A model generated the notes under the pieces. That model worked only from the letters and a program-made list of their open reading frames with translations. It made no database searches and had not been told where the DNA came from. The translations under genes and the position numbers were made by a program. A stretch of 64,000 nt of DNA from Octopus vulgaris (Eukaryota), in contig OX597827.1 of assembly GCA_951406725.2 (NCBI GenBank), positions 26,226,001 to 26,290,000 of the forward strand. Reading direction: 5' to 3'. Below, in pieces: positions 1 through 64,000 of this stretch. How positions within the stretch are numbered: the stretch's first letter is position 1; each line of letters opens with the position of its first letter.

Positions 1-657
1 CCCCCTCAGTGTATAGCCCCTTGTAGGCAGTAAGGATATAAGAAACGTTAGTACACCGGACAAAATGCTTTGCAATATTTCGTCTGTCTTTACGTTCTGC
101 GTTCAAATTCCGCCGAGGTCAACTTTGCCTTTCGGGGTCGATAGATTAAGTACTAGTTGCGTACTGGGGCTGATCCAATCGACTGACCCTCCCCCAAAAT
201 GTCGGGCCATGTGATTAGACTAGAAAAGAATACATGAGAGTGTGAAGGTGGCGAGCTGGCAGAAACGTTAGCGCGCCGGGCGAAATGCTTAGCAGTATCT
301 CATCTGCCGTTACGTTCTGAGTTCAAATTCCGCCGAGGTCGACTTTGCCGTTCGGGGTCGATAAATTGAGTACCAGTACGCACTGGGGTCGATGTAATCG
401 ACTCAATCCCTTTGCCTGTCCTTGTTTGCCCTCTCTATGTTTAGTCTCTTGTGGGCAATATAGAAATAAGAAACTTTAGCACGGTGGGCGAAAAGCTTAG
501 CGGTGTTTTGTCTGTCTTTACGTTCTGAGTTCAAATTACGCCGAGATCGACTTTGCCTTTCGAGATCGATAAATTAAGTACCAGTTGCGTACTGGGTCGA
601 TCTAATCAACTGGCTCTCTCCCCAAAATTCGCGCCTTGTGCCTAGAGTAGAAAAGAA
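1..657 (+). mobile_element. SINE family A cluster (tRNA-derived head, Meta/MESC-like core); 246-657 is a dimer, 1-230 is the second half of another dimer
   Basis: Repeated motif ggcgagctggcagaaacgttagc...gagttcaaattccgccgaggtcgactttgcc...ggggtcgataaattaagtaccag occurs three times here and many times elsewhere in the window. It has a B-box-like GAGTTCAAATTCC. The core assignment is from recalled similarity. Confidence 0.85.
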
Positions 658-1008
658 TATTGTTGATGTTGACATTGGTGTTGCTGCTGCTGTTGTCTTA
701 GTTAATGTTACTGTTGTTATTTAGTCTATAGTTAACTCTGAGTGATTCCAACTATGCCCACCTCGCATATTTCTTTTTTATTGCATAGCTTTGTCTTAAT
801 TCTCCAAAGTTGCTTTCCTTTCACAAAACGATTTATGATTGCAATGTAAGGGAGAATTGGGTGTTGTTTCTAAGAGACATTACATAAAGTATCCCTAGAT
901 GGATTGTGCCTGAAAAGGAAACAATAAATATATGTCTGAAGCGTCCTTACACCACATAATTCTGCCGAATCATGACCACCCTGGTGACTAACCAGGAGCA
1001 ACAGCAAT

Positions 1009-1040
<32 letters not shown>

Positions 1041-1886
1041 CAACGACGACGACAGCATTACAGCAATAGCAACACCAACACCAACAATAATAACAGCAAC
1101 AACAACAATAGCAACAGCAACAACCTAAGAAGAGCTATAAGTAAACTTTATAACTTGGTTTCTGACTCGATCATGTTGCAAAATGGTGAACTTCATGATG
1201 GAAATATTCTTGCAAGGTGCCAGGAAGAATCTTTATAAAAATTAAATCTTTTCTAAAGGTCACATGTACAAAATCCCCTCAAACGTGAGAAAAGTCATGC
1301 AGAGCTAGAAATAAACCAACTTGTTTTATTTTATTTTTTTTGTTTTTTTTTGTTGAATTCTTAAGTTTATCAAAGAGAACACGGTTGAGGTCACGCTGGA
1401 GCACTATTTCAACTAACAAAGAAATCTTGTTTTGATGAATTGAAAAAAAAAAAACAATCGTATTTCAGTTGTAGTAAAAATAAAACAGCAGCCTATAGCT
1501 AAGTCACTCCGTTCGTTTATTCGCGTTAGAATAATTAATATCTAGATGAGATGTATAATTAATGCAATTTGTATATCGTAGGACACGCTTCGTCACGTGA
1601 TATCAACGGCCCACTACCTAAGTATTAAAGATTAATAGGATTTGAAGCCAATGAAGAAGCTCGTAGAAATCATCCAACCTTGAGGAAATAGCAGCCAAAC
1701 TTCCCTTAAATAAGACATTAATAATAAACAGTAATACAAAATATACAAGGGTACGCTAGAAGAAAACATATATTCCTTAATATAAAAAAAGATCGAAGGG
1801 ACAGAGTTGTAATATCAATACGCATATATCGCTTCAATCAAAATGGACATAAGATCAAACAAGATGGAAAAGAAAAATATGTATAT

Positions 1887-2260
1887 AGCCGTGGCTATGT
1901 GGTAAGAAGCTCGCTTCCTAACTACATGGTTCTGGGTTCAATCACACTGCGCGGCACCTTGGACAAGTGTCTTCAACTATAGCCTCGGGCCACCCAAAGC
2001 TTTGTGAGTGGATTTGGTAGACAGAAACTGGAAGAAATATGTTGTATGTGTGTGTGTGTGTGTGTGTGTGTATGTCTGTGTTCCCCACGATCGCTTGACA
2101 ACTCGATATTGGTGCGTTTATGTCCCCGTAGCTTAGCGGTTCGACAAAAGTGACCTCTAGAATAGAAACTAGGCTTACAGAGAATAAGACCTGGGATTAC
2201 TAAAGGCGGTAATCCAGCATGGTCGCTGTCAAATGACTGTAAGAAATTAAAGAATAAATA
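1887..2260 (+). mobile_element. SINE family B (tRNA head, CORE-like accttgggcaagtg, internal (TG)n, 3' ctccagcatggccgcagtc tail)
   Basis: A-box-like tggctatgtggtaag, B-box-like gggttcaatc, CORE-like motif; more than 10 related copies in the window. Confidence 0.85.
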
Positions 2261-2282
2261 GGTTTATTATCTAAGAGGTCTA

Positions 2283-3300
2283 AGGTGGCGAGCCTGCACA
2301 ATTGTTATCACGCTGGACGAAATGCTTAGCGGGATTCCTCCCGTCGCTACCTTCTGTGTTTAAATTCCGCCGAGGTCAACCTTGCACTTCATCCTTTTGG
2401 GGTCGATAAATTAAGAACCAGTGAAACACTATTCCTCTCCTCCAAATTTTCAGGCCTTGTGCCTACAGCAGAAAGATTCATTTAAGAGTCTCCATCATAT
2501 ATTTATGCAATATATCGAGATCTAGTATCATATATCAACGGACAGACTCCTAGACTTCCTACGTTATATAAATTTTCGTATTTCTATACTAAGCAGATGT
2601 TGATCGACCAACATAACGTGTTACTATGTGAAATATTTTGATTATGTCTTCGAACTATCTTTCAGATTTCAGTTTATTTTGGGCGAAATGTGCATATTTG
2701 TTTCGTTGAGTTAAATATAAGCCCAGGCGTGGTTGTGTGGTAAGAAACCAGCTGGCAGAAGCGTTAGCACGCCGGGCGAAATGGTTAGCGGTATTTCGTC
2801 TGCCGTTACGTTCTGAGTTCAAATTCCGCCGAGGACAACTTTGCCTTTCATCCTTTCGGGGTCGATTAAATAAGTACCAGTTACGCACTGGGGTTGATTT
2901 AATCGACTTAATCCCGTTGTCTTCCTTTGTTGGCAATAAAGAAATAAAAAAATGGTTTCACAATCATATGGTTCCAGGTTCAGTCCCACAGCGAGGCACA
3001 TTTGGCAAATGTTTTCTATTGCAGCCTCGGGCCGACAGAAGACTTGTTAGTGGATTTCATAGACGAAAACTGAAAGAAGCTCATCGTACATATACATACG
3101 TGTGTGTGTATGTCTGTTCGTGTCTGTGTTTTTCCCCATAGCTTCACAACCGGTGTGTGTTTAATTCCCCGTAACCTAGCGGTTCAGCAAAAGAAAGTAA
3201 TAAAATAAGTTACAGGTTTTTAAAAATATAAGAAATACTGGGGCCAATACAAACTTCTTCAAGGTGATGCAGATTACTACTGGAGACAAAAGATAAAATA
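2283..3300 (+). mobile_element. SINE family A copies (2283-2480, 2749-2945) and a family B copy (about 2960-3300)
   Basis: Same diagnostic motifs as the copies above. Confidence 0.8.
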
Positions 3301-3670
3301 TTTTAAAAAAGAACATCGAGATGGCGACTTTGCAGAATCTTTCGAGAGTCGGCAGAAAATTCTTTGCGGTGTATGTTGCAACTCTTTACGTTCAATTTTC
3401 AAACCCCTCCAACTTCAAGATTGCCTTTCCTACCTCCATGATTATAAAATTGGATACCAGTTATATACTGCGGCCGATGTCCACGATTAAGCTCCCCCCC
3501 CCAAAAAAAAAAAATTGCCAGCCTTATAACTAAATCGCCAACCGTTATCTTAGATATTTCTACTATGCCTTCGACTTCGTTCTGTACTTAACATTGTCGT
3601 AAGCGTCACTTTTAATCAGACGAACATCAAGACAAGAAGCTCATTATTACAATTATTATTATAAAATATT

Positions 3671-3921
3671 TAAATGCACCCTTTCAAAGCCTAGCCAGGC
3701 TCATGGGCCCGGTTTCCCGGTTTCAATGGCGTATGTGTTCCCTAGTTGGACGGGATGCCAGTCCATCGCAGCGTTACTCATTTTTGCCAGCTGATCGAAC
3801 TGGAGCAACGTGAAATGAATTGTTTTGCTCAAGAGCACAACGTGTCACCCGGTCCAGGAATCGAAACCACAACCTTGCGATAATGATGCTGACACCCTAA
3901 CCATTAAGCCACGCGTCTCCA
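3671..3921 (-). mobile_element. SINE family D (tRNA head, V-SINE-like core)
   Basis: Minus strand reads ggagacgcgtggcttaatggttaggg...ggtttcgattcctggaccggg (A/B boxes), then gctgcgatggactggcatcccgtcc, resembling the V domain. Degenerate copies lie at about 28690-28920 and 58735-58880. Confidence 0.75.
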
Positions 3922-4684
3922 CAATTATTATTATTATGTATTTAAAAAAAAACGAAAACACATACACAAAAAAGAAAAAAACAGAAGAAGCAGCAGCGAT
4001 CATGCTATATGCAGCCTCGTTTCTGAGCGGTTGTTCCAGCCGATAGGATTGGTGAAGTCTCCCGTGCACCTTAGCATTGAGTCTGAGGAATATGATCCAG
4101 GTTTTCTTAGATAGTAATATGGTTAGGCGAAGATACCGAGGTGAACTTTCATTGTCGTTTTGTGCACTGAGGTTTACGTAGGAAGTACTAACGTTTAAAT
4201 AAGACTAAAATATCAAGATCGATGTGGTGATATGCGAAAGCATGGGAGAGAGCAACTGTATGAACGACACAGACTGCATTAGAATAGATATTAGCACAAT
4301 TTCATTATCTTTCTCATATATGATTGATTGCTGGAATTGACCTAAAGCTATATAGATTACTGGGTCATATTTAATTAAATGTGTTGTTGTTTTTTTCTCA
4401 TGGATTTTACTAGCTCACTATAATAATAATCGATGATCGTATTATCAGGTTTGTTATCTTCCGTAGAGATAGCTACAGGAAACATTGATTTCTCTTCATA
4501 AGCACAAGGCTGTTCCATTTTTCATATATATATGCACGTACAGACACGCACACACACATACATATATGTACAAAGGGAGAGAATATGGGAGAAGAGGGGC
4601 AAAGAGATACAAATATGTATATATATATATAAACAGATATATATCTGTTTATCTATCTATCTGTCTATTTGTCTGTCTGTCTCC

Positions 4685-4739
<55 letters not shown>

Positions 4740-4899
4740 CATATAGATAGAGAGAGAGAAGTTAAATATCACATTATTCAATATATGTGGGATCGAAGGC
4801 ATTTTGAACAAATATTTATATCATATCAACTCTTTTTCTTACTATATTGTTATTGAAGTATGTTGCCTTTCGTGTTTAAATAAATTTTTAAAACTAGTT

Positions 4900-5790
4900 T
4901 AAGGAGAGAGCTGGCAGGATCGTTAGCACGGTGAGCAAAATGATCAGCGGAATTCCGTCCAGCTTCATGTTCTGATTTCACATTCCGCCGCAGTCGATAA
5001 AATATGCACCAATCGAGTACTGGACTCGATGTAATTGACCTACACTTCCTGCCCGCAAATTTCTGTCCCTGTGCCAAAATTTCAAAACCAAAATTACTAT
5101 CTTATTTAATATCGTTTCAAATTTTGCCACAAGGGGAGCATTTCGGGTTAGGGTGTTAGTCACTTACACAGAGCCTAGTACTCAACTGACACCTATTCTA
5201 TCCCCATAGAAAGGGTGACAGGCCAAGTCAACCACGGAGGCATTTGAGCTTAGCATGTAAAGAGCTGAACGAAATGTCTCGAAGCATTTTGACCAGCAAG
5301 CTAAAGATTATGCCGGTTCACCGTCTTAATACGTTATCTAATATTGGTTTGAGATATTGACACAAGAACAGCAGTTTTGGATGAAGATCCAAGACGGTTT
5401 AATCTTCCACAGTTTTCAAATGGTACTTATTTTTATCGACCTCCCTCCCCGTATGGATGAAAGGCAAAATCGACCTCTGTGGAATTTGAACTCAAAAACT
5501 CAAGACAGACGAAATGCTGCTGAGTAATTTGTCCAGTTTGCTAATGATTTTTCCAGCTCGCCGCCTTTATATGTATTTCTACTCTAGGCAGAAGGCTTGA
5601 AATTTGGGAGGAGGGTGCCTATCGATTTGATCGACCCCAATACGCAACTAGTACTTAATTTATAGACCGTGAAAGTATGAAAGGCAAAGTCAACCTCGAC
5701 AGAATTTGAACTCAGAACGGAGCGGCGGGCGAAATACCGAGAAGCATTTCGTCTAGCGTGCTAACGATTCTGCCAGCTCGTCGCCTTTAT
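4900..5790. mobile_element. Cluster of four SINE family A copies (one +, three -)
   Basis: Family A motifs on + (4900-5095) and as reverse complements (about 5110-5330, 5350-5570, 5575-5790). Confidence 0.8.
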
Positions 5791-6821
5791 TCTCTAATAA
5801 CAATACCTAATGCTCCATAATCCGTGTTCCTTAATCCTTTTGCTGTGATTCTGTTTAACTGTACATTAAAGGAAGCTTATGATTTATTGTCACCTCCTTT
5901 GGGGGACAAACATAAGTGTTTATCACTTTTGAAAAGGTATTAAATAGAAAGAAACCAGACATTAGTTTTGCGACATTGGTAAATTAATGTACACTCGAAA
6001 AGACATACCTACACGCAGAAACTGAACTCGGATCAAGCAGACACATCAGCTAATTGACTCACTCTATAGTACAATTCAAGCTGCGTTCAGCCAAAGCTAT
6101 TAATTGAATTTCATAAATCACGTTTAGAAATCTTTGTTTCCAGGTGGCGAATCAGTGGTGACGGTGGGTACGATGGTCGTGACAGAGATGATGGTGATGC
6201 TGGTGTTGGAGCTGTGACGTCGACGGTGGCGGCGGGGATGGCGGTTGCAGGAGGCGGTGGTGTTGCTGCTGGTGGTGGGAAGAGATATCTCTTCATTAAT
6301 TATGTATATGAGCTTGTGATGGGTTTTACTCGTAGCTAAATAATGCAAACGGAGGGAAGAAGACTGGTAGCGAACCATTACACATGACATCCGGAACGTT
6401 TCGGCAGCAACGAAAGCAATTTTCCTCGATACCTTAGAAAATGTATTCTTAATTGATTTTGATAATGCAAAATCTATTGTTGCAGCTGTATATCGATCGC
6501 TGTTCGTCTGCAACATTACCTCTTCTATCAATCTTCCAATTAGCTTTAACATTTCTTTTCACCTTGTATCGATTACCAGATGAGAACGGTTCTCTCTCTC
6601 CCTTTCACCCACCTCTCTCTCTCTACTCTCTCTCTCTGTGTCTCTCCTACTCTCTAGTTCTTTCCTCTTTTCTCTTTGCTAATCTTCCTCCGCCTGCTTC
6701 TCTCTCTCTTCTCTCTCTCTTTCTCTCTCTCTCACCCACTTTCACATTCCTCCTACTCTCTTTCTAATCATGTATTTCTCACATTTTAAAATTGCTTTGA
6801 TTTTATCAGGAAATCACGAAT

Positions 6822-6867
<46 letters not shown>

Positions 6868-7075
6868 CTATATTATTGCAAGTAGCGTAGATATGTTTAA
6901 GCGTATTCATGTGTGGAAATCTTTCAATGTTTAAATGCACGTCACCTGTAATAGATGTAGATGCGCGCGCATGCACACACACACGCACGCATCCACACAG
7001 ATACACAAATACAAACATGCTCATACACACACATATACGCATACAGTCATACAGACATATAAATATGAATATATA

Positions 7076-7108
<33 letters not shown>

Positions 7109-7357
7109 AAGTGTACGTGGATGTGTGTGCAAACATTTAAACAAGCATGCATAGATAAATATATGTGTAAACATTCATATATACAAAAATATATACACTT
7201 ATATATACATAGATAAATACGTACAGACAACTATGCATATATGTGCATATATCTATTCTATATAGCCTTATATCCATACATATGTATATAAATGTCTATC
7301 TATCAATCTATATATATATATATATATATGTGTGTATAAACAGACAGACAAACAGAC

Positions 7358-7405
<48 letters not shown>

Positions 7406-7744
7406 GAAATCAGGTGAATAGAAGAGTGTGCATCAAACTGTGTATAAGCGATAGTTTTCCAGAGCAGTCCTTACTAGTGAGTGATTACGTATCGCTGGTG
7501 ATGTGTGCGATTATATTGCAGCGGAGGAGAGGTAATAGGCAGCTAGGTGAGATAAGTGCTATCAGCATTTCAATACATTCCAAGGCAAAGATAACTAATT
7601 AATTAGCTACACAAAACAGCCATATCTTCAACGAGCGATTTTGATGTTGTGGTTATTGCTGCTTTGGCTGTTGCTGCTTGTTATTTGTTGATTGTTGTTA
7701 TCTTCTGGTGGGATTTGATCGAGGAGACATTTTTATTTACATAT

Positions 7745-8110
7745 ATATTCTTTTATTCTCTTATTTGTGTCAGTGATTTGACTGCGGCCAAGCTGGAGCA
7801 CCGTCTATAGTTGAACAAATCGACCCCAAGATTTATTCTTTCTAAGTGTAGTACTTATTCCATCGGTCACTTAGGCCGAACCGCTAATTTACGCGGACGT
7901 AAACACACCAGAAACATTTGTCAAGCATTGGTGGAGGGACAAACACAGACACACAAATATATACACATATATACGACAGGCTTCTTTCAGTTTCCGTCTA
8001 CCAAATGCTCTCACAAGGCTTTGGTCGGCCCAAGGTTATAGTAGAAGGTACTTGCCCAAGGTGACACGCGGTGGGACTGAACCCGGAACTATGTGGTTGG
8101 GAAGCAAACT
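7745..8110 (-). mobile_element. SINE family B
   Basis: Reverse complement of the family B motifs over nearly full length. Confidence 0.85.
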
Positions 8111-8279
8111 TCAATATATAAAACGGCATTCCAGTAAAGACCATTATATTTGTATACATGTATTTCGTTGGTAGAGTCATATATATATGTTTATCTGTAT
8201 GTGTGTTTGAAAGTGTGTACGGCAGAATAAGAACATATGGATTTATGTGTGTGTGTGTATATATATATATATCACAAAG

Positions 8280-9900
8280 CCTTGCAAAGCTAAGTAATCT
8301 ATTTCTATTTAAGATTTTAAAATTTTAAAATTTTAAATATTCTAATAAGTCTTATTGTATAATTTTGTATTCTATATAATTACTGATTGTTATGTAATGA
8401 TTTAGTTATCGAAGTTATATGTAATTATTATATTTTAACTCTGTGTTTATTTGTAAGACTTTATTTAGCCAAAGAGATAGTAATACGTATTTTTTTAAGT
8501 TAGGTTTCATGTCTATACATTTATTGATAGCATAAATTTTAGTCTTTAATCACTATATTTGTTGATAGTTATTTAGTTATTATTCTTAAATAGTTTATAA
8601 TTATTAGATGTGTACTTAAATTTAATATATGAATAACGATTTTTTAGTTAAATAATTTGGTAATTAAATTTTTGGACTATAACTGAGTTAAAGATATTTG
8701 TGAGTTTATTATTTTTTTAAGCTATTTTATTATTCATAAATATCTCTAATAGTTGACTTTGTTCTATTATAGCTTATATATAGCTATTTTCAATTGATAA
8801 TTTGTAGTAGTATTTTTCATTGATAAATATATACGTAGTATTTATTGGATACTATATAACTACGGATTGAAAATTTCATTATATTAGTATTTAGTTGTTG
8901 AAGATATGTATTTCATTATTTCATTATTAGTTCTTAACTATACGGTATTTGTAAGTTATTAATTAGCCAACGAGATATATGGATCGTTAAATAGTTATAG
9001 GGTTCTTTTAAGATAGTTTATTTGTTTATAATTTGCTTTTTCATATTTAATCTTTTAATTTTTAATATATTTCATAAGTAATAATGAATAATTAATTTAT
9101 TTAGTTTTTTATTATACGTATATATATTTATTGATAGAGATAATTTTAGATCTTAATTCTTATATTTATATATATTTATATATATTTATTGATAATTTAG
9201 TTATTATTCAAATATTATATAATTATTTGATTTGAACTTAAATTTAATAATATGAATAGTAATTATTTTTTTGATTATTTTTTTGTTAAATAATTAGGTA
9301 TTTAGATATTGACTATAACTGAGATTAGGTTATTCGTGAGTTTATTATGTTTTTTTAAAGCCATATTATAACTAAATAGATAAATACATTTTCTATCTAT
9401 TCTTTAATTAATTTTAACATTATAATTGGATTGTATGACATAATCACAATCGTTAAAATTTCTAGTTTGATAATAGAGTTTTTTATAAGAAAAAATATTA
9501 TTTTATTTATTTCTTAAAAAATATTGGTTAAATATATTTGCTTATTTATTTAACTATTATCTTTAACCTGAAGATTGATTATAACCATAATTCGAATTAT
9601 TAATTGAATTTAAATTATTGTAATTCGAATTAGGTTATGGGCATGAAACGTACGTAGTGGTTTTACTTTTTATCTTATATTAAACTTTTTAATACTTTTT
9701 GATAGTTATATATATTTAAAAAAATAAAAAATAAATAAAAATTTATAAATATAAATTAATAATTTTAATTTTAAATTTAAATAATTTAAATTTTATATTT
9801 TATATATTTTGTATATTATATTAATTATTTTTATTTTTATGTTTTGGATTATGTTTTTCACTTTGATTTGCCTAATAATGGTTTTATCGCTAATTTAATT
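8280..9900 (+). repeat. Very AT-rich, internally duplicated decayed repeat ending in a hammerhead motif (probable Penelope-like pLTR remnant)
   Basis: Paired blocks: ttgtaag..ttagccaa.gagata (8451/8949), ttattgatag (8521/9129), gactataactgag..gtgagtttatta (8675/9311). An HHR core lies at 9568-9656. Confidence 0.5.
9564..9660 (+). ncRNA. Decayed type I hammerhead ribozyme with long stem II
   Basis: CTGAAGA (9568), long hairpin (ataacc/ggttat, taattcgaatta x2), GAAAC GTAC GTA with palindromic stem III. Stem I is degraded. Confidence 0.6.
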
Positions 9901-9942
9901 CATATATGTATATATATATATATATATTTATTATATAGAAGG

Positions 9943-9993
9943 AGCTTCTACAGGACTAGTACTGTTTCATTCAAGAGAAATCTTCAGGAAGCT
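9943..9993 (-). ncRNA. Type I hammerhead ribozyme
   Basis: Minus strand: agcttc CTGAAGA t ttc tctt gaa t GAAA cag tactagtc ctg TA gaagct. Stem I is 6 bp, stem III is cag/ctg, and the cleavage triplet is GUA. Confidence 0.8.
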
Positions 9994-10319
9994 ATTTAAC
10001 AAGAATTGTATTAGCATTTATACATTTAGGCAGGTTTAAAGGAGTGGTGGTGGTGGACTTTTTGGGGGTAGGCATAGCGCAAAATATCATACTTGGGGGA
10101 GTGGTCAAGGAGTCAGTGGTAAGTTAGATGAAAGAATAGATAAATAAAAAAATAAAAAATAAAAAATAAAAAAATAAAATAAAAAAATAAAAAAATAAAA
10201 AATATAAAAAATATATATAAAAAAATTTATATAAAATATATATATAAAAAAATATATATATAAAAAAAGGGGGGATAGAGTTATAGGTAAATAAGGAGAT
10301 TCTCACTTATACCTATACA

Positions 10320-10366
10320 CACATGTATACGTATCTACACACACATACATACATACACATATATAT

Positions 10367-10417
<51 letters not shown>

Positions 10418-11287
10418 CACACATACATACATATCTACATACACACATACATACACCCGCCCACATATACAAATTTATACACATGCACATGCCTATACCT
10501 GTCTACACATACACACACGTATATATGCATACACTCACTCCCATGCATGCACGCATACACACATGTATATATATATATATATATACCCACGACCACACAT
10601 ACATATATACACATAAAAATATATATTCATACGCACATACACTCATGCACACACAACACACCTAGTTCCCTATATACACATATTTACACCTATATATACA
10701 TACACCCACATACACCTATGTACACATATATATATATAAACATATACACGCATACATATATATACATGTGTGCACATACATACATACACACATATATACA
10801 TACACATACACATACACATGTGTACCTATACATACCTACACATACACACATACATACATACAAATATACATATACATATATATATATACAATCCAATACA
10901 GGCCCATTCCCTAATTTTAATTTTATTATCTTCATTTATTACTTTTGTTATCTTTGATCGCTAGGGCTAAGAATCCTGGCAATGGCTGCATGTCCATTTG
11001 TCTGTCTACTAGAAGGCAAGTACTCATTCCCGCACGCACACTCATTAGCACGTACATTCACCCATTCGTACACTCATACACATACACGTACGCACGCGTT
11101 ATATTCATACATACAAACATCTACATACGTTCACGTATATACACATACGTACTCGTACCTACAGATTCGTGTCTACACTTTAGGAGGCTAGTCTATACAT
11201 ATACACCAATAAATATACATATATATATATATACCCGCATATACATACACACACACACATATATATACTCCTACATACAGATACATA

Positions 11288-11335
<48 letters not shown>

Positions 11336-11829
11336 TACATACACATACACACATACATATACACACACATACATACACATATATATACATACACAAACAT
11401 ATATACACACATATATATATACATACACACATACACACATACATACGTATACATACATACATACATCCATACATCCATACTTACATGCATTTATACGCAT
11501 ACACACACCCATCTATATATATGTATATATATATATATATATATATACACACTCACACATACATATACAAATCTACGCACACACATACATACATACACGT
11601 ATACGCATACACGCACATACACATATACATGCGTACCCATACACGTGCACACACGCACGCGCATCCATATATATACACACACACACATATATATACACGT
11701 GTGCAAGCATACATACATACTCATACGCGCACACATACTTACAAATACATATATGCACACACTTACACACATATATATACATACACATATACATGCATAC
11801 ATACATATATGCATACATACACACACGCA

Positions 11830-11869
<40 letters not shown>

Positions 11870-11932
11870 TATATACATATATAGATATATATACACATAC
11901 ATACACATACACATACATACACACATATACAC

Positions 11933-11967
<35 letters not shown>

Positions 11968-12172
11968 TACATATATACACATACACATACATATACATAC
12001 ACACACACATACATATATACATATACACTGATACACATACCCATACATACACATGCATATACTTATATCACTACATACTCACATATATAAACATATATAC
12101 ATATACACACATACATATATACATGTACATACACATACGTATGCATATATATATATATACATATATATACAC

Positions 12173-12207
<35 letters not shown>

Positions 12208-12465
12208 TACATATACACATATACATGTATACATACGCAAAAATGATACACATATATACACATACACACACACAGACAGATGCATATACATACATATATA
12301 TATATAAACTACATATCTATATAAATACATACATAATACACATATACACACACATATATATACATTCATGCATATACATATACAAGTATACATACACATA
12401 CATACACACACACGCGCACACATACATATACACACACACATATACAAATACATACATACACACAT

Positions 12466-12503
<38 letters not shown>

Positions 12504-12868
12504 ACATGTACACATATACATATGTATATATATATCAACAAGGGAGGGTAAAGTTAATTAGTTATTAATCAATTTCATCAAGTGTTCAGTATGTAAAGGG
12601 ACCATTATTATTTTGAGTAAACAATGTTAGAGGAAAAAAATTCTCTAAGTAGTGGAAGAGGCTAAAAAACTTTATTGGCTGCTATTTCTAGAAAGTTTAG
12701 TATGTGGCAAAGTAATTTATTTTATTTTCCTAAGCCCTAATTATATAATATTTTATACATACATACACATACATAAGCACATACATTTACACATACATAT
12801 GCATATACATATATACACATATACATACAAACACATATACACATATACACACACACACACATACAAGC

Positions 12869-12913
<45 letters not shown>

Positions 12914-13060
12914 AATATATATACATATATATTTTTTTTTACATGCATACATACACACACACACACATAATACATGCGTATATTCCTACTGTACCCATGC
13001 ATTTCTATACATATATACATACATACATACGATACACATATACAAGCGTGCACATATAAT
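10320..13060. repeat. Compound (CA/TA/TACA)n low-complexity tract with unique islands
   Basis: Directly visible; it is the source of the dozens of Y/I/H/T-rich spurious ORFs. Confidence 0.95.
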
Positions 13061-13154
13061 ATGTGAAAGGTCTTAGGAGAAAAGGTAATCGGGGGTGCTA
13101 GGGGAACAGTGGGGTTGGGGGGGGGTTGTAGGGGGGTTGTAGGGGGGGTTGTCA

Positions 13155-13731
13155 TCAATCAGGTTGCCGGGTAGGTCTATAGTTCTTGTAGTTCGCATAC
13201 TTCTTATGCATGCAATTTGGGGAGTGTTCTGAAAATTTGTTAAGGAGAGGGCCTTTGGCGAACAAGATCTCTAGGCTCTCTGATATGCATAGGTCACAGC
13301 AGGTATGTCCTCCTGTGTACGAGCGCGCCTTCTGTAGTAGTTTCCACTTGGTCTTGAAGGGGATTGAGTTCCTTTTAAGGTACCAGATGTGGGCGGCGAG
13401 GGTAGTTTGGTTGGATTTATCCTGTCGCCGGAACGAGTGTGTATGTGCATACCAGCGGGTCTTAAAGCTGTTTGACGTCATTCCAATGTAGGATTTACTT
13501 TTATCGTCAAGGCCTGATCTTACCTCGCATTTATATACTAGGTCCCTCTGTAGGCAGTTGTTGTTGAGGGGGCAGGTGGTTTTATCATGGCAGTTGCAAT
13601 TGCTATCGGACGTTGGATGGGCCCCGGAGAAAGTAGATATGTTAAGTTTTTTCACATTGTTGTTGGCTAGGTTCCTGGCTAGGTTGGGCGTGGTAGAGTA
13701 GGAGAGTCTAATAGTGTTCTTATTTAGGATA
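13155..13731 (-). CDS. GIY-YIG endonuclease domain of a Penelope-like element (partial, uninterrupted frame)
   Basis: CNCHDKTTCPLNNNC Cys cluster, LVYKCEV...SYIGMT...FKTRWYAH..SF, TLAAHIWYLK, CDLCISE, LLNK.SE...CMH. The N-terminal part of the listed 251-aa ORF is TA read-through. Confidence 0.9.
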
Positions 13732-13782
<51 letters not shown>

Positions 13783-13785
<3 letters not shown>

Positions 13786-14700
13786 TTTGCTCCCAACTTT
13801 GGCCCTCCATAAATCACAAATTTTATTTTGGAAATTATGGGACTAACTGTCTTCGAAAACTCATTTTGTCGTTGAATGCTCGAAATGGGGAGTAGATAGA
13901 CAGCTGACAACTGATTAAGGGTCGTTCTTTGTGTTACTTGTCCTGTTTTCCATTTTTTCTCTCAATGTTTGCGTATTTCACTCGTTCGTTTTCGTACTTC
14001 ATATTGTTTACAGTTCGTGACATCCTGTACCCTTATATGCATATATATATATATATATATATATATTATTTATATTACTACTTAATTGAACGCACACGCA
14101 TCAGTTTCCAAGTATGTTTATCTTTACCTTTTTGATGCGACTCTACTGTATACTGTTTTCTCCCCCACCATTTACTGTTTCTCTTTTTGTCCCCTACACT
14201 GTTTTCTATCTCTACTCTCCGTTGTTTCTGTTTTTGTCACTCTCGTTTCTCACAGGTGACGATCATCCATCTTTCCTTTCCTCACGTGACCATCTTTCTT
14301 TTCCTGCCCGACGTTCTATGGACTGGAATCTTCTATCTTTTCTCATTTTAAAGAAAATATTTCTCCCAATGTTCACTATTTCCCCCTCGTTCTAGTCCAA
14401 AGATCCTCCATTTTTATTTTCGTTCGGTTTCCTTGTATGTCTCCAATGTCCTGTTTTTGTTCCCAATGTTGACCCTCCATAAATCCATTATGAGAGCAAC
14501 TGTCTTCGAAAACTAATATTGTCGTTGAGCACTTGCAATGAGGAGTAGCTAGACAGCCGACAATTGATGAAGGATCGTTCTTTATGTTACTTGTCCTGAT
14601 TTCCAGTTTTTTCTCTCAATGTTTGTGTATTTCACTCGTTTATTTTCGTACTTCATGTTGTTTACAGTTGGTGACATCTTTTACCCATATCTGCATATGG
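13783..14700. repeat. Two diverged direct repeats of about 250-260 bp (13783-14045 and 14452-14700)
   Basis: Shared ccctccataaatc, aactgtcttcgaaaact, tgttacttgtcctg, ttttcgtacttcat and gtgacatc, in the same order. Confidence 0.8.
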
Positions 14701-14968
14701 GTACAGGAATGAATTTAATACTGAATGAAATTAATAATAGCATCTAAATATGAAACATCATGAAAATTGTTCAAACTTTGTCCTTCTTGAGAAACATTTT
14801 TCCATTCGAATTAATACAGAATTACATATAGTATTTATGCCATTTTGATTTACTGTCGGGTGACCTTTGGCCAACCCACTATACAGAGTTAATAATAATG
14901 AAAGATAAATATTTTATTTGTATGATATACATACATATATATATATATATATATACATATATATATAC

Positions 14969-14999
<31 letters not shown>

Positions 15000-15048
15000 T
15001 GTATTTATATATATTATGTAAATAAGTAACAAATATTTTATTTGTATA

Positions 15049-15109
<61 letters not shown>

Positions 15110-16064
15110 GTATGTATCTATTTATATATATTATGTAAATAAGTATCAATACATTACAGCCCCCCTCGAGTGGCTCCCCATTTAATCGATCGATGAAAAC
15201 ATTATATCAATTTGAGAGAATGTAATTTGAAAGATGTAATGTTTTCATTGATCGATTAAATGGAGCTACACGAAACGGTCTTAATGTATTGATACCTGGA
15301 CAACCTCGTTACTTATTTACACTCTGTTCACCTAACTTGGAACTGTGAGGGCTATACCGAGTTGGCAAGGTGCCTCAATTTATGTACTGAATTCAAGTGT
15401 ATCTTAATTGTATATATATATATGCATGAGTGTGTGTGCGTATGTTTGTGTGTGTGTCTGTGTGAGCGTGTGTATACGCACACATAACTGATTTAGTCAC
15501 TTGTTAATTATCTTACAACCTCAGCATATTGGTGCTATCAGACATTTGTATTTAAAAGCTAATTAAAGCCATCTGTGACAGCTACCTTTCTGAACATCTC
15601 GTCAACTAATGTGAGTGTTTTGTGTTCACAACGAGAACATCACAATGCCAGAGATATAAGTGGCAATGAATTACCATAAAAACAAGCGTATATGAAGCAT
15701 CATATTAATAGAAACTATAATCGTTTGAAATAGTTTAACCCTTCAATATAGAAAACATTTTCGTTAGCTTGTTCTTAACGCCCAAGCCTATTTCCTAACC
15801 TTTAGTTAGTCCGTGTTTCATACGTTCCGCGTTTTGTCAAGCTTTCCTTTCGTAAGTCCCAAGTTAGTCTGTTAATAGAAAGCTATTGAGAGTGTGTATC
15901 AGGTATGAAGCATGGACACTAAGTAAATATGTCCTGTGTATCACGTGTACGGCACAAGGTAGGTAAAATGTGAATGAGGGGAGGAAGTGCATCCGCTTCT
16001 TTCAAGTGAATGGTCACCTGTTGATACATTCTGATATCACACACCCATGTTTAGTTTATAGATA

Positions 16065-16430
16065 ATGGGTCATCCCAAAATAATGCGGTTTTTTTCAAAT
16101 ATATGAAATAAAAGTCGGAGAGAGAGGGGATAAACTACCTGCGTCAGGTATAAGGGAAGTGACAAAGGTGCATATTCGGCATATTTTGCTTTATGAGTTC
16201 AATAAAAGCAACAACGCAACGGAAAGTGTGGGGAATATTAATGTAGTATATAGGGATCGGAAAATAAGCGTCAGCCAGTGACAACGGTGGCTTCAGACAT
16301 TCTGAGCCGAAAAATACAACCTAGAAAACCAGCTTCGTCTTGGAAGGTCTGTAGAGCTGGACGACTAGGTCCTACGAATCCTAGTGGAACAAAATCCCAT
16401 TGTAACTGTTTAGGAACTAGCAGAGAAGCT
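16065..16430 (+). pseudogene. mariner transposase N-terminal fragment
   Basis: Translates VTKVHIRHILLYEFNKSNNATESVGNINVVYRDRKISVSQ*QRWLQTF*, a mariner/SETMAR-type HTH with stops. Confidence 0.75.
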
Positions 16431-16739
16431 TCTTGCTTGAATTTCATGACAAACTGGTTTTTACCACAAATATGCTCTGTAAACTGACATTTCTAGAATT
16501 AAATGCGTGTCTCTACGTAACCTGCGATCAGTGATTCTCCAGCCATGATCCCTTAACTTCCTAGCTGCAGATAAAAGTCAGTAATAAGAGAAACGTCAGA
16601 ATTACGTTTCTAGTAAACTATTCAATGAGAAGAGACATACTTTCAGCAAAATGTACAGATATACTGGGTATTTAGATAAATACAGAACTCAAACGGTACA
16701 CATGAAGTATCTTCTCAGTTATACGTGTGTGTGTGTTTA

Positions 16740-16833
<94 letters not shown>

Positions 16834-17063
16834 TCTCGCTCTCTCGCTCTCTCTCTATATATATATATACAGAAAGAGAGAGAGAGTGAGAGAAAGAGAG
16901 AGAGAGAGAGAAGAGGTTAGAGACAGGTATTGTCTGCATAGAATACATTTCTTAGTGCCCAAGAGATTTGAACTTGATCAGGTAGGGGAGTAAATGTAAC
17001 GACAACCAAGTTAGTCATGTCGGTATAAAAAATTTGTTAAATACATTTAATGCAATGTATATA

Positions 17064-17125
<62 letters not shown>

Positions 17126-17644
17126 AGAGGTCCGACGTACACAGAATGGAAACGTTATCAGGAATTAAAGGAATTGAGTAGGAGATTTACGAGTCCAACA
17201 TCTGTTCCTGGGGGCTTGGTGGTCCGAAATAATGCTTGTCACTATATTTCATCAACGGATATCACCAGCCTACGTCTTCAGGGAAGAATTTTCCATTTGA
17301 GGTGTTGACAGAATAGAGATTAAAGTTGAAATTATTTATATCCGTGTGTGTGTGTGTGTGTGTTTGTCTCTGTGTGTGGTGTGTGTGTGTTAAAGGTGGT
17401 CAACAGATTTTAAATATTTATAAAATTACACTTTATTTGAAGTTACAACGCAAGCTTATAGTGTAAAAAATAAATTGAAACAGCTGATCTCTGATAGACG
17501 ATGTAAAGGAAATATACATAACTTTAGATCGTAGGAAGTCGTCCACTATGAGAGCTTCTAGGCAAACATCATCATTCACTGTTTAAAAGGATAACGAAGT
17601 GATGTAAGGGATATTTGGCTTCTAATACTAGGAAGGCAATATAA

Positions 17645-18040
17645 AGCGAGCTGAAGAATCGTTAGTACAACGGACAGAATGTTAAACAGCATTTCACCAA
17701 AAAATGCTGAGGTCGACATTACCTCTCATCATTTTGTGGTCGATAAAATAAGTACCAGTTGATTACTGGGGGTTGATGTAATTGTTTTACCCCTCCCTCA
17801 TAATTACTGGCCTTGTGCCAAACTTTAAAACCAGTATTACTAAGGTGGCGAGCTGCAAGAATCGTTAGCGCGCCGGACAGAATGCTTAACGGCATTTCGT
17901 CCTTCTTTAATTTCGGAAAGAGTTTAAATTCCACCGGGTTCCACGTTGCTTTTCATCATATCCGGGTCGATAAAACAAGTACCAGTTGTAACCGACTTAA
18001 TCCCTCCTTAGAAGTTGCTGGCTTTGCACCAAAATTTGAA
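17645..18040 (+). mobile_element. Two degenerate SINE family A copies
   Basis: gcgagctg..gaatcgttag and ggtcgataaaataagtaccag motifs. Confidence 0.7.
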
Positions 18041-18823
18041 ACTACTTTTTCTAGGAAGACAAGTAACTATATGGAGGCTGGCTCCATCGTTTGTCTCGAC
18101 ATCAATTTATTAGTATTTTGTAGTGTGAAATTTAATGAGTTGATTGCTGTAGCCTGTGTGTGTATATGTGTGTTTATTTTGTTATTTGCTTGTATTTGTT
18201 TCTACACTGGAATATTTAACACACAATTGTCATCTTGAACAATTTTCCATCTCGTCAATTTGTGTTCAGTTGAAATAACTTCGCTTATTGATTTTTAAAG
18301 CTAATGTGGCCTACATTTATAACTAAACATAACCTTAACACTAACGCCGACAGCGACACAACATACATTCAACATGTCGTGTATGCACACAGAAACACTC
18401 ACACACATACACACACATACAGACACACACGCACACGCATGTAGAAATGCACACATGTGTATAGGTGTGCACACGCATTCATTTGCAATGTCACACAAAC
18501 ATGCACATGTACACAGACTTCGATTCGTGCACAACAGCGACCCACTCTCGTAACAAATTTGTTAATGGTTGATACACACACGCTGTGTCACACATACTCA
18601 TGAAGTTAGACTACACACACACTCACTCACACTCACTCACACACACACACAAATATATCTATATCTAGACACCTACACAAACACGAGAGTACTTCAGAGT
18701 GAGTGAACGCAAAGAGGAAGAGGGAGAATAGACAGAGAATGTGAGGAGGAAAGAGGAAGTGGAAGTAGAGAGAAAGTGAAGGGGAGAAAGAGGGAAGAGA
18801 TAGCTAAATATACAGATAACGAG

Positions 18824-18881
<58 letters not shown>

Positions 18882-18882
18882 G

Positions 18883-18934
<52 letters not shown>

Positions 18935-19814
18935 AGGGACAGTATTTCATTAAAATTTTTCTTGGATTTCCAACTTGCCTTTCTTGCAACAATGTATCAT
19001 TCTCTCTCTCTTTATTCCACCTTTTCACCAGCTCACTCTCTCTCTCTCTCGCTCTCTTTCTCTCTTTCACTCACTGTCTTTCACTTTCTCTCTCACACAC
19101 GTATTGACACAACTCTTACTGCATGTCTCTCTCTCACTCATCGAACCATCCTCTCTTTCTCCTCTCCTCTCTCTCTCTCCTCTTCCTCCTCTCTCTCCTC
19201 TTGCTCCTCTCTCTCATCTCACTCCTCTACCTCCTCTTCCTCCTCTCTCTCATCTCTCTCCTCTCTCTCCTTCTCTCTCTGCTTCTCGCTCTCTCAATCC
19301 TTACACACACACACACACACACAACTTAATATCCCTCATTCTCATTATCATCTCTTCTATTTTATTTCCCCTTCTCACTCTTTTTCTCTCTCGTTCTCTC
19401 ATCCTCTTTCTCACACTATCTCTCATAGACACACTTTTCTCTCTTTCAATTTCCTCCTATTCCTCCCACTCTCTCAATATATTCCTCTCCCCTCAACCCT
19501 TCTCTCACTCCTTACCAAACACACACGCATTTACTTCGGTTTCAGCTTTTATGGAACAATTTATATTCGCATAGTCGCAGTTTTCTATCCGGTTTGTTTT
19601 TGTTTGTTTCTCTTTTGATTTCTTTCTCTGAATGTCATATTCTAATCACCAGGTCACACTGGTTTGCCATCGCACTTCGTTGCACCTTCTTCAAGTAAGA
19701 GAAATTGCGAAGACGGGGAAACGAGCGGAAGCGAGTGATTGGTACGCACTCTGCCATTGCAGACGATACGTGTAATTCCAACGACACCACATCGATATAC
19801 ATACACACACCCAT

Positions 19815-19903
<89 letters not shown>

Positions 19904-19911
19904 GTATATAC

Positions 19912-20071
19912 AGGCGCAAGAGTGGCTGTATGGTAAGTAGCTTGCTTGCCAACCACATGTCATGGGTTCAGTCCCACCGCGTGGCACCTTGTGCAAGTGT
20001 CTTCTGCTATAGCCTTGGGCCGATCAAAGCCTTCTGAGTGGATTTGTAGACGGAAACTGAAAGAAGCCCCT

Positions 20072-20104
<33 letters not shown>

Positions 20105-20438
20105 ACATTATCAAATATAAGTGTAACACCGAAGTAACAATAGCATTGTCTCTAATTCTATTATTATATATCAGTTTTTAAGACCGACTCATGTTTCAGT
20201 TCCATCGATTAGATTTATATGTTAACTGTTGAATACCGTATTTTAAATGCCTAAGAGCATTTTTATATTTACACATGCTGATATATGACCTACGTTGGAC
20301 TCCTTATTCGCATAATAACCGAACCTGGAGCTTAGCTATGGTCTGTCCATAGCACTTACTTAGCATTACCTGACAACTTTGGGTTTTATTGACACCATTA
20401 CCTCTCATATACTCTATATACATACTATACATACATAC

Positions 20439-20487
<49 letters not shown>

Positions 20488-20780
20488 CATATACACATAC
20501 ATATATATATATATGTTCATATATATGTTCATATATATATATATATATATACATATACACATACATATACATATATAAGTATATATATATATATGTTCAT
20601 ATATATATATATACGATGGGCTTCTTTCAGTTTCGTCTACCAAATCCACTAACGAGTCCTTGTTTCTGCCCGAGGCTATAGCAGAAGACGCTTGCCCAAG
20701 GTGCCGCGCAGTGGGACTAAACCCGGATCTATGTCACTGGGAAGCAAGCTTCTAACCCTACAGCCACACTTGCGCCTATA
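19912..20780. mobile_element. SINE family B 5' halves (19912-20075 +, 20612-20780 -)
   Basis: Family B head and CORE-like motifs in opposite orientations. Confidence 0.8.
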
Positions 20781-20856
20781 CTGTTGAATAACATAGTTTG
20801 AAAACCTAAGAGCAAACTAGGAATCGATTTGGGGAAATACCTTACTTTTTACTAAT

Positions 20857-21068
<212 letters not shown>

Positions 21069-21714
21069 TATATATATGTATATATGTATATATATATAAT
21101 GTTCAAGTGCGTGAACAAACCAAAGTAGCGAAGAGCAGACGTGTGCACGAGTGAATGTATTTATGTTTCTATTAAGGTGATTTTTATGTTGTAGTAAGGC
21201 AATTCTACATCCAACCGATGAAATACTCAATACGTTTGTTACGTTACAAATTTATTATCCTTTAACAGGAATATCGTTGACAGTGACCTAAAGGAATATA
21301 TATTGGGTGCCTATACTTATACATGTTTATCGATAAGGTTGCGTGACACGTTCTAACAGAATGCTATGTGATATCGTTCCAGTCTTCAACACCCTCAGTT
21401 CAAATGGCGTCAATTGCTACTTAAATTTCATCATCACAAGGTCAATAAATGAAGTAGGAATCACTTTCCATCTCTTCTTCGTTCTTACTCTTTCTGTCTG
21501 TCTGTCTGTCTCTTTGTCTCTCTCTCTCTCTAGCTATCTCTGCTTATCCCCCCTCCATGTTGCTCTTTGGAAGAAATTGGCTGTGGTTAATTCTAGACAG
21601 TTATGGGTCCCTCCGGGCCCGAAACGAGACAACATTTTGAGGGACCAAGGAAAGACAAAACACAAACGCCCACGCAGAAACTTAGTAATACATGCTGAAA
21701 TCTACAAGTTGTTT

Positions 21715-21872
21715 TCATTCTCTCTGTTTATTTTCTCATAATCCTTTCTGTTGAAGAGCCTAGGTTCGAAACATAAAATACTTTTTCATGTTTCCCGAGC
21801 GACAATCTACACACCTGCTTGTTGTTCATACACCTGTCTTCATCTTTTGTTCTTCTATAAGTTTCAACTATA
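21715..21872 (+). mobile_element. Short microsatellite-associated element with a minimal HHR-like motif
   Basis: cttt CTGTTGA agagcctaggttc GAAAC ata aaa; homologous to the minus-strand copies at 26809, 32402 and 32684. Confidence 0.6.
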
Positions 21873-23699
21873 TGTACATATGTGTGTGTAGTTGTCTGTT
21901 TGTGAGTGTCTTGAATGTGTCACTGTATATGGATAAAGGTTTGAGTAAGGTTACAAGAAACGGTAAAATTCTTATTCTAATGTCATAAATCTCTGAGGAA
22001 TGCGGAACTTCCTGCACATTAATATAATGAGCATTTGATCGAACAAATTCTATTAAACTAATATAATTGATCGAACATTCTTCTGTCAAAATCACTACAA
22101 AATTCCATCCTTGCACTCATCATCGCCATTTTATACATCCTTATTACAGTTTACCTAATTATTATAGTCGCCGCCGTTGTCACCATTGGTATCTTCATAA
22201 CTATCAACACGAATTCCTATTAAATTGAATCAGCATGCTTGAGTACAAAATCAGACGTGTATAGCTTTAAAGTTTAAGGACATCTCGTCTTCCATCTGTC
22301 CATTAGATTTCTAGATATCTTCAATATGAAGTTTCATCTAACTTATTACGTATTAAACACTTTCTAGCCGGTCGAAAAACCATATAGAAGTTCCTTGGCC
22401 AGTTTATACTTAATACGTCACACAAAGATCTTCTAACCTGTCCGATAGAATTTTTCAAACGTTGGATAGAAAGCTTTCTACTATTTGTCCCAGTTCTCTT
22501 TATTCTGAGTTCAAATCTCACCGAGGTAAAATCTCCCTTCCATTTTCCCTAAAGGTCGATAAAGACAATATATTTCAAGCAGATAAGCAAAATCAAAATA
22601 GTTTCTGGAGTGGGAAAAATCATCAAAGCAAAAGAAGATTGGTCTACTGTGTTACTACCGGTATTTTGTGTTCATAGTTCAATCCCAGCCGAGGTCAGCT
22701 TCACTTTACCTTTTTTCTGTCACGCTCCGGAGTCAGTTAAATTTATCAGCCTATTCCTTCGTCCTAGCAAAGCATTGTGTTACTGAACATATGTGAGGAC
22801 TCGCTGTCAGTATGTGACTACACATATGAGCTCTACATATAGAGTAATGACGAGCATACTCTTTCAAGTGAATTGTAGAACAACTCGCGATATACACAAT
22901 ATTTTATAATTATCGAAAGAGCTAAAAAGTAAGTCTGTATATTGTAATTTGAATAGCAGTGAATTATCCCTCAAATCATATCTTATCACCTTAAAAATGC
23001 ACATTACAACTGAAAACCAAAAGGACAGTATAATCAAGGTTAGAAGATCTTTGTGTCATGTATTAAGTGTAAACTGGCCAAGGGACTTCTATATGGTTTT
23101 TCGACCTGCTAGAAATAGTAACTAAATCTTTTGTAGTTTAAATAAAGGAAAAGCAACAAGTGTAATGCAGTCCTAGATACACGGCGTCAAAAACAATTTA
23201 ACTGGTCTCTGCTGAAACAAATTTTTCCTAGTTCTTCAATACCAGGGTTAACCTAAACATACAACGAACGACTTCTAATATATATACAGCGATTTTTTAT
23301 TTCAACCGTGATGGAGTTTTGTTTGAACCAATCATAACAGAGAGATTTTACATCCTTCAGTTACTAGCAATAAATAGACTTTGCAACACGTTATACGCAA
23401 ATCGCCGACAGCCTGGAGATTATATATTTTAATGGGCATTCATATGTGTGTTGGTTGCATATTGCGTTCTGACTCCTCTTTTTCTAGCACATTAAATCAC
23501 ATTACGTATCAGTTCCTCTGTGTATTTGCCACTGGCAAAATATGAAATGTGTAACCTATATCTCAGACAAATTAATCTCATAATTTAAGAAAAAAGAAAC
23601 TTGTTCCTCCAAGCTATAGAACAAAGTCTCTTATGAAGAATCGTGTACTTCTTAGATCATTTTACTCGAAATAGAAACTGAATCTCATTCTACTTTTTA

Positions 23700-23966
23700 T
23701 CTTTTATTCTTTTGATTGTTTCGGTCATTAGACTGCGACCATGCTGGAACACCATCTTGAAGAATTTTTAATGGAATCAATCTACCCCAGTAATTATGTC
23801 TTTTATACACTGGTACTTATTCTACAGAACCCTCTTGCAAAACCACAAAAGTTATGGGGATGTAGACACACCAACACCGGTTGTGAAATGGTAGTGTCGG
23901 TGGTGGTGGATAAATTCAGAAATACACACACATATATGTATTTTTCTCTCTCTCCCTCTGTGTGTG

Positions 23967-23999
<33 letters not shown>

Positions 24000-24165
24000 A
24001 TACATACATACATACATATTCTTTCAGCTGCTGTTTGCCAAGAATCCATTCACACGGCTTTGGTGGTCCCAAGGCCATTGTAGAAGACAGCTGCCAAAGG
24101 TGGCACGCAATTGAATTGAACCCGGAACCATGTGGTTGTGAAGCAAGCTTCTTACCATACAACCA
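23700..24165 (-). mobile_element. Degenerate SINE family B
   Basis: Reverse-complement family B motifs. Confidence 0.75.
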
Positions 24166-24941
24166 ATCATAAAAAGAAGAAAAACTCCGAATAATAAACG
24201 AGTATCACTAAAGTTAAAATATTAGGTTACAGGTTTTGCGATGAAGGATCAACCGTAGCTGAAGAACAACAACAATAAACATGTCAACAAATACAGCTAC
24301 TACGACAACGACAACAATAATAAAAGCAACCACAAAACGTAACCCTAAACATCTCCACCATATTTTTATGTTTTTCTAATATTATTAGCTCTAATCGTCA
24401 TACATTTATAAAAAAAACGCAAAATGGCGGAAATTTCAAGAGCTTTCATACCGCGATATCACGAGAGGTAAGAAGTATTAGAAAGAAGACAAAACTCCAT
24501 AAACAGAAAATTCTTGGAGACGCGATTCATTCAATAGGTTTTTTCATGGAAATTCTAAGGAAATGAAAAATATTGCATAATATAAATAAGTGAAGTATGA
24601 ATAAGTGAAGTATGATCCTGTATTACGGATATTTGTAAATCATAAATTATAATTAAAGGAGGCCTAGATTTATGCTTTGTAAATGCATGGAAGTTTCTTT
24701 TATGGTAACAGTTATGTTATAAATCCGAGCTGTAGTATGGCGTATACTGAAACCATAAAAAGAGGATTTATATTTATCTTTGTGAAAGACGATCTGACTT
24801 TTCGTGGCCCATCAATGAACGAGAGGTGACACGTGATTACGCGCGTAGTTCAGAGATATATGCATTTATAGGTATTTTGTGAGTAAATGTTAGCATATGT
24901 ATACACGTACACATATTAATATCTATCTATCTATCTATCTA

Positions 24942-24983
<42 letters not shown>

Positions 24984-25038
24984 TATATTATATTATACAC
25001 ATATATGTATGTATGTATTACTGGTATGTATGTATCTG

Positions 25039-25117
<79 letters not shown>

Positions 25118-26808
25118 TATATTATATTATATTATACATATATATGTATGTATGTATATGTATGTATCTTTATATATATATATATATATATATTATGACT
25201 GGGAAGAATCATTCTCCTTGAGTTCCTTATTAATTTGATACACTCACCGTTCCGATTTCCTGTAATTTATTTATTTATCTTTATTAAAATTTTCGTTCCG
25301 TCTTGCAACCTTTTCAATAGTCATTGAATCTGTCCATTATCCGAACTGCGTCCTTTTTTGTGCGCATGAGTGTGCGTGCGCCTACACACACACACATTAA
25401 CACACACACACACACATATATATATGTATGTATGTATGTGTATATGTATGTGAATACACAACCACATGGATATGCAAAATACGTACATACAAGCGTGCAT
25501 ACATGCATACATATAAATGTGCATACACACATACACGCATACACGCATACACACATACACGCATACACACATACATACATGCCCACACATGAATACATAT
25601 ATACATACATACACACACATACATACATACATACATACATACATACATACATGCATACATATATACATATGAGTATGCGCACGCATGCTGATGCACACGC
25701 ATGCGCACATGAAAAAGATCGCAGTTCCGATAACGCAACGAAAATTGTAGTAAAACTAAGTAAACGAGTAGAAATCGGACCGGTGAGTGTGTTAAATGAA
25801 TAAGGCATTAGAAGAAAAATACACTCCCCAGGTACAGTTATTTTCCTCGCGTTACTTATTCAATTTAATATTTTCTAACCTATCGGAGGTTACACCCAAA
25901 GGATATTTACTCGGTAAATATTAAACTCTCACATGATTACCATTCAACAACAACAAAATAATAATAATAATAATAATACCAAGCCGCCAAACAGTTTGGA
26001 ATTCTGACGTTATTGTCATACATTATGTGTTGTAGTCCAAGATGCTTTGTATCCGAGAAAAGACGAGATGTTTATGGGTGAGTTTGATTTGATCATAAGC
26101 TTTACTATGGTTAAACAACAGCCAGCGGAATTCCAACATACATGTAGGTAAGACGCCAGTGTGCGACGTCCTGTTTTTGTTATTATTATTATCATTATTG
26201 TTTTTACGTATTTTTGTATTCTTATTCGTGTAACATCGTCCGTTTCTTCGTCCTTGTTTTGTATATATTCGAGGCTTTCTTCCAGGAATCTAATGCTCTT
26301 GGCTTAGATTTTCCTCTGGGGCTAGCCAGATCGGAGCAATCTCAAGATTAATCAGCTGAAATGGCGAGGATGATCCGGTTCTTGACTGAAGATTGAAGGC
26401 TTCGAATGTCCCGTGCGTGTTTTTTGTATCGTCTTCTAAATGTTTTGCGTTCTTGTCCCAGTTTGTATTTTATTACATGTATATATATATATTTAGACAT
26501 AGGAGTGGCTGTGTGGGAAGTAGCTTGTTTACGAGCCACATGGTTCCGAGCATGTAGAAGACACCTTGGGCAAGTGTCTTCTACTATAGCCTCGGGTATA
26601 CCAAAGCCTTGTGAGTGTATTTGGTAGACGGAAACTGAAAGAAGCCCGTCGTATATATATATATATCGATTTGCTAGATTAAAGGCGGCGCTCCAGCATG
26701 GCCACATTTAAATAATTGAAACACGTAGAAAAGTAACAGAGTACATATATATGTATATATATATACATATATACATACATACATACACACAAACACATAC
26801 GCATATAG

Positions 26809-26968
26809 TTGGAATTTATAGAAAGACGAATGCATGTGTAGGAATAAGAAATAAGTGTATTAGTTTGACGCCTGGGAAAATGGAAAAGTCTTTTACGTTT
26901 CGAGCCTACGCTCTTTGTCAGAAAGGAATATCAGGAAATAGAGAGAGAGAATGCAAAAAAGCGTGTTG
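26809..26968 (-). mobile_element. Short element with a minimal HHR-like motif
   Basis: Contains gtcttttacgtttcgagcctacgctct, shared with the 32402 and 32684 copies. Confidence 0.65.
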
Positions 26969-27007
26969 AGTTCAGTGGTCCACTATATATTTTGCACACA
27001 CACACAT

Positions 27008-27087
<80 letters not shown>

Positions 27088-27104
27088 TGTGTGTGGGAGT
27101 TTGT

Positions 27105-27491
27105 GTGTTAAGTAGCTTGCTTACTAACCATATGGTTCTGGGTTCAGTCCCTCTGCGTGGTGCCTTCGGGAAGTGACTTCTACTATAAATTCGAGCCGAC
27201 CAGAGCCTTGTGAGTGAATTTGGTAGACGGAAACTAAAAGAAGCCCATCGTAAATATACATATGTGTGTTTGTGTGTGTATGCTTGTGTGCCTGTGTTTG
27301 TGCGCCTAACATCGCTTGACAACCGATGCTGGTGCGTTTACGTCTCTGTAACTTAGCGTTTCGGCAAAAGAGACCGATAGAATAAGTACTAGGCTTACAA
27401 ATAATAAGTTCTGGGGTCGATTTGCTCGACTAAGGGCGGTGCTCCAGCATGGCCGCAGTCAATTGATTGAAACAAATAAAAAAATAAAAGA
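27105..27491 (+). mobile_element. SINE family B, near full length (deleted copy also at 26500-26740)
   Basis: Family B head, internal TG tract and 3' tail. Confidence 0.85.
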
Positions 27492-28968
27492 ATATATATA
27501 TACATAGAAAGAGCGAGGATGGAAAGAGAGAAAGAGAGAAAGAAGGTGAGGAAGAATTTATGATCTCAGCTCATGTACTGCTGCTATAGATGTTGCTCAA
27601 ATCCATGTGAAGTTCCATAAATTAAATACCAGTCATATAATGGTGTTAGTACATGATTGATATCAATCGTAATGATATCAATTGAGTCAAATGAAATCGG
27701 CTGCCTTCATTACAATCTTCGACTTCATGTCATTCTCATTTATTCTAATCGTACAATAGCCATCCTTTATCTGAGAAAGCGATTTAGCCACGGAATTAAT
27801 AGCTGTTTGTAAAGGATGCTACAAATGAGTGGGGGGTCTAGAAAAAACCTCAGTATTATGTGTAAATATTCTCTTCGTGGTTTAGGATTACACGGGTGCA
27901 ATTTAAACACTCAAGCGTCATGCGCTGAATAAATTTATCTGAATTATTGATTTCGCTATTCAAAAATCTGATATTTTATACGTTATCCCTATGAAATCAG
28001 AGACATTCCAGATCCTATATACTGAGTAACATTATATTCTATATCGACCACTGTTCGCGTTTAGTTTCCTTAAAAACAATAGTTTTCTAAATCCCAGAGT
28101 GTCGTGTCAGCTAATCAATTCCGATGGTTGCGTTATACTTATTCCGCTTCATAGTTGCAGTTAATACTTTACAACAAAGCATGAATATTGTAAAATCTTC
28201 GTATTATTTGCCTTAATTACAACCCACTGAGCGTTTGTTAGAATTTGTGTATGTTTAATTCTATCGTACTTTATTATTAATAATTCTTGTGGGTTTTCAG
28301 CTTTTATTCTCTTACAGTAATGAAAACAACAAAACTGAAAGCTTGATCAAACTCTTAAGATTCTTAATGTTTGAATAAAGTTACTGAATGCCAGCTACAA
28401 TATAGGGTGGTTGTTACAGAATTATTCACTTTAAATTGTTTATATTCTCAAAGCTAAAGCCATAGATGTCTGTATCAGATGTTCGGTTCGCTGCAGGCGC
28501 TTTTGGGGTTACATCCAACAACATGGCACCTTGGGTGAGTCCCTCTCGCAATATACTTGAGCAAAGAAATGCTTGTCAGCAAAAACTGATAAGAAAGAAG
28601 CTATACAAATCTACACAAATACATACACACAATACATGTTTATGTGTGTACGTGTGTGAGTGTGTGTCTGTGTGTGCATGTGTGCTTAGGATAAAGATCC
28701 TTCGCGAGTCATATAGACTGACAGGGCCGATTTCACGGTTTCTGTGGCGCATATGACACTCAATCCCGTGGAAGGGGGATTATTCCGCTGTGCCAACTGT
28801 TTGGACCGGAACAACGTAAAATGAAGTGTCTTGCACAGCACGTCGCCCGGTCAAGGAATGGAAACCGCAAACTTACGATCGTGAGTCAAAAATCTTGACA
28901 ACTAAATCACGCACCTCCACACACACACACACACTCACGTACGTGTGTGTGTGTGTGCATGTATGTGT

Positions 28969-29027
<59 letters not shown>

Positions 29028-29057
29028 CACACGCACACATGTGCGGGTGCGGATATA

Positions 29058-30284
29058 TACATATGGACAAAATAATGGCAACACTTCGCATCATAATTTT
29101 GAAATATCTGTAAAACTGTCAAAAGCTTGTTTATTTTGATGTTTTTTTTTATTTATTATTAGTGTTGCTTAATATGTTTTGCTAAAATTGCTGTTTCTTT
29201 TCAGGTATCATCAGAAAAAGGTAACTAAAATTCATTAAAATTACAGATCTATCGGACTTTCAAAGAGGTCAAATTGTTGGTGCTCATATGGCAGGCGCTA
29301 GCGTAACGAAAACAGCCGAAATGTTTGGTGTGTCTCGAAAGTAATGACAGCCTTTGAGGGAAAAACCTTCCTAATCGAAGAGAACCAAAACTTTCAGGCA
29401 GGAACTGTCGGACTCTTATGCGGATTGTTAGAAAGGATCACTAAAGTACAGCTCCCAAAATTACTGCAGATCTTAATGACCACCTCGAGAACCCAGTTTC
29501 AACAAAAACTGTTCGCCGCGAGCTGCACAAAGCCAGATTTCACGGGGGGGGGGGTTGCAATCAGAAAACTACTACTTTCAAAAACAAATGTTGCAAAGCT
29601 TTTAGAGTGGAGTAAAAACCAACAGAATTGGTCCCTAGAGCACTAGAGGAACGTTATTTTCTCGGACGAAGAGTCATCCTATTTCCGACCACCGGCCGAG
29701 TATACGCTTGGAGACAGCCAAAAGATGCATTTGACCCAAACTGCCTTCTTCCAACTGTTAAACATGGAGGATGATCTGTGATGATCTGGTGGTGGTGGGG
29801 GGGGGGCTATATTTTGGAAATTTGCCGGCGCAATGGTTTCCCTTCATGGCAGAATTAATAGTCAAGACTATTTAAACACTTTATCTGATCTAATTCTTCC
29901 TATGTTTGCGTAACTGTTTCCGGATGATAATTCCCCAATTCACACAGCTAAAGTTGTTACTGAATAGCACGAGGAAGATTCTAGTGAAGTTGATCATCTT
30001 ATCTGGTCACCACAGTCCCCAGATCTCAATATTATTGAAAATTTATGGTGTATTTTAGAAAAACAAGTAAGAAGTTGATATCTTCCACCATCAACACTAC
30101 AAGAACAAGAGACTGTTTTAGTTGAAGAATGGACAAAAATTCGTTTGGAAACAATTCAAACTTTGTACGAGTCCATACCTCGTAGAATTCCAGCTGTAAT
30201 TAATGCCAGAAGAGATCCTAACCAACATTAGATAAATTTGCTGGAAATTTTGAGGTGTTTCCATTATTTTGTCCAACTCCTGTA
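29058..30284 (+). mobile_element. Tc1-family DNA transposon, decayed, about 1.2 kb
   Basis: TIRs ggacaaaataatggcaacac (29065) and gtgtttccattattttgtccaactcctg+TA (30255-30284). Fragments translate DLSDFQRGQIVGA, NVIFSDE, PTVKHGG, DDNSPIH, WSPQSPDLNIIENLW (DDE), with frameshifts and stops. Confidence 0.9.
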
Positions 30285-30589
30285 TATATCACTTGATTGA
30301 TTATGGGCTGTACTTATAATTCTGGCAATCAACTAATTAGCGCTTCATGTAAGATACTCGCTAGCGTAGTGTCTATCTAATCGAATGAAGATCGGTGAAA
30401 CTCCGATTAATACAAAGCGTACTTTGCAACTCAAAGCTAAGATCCAGGAGGCTTAATAAAAACTGCGCAGAAGAAATAGTAATAAAGTCTTCAACATTCA
30501 GAAGTAGTCCACCAATTTCTGTGCAGGTGATAAATCGATTACATTGACCCCAGTGATCAACTGGTACTTATTTTATCGGCATAAAATTA

Positions 30590-32165
30590 TCAAGTCGATC
30601 CCTAAAGCTTTCTTTAAATTTGCCAAAGAAACAGAGTCAGTACGCCACAAGATATGGCTCCTCTTCTAAAAAGATGGCTCCCTCACAGGAAACTCTATGC
30701 AATTAAGTGAAATCATGCACGAACAGTTCCAAAGTGTGTTCACTACACCGCTGGGACACAGGCAGTTGAAAAAACCAGCAGAATTCTTTGCCACTTTACC
30801 TGTAAACAAAGACGTAAAAATCGAATACATAAACATTGAAGAAGATGTAACACTGGCCATAGTTGAGGTGGACACAAACTCAGCTGCTGGCTCTGATGGA
30901 TTTCCAAAGATCCTCCTTAAATCGTGCAAAACAGCCTTTGAAAAACCAATGCACCTTCTCTTTCAGAGATTCTTTGCAAGTGGTAAGTCCCCAGACGAAC
31001 TGAAGGAAAGGATAATATGGCCTATTCATAAGGGAGGAAGCAGAGATGATGCTAAAAATTATAGGCCTACCTGTCTGACCTCACACACCATCAAAGTCAG
31101 TGAAGGAGTAGTCCGCAAGAAACTAATCGCGTTCTTTGAAGAAAATGACTAACACCCAGCATGGATTTCAACACGATAGAAGCTGCCTAAAACAGCTCTT
31201 GCAACACTACGACTGCGTGTTAAGGCAGTTGCTAAATGCCTGAAGCGTGGATGTGGTATATTTCGACTGTGCAAAAGGCTTCGTCAAATTCGACTAAGGT
31301 ATAATGTCACAAACTGCGTGATTTCGATATAGGCAGAAAACTTGGAAAGTGGCTGCACGACTTGCTAAAAGACAGACATCAGGCTGTGGTGGCCAAAGGA
31401 GCCACCTCCAGGGAAACACAAATAGCAAGTGGTGTTCCACAGAGCACTGTCTTAGAGCCACTGCTATTCTTAGTGGCCCTCTCAGACATGCCCTCATGTG
31501 CTCAGATAGCCACCCATGCTAGCTATGCAGATGACACAAAAGTCTCTCGGCAATACAAAATCCTGGAAATATTGCACATCTGCAACGGAAATTGGACACA
31601 GGTTGGCTGAGGACAACAACATGCAGTTTAATACGGGAAAATTCCAGACCCTACGCTACCAGCACACAAAGCTAAACGACGCGCACATAGGATACACTAG
31701 CCCGGGAGGAATTGTAATCCCTGAATCAAAAGCAGTGCGTGTTCTGGGCACTGACATGGGCAATGATGCATTGGCTATAAAATGCAGACGGCTGGGTGTA
31801 TGGATCCTCCTGAACTTTCAAAAGAAAAGAAGACAATAATGGTCCTGTGGAAGGCATACGTCCTCAGCTGCTTGGGCTACTGCTCTCAGCTATGGTCACA
31901 ACACAATATAAGATTCACAGTGGAACTCGAAACAATCCAATGATGCTACACTAAGAAAATCCTCTGGATGCAGCGCATTAGCTATAGGAATAGACCGAAA
32001 GAATTAAAACTCCTCTCCCTAGAACGAAGGCAGGAAAGATATGCAATGATATACATCTGGAAAATATTGGAAGGACTAGTACCAAACATTGGCATTTAAA
32101 ATTACTCTAACTGCAGAACAGCACGCCACTGCATAGTGCCAAAGATCCCAGCATCGACATGGAAC
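30590..32165 (+). pseudogene. Decayed LINE reverse transcriptase (CR1/L2/Jockey group)
   Basis: AGSDGFP, KGGSRDDAKNYRPTCLTS, QHGF, SGVPQSTVLEPLLF, YADDT across several frames with stops. Confidence 0.9.
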
Positions 32166-32300
32166 TCCCTTATTGAAGAAATGTCACATATCAGAGGAGG
32201 TTTGAAATGATAACGTAGCTCAGTCAACGGTGGTGCCCAAGAATGACCGCCACTTTGAAGTTGAAACATTTTAAAGAATTAAAGAATCACATATATATAC

Positions 32301-32331
<31 letters not shown>

Positions 32332-32353
32332 TTGTGTGTATATGTGTGTATAC

Positions 32354-32401
<48 letters not shown>

Positions 32402-32404
<3 letters not shown>

Positions 32405-32600
32405 GGAGAGTTTACGCAAAAAACAAAGGACGAAGACAGGTGGTGTACAAAACAAACAGTTATATTAGTATAACACTCAGGAATAGAAAAAGTCTTTTAC
32501 GTTTCGAGCCTACGCTCTTCTACAGAAAGGGACACAGAAAAAACAAGGAGAGAAACAAGGAGAGAAAAAATGTGTGTAGTTGCTAACGATCTATCATGGC

Positions 32601-32684
<84 letters not shown>

Positions 32685-32867
32685 CGGGAAGGTTTACGAA
32701 AATAAACGAAAGACGAAGGCAGGTGGAGTACAAACAAACAAATGTATTAGTATGGCGCTCAGGAATAGAAATAGAACAAGTCTTTTACGTTTCGAGCCTA
32801 CGCTCTTCGACAGAAAGATACACAGAAAAGAAACAAGGAGAGAAATAAATGCGTGTAGGAGCTAACG

Positions 32868-32868
<1 letters not shown>
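32402..32868 (-). mobile_element. Two tandem copies (32402-32602, 32684-32868) of the short minimal-HHR-like element, each flanked by (TA)n
   Basis: Minus strand: cttt CTGT(A/C)GA a gagc gtag gctc GAAAC GTA aaag in both copies. Confidence 0.7.
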
Positions 32869-32901
<33 letters not shown>

Positions 32902-34580
32902 GCACATACTCATGCATATGTGTGACTTAGTAAGCGTATATGTATATGAATACGACGAGCAGTCACGCACGTTTTATCTACCGAATTCTATTCAAGTTTT
33001 ATCCGTTAAGCTTAGACTTTACTTGAAGCAAATATTTTAAAACTCCGTGCAATGGAATCCAGATACACCCATGGGGGTGTGATGCAAATTCTTAAACTGA
33101 ACACCCACTCGTCACCTCAATTCCTTTTGAAAATTGATGAAGCCCCCAAATCCTTCATATTTAAATTTCTATTATGTAGAAGAATTTAAGGCGGCATGCT
33201 TAGAGACATTTCAGCCGTCTTTACATTGATTTCACATTCCGCCGGGGTTGACATTGACATTCATCCTTCGAGATCGATAAAATAAGTACCAGTTAAATAA
33301 TGGGGATTCGATATAATTGTCATTTAGCCCGACCCCAACTTGTTCCTTGTACCAAAATTTGGCATCTATATGTAAAGTATTTGTATGCCGGAAAGCTGGT
33401 GGAATCGTTACAGCACCGAAAAACGTTTAGCAGTATTACCTCCGACTTAACTTTCTGATTTCAAATGCTGCTGGGTTCGACTTAGCCTTTCATTCTTTGA
33501 GGTTAATAAAATAAGTACCAGTTGTATACTGGGGTCGATCCTGGAATTTGAAACTAATATGTGTAAAATTTGTGGCGACTGAGAAGAATTTCACAAATAA
33601 AAAACGAAAAATGCGTTTCAAATTGATGTTTATTCGTAGATTTGACTAAGATTTGAACTCCGATTATTTCTATTAAAATAAGGTCTCTATAATTTATCAT
33701 GCTGCATCTGCCGTTCACAATTTACATTTCACACACAAAGTTACACACGCACGCACGCACGCACGCCTAACCCCGCTCCTCACAGAATGTTTTCGGTGTT
33801 TAAATCTGCCATCCCGATTAATCCATTCAAACAAGGCGTCCATGTGTCTATGACTTATGTGTCTTGAGAAATACTAAGGAATATTTTCTCAGATTCTTAA
33901 AACCCCATCAGGTAAATACCTACAGTTATGAATTTCCTATTAATATTGCTTATCTGAATACCGTCACTATATAACCTTCGGCTATATCGATTTTGGGTTT
34001 AGCTATTCTCACGCTGTGATCCATTTATCATAAGATGGTATTCACAAAAACATTGGAATGTTATTTTACAATGTTTAGGCCCTAAAGATAATAAATATAC
34101 AAGAAAAAAACCTTAAAACAGAAAGAAAGAATATCTTTAAAAACTTCTGAATTAATCTCCAAGCAAAGATTTTAAAACAAATACAGAACAACTAAAAAAA
34201 TTGTTTTGTCATATTTCCAAGTGTTCTGTGAGACAAAACAGAAATGCTGTTAAGGTAACCTGGAAGTTTGATCGAAGTAACATTGTTTAAAATATTTCTA
34301 ACATTCATCACGTGTATTTTACTTTATTATTCTGGAGTGCATTCAGTTATAGACAATCAAACATGCAAAGAAAACGCACAGACATACTGGCAGACGTTCG
34401 TATCAATGTACAATATATAAGGACAAAGGTATATATATATATGTATGAATGTATGTATGAAACATACAAATGTCTATTTCTATATGCATCTGTTTTTATG
34501 TGCGCCGGAGTGGATATGTCTATATATATATATATATAAATAAACATAAACTAACAATGTGTGTGTATAACATATACATA

Positions 34581-34648
<68 letters not shown>

Positions 34649-35540
34649 TGTATGTATGTATGTGAGTACGTCCTGAATTTTGAGTCTGTATTTGTGTATA
34701 TGGGTGTGGGTGTGTGTGTATGTTAAGGAGTGCAGGTCAATCATATAGTGTTACTGTGATGTGTAACGTTCAGCGTGTACAAGGATTAAACATTTTTCTA
34801 TCAAATTCCAACATCTCTAAAAATATATTATCGCTTATTATCCACCCCATCATATATATATATATATTGTATATGTATATGTATGTATGTGTGTGAGGGT
34901 GGGGGTGAAACTGGATTTGCAAGTACATTTAAAGCTATTAATAATAACATGCAAATATTGTGTTCAAACACTGTTTTAACAGTGACTTCGAAGTTTTAGG
35001 TTACTTGCTGTCACCAGGTTTTTTGATGGAGGCAAGTAATCTGAAAAATCACTATTTTCATAATTAACGAATACTCTCATGAAGAATACATCCATTGTTT
35101 GTTGGTATGTAGTAGTTCTCTCCATTGCTAAGCCACCAGAATTTGTGAAAGATCCTTATATCTAGAGGAGACTAAATGATTTTGAAGATTTTAAGATGTC
35201 TAAGCTGCCGCCTATCAAATACAGTGTAGGTTTCCATAAATATATCGTCATTCTTTCTCCGTATGTCTTGTTTCTGTTCTTGCCGTTGAAGCAAACGTGA
35301 GAAGTATTTTATGAAAGTTATGCACCATGGAATCGAAACAGCAGTGCGATAAGTTTGGATTTTCGATTTGAATATTTTACTGAATACACATAAACCTTTA
35401 TTCTGTTAAATACAGTTATTTATATATTAATTCAATAGACCGGCTTTTGTAAATCTATTCACAATTCTTAAGTGACTGATAATTATATACGGAAGTAATC
35501 TTCAGTTCTCTCGAATTATTTTTACTATTTCGAGTATTTA

Positions 35541-35750
35541 AGCGGCGAGCTGGCTGAATCGTTAGCACGCGGACGAAATGTTTATCGGTATTTCGCCCGT
35601 CGATACGTTCTGAGTTCAAATTCCGCCGAGGTCGATTTTAACTTACATCCTTTCCGGGTCGATAAAATAAGTACCACTTGAACACTCGGTGCCGATGTAA
35701 TCGACTCATCCCCACCTCCCCCAAGCTGCCCTTGTGGCAAAGTTTGAAAT
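35541..35750 (+). mobile_element. SINE family A (further degenerate copies at 33190-33560, 38850-39135, 44855-44985, 49855-49960)
   Basis: Family A motifs. Confidence 0.85.
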
Positions 35751-37906
35751 AATTATTTCGGGTATTTTATGCTTATTCTGAGATACTTGATTATCATCAC
35801 ACTATTATACACCTCTTTTAGATTTGGCTTGTCGTGTAATTTGGACGTAAGTATCCCGCTGAAAATATATCTTAATTAGTTTTAGAAAATTATTGGAAAA
35901 ATATGATTAAAATTCCAAATGTACGGACAGGGAAATCATGAAGAAACAGTTGCGGTTTCTTTAATTATTTTAATGGTTCACAGTTTTATAAAATGCCCAT
36001 TTAGTTGTTACACTCAGTGGACTGTGACCATCCTGAAGCACAGCTTTGAAGTGTTCAGTCAAACAAATCGATACCAGTAATTAATTTTTATAGTCTATTA
36101 CTTATGCTATCAGTTCCTTTTCCCGATAAGTTACGGGGACGTTCACAAACGAACACTGGTTAAGCAGTGGTGACGACAAGCACAAAGAAGATACCCAGAG
36201 ACACTTAGCCACTCCTATGTGTGTGTGTGTGTTGTGTACGACAGGCTTCTACTCAGTTTCTGTCAACCAAATTCACTTCCATTATAGCCAAGGATAAAGT
36301 GGAAGATGATTGATTTAGCTGCTGCAAAGTGCGATTGAACCACATGCCTTCAAGGCGAGCTTCTTGATCACACAGACGTACTTGTGTCACACATAAAATG
36401 AAATTAATGACGATGAGAATACCAGAATAATCGCTGAAGTTCCAGCAATATGTATTATCAGTTAACTTAAAGATGGTGAAGCTATGAACAGATATTGGAG
36501 ATATGCAAGAGTTTCTCATTCACATTTTGTTTTCTGTATGGTATATGATTACTTGATTATAGATGTGCATATCAGATCGAGTCGGTATTTTTGGTTTTCA
36601 AAACGTGATGGGTGACTATCAGAAGAACTGGAGCGAATAAAACGATACATGAATAATACGCTTTCAATGAGCCCTTAAGACACCCTTCACGCCGTCACTT
36701 GAGTCTCTAGAAATATTAATTAAGCCTTCATGAATCTCATCATAGAATATAAATGCCCGTGTAACGTATAGAATTACTTGAACATATAAAGGGCTGGTCA
36801 TATTTAGCTCTTAGGTTAAAAGTGTAACAAAAATAACCTTACAAAATAATCTTACTAAACGGCACTTTACAAGATTTTGTCCTAAATACGGATAAAAAAC
36901 TGAAATATTCCTGGGTTATCTAGGTGCTCTATAGGTTGCATATATTATATCATACCCTGATACTGTGTGGATTGAAATCCCTATTCATAGGCCCCTGGCA
37001 TTTTGAAATAAAGTGTTATCACCTACGGCATACAATTCGTAGCTTCAGTCATTTTGTAGCTACTGTAATTGCGGAGTATATAAACAAAATGGCTGCTTGT
37101 TTCTCAGGGATAAATCAAATTGATGTAGAAGCCTCTGATGAGGACCGGAACGCGGAAAACAATACATGAAGTATATCAACCATGTTCTTCATTCTACAGC
37201 AAAACAAATAAACTAGGCCTATTTCTATGGGCGCTGTATAGTTTACATATATATACTACAGCACACGAGATTGTGCTATCATTAGTGATACTGAGACAAA
37301 CAGTCATAGTTATTTTTTATATCGATAATTATACTAGTTCTTAGTCTAAAACACATTTAGTTGCCATCAGGTATAACATATCTATATCATGCCTAAAACA
37401 TCGCCTTGTAGAGTGTGCGTTGTTTTACGTCTAACTTCGTTCGTTTCCGTATATTTTTGCTATTACCTAATGCAATATCGGTGTGATTTTATTAATTAAT
37501 GCCAAGATTACACTATAAATTTTCATTACAGCCAGTTGTGACTATAATTTTGAAATTTGAGCCATGTTTCGATTTATTTGTTTATTTTTTTTTATATATA
37601 TATTTTTGTTGCATTTTCTGTTGCGCTTTATGAATTATCTTTTACGGGGGTAGTGGGAAGTAGTTGGAGGTTTTGCGCTTTGATTTAATTTTAATAACAG
37701 AATATGTCCCCCATTATAGCCACATCGGCTGTGTTGGAGAATACACGAAAAAACAATTAGAATGCTTGATTTCTACTAATAACCGGAGGTGGTGTGGTTC
37801 AAAAGACGGTTCCGAAACATGGATGTGGAAGGTGAACAGAGGCTGGTTAGGAATATAAGAATAAACGAGTGACAAAATATGGCGCGGAGCGGAAAGAGCC
37901 AAAGAA

Positions 37907-37916
37907 AATAATAATG

Positions 37917-37977
<61 letters not shown>

Positions 37978-38012
37978 CAATAATAATAATAATGATGATG
38001 ATAATAATGCTA

Positions 38013-38058
<46 letters not shown>

Positions 38059-38123
38059 CAATAATAATAACGTTAATGATAATAATGATGATAATAATGA
38101 TAGTAATAATAATAATAATAATG

Positions 38124-38175
<52 letters not shown>

Positions 38176-38197
38176 TAGTATTAATAATAATGATAGT

Positions 38198-38233
<36 letters not shown>

Positions 38234-38320
38234 TAATAATGATGATGATGATGATGATGATGACGACTTCGACACCAACAACAACAACATCAATAACAAC
38301 GACAACAACAATAATAGTAA
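37907..38320. repeat. (TAA/TGA/CAA)n microsatellite
   Basis: Directly visible. Confidence 0.95.
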
Positions 38321-39133
38321 AGACTTTGACGTAAGAGAATTTTTTTTATATTTTAATTTTACTTTTGCAACGAAGCCAGAAAGTTCAATTTATTTTTTCT
38401 GTTAATTAATGATTACAAAGAAAAATTTTTGAAAAATAGTTTTTTATATTTATTTAAATTTTTTTTTCAAGATTCTACAATCTGATTTCATAAAACGTAT
38501 TGGCTATCAACGACATGGACTATCTTTATTCAATATCATATGCAATACGAGGTACTGGTTACATAAAAGTGACTGGAACCAGTCACTAAAATAGCGAAAT
38601 GCAATACAATTACGTCCTCACACGTTACCTCGAAAAATGATTTATTTGGAGTATTTGAGGTTATTAGAAATATTACGACAAATATTCAAATATTAACCAC
38701 ATATATATATTACGTACAGAAATACTCTGGTATCTTTCCATTCGTGAATTTGATTGGATTAAATAGATGTTGCGATTAAGTAACAGAGCACGATCATACG
38801 TTGCCGACTCGAACCGTCCTGTGAATTGCGAAATAAGAAATAGGAACAAGATGGTGAACTGGCAGAGTCGTTAGCACGACGGGAGAAATCCTTAGCAACA
38901 TTACGTTCGTATTTACGTTCTCAGTTTCAACCCCTTTCGGGGTCGATAAAGTAACTTTCAGTGACTACTGGCTTCAACGTAATCCAGTATGTCCTTTCCC
39001 CAAAATGTCAGGCTTCATGCCTATAATAGCGACGTTTCGACCGTCATCACGTCGAAAAATAAATATCAGTAGAGAACAGAAGTCAATGTAATTGATATAA
39101 CCCTCTCCCGAAATGTCTGACCTTGCTCCAAAA

Positions 39134-39136
<3 letters not shown>

Positions 39137-39188
<52 letters not shown>

Positions 39189-39735
39189 GAGTGAGAGAGT
39201 AGCGCATGCCATTAAAGTGACACCGGGGTGCAAATATACAAAGCCCAATATACCCATCATGTCCACCCATCTGATAAGGGTGCACCAGGCACATGCATCC
39301 CAATCCTATGTGTGTGACATGGTGATTTCATATCAAGATAAGCAGCGCATGATCTTGCAGGTGGGGCCCATTTAGAATTATCTTCAGGTCGAGCAGCCCA
39401 TCTTGCTCAAAATCCATGAATAAGATTTGTTTTAAGGATGATGTACGAAATACCCATGTTTCTAGAAATAAATTATAAAAAACCCAAAGAATTCCCTTCA
39501 ACACATGGCTATGATGCTTCCCTACTACTTCTGAGATGCACATCACATCAGGCGTTAAGGGACATGCTCAACTGGTTAAGGTCAAACAACTGACAAGCAA
39601 ATCTGTGGTATTGAGCAGAATATTTGCTGTAGGCCATCATTTATACCAAGAAAAAACAAATCAGTTACAATTAGAGGCCATGAGAGCCACTGCCTGGTAC
39701 TGCATCAGGCCATAAAGTGCCTGGTACTGCATCAC
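39137..39735 (-). mobile_element. Probable non-coding retroelement of about 530 bp ending in a (TAA)n tail
   Basis: GC-richer block abutting (TTA)n at 39137-39186, with a duplicated terminal motif tgcctggtactgcatca (about 39692 and 39718). Only one copy is in the window, so the call is an inference. Confidence 0.5.
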
Positions 39736-39866
39736 GTGTGCGTACAACAGCGGCGATTCGCGTGTTATTTAATCAATCCTGGGTCGAAAAATAAGTATCA
39801 GTTGACGACTGAAGTCGATATAATTGACTTAACCCGCTCCCGAAATTGTTGGCCTTTATCATTATC

Positions 39867-39914
<48 letters not shown>

Positions 39915-41405
39915 TGTTGTTGTTGTTGTTGTTGTTGCTGTTGTTGTTGTTGTAAGGGAGGTAAGGACAGCGAATAGGCGAAATCGTAGGAGAGTCGAAC
40001 AAAAGTCTTTACTTTACCTAGTTAATGTAACAATTGATTTCACTTCCCTTCAGATCATAAATGAAGGCCTTTTGCTGAAATTAGAAACCATTATGACTGT
40101 TGTTGATCTTAAAACCAATATCTTTGAACTTTCGTTTGATTCAATTATTAGACCGCGGCCATGCTTGGGCACTGCCTTGGCCACACAATGGGACTGAACG
40201 CGGAAGTGAATGGTTGAGGAGTAGACTTCTTACCACACAGCCAAAACTGCACCTACCACGTAGTGTTTGGAGAATCCGGGTGATAGGTGAGTAGAGGCAG
40301 TTGTTTTTTGTTTTTATTTCCTCGTTTATTCCGTTTAAGTTTTGCAACAGATGAAGAATTTGTCCGATGGCAATCAACTAACTTGCTTTTTGCAATGGTA
40401 TGCGTTCTTGGAAAAGAATCATTCCCTCCAGCAGCGTGAAAGTTTTTAAAAAATGAAAGCAAAAGAAAAAATAAAACAAGCAATGACTATTTCAGAGATT
40501 GGTGATGAATGGTTAAACGTTTTCTGTTTCTCTTTGTTTTAAGTGTCGTCGACTTCATCAGGCTGTGGTACTTAACATACATTATATGGAAACTAAATTT
40601 GCAATGGCGGCCCACTTATGCATGAGAGTCAGCATCATAGATAATCTCCTTCACACTACTTGATGGTAGAATTTCCAACGTATTTTCCAATCGCTTTTAT
40701 CGTATATACAATGTCATGTTCAGTAGTTCTCCGAAATATCGAATTATTCGTTCAGAGACTGTAAGATAACATTTGGAACACATCACAGTTGAAATTATCG
40801 AATCTTTCATGAACGATGTTGGACAGATGTAGTTACATGTCTATTTTAAATAATAAGAGACTTTAATCTTTTAGTTAATCAGATATACGCCACACACTTG
40901 AAGTTTAGTCGCATTGGTCGACATTTTGAATCTGGTTGGCTTCAAAGTATTCTCTATGTAAATAGGAAAAATATCCATTTGTGCATAAGAGATTAAATTT
41001 CTAATGACTGGGTTGGCGGTTCCAGTTTCATGTATCCGGTAGGAGTTTTGTTGCTATTATTTAAATCATTTTCAGCTACAGCATAAACGAATCAGCGTAG
41101 ACGTAATTAAAAAACAAAACAGAAAACGATTGCAATTCTGAGTAGTACAGTGTAATGGAGGATACAGTAAAAGCAGATTTCAAAAGCAGTTATCATATTG
41201 ATGCAAGCATAAAACAAAATAAACAATAGCTATTATAGCTGGCAACAATATATTATTACTAATGTAAGGAAGATAGGAAATATATACTTAGGTGTCATAT
41301 TTTATTTTCACCGTGTATGCAAACAAATGAATAAGCACACATACATTCATGCACACACAGACACACTAACACGTGTGTGTGAGCGTGTGTCTGTGTGTGT
41401 GTATG

Positions 41406-41450
<45 letters not shown>

Positions 41451-43329
41451 ATATATATATGTATATGTATATGTATATATGTATATGCACATATGTATAT
41501 ATATATAATATATAAAGAGATGGATAGATAGAGAGATATACTTGTGCATATATACATATGTATATACATGGATATATGTATGTATTTACGTAGATAAACA
41601 CACATGTATACGTACATATCTGCGTGCTTGTGCTTGGGTGTGCCTGTTTGTGTGCAAGAATGAAACTACAGTGATTAGATGTGCGTGATATTCACAACAC
41701 TCTGATACACTTTGATTTATATGAACATTGTAACTGAAATAACTTTTGTCAATCAATACTTCACCTCACAAGTTGTAAATATTCTTAGAAATCTCGAATT
41801 ATGTATTGTAACAGAAAACATTGTTTTCATATAATTAACCTCCGTATTTTACTGATACTTAACGATCATCCGTCACAATACTGAATGTCCTTCGATAGAT
41901 TCGAACCTCTGATACTCTTTATATGGATCACAATACGGATTCGTAATAAGTTCCACAGAATACGGATCACGGAACCTTGTTTTCTTTTGAAGAAACACAT
42001 AGCAGAGCAACTATGGTTAATGATGAACGCTTCGAGTCGAAACCTGCGCCGTTTGGACTACAGAAGTAATCCCCGCAGCCATAGAAATATTTAGAAGTGC
42101 ACTGGGGATAATTACCGACTCACATTTGTACATTGATTCACAGAGATATGGACGCAAATTTTAGGTAGTATATGCCGTATGCTTTTTATACAGATATTTA
42201 GATTACCTCTGAAATCATTTGACTTGAAATCTCAATATTTATTGAGCACATCAATGAATGTTTTGCGTTAATGTTACATGAAATATGATGTTTTATAAAA
42301 CGCAAGAGTCTATACCAACATCTGTGCATGTGTGTCTATATAACACGCATCCACCCACTCATAAGTCTAGTATATACTCACACACACACACTCACTTACT
42401 GGCCTTACTTCTCAGCTTTCTAGTACCCACAAAGACCCACTGGACTCCAAGACGACACCAGCTTCCTTTCTAACCACGCAGTCGAAGAAATGCTCTTTGC
42501 CAATATACTTGGTGTCGCTGTAATCGCCGATTTCACTTCTAACAAATCCATGTGACATGCTTTGACCCATGGCAGTAAATTTTCAAGTAGGCATCCAAGA
42601 ATTCCTGTTTCATCATTCGGTAGTTTGAGCCTTTTTGAACCTGAAGAAGCTGGGTTTCTGTTACAAGCTTGTGAAGGTTTAAGTCGTATGGGATCGAATC
42701 AAAATCGTTTAAATAAATTTAATAATTGTCTGAGGGAACGTTTGCTCTCGAAGCAAATAAAGTTATATATAACAGCATGTAAGTTTTGGTTTAAAAAATC
42801 ACTTTAGATAGAAAATGTCGATACTTAGTGTTACGACATGAAACTACATCTCATGCAGGCTGGACGTATGTATGTATGTATATACGTGTGTTACCTAATC
42901 TTTAAAATTAGGACTTCATTTGTATAACAACCTGAGGTAAATTTTGGGGCCATGCAATCTATGAAGAAGTGTACCCTAATTAAATTTCACATTATACCTA
43001 CCTAATCACCTAATTTTGAGTAGTTGGAAGAATATATCAAGCAAGTATTCCTAGATACACTATGCCTGAATAAGGACGAGGTGTTCACAAATGGAGTGTC
43101 TTTGATTATATTCTTTGTTCTGGCTGATTGGCTGACTTTAAAAAAAAATGTTCGCCAAGGCGGTGCCCCAGCAAGGCCGCTAACGAATGATTGAAACCAT
43201 ATCGTCTTGAAAGGAAGGAAAACTCACTGGACTAGAGAAGTTGGAAGGAAGAAGTTATGAGTGTCGCGGTTGGAACCTCTTTCATCGTAGGCCTGCTTCA
43301 TCTGGGACGCTATGGATACTAAACAGCAG

Positions 43330-43470
43330 AAACAACTACTACTACCATTACCCCTACTAATTCTGCTGCTGCTGCTACCACTACTACTACTACTACTACG
43401 ACTACTACTACTACTGCTGCTACTACTACTACTACTGCTGCTGCTGCTACTACTACTACTACTGCTGCTG

Positions 43471-43568
<98 letters not shown>

Positions 43569-43602
43569 CCTGCTACTACTACTTCTGCTGCTGCTGCTGC
43601 TG

Positions 43603-43659
<57 letters not shown>

Positions 43660-43660
43660 T
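43330..43660. repeat. (CTA/CTG)n microsatellite
   Basis: Directly visible; the poly-Leu ORF is an artefact. Confidence 0.95.
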
Positions 43661-44054
43661 TTTAATTTGCTTTCAATTCTACTCCCTTTTATCCGTTCCT
43701 GTCATCTGACTTCAAATTTATTTATTTCCAAATACATTCTTTGCTGCTCATCTCTCCTCCCATCTCCATCCCTTATGTTTTCTTCATCCACCATCCTCGC
43801 TGCATCTACACACACACACACACACACACACTCTGAAGACGGTTCTATTCCATCATTTTTCATGTGGCGTTTCCAAAGACGGTCTTTATTTTCTTTGACA
43901 CTTTAAATTATCGCTTTGTCTATCTATTTGTCTGTCTGTGTGTCTAGCAATCTATCTATGTATGTATCTATCTATCTCTCTCTCTCTCTGTCTCTTTGTC
44001 TGTCTGACTGTCTTTCTTTCTCTCTCTCTCTCGCGCGCTCTATCTGTGACTGCT

Positions 44055-44086
<32 letters not shown>

Positions 44087-44156
44087 ACTCTCCCTATCAA
44101 TCTATCTAACTGTGTACCTGCGTTCTGTCTGTCTGACTAGCTCTCTCTCTCTCTCC

Positions 44157-44213
<57 letters not shown>

Positions 44214-44214
44214 A

Positions 44215-44252
<38 letters not shown>

Positions 44253-44642
44253 ATATATATATATATATATTTTTCTATCTTCTATATATATTATTATATA
44301 TATATATTTTTTTTTTTGTCTGTCAGTTTCTCACTCTCTCTATTTCTCTTTCCCTCTCTCTCTCTCTCTCCCTATCTCCCTATCTATCTATCTATCTTTC
44401 TATCCATTCCTCTGTTCAATCACAATGAGTCAGGCACGAACTATTCTTGCCACAGCGTTGACAATTTTCTGCAAATAATTGAAGAAAGTCTACGTTTTTG
44501 TTGATGTCGCTGTTGTTCTTTATGGTCTCAATAAATTAGACAAGCTCCATAAGTTCCATCAAGGAGAAACTGTCATCAGTTGGAATGCGTGGAACATGTC
44601 CACCGAGGACGACACAGTGATCTCAATGAAACAAACGAGGAG

Positions 44643-44682
<40 letters not shown>

Positions 44683-44728
44683 GCAGCAGAAACAGCAGTA
44701 GTAGTAGTTGTTGTAGAGCAGCAGCAGC

Positions 44729-44774
<46 letters not shown>

Positions 44775-44779
44775 TATTT

Positions 44780-44845
<66 letters not shown>

Positions 44846-45044
44846 ATTTCAGATTTTGACACAAGACCAACAATTTAGGGGATGGGCTTAAATCGATTAC
44901 TTTGACACCACTGATTAACGGGTACTTATTTTATCGACCCCGAAAGGACGAAAGGTAAATTCCACCACGGCGGTATTTGAACTTACTCTTTTACACTTTT
45001 ACTTGTTTCAGTCATTTGTCTGCGGCTGGATGTTAAAATTCGTC

Positions 45045-46170
45045 TCAAAACATGAAAACAAGTAAAACATCATACTCAGTAACAAAACAGGCAAAGAAAT
45101 ATCTAAGTGAATTCCGAATACAACAAATTTCGGAATTAGACACACAAGACACAAACACAGACAAAGCTAAGCGCGTGAAAACCCGTGCTGAAACCGCTGC
45201 CTTAGATATTCTGAATGATAAACGGCAACAAAAACATCTCAATGGCAAATACCCAAAGAGAGCGAATAATGCAGATGTTGACAAAGCCCTAACCCATAAA
45301 TGGCTAATGGCCTCTGGTTTAAAATCTGAAACAGAAGGCTTTATCATAGCAACTCAAGATCAATGCCTACCTACAAGGAACTACCAGGCCAACATATTAA
45401 AGAACGGCAGTAGCCCAACATGTCATGTATGCCGACAACAAAATGAAACCTTTGATTATGTGGTCTCCAAGTGCAGTCTTCTTGCGCCTACAGAGTATCT
45501 GAACTGGCATGATAGAACTGCACGATGTATTCACTGGGTAATTTTCAAAAGCCTGGACTTGCCCCAAGATAAAATCTGGTGGGAACACAAACCACCTCCA
45601 GTGCTTGAAAATGACCACATCTCACTCCTCTGGAACTTCACCATTCAAAATGACAGAAAGATAGATGCGAATAGGCCAGACATCATATTGAAAGACTTCA
45701 GACAAAAACATGCCTCCTCATTGATATGACTGTCCCAATCGATATAAACGTATCTGTCAAGACCTACCTGAAACTGAGCAAATATAAAGATCTTGAACTA
45801 GAAATCAGCAAAATGTGGAAGTTGAAGACTAAAACAATACCTGTTGTCATAGGTGCCCTGGGAATGATAGGAAAAGGGGCTGATTGCTACCTACTTCAAA
45901 TACCAGGAAACCCAAAAATGGTAGAAATTCAAAAGATAGTGCTAATAGGAACTGCTCATATCCTACGCAAAATACTTTCTATGTAATTTCAAATTTTAAA
46001 AACAAACATAATTTTCGAATGGTTTTTTAGACATACAACACTACGTAAAAAACCAAATATATGGCACACTAGGCATAACACCAACACGAACTTCCAACTT
46101 GTTGTCTCTTGAGGTCTCTGGGTGAGACTTGGAGCCAACTTGTACAAATGTAAAGCAAAAGTCAACCATA

Positions 46171-46172
<2 letters not shown>
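45045..46172 (+). mobile_element. R4/Dong-clade non-LTR retrotransposon, 5'-truncated, ending in (TAA)n
   Basis: SGLKSETEGFIIATQDQ, CHVC..ET....SKC..LAPTEYLNWHD zinc knuckle, ANRPDII and VPIDINV..K..KYKDLELEI..W..PVVIGALG (REL endonuclease); one frameshift near 45710. Confidence 0.9.
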
Positions 46173-46233
<61 letters not shown>

Positions 46234-46349
46234 TGATAATAATGATAATAATGATAATAATAATAATAATAATAATAATAATAGTAATAATAATAACAAT
46301 AATAATAATAATAATGATAATAATAATAATAATGATGATGATGATGATG

Positions 46350-46401
<52 letters not shown>

Positions 46402-46528
46402 TAATAATAATAGTAAAACTGAGCAAGCATAAAGATCTTAAAATAGAAATTAGCAGAACAATACCTGTTGTCATATGTACCCAAGGTTGGTAAGCAAGCT
46501 ACTTACCACACAGTCACTCCTAAGCCTA

Positions 46529-46586
<58 letters not shown>

Positions 46587-46590
<4 letters not shown>

Positions 46591-49500
46591 GGGGACGTTT
46601 AAGAGAGAACACCGGGGACGTTTAAGATGTAAGAACGATAAAACAGTGCTCCGAAATCTGACCACAAACATCGAAAAGAAAGACATCGTATGGAGCCAAA
46701 AATTTACTAACAAAGGACTGGACTATATCCGAGTAAGTAATACTCATTGAAATTTATTACTGTTTTCGAAACGAAATGATGTATTTTAACTCGATATCAT
46801 CTCCACCTCTAACACAACACATGTAAACATGCGTGGTACATTACGATCCATCAACACCAGATCATCCCCGACCCCAAACACCGTGAACAAAAAAACTACG
46901 AAGAAATTAAATAACACCGATATTATTCAACCCAAGAATAACATTCGGGAAGTACGTACTTTAAATTTACAACTCAAAATGTACGAAAAACTACACTTGC
47001 AAAACAATGTGACAACAGAAATGAACGGACTGGTACCCCACGAAAATGACGACCGTCAAAATAATGGGCCGGACGTTGTTCCTCATGTCCCGCAAATAAA
47101 ACCCAAAAGGGATAAATGGACACATGAGGAATACATTTCTATCCTACACGCTTACTTCACAGCAATACTCTACCCAAAAAATGAAAACACAACAACACAT
47201 ACATATAAAATATGGAAGGAAAATAACATAAATATAGACTTGGATACAGCAATGAACCCTAATAAACTAGCAAACGTACGAAGATACATTCTCAACGCAA
47301 AAAAATATCAGAAATAGAAATAGAACATCTGAAAGAAAAAATACATCAGGAAATCTAGATAGAAGCCACACAACAATGCCCAATAATATAAACACTGAAA
47401 CAGTAAAACACGAAGACAAACGTAACATTCCCAACAAACATGATGTAAACAAAAAACAACAAACCCAGACCGCAAGGCTGCATAATAATACACGACAAAC
47501 AAACATACGAACGTGAAAAAAAATGACACAAATGTAAAACCTGGAAACAACGAAGTGGGGCCTAATGATTATGATACTATAAAAAGTAGAATAATCAAAG
47601 AACTGAAAAACACAGATCTCAAGATGGACCACTGACCATACCTCCCAAAAATCAAAATAGACGAAACAACAACATCAATTATAAACAGCATAAACCTAAC
47701 CGTCACGGAACTAATAGCCACTGAAAGAAAAAGCGATATCACTGAGCTAAATGACTTAGTATACGCAGCAGCCACTGCAGCCAACAAAAGAAGCTGGATA
47801 CTCACTCAAACCCATCCAAACAGGAGTACCACCACCCAAACAAACCCTGTGGATAAATAACATCCAAAACAAAATGCAAAAAATGAGAAAAGATCTGTCG
47901 ATTCTTAATGAAATCAGTAGACAATCAACGCTACTGAGCAACAAAAAAGAAAACAAAAATACTCTGCAAATACAACATCACAGAAAAAGATTTACCTGAG
48001 ATAAAAGAAAAATTATAGCAAGATATTCTTGCCAAAGCAAAAAGGATCCGCCGGTACGAAAAACGCCAGCGCTTCTTTGAACAAAACAAAAAGTTCAACT
48101 CCAACCCCAAAAAGTTCTATCAAGAACTTGGCAAAAATAAAATAGAAATCACTGCAGCACCAACGGCAGAAGAAGTGGAAGAATTCTGCAGAGAAATATT
48201 ATAGTCGGCGAATGAACAACCAAAAAAAAGGAGTATTAAAACAACAAACACAGCATCTGAGCAACTTTGGACCCCCATAACAACTGAAGAGGTCACCCAG
48301 GCACTGCAAAGACTAAGCAACTGGAAGGCACCTGGGCATGACAAGATCCCCAACTTCTGGTTGAAATATCTAACAGGAATGCACAAAAAGCTGACTGAAA
48401 ACTTTAACAACATACTAGCAGAGCCAGAGACAATGCCAGAATGTCTCACGAAGGGGAAAACCATCTTAATTCCCAAATCAAATGAGACAGCAAAACCAGA
48501 AAACTACAGACCAATAACCTGTCTCCCTACAATGTACAAGACATTTACTGCAGTGATATCGCAAAGGTTGAACAAGCACCTGGACGAAATCAACCTGTTT
48601 CCAGAAGAGCAGAAAGGATGCCGCAAAGGCTCATATGGCTGTAAAGATCAACTAATGATTAATAAAGCCATAACTGAAGACAGCCACAGAAAGAAGAAAA
48701 CTACTATACAATAACCACCAGCTGGAAAACTACTATAAAATAACCACCATAGGACTGCAAAAATATCTACTTCAGAATGAAGTAAAACTGATACAAATAG
48801 CGGCAAAACACGAGCAAAGCAAAAAAACTGTTCTCAGTATTTAAGGAAGCTGACAAATACAAACAAGAAATCATGCCACCTAATAAATATGAAAAAGTAG
48901 AAGAAGATGAAGAAACAACAAAAGCTATAAAACAAATGAAATCCAAACTAAAACTAGAACAGCAAAGAACCATGATAAAACGATGGCAAGAAAAGCCCCT
49001 TTATGGTAAATACTGGACTAAACTAAATGCAAAAGAAATAGACAAAGAAAAATCCCAGCAATGGTTGAGAAGCTCAGGACTCAAAGCAGAGACAGGGATT
49101 TTTAATGCAGCACAAGTCCAAAGCAACCCCACTAGAAATTACCAAAAACATGTAATGAAAAGAAACATAGCAAGTAACTGCAGAATATGTGGAGATGGAC
49201 AAGAAACAATAAATCATATTATCTCTGGCTGCCCAGTCCTGGCTTAGAAGGAATATATTCACAGACATGACAGAGTTGGAAAAGGTCACAGAAAACGAGA
49301 AAGCAACCATACTCTGGGATATGCCAATACACACATATAGAAAAATTAAAGCCAACAGACCAGATATAGTTGTCAGAGATCATGAAGAAAAAAATGCTTT
49401 CTAATTGATGTATCAATACCGGCAGATGACAACGTCTCTAAAAGAAATGGAGAAACTTTCAAAATACAAAGATCTGGAAATAGAGGTAACCAGAATGTGG

Positions 49501-49766
49501 AATCTAAAAACAGAAACAATCCCTATCATAGTAGGTGCATTAGGCATGATAAAAAAATATTCAGACAAATACATAACAAAAACACCAGGACATACAAACA
49601 CATATAACATACAGGAAATTGCACTACTAGCCACTGCACACATCCTACGCAGAACACTTTCTATACAATAACCTTCAGAGCATCACAACAAATCACAGCA
49701 CATACCCAAGGCACACAGAGCTGCGCTCGGTAGTGAAGTGAAAGCACGCTATAAAAATAAAACTAC
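46587..49766 (+). mobile_element. Second R4/Dong-clade element with 5' end and an internal RT deletion, flanked both sides by (TAA)n
   Basis: N-terminal KWTHEEY..LANVRRYIL; RT start NWKAPGHDKIPNFWLKYL, PENYRPITCL, EEQKGCRKGSYGCKDQL; C-terminal CRIC..ETINHIISGC, RPDI, KYKDLEIEV..W..GALG; many frameshifts. Confidence 0.92.
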
Positions 49767-49778
49767 TAATAATAATAA

Positions 49779-49851
<73 letters not shown>

Positions 49852-50198
49852 TAATAGAATCGACCTCGGTGGGATATGAACTCAGAACGAAAAGACGGAT
49901 GAAATACTGCCAAGCAATTTTCCGAGCGGGATAGCGATTTGGCCACCTCGCCAACATATTACTGGACCAAATATTACAAAACATTTTGCCTGACGTTCTT
50001 TACGAGTCTGCAAATTCCTGTCTCTTGAATATTTTGGCTAAATAATCTACATTCCACATTTCCTTGGCACCCAAATCGTAAAACCAACTTCACTGGGGAC
50101 TGGCTGAAGACTACAGTGAGAATGAGTTGTCACTCAACGCCTAGTCTGACTTTGACAATCTCTATGTGTGTGTGTATGCACATTCATAATCATACATG

Positions 50199-51110
50199 CA
50201 TGAAGCATATTTCAGAAGTTTTCAGATACTTTTACAAGCAGTTATAACACTTCTTGATTATTCTAATTCTAGCGTATCATTTCTATCCGTCAAACAAACT
50301 GACTTGCCATCTTTTATTGTTCTAGATTGAAGAGAACGCCTGTAGCATCACTTTGAACACGCCCAAACAAATACATGCTTGTCAGAGTTAACAAGTTTGC
50401 AGAAACTAGTCGGGACGTAAAGATAATCTGGAAGCTCGCTATACAATAAATTTTTGTGTTAAACCGGGCAAAAAGGATGCGGAGACATAAAATGCGGGAG
50501 TCGAATTATGGATTAATTTGTATGAGATTTTCACAGGGACAAAAAGCCAGGCGAAGTAAGTCCACCAGGAAGCTCATAAAGATGCCCTTTTTCGACAACA
50601 GGAGCATCATCTACAAACACTGAGCAACCGGTCCAAAAAGCAGCCGGTCCTCTGAGTAGCCGGTCCTCTGAGCAACCGATCATCTGAGTAGCCGGTCCAC
50701 AAATCAGCCGGTACACAAAGAGTATCTTGTAGAGGTTTTGAAGGAATTCAGAAAGTGATTTTGCTGGACAAAGCAAGAGCGCCTGCCTGCACGGGGACAA
50801 TGCACCAGTCCACGATTCCATCCAGATAACCAACTACTTGACAGAGAAGAGCAACACATTTGTCCCTCCCCCAGCCTACAGACCAAACCATCCTTCCTGA
50901 AACTTTTGGTTGTTACCCAAGTTGATGGAAGAAGTCTGTAGCATGGGTTCTGGGCACCTTACATTTGGAGGACTTCCATGGGGGCCTTCTCGAAGTGGCT
51001 GGAGGGCTACAAGAAATGCACCGATATCAGAGGATGACCCGAGAAGGAAAGTATTGTTTTGCACTTCTTTGGAATCTGAAGTCTGAAAACGTCTGGAATG
51101 TACCTTGTAC
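50199..51110 (+). mobile_element. Decayed mariner transposon
   Basis: Fragments EARYTINFCVKPGK, LHGDNAPVH, FWLLPKL, EDFHG..KWLEGYKKC; weak terminal inverted similarity. Confidence 0.7.
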
Positions 51111-51225
51111 TTACTCCTGCATACATGAATGCACAGATGCGGTCATATACACGTGAATACATTAAAATGTACAAAACATAAACATGTTTACATGAATACA
51201 CATTCTCGCTTCTGCATACACACAC

Positions 51226-51259
<34 letters not shown>

Positions 51260-51263
51260 CACT

Positions 51264-51368
51264 GTGACCGACCAGGCTATCAGATATTGCTACACATCGC
51301 TGGTTACAATGCGCTTCGCATTATTTTAGCCTTCAAATGACGCCACCCCCCCTGGCTAAGCGAGCAGG

Positions 51369-51372
<4 letters not shown>
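51264..51372. mobile_element. 108-bp (TA)n-embedded element, copy 2
   Basis: Matches 20961-21068. Confidence 0.8.
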
Positions 51373-51436
<64 letters not shown>

Positions 51437-51556
51437 CACACGCGATAGCGCACACACACATGCTTACATACCTAGACACTCCAATAACCAATGACAGGAA
51501 ATTAAATACTCATCGACACATATGGTTACTTTTCACATATATTTATGGACATGCGC

Positions 51557-51606
<50 letters not shown>

Positions 51607-52664
51607 ACAGATTTATATATACACACACATGCACACGCAGGCAGATACAGAAGCATACGCACTAATACACACCAGCAAACGCACGACAAACTAATTCAAG
51701 CATGCAGTCGTATATGTATATTATATCTATAAAAGGAATGATGTGTGTGCGTGTGTGTGTGTGTCTGTGTACCTGATTGCAGTTTATGCACATCCACAAA
51801 TTAGCACGTACGTCGCTCAAATTTTAGGATATTCATCAACACTCTATCTGGGATTTGTCAACTTATTTTTTTCCCGTGGCACCCGCGGATAGCGGTAAAA
51901 TTCCATTTTCAGCCATTGATTTTAGCCATAAAAATATCAGCTATGGCTTTTTTGACGGCGTCTAACAAAAAAAAGATAAAGAAAAGTGGTAGAGGGGCAG
52001 AGAGTTTCACGGGAAAGACAAAGTCAGAGGGAGAGAGAGAGTAAGCGACGACGTTCATAAAAAATAAAATTTTAAATGTTTCGTTTTTTCTTAAACACGA
52101 GATATAGTGTTCAAGTTCAGGATGTTTTTGAAAGACACTATATTTTATAATCATAGTAAATATACTTTCTCACACAACAATTACAATATATTTATTTAAA
52201 ATCATTTATTTATTTTAAATCGTTCATCTTTCTCCGCCCCGCCCCCGCCCCCTCTCTCTCTCACACACACACTGCTTTGGGTGCGAAAGAGTCTTGTTTT
52301 TATTTTACCCTGAGTAAAAAAGTGCTTTGTTGACAATCCATTTATTTAACAACAAAGAAACAAAGCGGTAAGTAACAATTTGTCAGTGAATTACCCAATA
52401 TAAACGGGTACAATTTGCGAGGCATCCACCACACCCCACTCCGTTTCACGGACCAGAAAAAGTGTTTTCAGGCCAGAGTAGTTGATTCCACTAAAAAAAA
52501 ACCGAGTGAAAATCGTGCGAGTGTTAATCTACAAATGAACAACATTTTTTTCCATTCATTTCTGTTTGTGAACATGCATGCGTGCACAAAAAATGCAATA
52601 GGTGTACGTACCTACGTGTGTGTATGTGTGTTCGTGTCTATTGCCTATATATACTCTCTTTAAT

Positions 52665-53050
52665 CTCTTTTACTTGTTTCTCTCATTTGACTGCGGCCAT
52701 GCTGGAGCACCGCCTTTAATCGAGCAACTCGACCCCGGGACTTATTCTTTTGTAAGCCCCGTACTATCGGTTTCTTTTGCCGAACCGCTAAGTAACGTGG
52801 ACATAAACACACCAGTATCGGTTGTCCAGCAATGCTAGGGGGACAAACACAGACACACAAACACCCATACACGCATATATATATATATATATACATATAT
52901 ACAACGGGCTTCTTTCAGTTTCCGTCTACCAAATCCACTCACAAGGCTATAGTAGAAGACACTTGCGCAAGGTGCCACGCAGTGGGACTGAACCCGGAAC
53001 CATGTGGTTGGTAAACAAGCTACTTACCACAGAGCCACTCCTGCGCCTAT
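52665..53050 (-). mobile_element. SINE family B, young copy
   Basis: Close to the family consensus on the minus strand. Confidence 0.9.
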
Positions 53051-53084
53051 ATTTGTATTATATTATATATAATATATATATATT

Positions 53085-53210
53085 ATAACTAATTTCAACG
53101 TATTTCGCCCAAATTTGACGTCTATATTACTTAGTTTGGTTTAAGATAAAGAACTTGATTAGCTTAATAATCGTAACTTAATCCCGGGAAAGGCCGGGTT
53201 ATACTGCTAG

Positions 53211-53211
<1 letters not shown>
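53085..53211 (+). mobile_element. Helitron 3' terminus
   Basis: GC hairpin cccgg gaaagg ccggg (53183-53198), followed 8 nt later by CTAG (53207-53210) and T, the canonical Helitron end. Confidence 0.65.
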
Positions 53212-53274
<63 letters not shown>

Positions 53275-53460
53275 TGCAGGCGGGGCTGTGCGCGGTAAAA
53301 AGCGCTTGCTTCCCAACAACATGGGTTCGGGTTCAGTCCCTCTTCGTGGCACCTTGGGCAAGTGTCTTCTACTACAGTTTCGGGCCGACCAAAGCCTCGT
53401 GAGTCGATTTGGTACACGGAACCTGAAAGAAGCCCGTCGTATATAACATATATGTGTACG

Positions 53461-53504
<44 letters not shown>

Positions 53505-53604
53505 TATGTTATATACGACGGGCTTCTTCAGGTTCCGTGTACCAAATCGACTCACGAGGCTTGCTGTAGTAGTATATATATATACATATATATATATATT
53601 TATA

Positions 53605-53987
53605 TGGAAGCACTCCGTCGGTTACGACGACGAGGGTTCCGGTTGATCCGATCAACGGAACAGCCTGCTCGTGAAATTAACGTGTAAGTGGCTGAGCACT
53701 CCACAGACACGTGTACCCTTAACGCAGTTCTCGGGGATATTCAGCTTGACACAGAGAGTGACAAGGCCGGCCCTTTGAAATACAGGTTCAACAGAAACAG
53801 GAAGTAAGAGTGAGAGAAAGTTGTGGTGAAAGAGTACAGCACGGATCGCCACCACCCCCTGCTGGAGACTCGTGGAGCTTTAGGTGTTTTCGCTCAATAA
53901 ACACTCACAACGCCCGGTCTGGGAATCGAAACCGCGATCCTACGACCGCGAGTCCGCTGCCCTAACCACTGGGCCATTGCGCCTCCA
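53605..53987 (-). mobile_element. SINE family C, full length, tRNA-derived
   Basis: Minus strand starts ggaggcgcaaTGGCCCAGTGGttagggcagcggactcgcgg...GGTTTCGATTCCcagacc (A and B boxes); flanked by TA runs. Confidence 0.85.
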
Positions 53988-53988
53988 C

Positions 53989-54039
<51 letters not shown>

Positions 54040-54780
54040 ATATGTGTGCCTGTTTTTGTCGCGCCACCATTTCCCTAAATCCACTGTTGGTGCGCTTACC
54101 TCCCTGTAAATCAACGGTTCGGCAAAAGAAACCGATAGGATAAGTACTATGCTTACAAAGAATAAGTCCTGGGGTTGATTCGTTCGACTAAATGCAGTGC
54201 TCCAGCATGGCCTCAGACAAATGATTGAAACAAGTAAAAGACTTAAAAGAATAAAAGAATATATATATGTATATATATATATACACACGCATATGCAAAT
54301 ATAAAGACACACAAGGAGACATGGACACAAACAGACACACAAATATATACATATCCACAACCGCATACACACAGGCCCAGACATACCCCGCCTCAATGCC
54401 CATACATTACACACATACATACCATTCCATTAGTCTCACATTGCTCATTAATCACACATCCAGACAGGCGTCAATCATGCAGCTATTAACCTTACTCCTC
54501 CTTCTACTCCACCTCCTAAATCCCCTTCCTGTTGTTTTTTTTTAATGAACAAACCGACATCTTTAATCCCGGTGACTTTCATCAATTGTCATAACTCTTC
54601 GATGTTGTCTTTACCAACCTACATTATTTCCAGCATTATCACACGGGTTAATTGCAAGAAAATATTCATTAATTTATCTAGTTATTATTATTATTATAGC
54701 AGTAGGAGTTTTAGTGGTGGTGGTGGTTGTGGTGGTGATGGCCGTGGTGGTAGTAGTGGTGTCAGTATTATTATTATTAT

Positions 54781-54821
<41 letters not shown>

Positions 54822-54937
54822 ATAGAATTTTCTTGAATTTTACATTTTATGTTTTTCTAGTTTTATGAGTCACAAAATCAGTAAAAAAATTTGAGAGCAG
54901 CGTGTGTATGTGTATATGTGTGTATGTGTACGTGTGT

Positions 54938-55057
<120 letters not shown>

Positions 55058-55072
55058 GTATGTATGTGTATA

Positions 55073-55103
<31 letters not shown>

Positions 55104-55105
<2 letters not shown>

Positions 55106-55288
55106 CAACAATCAAGGAACGGCCATAATAGGCCATTCACCCACTAGAAATAACAGCCAAAAGCTTTAACCGCAAAATAACGTCAATTCCGTAAACCAGG
55201 AGAAAATTGAAAAACATTTACCCTGTAATTTCTTAGACGATGCACCGTTTCATCTTCTGTTTTATGGAAAACTAACCTGATTAAATTA
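55104..55288 (-). repeat. Inverted partial copy (about 185 bp) of the 493-bp unit
   Basis: Reverse complement of about 55719-55903 with one mismatch; overlaps the forward array by AAATTA (55283-55288). Confidence 0.95.
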
Positions 55289-55672
55289 CAGGGTAAATGT
55301 TTTTCAATTTTCTCCTGGTTTACGGAATTGACGTTATTTTGCGGTTAAAGCTTTTGGCTGTTATTTCTAGTGGGTGAATGGCCTATTATGGCCGTTCCTT
55401 GATTGTTGATGTTGAACTTAAAAATGGTTTATGACTATTTAATTTTTTCCCACTAGGCCGCTGGTGGCAAAAGAATTCTACAAAATTTTTTTTGCCACCC
55501 TATATTGATTAATTATGAATTTTCTGGTTAATTCCGTAATGGAATCGGCGGCTTATATTTATTTGCTGCCGATAAATTTGGCGCGAGTGCGACGATTTGA
55601 AAATTTTAGGTCAGATATTGACGAGGTAGTAATGAGAATGCCTCGTGAAAAATATCTGTTCCGGTTTTGGCT

Positions 55673-55779
55673 ATTTCTTACTGATGAATCTAAGGGCCTA
55701 TGGTAGATTGGCTTGATTTAATTTAATCAGGTTAGTTTTCCATTAAACAGAAGATGAAACGGTGCATCGTCTAAGAAAT
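55673..55779 (+). ncRNA. Type I hammerhead ribozyme, unit 1
   Basis: atttctta CTGATGA atct...agat GAAA cg gtgcat cg TC taagaaat: 8-bp stem I, intact core, GUC cleavage after 55771. Confidence 0.93.
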
Positions 55780-56165
55780 TACAGGGTAAATGTTTTTCAA
55801 TTTTCTCCTGGTTTACGGAATTGACGTTATTTTGCGGTTAAAGCTTTTGGCTGTTATTTCTAGTGGGTGAATGGCCTATTATGGCCGTTCCTTGATTGTT
55901 GATGTTGAACTTAAAAATGGTTTATGACTATTTAATTTTTTCCCACTAGGCCGCTGGTGGCAAAAGAATTCTACAAAATTTTTTTTGCCACCCTATATTG
56001 ATTAATTATGAATTTTCTGGTTAATTCCGTAATGGAATCGGCGGCTTATATTTATTTGCTGCCGATAAATTTGGCGCGAGTGCGACGATTTGAAAATTTT
56101 AGGTCAGATATTGACGCGGTAGTAATGAGAATGCCTCGTGAAAAATATCTGTTCCGGTTTTGGCT

Positions 56166-56272
56166 ATTTCTTACTGATGAATCTAAGGGCCTATGGTAGA
56201 TTGGCTTGATTTAATTTAATCAGGTTAGTTTTCCATTAAACAGAAGATGAAACGGTGCATCGTCTAAGAAAT
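56166..56272 (+). ncRNA. Type I hammerhead ribozyme, unit 2
   Basis: Identical to unit 1. Confidence 0.93.
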
Positions 56273-56658
56273 TACAGGGTAAATGTTTTTCAATTTTCTC
56301 CTGGTTTACGGAATTGACGTTATTTTGCGGTTAAAGCTTTTGGCTGTTATTTCTAGTGGGTGAATGGCCTATTATGGCCGTTCCTTGATTGTTGATGTTG
56401 AACTTAAAAATGGTTTATGACTATTTAATTTTTTCCCACTAGGCCGCTGGTGGCAAAAGAATTCTACAAAATTTTTTTTGCCACCCTATATTGATTAATT
56501 ATGAATTTTCTGGTTAATTCCGTAATGGAATCGGCGGCTTATATTTATTTGCTGCCGATAAATTTGGCGCGAGTGCGACGATTTGAAAATTTTAGGTCAG
56601 ATATTGACGAGGTAGTAATGAGAATGCCTCGTGAAAAATATCTGTTCCGGTTTTGGCT

Positions 56659-56765
56659 ATTTCTTACTGATGAATCTAAGGGCCTATGGTAGATTGGCTT
56701 GATTTAATTTAATCAGGTTAGTTTTCCATTAAACAGAAGATGAAACGGTGCATCGTCTAAGAAAT
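56659..56765 (+). ncRNA. Type I hammerhead ribozyme, unit 3
   Basis: Identical to unit 1. Confidence 0.93.
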
Positions 56766-57151
56766 TACAGGGTAAATGTTTTTCAATTTTCTCCTGGTTT
56801 ACGGAATTGACGTTATTTTGCGGTTAAAGCTTTTGGCTGTTATTTCTAGTGGGTGAATGGCCTATTATGGCCGTTCCTTGATTGTTGATATTGAACTTAA
56901 AAATGGTTTATGACTATTTAATTTTTTCCCACTAGGCCGCTGGTGGCAAAATAATTCTACAAAATTTTTTTTGCCACCCTATATTGATTAATTATGATAT
57001 TTCTGGTTAATTCCGTAATGGAATCGGCGGCTTATATTTATTTGCTGCCGATAAATTTGGCGCGAGTGCGACGATTTGAAAATTTTAGGTCAGATATTGA
57101 CGAGGTAGTAATGAGAATGCCTCGTGAAAAATATCTGTTCCGGTTTTGGCT

Positions 57152-57258
57152 ATTTCTTACTGATGAATCTAAGGGCCTATGGTAGATTGGCTTGATTTAA
57201 TTTAATCAGGTTAGTTTTCCATTAAACAGAAGATGAAACGGTGCATCGTCTAAGAAAT
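57152..57258 (+). ncRNA. Type I hammerhead ribozyme, unit 4
   Basis: Identical to unit 1. Confidence 0.93.
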
Positions 57259-57481
57259 TACAGGGTAAATGTGTTTCAATTTTCTCCTGGTTTACGGAAT
57301 TGACGTTATTTTGCGGTTAAAGCTTTTGGCTGTTATTTCTAGTGGGTGAATGGCCTATTATGGCCGTTCCTTGATTGTTGATGTTGAACTTAAAAATGGT
57401 TTATGACTATTTAATTTTTTCCCACTAGGCCGCTGGTGGCAAAAGAATTCTACAAATTTTTTTTTGCCACCCTATATTGAT

Positions 57482-57579
<98 letters not shown>

Positions 57580-57589
57580 CGTGATCACC

Positions 57590-57697
57590 GTGACCGACAA
57601 GGCTATCAGATGTTGCTACATATCGCCGGTCACAATGCGCTTCGCATTGTTTTAGCCTTCAAATGACGCCACCCCGCTGGCTAAGCGGGCAGGCCAA
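57590..57697. mobile_element. 108-bp (TA)n-embedded element, copy 3
   Basis: Matches 20961-21068; preceded by caccgtgat-cacc short repeats. Confidence 0.8.
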
Positions 57698-57724
57698 TAT
57701 ATATATATATATATATATATATTG

Positions 57725-58070
57725 TTTGTTTTACTTATTTCAGTCATTCGACTGGAGTAACGCCTTTAGTCGACCAAATCGACTCCAGGGTTTTATTCTT
57801 TGTAAGCCTTAGTACCTATTCTATCGCTCACTTTTGCCGAATCGCTAATTTACGGGGACGTAAACACACCAACATCGGTTTTCAAGCAATGGTTGGGGAA
57901 CAAACTGAAACACATACACACATGTATATATGTATGTATGTATGTATGTAAGTATGTATGTATGTATGTATGTATGTATGTATATGACGGGTTTCTTTCA
58001 GTTTTCGTGAACCAAATTGCCACGCAGTGAGACTGAACCCGGAACCATTGATTTGAAAGCAAGCTTCTTA
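57725..58070 (-). mobile_element. SINE family B, internally deleted (another 3' half at 60630-60820)
   Basis: Family B motifs. Confidence 0.75.
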
Positions 58071-58087
58071 TACATACACATACACGC

Positions 58088-58140
<53 letters not shown>

Positions 58141-58895
58141 AAGATATACATACATACATACACACATGCATGCATACATACATACATACATACATTCATA
58201 CATACATACATACATACATACATACACACATACATACATAATACATATTCATAACAAAAGCATACGTAAAAGAGAACATTTATAGTGAATTAATGCAGAA
58301 CTTCCAGCTCTTGTTACTTCACTATCAGTGCTCATTTGAACCTGTCATTCCCAGGTGCCTTAGACTATGTACAAACAGATTTACACAAAACACCAGAAAC
58401 ACAACATCTTTTCTATTAATGGTACAGTGACGATTCGCAAGAGATTCCAGAGCATTCCTATCTGAGATTCTCTAGGTGAATACATGCACATACTTAGGTT
58501 AGTGCTTCAACAGTGCTGCCAACCAACCAATTCAACCTCTAAATACAAACCCTGTTTAGAAAAATGTAAATAAAGCTGAAAGGAAAACACACATACACAT
58601 ATAGTGCGATGCCTGTACCGACCAGGCTGCCAGATGTTGATATCGAGCGCTTGTCATAGTGCCGTCCTTGAAATTCTTGTAGCTTTTCAATGATACCGCC
58701 ATGCTGGCTAGGCCAATATTCCACAAGGAATGAACGCCAGTCCGTCGTAGAGTTACCTATTTATAGCCGAATGAGTGGGACCAACGGGAAATGAAGAGTT
58801 TTCCTCAAGAATAGAGCATTATCATCGGTCTGCGTATTAATCCCACTGTCTTGTGATCGTGCGTTTCCCACTGTCAACTCTAGGCTATGCTCCTT

Positions 58896-58929
<34 letters not shown>

Positions 58930-59633
58930 TGCAGACGCACACACACACGTGCACACATTAATATATGTAACTTTTTCATGCATTGTTGTATGTGTGTGTT
59001 GCGTGTGTATATATGCGTGTTGTGTGTGTTGTGTGTATATATATATGTGTGTGTTGTGTGTGTGTGTGTGTGTATGTGCGTGTTGCGTGTGTATATGTGT
59101 GTATTGTATATGTGTTTGTTGTGAATGTATGTGTATAAATATATACATACACTCATATCTATCTATCTATCTATCTATCTATTTATCTATTTATCAATTT
59201 ATCTGTCTGTGTGTGCATGTGTTTGTGCGTGTGTGTATGTGTGGGTGTGTGTGTGTGCGTATATGTGTGTGTGCATGTAAGTATACGCTGAGAATGGTGC
59301 CTGAGGTTATCTTGAAGTAGAGTATCAAAGAAATTCAAAAACATTCGAAAGTCAAAGCTTTGTGGTTTATTAAATATCTAACTTTATTTTTCTCTTAATA
59401 TATATATATATGTTTATTAAATTTCCGACCTCAAAAGATCCTTCTCAAAAACTTTCCTTGTCTTTGTCGATGTTATTTGGTCAGAGTTTTGGCAGGGTTA
59501 TCTGTTTTAACTTATTCAACTGAATATGCTTTGCATCTGAAAAACATAATTATTCATCAACACATTATTGAAGGACGCCACAGGAGAAAGACCACGCGTC
59601 TGATTGACGCTAAGTTTGGTCATAACGGTGCTT

Positions 59634-60000
59634 CTAATGCTGACCATTTAAGTTGACCTCAGGGTTCCAGACAAAGACTCTTGAATCTTTTGAAAAACTC
59701 CTTTTAAGGACTGAAATGAAAAGAAGGAAAAGATGATAAAGCTACTCTTTATGAAACCGTTTGTTTGCGATTTTCTAACGCGTATCAAAATATTATTCGG
59801 CACAAACATACGTACATAAAGTTTTATATACACACATTATATACACATATGAATATGCGCATACATATATATATGAATATATATATGTGTGTATGTATGT
59901 ATGTATGTATGTATGTATGTATGTATGTATGTATGTATGTATGTATGTATGTGTATATATATATATATATACCGGAGTATTTCTGCTGCTTTTAATTAAA

Positions 60001-60034
<34 letters not shown>

Positions 60035-60216
60035 GCACACGTAGTCAGTGTTGGCTGTCGAGGAAACATTACCCAACACTGCAGAGCCGAGGTTTACTGT
60101 GTTCTTGTTTTTGTCGAGTCAGGTTTTTGTAATTTTGAAGTGTTTCGTGTGCAGCACAGGTCATGATATGCCCGATAACTTAGTGGACGCACAGTCGAAA
60201 CATTAGCATGACAAGA

Positions 60217-60262
<46 letters not shown>

Positions 60263-60552
60263 GATAAAATTTTTCGAAAAAATTTCATCAATGGTCAGCA
60301 TATTAAAAAATACCTTTAAAGGTTAAATTTATAAACAAGGACAAAAGAAAAAATTTCTAATGCCAAATATGCCGAAACTAGACACATCGTCCATAACCAT
60401 ATAATTCATCACTATAAGCACGCGTCTCGAGGAAACGCGTGCTTTCTTCAAAACGCGTGCTTATAGTGATGAATTATATGGCTATGGTCGATGTGTCTTG
60501 TTTCGGCATATTTGGCATTAGAAATTTTTCTTTTGCCCTTCTTTATAAGTTG

Positions 60553-60622
<70 letters not shown>

Positions 60623-61060
60623 AGTATATATTCTTATATTCTTTAGTTTGTTTCAGTCATTTCACTGCAGCCATGCTGGAGCACCGCCTTTAGTCGAACA
60701 ATTCGACCTCAGGACTTATTCTTTGTAAGCCTAGTGCTCATCTATTTTCTGAACCGCTAAGTTACAGGAACGTAAGCAGACCAACATCGGTTGTCAAGCG
60801 ATGGTGGGGGACATTCCCAGACCCACAAGCATATACACATATATATATACATGTATATATATATATATGTGTGTGTGTGTATGTGAGTGTGTGTGTGTGT
60901 GTATGTGTGTGTGTGTGTGTGTGTGTAGAGGTTCAATGGCAGTGGTTAGTAGTTTTATCGTCTTTTCCTTCCTTTCATTTTAGTCCTTATACGCAGTTTT
61001 TGAAAAGATTCAACAGTCTTTGTCTGGAACCCTTAGGTCAACTGAAATAGTCAGCATTAG
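59634..61060. repeat. Pair of about 113-bp inverted repeats (59634-59746 and 60948-61060)
   Basis: ctaatgctgacc...gggttccagacaaagact...ggaaaagatgataaagctact and its diverged reverse complement. Confidence 0.85.
60328..60548. repeat. Foldback with about 97-bp arms (60328-60425 / 60453-60548) between TA runs
   Basis: Arms are reverse complements with a few mismatches; 27-bp spacer. Confidence 0.9.
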
Positions 61061-62241
61061 TAACTACATACTTCATCCATAAGTTGACCCAAAATGTCCA
61101 TTCTTTACAGTGTGACGGAGTCCGGAAGCTGAAACTTGATAGCTGGTATCAACATTTGTCTTCCAAAAATTCAATTACATATACAACACACTACTAAATG
61201 TTATTCAGTGATTTTTCAATTAATGTTTGACATGTATTCAATTAAAAACATTTCTCTGTATGTCTGTCTGTCTCTTTGTGTCTCGATTTGTTCGGCTAAA
61301 ATCCTCCAAGACTTTGCTCCCGCATGGCCGAAATCAAATGACTGATACACGTAAAAGCATTACAGAATAATCAACCAATATTCCCTGTAAACTATGTTCA
61401 ACGGAAACACGGTGTGTATGTATTATATGTTTTATATTGCCGTATTTTAATTCGTGAAAGGAGCATCCATGTATCAATATTGAACGACTCCCTTAACTGA
61501 TGATGTTCTCTGTATAAATCTACTTTAAAGGACTTCATGTATTTATTTAACTTTGGGGAATAAACGACTGTTTGATCGTCCAACCTGATAGAGGAAGCAG
61601 TCCCGCCTCCCACATGTTATATATGTATATTACTGCCTTAAGAAAGCGAGTTATACTGCATATCATGGCCATCCAGGCATAATGTCTAACACAAAAAAGA
61701 TGTTAAGATGTAGTTTGTGAAGCCTTTCATCATTGACATGCTTGATCAAAGCTTACATGCAGGTAAGCAACCGTAAAGCAACAACAACAACAACAGCAGC
61801 AACTTTGAATTGGTCGTTGTCTTTTGATGTTCCATTGAAATAAAATTAAATGCTTTCTACATGTTCCTTGGATGAGACAATATGAACAATTTTATATCAG
61901 AGAAGCTGACGTCTTGTACGGTAACAAAACAGGAAATACAATGAACTGACAAACTATTTTTTTTTATTCTTACATTCTTAGATATCTTTTACATGTTGCA
62001 GTCATTCAACAACGGTGGCCATACTGGAGCTTCGCCTTGAAGGGTAAACAGTCTACACACACACACCACAAACACATACACACACAAACACACTACATAT
62101 ATATATTTATATCAAGAAGAAATTTAGATTCAGTTGAATTAGGTACTTAAGTTGGGGCACCAGAATTTAGTACGGTATTATCTATACAGTTTCAAAATAA
62201 GGTGATTAAAATCAAAATAAGCAACAGGATATCTAGAGGTA

Positions 62242-62329
62242 ATGCAGTACGATCGTTTCAAGCGACTTCATTTAATTGAAGAATGCAACCATTACATCAC
62301 TTTAAATGCTGAGCAATCCTCAGCTGCAT
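62242..62329 (-). ncRNA. Type I hammerhead ribozyme with long stem II
   Basis: Minus strand: atgcag CTGAGGA ttgc..catttaa..gatgtaa tgg ttgcatt..ttaaatg..gctt GAAAC GATC GTA ctgcat. Stem I is 6 bp, stem III is palindromic (ACGATCGT), and the cleavage site is GUA. Confidence 0.8.
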
Positions 62330-62569
62330 AAATACATAGCATTAAATCAAAAATTAAAACAAATGGACACATTAGTATAATTTTATCTAAAACCTCCAAG
62401 AAGGTAAGGAGATAGACAAAGAACATGCTATCTTCACTTCAGCTTAGAAGCTTCGGTATCTTTTGCCGAGCCGCTAATTTACGGGGACGTAAACACACTA
62501 ACATCAGTCGTCAAGCGATGTTAGCGGGACAAACACAAACGCACAAACATACACACATGCGCGCACACA

Positions 62570-62614
<45 letters not shown>

Positions 62615-63651
62615 TTATATATCACCATCACACCACATCATGCCACACCACGTCACACACCACCACCACACCACATCGCACCACACTCACATAGCTTCAT
62701 TTTGGGATCACCAATACATTATTATCTCCCCTTCTTTCTAGCTCTCCTTTCTAACTACTTTTGTCCAGTCAGCCGCCATGATTGACCGCTTGCTCCATTT
62801 TTTCTTAGTCTCTCTCTCTGTTTATTTCCTTTCTGTTGAACCTTCCTGAGCGTTAAACTATTACACCTGCTTGTTGCTAATATACATCTGTCCTCTTTTT
62901 TCTGTTTTTCTGTAAATTTCAACTTTATTTATACACATACACACACATATAAGTCGCTAAAATGGAATAGTGAGAATAAATGCTCTTCATCACATTGATG
63001 GAAAAATATTCTCTATTTGTGCGCTAAGAAGGCTACGATTGTTTTCATGCCGAGGGAAATCTCAGCAATTGTTAAGCTTGTCAAACTTGTCAGGCTTATA
63101 TCTGCTTAGACTACTCTCGGCATGAAACCAGTGTTAGTCATGTGTGTGCACGCGCGTGTGTGTAAGAGAGCGTGTATGTGTATGTGTGTATGTATATATG
63201 ACGGGCTTCTTTAAGTTTCCGTCCATCAAATCCATTCACAAGGCCTTGCTCAACCCGGGGCTGTCGTCAAAGATGCTTGTCCAACTTAGTACGGTGAAAC
63301 CTGAAAACATGTGATCGGAAAGCAAGCTCATTGTGTTCAAATCTCGCCTGAATCGACTTTAGCCTTTAACGTTTATGAATTAAGTACCAGTTATTGACAG
63401 TAATGATACAATGTCAATGGCTATATTACCCACCCAATCCAAAACTCGTGTTTAAGTTAGTAGCCATGGCTTCGTATTTAGTGCAAAAGAACAACACAGC
63501 AAAACACAAGTGTTAAACCAGAATTAGTTGTGTTATATCTATATGCTTTAATGTATCAGAGCTGCATAATTTTATCACATCCAGTCCAAAAGGACTGATG
63601 TAGAGAACCCGATGTAGGTAGAATATGTGTAACGGTGAGTATCTCTTTCCC

Positions 63652-63684
<33 letters not shown>

Positions 63685-64000
63685 TTATCTATCTATCTAT
63701 CTACCTATCTGACTGTCTGTCCGTCCGTCCGTCTGTCTGTTTGTCTTTCTGTCTACCCATCCAGTCAGCCATCCGTCTATCTATCAATCTATTTATCTGT
63801 CTATCTGTATGCCTATTTCTCTGTCTATCTGTCCATCTGTTTGGCTGTCAGTGTATCCATCTACCCACCCATCTATCTATTTATCTATCTAGCTATCTAC
63901 CTGCCTGTCTGTCTGTATGTCTATCTATCCGTCCTTCTCTCTATGTATCTCTGTATGTGAGTAAGTATATTCAATATTCATCACGTACACGCGGTGTCAC

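Follow-up and report, generated by a model that had tools for sequence, protein, structure and literature searches.

Metazoan non-LTR retrozymes are the closest described counterparts of the octopus element analysed here, and both circular RNA and cleavage have been demonstrated for them (Cervera and de la Pena 2020, PMC7229834). The octopus element shares with these retrozymes a tandem arrangement of non-coding units, each bearing a single type I hammerhead, together with low GC and a stable self-paired fold, as well as dispersal through a genome in which Penelope-like elements (PLEs) coexist; a route from circRNA to tandem cDNA is proposed in that paper. It differs from them in the length of its unit (493 nt, against 150-450 bp) and in a 60-nt insert in stem II. 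The part of the paper available to us describes no pair of divergent arms with fixed, unequal ends, and the octopus element is known from sequence alone. The same class of element, with a proposed dependence on PLEs, is treated by Li, Clavereau and Pollet (2026, bioRxiv 10.64898/2026.07.22.740005). A first-pass annotation had called the octopus unit unusually long, which does not hold, as 493 lies within the 51-972 bp range given in that preprint. In the part of the preprint available to us no mollusc is included, the link to PLEs is pLTR similarity, whereas the octopus link is an insertion footprint, and tandem arrays are attributed to local amplification.

Insertions of the EN+ PLEs Neptune and Naiad lie in (TA)n and combine partial tandem repeats with a 5'-truncated copy in inverted orientation and a tail that is often confined to one end (Craig et al. 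2021, PMC8557442), and this signature recurs in the octopus insertions. Non-autonomous tandem derivatives (MRC1) are also reported there. Compared with the PLEs in the available part of that paper, the octopus element has a longer tail (~105 nt vs 30-40), arms that can both be multi-unit and no ORF, and its unit is without 3' similarity to the sampled autonomous family. The PLE enzyme PAc (Poseidon, Anolis; Frangieh et al. 2024, PMC11167929) cleaves AT-rich DNA on both strands and extends each of them. Its starts lie at two internal RNA positions, one at either border of the genomic tail; it is predicted to form a dimer, and unprocessed RNA is its main substrate in vitro. Two internal start sites bounding a tail, the use of both strands and an AT-rich target all have parallels in octopus. 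In the account of PAc available to us, the start sites are alike between strands and ribozyme cleavage is not needed, whereas the octopus insertions use one site per strand and many of their arms end at the predicted cut. Since such starts are internal, no RNA 3' end would be needed, so that a circle could also serve as template.

Our literature search returned no description of the octopus family, of cephalopod retrozymes or, in retrozymes, of the end rule set out below; repeat databases (Repbase, Dfam) may list the family. Tandem type I units, lack of coding capacity, dispersal, GC <50%, a stable fold and a coexisting PLE were all found, and on these features, each testable in sequence, the element appears to be a new member of the animal retrozyme class. 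We conclude that it is probably a young non-coding retrozyme insertion with two divergent arms of unequal fixed ends, placed in (TA)n and written in trans by a Penelope-like (probably Neptune-type) RT-endonuclease.

Organization of the element

The element lies in a window of 64,000 nucleotides of Octopus vulgaris DNA (OX597827.1:26226001-26290000; "window" denotes the whole stretch that was analysed), and its features are collected in Table 1. A tandem array with a period of 493, 4.5 copies and 99% matches confirms the near-identical head-to-tail units reported in the first-pass annotation. With unit 2 as reference, units 1 and 3 each differ at the same single site, unit 4 differs at 5 sites, and the partial unit 5 has 2 differences plus one at the TA border. 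Monomer positions are numbered from the first base 3' of the predicted cut (position 1). The 493-nt monomer is stably folded both as a linear molecule (z -5.6) and as a circle (z -5.5).

The array had been placed directly in a TA microsatellite. TA repeats do flank the whole element (55104-57488), with (TA)n on each side, but the array itself does not start in the TA run, as an inverted arm intervenes. This arm had been overlooked, and together with the rule of two fixed ends described below it is the most informative feature of the locus. It is 99% complementary to 55719-55903 (1 difference in 185) and merges into (AT)n at its outer 3' end (55104). The hammerhead portion that it contains is incomplete, being without CUGAUGA. 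The outer 3' end of the direct arm falls at monomer position ~234-238 (57484-57488), where it is blurred by the TA repeat.

Two copies of a short repeat (92% alike) were also seen in the window, at 51258-51397 and 57584-57722. Both end in (AT)n, and the second directly adjoins the right TA flank of the element. Between 45037 and 49700 lie fragments of LINE-like sequence, with RVT_1 and zf-RVT pieces that score below cut-off, interrupted by trinucleotide microsatellites.

Table 1. Coordinates of the octopus element and its parts, in positions of the window.
Feature	Position	Strand	Remark
Left (TA)n-rich microsatellite flank (target)	54947..55105	.	
Inverted "short-end" arm, 185 bp	55104..55288	-	monomer 441-493 + 1-132
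Hammerhead 3' half in inverted arm	55228..55251	-	GAAA, stem III, GUC, stem I 3' strand
Head-to-head junction	55283..55288	.	6-nt overlap common to both arms
Direct "long-end" arm	55283..57488	+	4.5 tandem 493-bp units, starts at monomer position 5
Hammerhead 1, type I	55673..55779	+	predicted cut after 55771
Hammerhead 1, stem I	55673-80/55772-79		
Hammerhead 1, CUGAUGA	55681-87		
Hammerhead 1, stem II	55688-55755		19-pair hairpin 55700-55743
Hammerhead 1, GAAA	55756-59		
Hammerhead 1, stem III	55759-70		
Cut-to-cut monomer, 493 nt	55772..56264	+	36% GC
"Tail", ~105 nt, unit 2 copy	55904..56009	+	from short end site (132) to long end site (235-238)
Hammerhead 2	56166..56272	+	predicted cut after 56264
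Further cut-to-cut monomers	56265-56757, 56758-57250	+	
Hammerhead 3	56659..56765	+	predicted cut after 56757
Hammerhead 4	57152..57258	+	predicted cut after 57250
Right (TA)46 flank (target)	57485..57576	.	

Hammerhead motifs

All four complete motifs have an 8-bp stem I, CUGAUGA, GAAA, a 4-bp stem III closed by a palindromic UGCA loop, and GUC. The first-pass annotation had described one perfect type I hammerhead in each of the 4.5 units. It was right about the motif elements (8-bp stem I, CUGAUGA, GAAA and GUC), while the complete motifs number four and "perfect" is an overstatement given the 60-nt insert in stem II, the missing Rfam match and an active fold above the energy minimum. In stem II, four pairs are followed by an 8x8 internal loop and then by a 19-pair hairpin. 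The proposed covariance-model search left the element unmatched by any Rfam hammerhead model, either at gathering score or at E<=10, and returned only TA-driven miRNA noise; the stem II insert is the likely cause of the miss. The active fold is predicted to lie 3.3-6.2 kcal/mol above the free minimum in fragments and 4.9 above it in the circle. Free folding prefers other pairings and did not produce the ribozyme fold.

Across 57 family loci the core (CUGANGA / GAAA) is invariant except at N7; GUC and GUA both occur as cleavage triplets (H17 = C or A). The labels N7 and H17, like U3/A8 and C3/G8 below, follow what we take to be the hammerhead core numbering. In the family alignment 97% of cells are paired, compared with 30-47% in slid controls. 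Among 23 distinct sets, loop III reads UGCA in 19 and UAUA in 3 (both palindromic) and UGUA in one. Inside the family no stem pair has changed on both sides. A candidate compensatory change from A-U to G-C at the base of stem II was rejected, its two changes sitting in separate copies.

A sister family, ~70% like the unit, keeps all three stems with different letters. Stem pairing in the family and its sister is 0.94/0.87 when each strand is kept in its own context and 0.52/0.62 when strands are swapped between the families. Pairs that covary between the two include I.1 (AU/GC), I.3 (UA/CG) and I.4 (CG/UA) in stem I, II.1 (AU/GC), II.2 (UA/GC) and II.4 (UA/AU) in stem II, and III.3 (GC/UA) in stem III. 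Within the sister family, I.5 varies as UA/CG. Despite the free-fold preference, conservation and covariation support the predicted ribozyme fold.

Stem III has a predicted energy of -0.2 as a hairpin and -17.5 kcal/mol as an intermolecular duplex. A short stem III with a palindromic loop has been described for dimer-active animal hammerheads (PMC4209133). The octopus motif resembles the PLE and other metazoan type I hammerheads of that study in both traits and is likewise probably dimer-active, and it differs from those in the available part of the study in its longer stem I (8 bp) and its branched, extended stem II. Of the nine Xenopus retrozymes reported in the available part of bioRxiv 10.64898/2026.07.22.740005, eight did not cleave.

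A dispersed non-coding family

The 3' half of the ribozyme has 2,676 exact matches in the genome, against 0 for a reversed control. The genome-wide search for dispersed copies that had been suggested returned many: across the 2.8-Gb genome, 1,181 first-look candidates matched the unit, and 40 of them were scored. Exact patterns joining an end to TA matched 247 and 909 times (909 for the long end), with 0 matches in controls. We put the family at about a thousand insertions or more. Two sets of loci were read. Set A comprises the 40 best loci by unit score, the array locus included, picked regardless of their ends; set B comprises 39 consecutive long-end loci on contig 1. Identity of loci to the unit ranges from ~73% to 100%.

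No reverse transcriptase or PLE frame is attached to the unit in any of the 80 loci read (80 of at least 909), and the RT-like matches present in 6 of these 80 all lie outside the element. The sole coding capacity of the unit is a 65-aa stop-to-stop frame. This frame was dismissed as a gene, as Pfam returned nothing for it and most loci carry indels near position 385-387. The unit closes on itself. In none of the 80 loci does an RT plus GIY-YIG frame lie between the repeats, and in none does the unit serve as pLTR to a neighbouring coding element. The original reading of a young, dispersed, non-coding retrozyme-like family is supported.

Several other hammerhead families were observed. The sister family is older and has 2,346 first-look candidates (L164, L165, L170, L187, L221-L244); it has the same UGCA loop, compensatory stems and a variable AU-rich stem II hairpin, and its TA-joined ends lie near 128-133 and 225-238 nt past the cut. 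A further family, probably the ~560-nt one, has 1,763 candidates (L078:2500-2785, L191-L220) and a related fragment in the window at 12525-12755. This further family has a long stem II, a CGCG loop, two arms in (TA)n and a ~100-nt tail, and it has an 18-nt motif in common with the unit, upstream of the short end (not significant over the whole region, p=0.23). A short stem II and a palindromic loop III characterise three or more additional type I hammerhead-like families (L161-L190). The short-stem hammerhead pattern gave 46 matches, compared with 9 in the control.

Two-armed insertions and the TA target

Outer ends were scored as short at positions 124-138 and as long at 229-243, typically ~132 and ~236 past the cut. 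Fifty-nine of the 65 two-armed loci of both sets pair a short with a long end, and none has two short or two long ends. In set A, 36 of 40 loci are two-armed (33 short and long, 3 with one odd end, 0 with ends alike). Set B has 29 two-armed loci among its 39 (26 short and long, 3 odd, 0 with two long ends), the other 10 being scored as single. TA-rich flanks are present on both sides in 61 of the 65. L160 is outside this end-rule count. The first 100 ribozyme matches listed contain 15 mixed-strand clusters by eye, all 15 divergent.

The inner ends are variable. Either arm may be the longer, with lengths from <100 to >5,000 nt, and the lengths of the two arms show no tight relation to each other (rho -0.28 and +0.47). 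Of 63 inner junctions, 33 have an overlap, 4 are blunt and 26 contain filler. We consider that this two-armed layout with fixed ends likely records a Penelope-type enzyme copying RNA into both strands of the target. The inverted 5'-truncated arm, the one-sided tail and the microsatellite target are the marks of a PLE-mobilised element. With the end rule, the TA target and the enzyme geometry described below, they support the Penelope-type mobilisation already suggested in the first-pass annotation, which we regard as very likely.

Candidate Penelope-type enzyme

The genome contains an autonomous PLE family with many intact copies (L104:745-5960 on G000:C6; also L101-L116 and L119). In this family a 479-aa upstream frame overlaps a 781-aa RT-CX4CX2C-GIY-YIG frame, in which GIY-YIG is C-terminal. 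The CX4CX2C linker marks Neptune or Nematis (PMC8557442). Copies sit in (TA)n and have two alternative 3' ends 40 nt apart, which amounts to a 40-nt tail, and all three two-armed copies pair a short with a long end. The family is apparently young and active, and from its target and geometry we infer that it may be the Neptune-type partner of the octopus unit. Its pLTR holds, by eye, a minimal hammerhead-like motif with U3/A8 replacing C3/G8.

Local alignment of the unit with the 3' region of this family did not rise above shuffles (p=0.24), and the by-eye similarity of the unit to the Neptune-type 3' end likewise did no better than shuffles. The proposed search for an autonomous PLE sharing the unit found none. 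In 50 GIY-YIG loci (150 of 6,136 candidates were scored) the unit was never joined to the frame and had no 3' similarity to an autonomous PLE family; L073 carries an unrelated 57-nt insert, not the unit. No coding element sharing the unit was found among 30 of the 46 short-stem hammerhead matches or in the ~560-nt family.

Other PLE families or Naiads are possible partners. Further PLE families with a C-terminal GIY-YIG, mostly decayed, were observed at L071/L073, L072, L074/L098/L118, L086/L092, L087, L088 and L091, and any of them could be the partner.

Probable family RNA and editing

Four loose contig ends from three studies look hyper-edited when compared by eye, with A>G changes in three and T>C in the fourth. 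They come from runs guessed to be RNA, none of which is recorded as such, and 0 of 6 contigs listed from a large control run look edited. They map to positions 55339-55368, 55628-55657, 56258-56287 and 56333-56357 of the window, and in one edited contig the cleavage triplet and stem I are changed. Such apparent hyper-editing suggests transcribed double-stranded RNA at the level of the family, not tied to the array locus; read-through of two-armed copies would give such RNA. Editing of the hairpin between the arms may disable the ribozyme. Contigs X3 and X13, from two studies, begin at the cut, a weak hint given that contigs break at branch points. Contigs of runs guessed to be RNA span the cut site.

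Variant sharing, stops at the cut and the RNA template

Both arms of a locus carry the same variant. Differences amount to 0.46% within arms and 0.49% between arms. All 47 loci fall below their own median distance to other loci, and 23 of the 47 fall below the distance to the nearest locus (L036, L067, L045 and L160 were excluded from variant and core comparisons). Stops concentrate at the cut. Of the 53 arms of set B that reach positions 1-30 for the first time, 19 stop there, compared with 3.7% per 30 nt elsewhere (p=2e-14), and after one crossing 3 of 22 arrivals stop in set B and 2 of 128 in set A. The two arms of one locus tend to agree, with both stopping in 7 loci, both crossing in 12 and the arms differing in 2 (p=5e-4). 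Within set B, the difference between first and later stops is not significant (p=0.09). The pooled value (p=3e-4) mixes two differently chosen sets, as set A was picked for full units and is therefore blind to first-pass stops. L036, L067, L045, L053 and L047 were excluded from the stop analysis.

This pattern suggests that cleaved linear templates and endless templates are both used. The simplest reading is of one RNA primed twice, which ends at the cut as a linear molecule in some events and is endless in others. Cleaved RNA is a likely template, and the chance that monomer circles make most of the multi-unit arms is about even.

A competing account, which we consider less likely than not, keeps the same enzyme and start sites and has as template mostly uncut multimeric read-through RNA (twin priming) or monomers joined by jumps, the ribozyme being slow or a passenger and circles being minor. 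In L053 a 15-nt deletion just past the cut occurs at one junction in each arm, and in L160:394-5223 the same 235-nt aberrant piece, made of a short end and 27 nt of the locus's own flank, occurs once per arm. These one-off aberrant units common to both arms, together with L059 and L063, which are mosaics of two alleles, and L054, with a 2-unit duplication pattern, are evidence against a lone monomer circle. Also against a pure monomer circle are the few private variants fixed across units (5, compared with 62 private singletons and 10 partial), the preference of PAc for unprocessed RNA and the eight Xenopus retrozymes that did not cleave. Of the five deletions >=5 nt that were found, 2 sit no more than 2 nt from the cut, a placement expected from jumps or trimmed ligation. 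The gap of 3-6 kcal/mol between the active fold and the minimum, and the contigs that span the cut site, also favor an uncut template. Set against this, there are 7 loci in which the two arms cover overlapping monomer positions and each ends within 30 nt of the cut, and long arms cross the cut nearly without stops (the 2 of 128 above). Units are also near-identical per locus even in diverged subfamilies, those of L159 being 0.15% apart inside the locus and 4.2% from other loci. Some loci at least require multimeric templates, jumping from one cleaved monomer to another, or conversion between arms at a later stage.

The layout could also have arisen by insertion of about one unit, followed by growth of the arrays in place through unequal crossover or slippage, with shared variants produced by gene conversion between arms; a local-growth model of this kind, as for satellites, is discussed in bioRxiv 10.64898/2026.07.22.740005. 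The 2-unit periodic variant pattern of L054, the alternating variants of L049 and the flank sequence within the aberrant piece of L160 would fit such growth. It is nevertheless unlikely, as within-locus variants are mostly singletons (103, compared with 16 partial), the rate at which inner ends stop on later turns is about uniform over the unit, and very young loci already have up to 10 units in one arm. It is more improbable still that the unit is just a pseudo-LTR, belonging to an autonomous Penelope-like element of which no full-length copy was sampled. The PLE end geometry and the hammerhead agree with that idea, as does the reading of only part of the family, but neither the 80 loci nor the 50 GIY-YIG loci join a PLE frame to the unit, which closes on itself and encodes nothing with a Pfam match. 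Fold-back chimeras are a known long-read artefact, and palindromes might be suspected of being read or assembly artefacts. Such a chimera would mirror one end, whereas the ends here differ by rule, and independent short-read contigs show the same joints of end and TA (positions 235, 238 and the short end), making an artefact barely credible.

Proposed mechanism

In the mechanism that we favor for a Penelope-written retrozyme insertion, family copies would be transcribed and the predicted hammerheads would likely cleave, most efficiently when paired as dimers by the palindromic loop III. Cutting would yield linear monomers, which the first-pass annotation had predicted to be exactly 493 nt long, and ligation would turn part of them into circles. 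Both (TA)n strands are probably nicked by the enzyme, which would prime two cDNAs on the same RNA, at ~132 and ~236. If the template were a cleaved linear RNA, each cDNA would end at the cut and short palindromes would result; a circle or an uncut multimer would let the cDNAs continue for several turns and give tandem arms. The cDNA ends would then be joined by microhomology or filler and copied out as a head-to-head insertion.

More tentatively, and with the balance somewhat against it, an enzyme dimer may act on one ribozyme-made circle at two sites 105 nt apart, one primed per (TA)n strand, so that rolling-circle copying would yield the two-armed product. Short palindromes ending at the cut would then be the same reaction on unligated linear monomers.

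Significance

The inverted arm, the one-sided tail and the (TA)n target are known PLE traits. To these the octopus family adds a near-strict rule of one site per strand with a 105-nt tail, a signature of stops at the cut site that the two arms share, and a candidate enzyme that is present intact in that genome. The literature treats as open questions how retrozymes move and how PLEs come to form insertions that are tandem and inverted and have a tail on one side; the value of the octopus family is mechanistic. The published in vitro assay, combined with this family, makes the circle-template model directly testable. If the rolling-circle reading is true, these insertions would be a genomic record of circular RNA serving as a retrotransposition template, and the one-sided tail of PLEs would be explained.

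Follow-up and report, generated by a model that had tools for sequence, protein, structure and literature searches.

A 493-nt tandem repeat in the octopus genome is a probable hammerhead retrozyme, likely inserted by Penelope-like enzymes

Introduction

What is a 493-nt sequence that stands in tandem in the genome of Octopus vulgaris and whose RNA is predicted to fold into a branched structure? The window, a 64,000-nt stretch of contig OX597827.1 read on its forward strand, holds an array of this sequence that a first-pass annotation took for a viroid-like RNA, its + strand marked out by G-U pairs. The likeness stands as one of shape; as an identity it fails, since the sequence is a genomic repeat with a ribozyme core of one polarity and a retrotransposon-type footprint. 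The repeat is a retrozyme, a known kind of animal parasite, and not a viroid.

The DNA displays tandem units with a full hammerhead each, covariation, a copy number, TA targets, two fixed 3' ends and homogeneous arms. From these features we consider it probable that the repeat is a non-LTR retrozyme: a protein-free hammerhead tandem repeat whose + strand RNA would cut itself to unit length and, likely as a circle, would be copied into (TA)n by a Penelope-like enzyme with reverse transcriptase (RT) and GIY-YIG domains.

Results

A tandem array between TA microsatellites

The array comprises 4.5 tandem units of 493 nt that match at 99% and differ from one another at 0-6 positions. It is preceded by an inverted short arm containing the 3' half of the hammerhead only, and the whole insertion sits between TA microsatellites.

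54947..55105, no strand: (TA)n microsatellite, left flank of the insertion target
55104..55288, - strand: inverted short arm (monomer 441-493 plus 1-132), with its 3' end at S1
55283..57488, + strand: long arm of 4.5 units, from monomer position 5 to the fixed 3' end S2 (position 238)
55320..55660, + strand: branched body of unit 1, a multi-branch domain closed by the long-range helix 55320-32/55527-39, with more hairpins after it
55399..55412, + strand: S1 (monomer ~121-134), TTGATTG motif, mostly unpaired; putative reverse-transcription start 1
55504..55516, + strand: S2 (monomer ~226-238), TTGATTA motif, within a 27-nt unpaired stretch; putative reverse-transcription start 2
55673..55779, + strand: hammerhead 1, type I, predicted cut after C55771
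56166..56272, + strand: hammerhead 2, predicted cut 56264/56265
56659..56765, + strand: hammerhead 3, predicted cut 56757/56758
57152..57258, + strand: hammerhead 4, predicted cut 57250/57251
55772-56264, 56265-56757 and 56758-57250, + strand: cut-to-cut units
57485..57576, no strand: (TA)46 microsatellite, right flank of the insertion target

The 493-nt units have no stop-to-stop frame above 65 amino acids and are thus non-coding, and the RT plus GIY-YIG open reading frame (ORF) that is the hallmark of autonomous Penelope-like elements is absent from the element. The monomer has a G+C content of 178/493 (36%), with 58% of it paired in the predicted fold. On both sides of the array (52500-54370 and 57600-57900) lie short repeats that are of very high copy number, judging by depth, and probably SINE-like.

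A type I hammerhead in each unit

The interval that the first-pass annotation assigned to the folded RNA, 55320..55779, itself contains a type I hammerhead that its text overlooked. Helix I pairs 55673-80 with 55772-79 and encloses the core CUGAUGA (55681-87), a helix II of 68 nt (55688-55755), the GAA at 55756-58, a palindromic helix III (55759-70) and GUC, with the predicted cut at 55771/55772. Cores are found in the window at 55681, 56174, 56667 and 57160, each with helices I-III; on the - strand we found no hammerhead core.

The motif is kept, with its long helix II and palindromic helix III, in four lineages. Eight sublineage examples, six of which had been found by core patterns, all have an intact core (CUGANGA...GAAA...GUH), and in all eight helix III is a self-complementary 12-mer whose homodimer is predicted at -13.6 to -18.8 kcal/mol; helix II measures 64-77 nt across the family. 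Compensatory change has turned an A-U pair of helix I into G-C, has rewritten the base of helix II, which is still paired, and has also affected helix III. In the young, multi-copy lineage B (L075 and other loci) the helix II base has an A-A mismatch where lineages C and D have G-C.

In the monomer the predicted pair probability of helix III is 0.01, and the active fold would cost 4.9 kcal/mol in the circle. Metazoan hammerheads have been described as having a weak palindromic helix III, needing two tandem ribozymes and acting as dimers (Cervera and de la Pena, PMC4209133, sections cited). Eight of nine predicted Xenopus retrozymes reportedly failed to cut in vitro.

Rfam gave no match at gathering score in the whole window, and by E-value its six matches in 55600-56300 were weak and unrelated; the motif is probably missed owing to the long helix II. 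Since Rfam overlooks these ribozymes, standard scans likely undercount hammerheads of this kind.

An older sublineage, at 90-92% identity (L061:557-1047 and L068:2449-2945), is marked by a CUGAAGA core, GUA as its cut triplet and a loop 3 of TATA; in one of the copies the first pair of helix I is a compensatory G-C, and younger copies are inserted directly beside both. A pattern for the TATA-loop variant with GUC had no matches; that variant carries GUA.

Folding of the + strand

All nine helices that had been read by eye in unit 1 were found at their positions, and all nine return at 493-nt spacing along the array; in the helix at 55463-99 the 3' strand is really 16 nt (55484-99), one T longer than was written. 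Seven have mean pair probabilities of 0.80-0.99. The other two, 55341-61 and 55594-612, reach only 0.10 and 0.14, being outcompeted by alternative pairings that RNAalifold favours too, so that they were probably mis-paired in the first reading.

The + strand folds far better than its dinucleotide shuffles (z -5.5 to -6.9). For unit 2, against 40 such shuffles, the circular minimum free energy is -139.9 kcal/mol on the + strand (z -5.5) and -93.3 kcal/mol on the - strand (z -2.6); the raw gap between the strands is largely a matter of composition, because the shuffle means are already -109 and -74. The asymmetry recurs, with + ahead of - in four of four lineages (z, +/-: unit 3, -6.9/-4.7; A2, -3.9/-2.5; B, -6.1/-4.4; D, -4.8/-2.6). 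When G-U pairs were forbidden in unit 2, z was -4.8 on both strands, so the strand asymmetry stems from G-U pairs.

A strand-blind stem scan, in which Watson-Crick pairs alone were scored, gave a ratio of G-U to A-C of 9:1 among 17 internal non-Watson-Crick positions of the window unit and of 116:34 among 488 positions of its shuffles; in four relatives the ratios were 10:0, 7:1, 4:1 and 6:3, with shuffles at about 2-3.4:1. The G-U excess on the + strand thus holds, and as strand evidence it is weaker than had been claimed, because half of the G-U pairs (7 of the 14 among the 83 pairs of the nine helices) sit in the two helices whose formation is not predicted.

A nearly invariant GCGGT at monomer ~63-67, in the alignment termed A1, has two conserved partners, ~179-183 and ~79-83, and may be a conformational switch.

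Sister lineages and compensatory change

A pattern search of the genome revealed at least four endogenous lineages; lineage B has a unit of 474 nt at 72% identity (132 pattern matches), and lineages C and D have units of 490 nt at 76%. Across 17 aligned monomers, 90.8% of the 1373 cells in the 83 pairs of the originally proposed helices are paired, and 8 of the 83 pairs show two-sided changes, as against 4.0 +/- 1.3 in shuffles, one of 500 of which was as high, and 1-2 in slid controls. We take this excess as support and attach no p-value to it, because the aligned monomers are relatives and one of them supplied the structure.

Within family A (41 loci), changes at the window's Watson-Crick pairs that are common to at least two loci comprise 7 G-U, 2 A-C and 9 others, and private changes 9 G-U, 12 A-C and 28 others. 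The five most frequent G-U changes have no A-C counterpart; the contrast between inherited and private changes is modest.

Taken together, the shuffles, the asymmetry in four of four lineages and the two-sided changes support selection on a folded + strand RNA, as the first-pass annotation had proposed. The + strand is fixed independently, because the hammerhead lies on the same strand. That the repeat is instead a DNA satellite or fold-back element, its palindromes acting as DNA and its RNA without a role, would fit the equal folding of the two strands when G-U is forbidden, and the insertions are indeed large inverted structures; a one-strand ribozyme core with covariation, the G-U excess, and dispersed TA-targeted copies with fixed 3' and variable 5' ends (see below) all speak against this reading, and make it extremely improbable.

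Genomic copies and sequence records

In the genome searched (2.8 Gb, 227 contigs), a 26-nt piece of the hammerhead has 956 exact matches and its reversed control none; full units at 96-100% identity lie on many chromosomes, and we put the number of dispersed copies at about a thousand. All the retrozyme features that DNA can reveal were found: at least two tandem hammerhead units, non-coding, short, below 45% G+C, self-paired, and dispersed in a genome beside Penelope elements.

Among 24 rows from sequence collections, 20 contain the stretch, none of them on record as RNA. Assembled contigs from six runs guessed to be RNA cover the monomer; contigs of this kind are uninformative on strand, ends, level and circles. 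Two of them have their first base at the predicted cut, others run across it, and we gave no weight to either.

Two fixed 3' ends in paired arms

We surveyed 88 regions, 87 loci and the window; the loci came from lists of ribozyme-pattern matches and best hits, a choice biased towards young, intact copies. Most of the insertions listed have TA-repeat flanks. Two-armed insertions, from whose arm-end tally one edge-cut array was left out, carry the S1 and S2 ends once each in 59 of 70 cases; in none of the 70 is the same site used twice, and the remaining 11, several in rearranged loci, have another end. The ends cluster at monomer 124-138 (S1) and 226-248 (S2), about 105 nt apart. One-armed insertions end at a fixed site in 23 of 25 cases (15 at S2, 8 at S1), and in lineages B-D the arms terminate at homologous places. 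Each site has the motif TTGATT and, in the predicted circle, lies mostly in unpaired sequence.

The inner junctions, where the arms have their 5' ends, are variable. Arms exceed one unit in 108 of 165 cases and reach 5146 nt (up to 10 units). The long arm in the window starts 4 nt past the cut, a hint of run-off at cleaved RNA ends; this idea was rejected, with 5 of 148 ends falling in positions 1-15 where 4.5 were expected. One insertion outside a TA run (L032:2094-2855) has an apparent 12-bp target-site duplication.

Divergence and alleles were analysed in 80 loci (440 units), leaving out 8 of the 88 regions with two insertions or rearrangements; homopolymer sites were masked here and in the periodicity analysis, and 3 of 41 rows were left out of one further set. 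Units diverge by 0.40% when taken from one arm, by 0.47% when taken from opposite arms and by 2.56% when taken from different loci, and 10 of 12 locus-private fixed alleles are present on both arms. The opposite-arm divergence and the shared private alleles indicate that both arms derive from one sequence variant.

A minority allele occurs in at least two units of one array in 27 cases, so rolling on a monomer circle alone is insufficient; duplication at the DNA level, oligomeric templates or errors of assembly play a part too. Along some arms minority alleles recur with period two (L218, L036, L223) or four (L216), which could reflect oligomeric circles, block duplication or assembly error. 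We did not adopt oligomeric circles from these patterns: there are too few cases, and a homopolymer adjoins one of the recurring sites.

The fixed ends also bear on whether the family is an exogenous viroid-like RNA, replicating from RNA to RNA and repeatedly captured by the genome. Its branched fold, G-U bias on the + strand and multimeric copies are what such a replicon might leave, and mussel retrozyme circles have been found to differ from database DNA, for which RNA replication was offered as a possible cause (PMC7229834, sections cited). Against this, at least four endogenous lineages have fixed Penelope-type ends in common, the - strand lacks a hammerhead core, Rfam has no match at gathering score and nothing observed calls for an RNA-only cycle; we regard an exogenous origin as very unlikely.

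Penelope-type elements as the likely helper

The rule of S1 plus S2 is the tail footprint of Penelope elements, here with a tail of ~105 nt. Penelope elements are described as leaving partial tandems with an inverted 5'-truncated copy, a microsatellite bias and a 30-40 bp tail (Craig et al. 2021, bioRxiv 10.1101/2021.04.23.441226), and a purified Anolis Penelope protein nicked and extended both strands, with two internal RNA starts defining the tail (Frangieh et al. 2024, PMC11167929), both as given in the sections cited. Insertions of the 493-nt repeat were therefore likely made by Penelope-type enzymes.

The same genome holds an intact family encoding a 781-amino-acid RT plus GIY-YIG protein, which inserts in (TA)n and has two 3' ends ~40 nt apart. 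This young, Penelope-type family (L184-L191 and L199; for example L190:981-5772) has a second ORF of 479 amino acids, and its pseudo-LTR has, by eye, an apparent minimal hammerhead with a U3-A8 core. Comparison of the monomer with 50 Penelope-type (GIY-YIG) loci by blastn and nhmmer, from a search in which 150 of 6136 candidates were scored, gave one nested retrozyme fragment and nothing else in common. Core patterns with a helix II of 10-62 nt had 7 matches, none beside a Penelope ORF in 3-kb loci (ORFs checked for one). At L196:6663 (+ strand), a hammerhead-like motif with a long helix II and a weak-looking helix I lies ~1.8 kb downstream of a GIY-YIG match.

Discussion

A model of insertion

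We propose that arrays would be transcribed from the + strand; that adjacent hammerheads would pair through their palindromic helices III and then cut as a dimer; that a host ligase would circularise the monomer; and that a Penelope protein would nick both strands of a TA run, S1 priming on one and S2 on the other from the same RNA variant. Each cDNA would then run through the cut site, making as many as 10 turns, and the pair of cDNAs would be joined at 5' points that vary. The RNA would be stabilised by its branched fold, which would also keep S1 and S2 single-stranded. Expression, cleavage and ligation we infer by analogy with mussel, coral and axolotl retrozymes (PMC7229834, sections cited).

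Arms that are long and homogeneous, and that continue through the cut site, are best explained by a circular template. Multimeric linear RNA left uncut would likewise give such read-through and is a possible template. On that account the same element is inserted by a Penelope enzyme from uncut multimers, the hammerhead is slow or has another role, and array length comes from DNA duplication. In the in vitro work on the Anolis element, unprocessed RNA was the main substrate and hammerhead mutants left insertion unaffected (PMC11167929, sections cited); here the 5' ends of the arms are indifferent to the cut site, and the block and period-two or period-four alleles of some arrays fit DNA-block duplication. 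Yet 5'-truncated copying would shorten the arrays in each round, and arms reach 10 units; the ribozyme has been retained, with covariation, across 72% identity; and arrays seem not to inherit mixed units, because 160 of 174 within-array differences do not match the allele that predominates at other loci. We judge an uncut template to be unlikely, and prefer the circular one.

A more specific reading is tentative, possible rather than probable: each insertion would be the record of one RNA circle, a monomer or sometimes a dimer or tetramer, copied through as many as 10 turns by a two-headed enzyme of the Penelope class whose subunits start at S1 and S2 on opposite TA strands. If this is true, the arrays record directly in the genome a rolling-circle, twin-site form of target-primed reverse transcription and identify the class of enzyme by which animal retrozymes are moved, and the conserved long helix II would be a protein handle or a switch that holds the circle uncut.

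Comparison with known systems

Hammerhead viroids (Avsunviroidae) are small branched RNAs with multimeric forms and hammerhead ribozymes in both polarities, and have no DNA stage. The octopus repeat resembles them in its small predicted branched RNA, its hammerhead and its multimeric forms; it differs in about a thousand DNA copies (the 956 genomic matches attest a DNA stage), in a ribozyme core on one strand only, in type I topology, in its animal host and in size (493 nt versus the 220-450 reported for hammerhead viroids).

The closer likeness is to metazoan non-LTR retrozymes, described in the sections cited of PMC7229834 and bioRxiv 10.64898/2026.07.22.740005 as tandem, non-coding and low in GC, with a type I hammerhead per unit, self-paired, and accompanied by Penelope elements in the genome. 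The 493-nt unit is longer than the 170-400 nt given by Cervera and de la Pena (2020, PMC7229834) and falls within the 51-972 bp of Li, Clavereau and Pollet (2026, bioRxiv 10.64898/2026.07.22.740005), and its helix II of 64-77 nt contrasts with the 4-bp stem of canonical metazoan hammerheads (PMC4209133), in each case as far as the sections cited go. Literature searches found no paper on a cephalopod retrozyme; neither 'Octopus' nor 'cephalopod' occurs in the main text of PMC7229834, though molluscan families or motifs with a long helix II might appear in its supplement or in those of the 2026 preprint.

Endonuclease-plus Penelope-like elements (10.1101/2021.04.23.441226; PMC11167929) share with the repeat, in the sections cited, partial tandems, an inverted 5'-truncated copy, (TA)n bias, two alternative 3' ends and a hammerhead near the ends. 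Unlike them, the repeat has no ORF, a tail of ~105 nt rather than 30-40, arms that are multimers of one short unit, and no sequence likeness to pseudo-LTRs in the 50 loci compared.

Penelope elements were named as mere candidates for moving animal retrozymes (PMC7229834), and in vertebrates the link was drawn from distribution and phylogeny (bioRxiv 10.64898/2026.07.22.740005); two fixed ends and paired inverted arms, seen here, are not described for retrozymes in the sections cited of these two papers. What the octopus family adds is a mechanistic footprint, namely two fixed starts, each used once per insertion on one RNA variant, with the ribozyme site read through repeatedly. Two questions thereby become directly testable on an RNA of 493 nt, namely whether a circle serves as template and what role the two Penelope-tail sites play, and the family is of use chiefly as a clean system in which to test circle-templated Penelope insertion.
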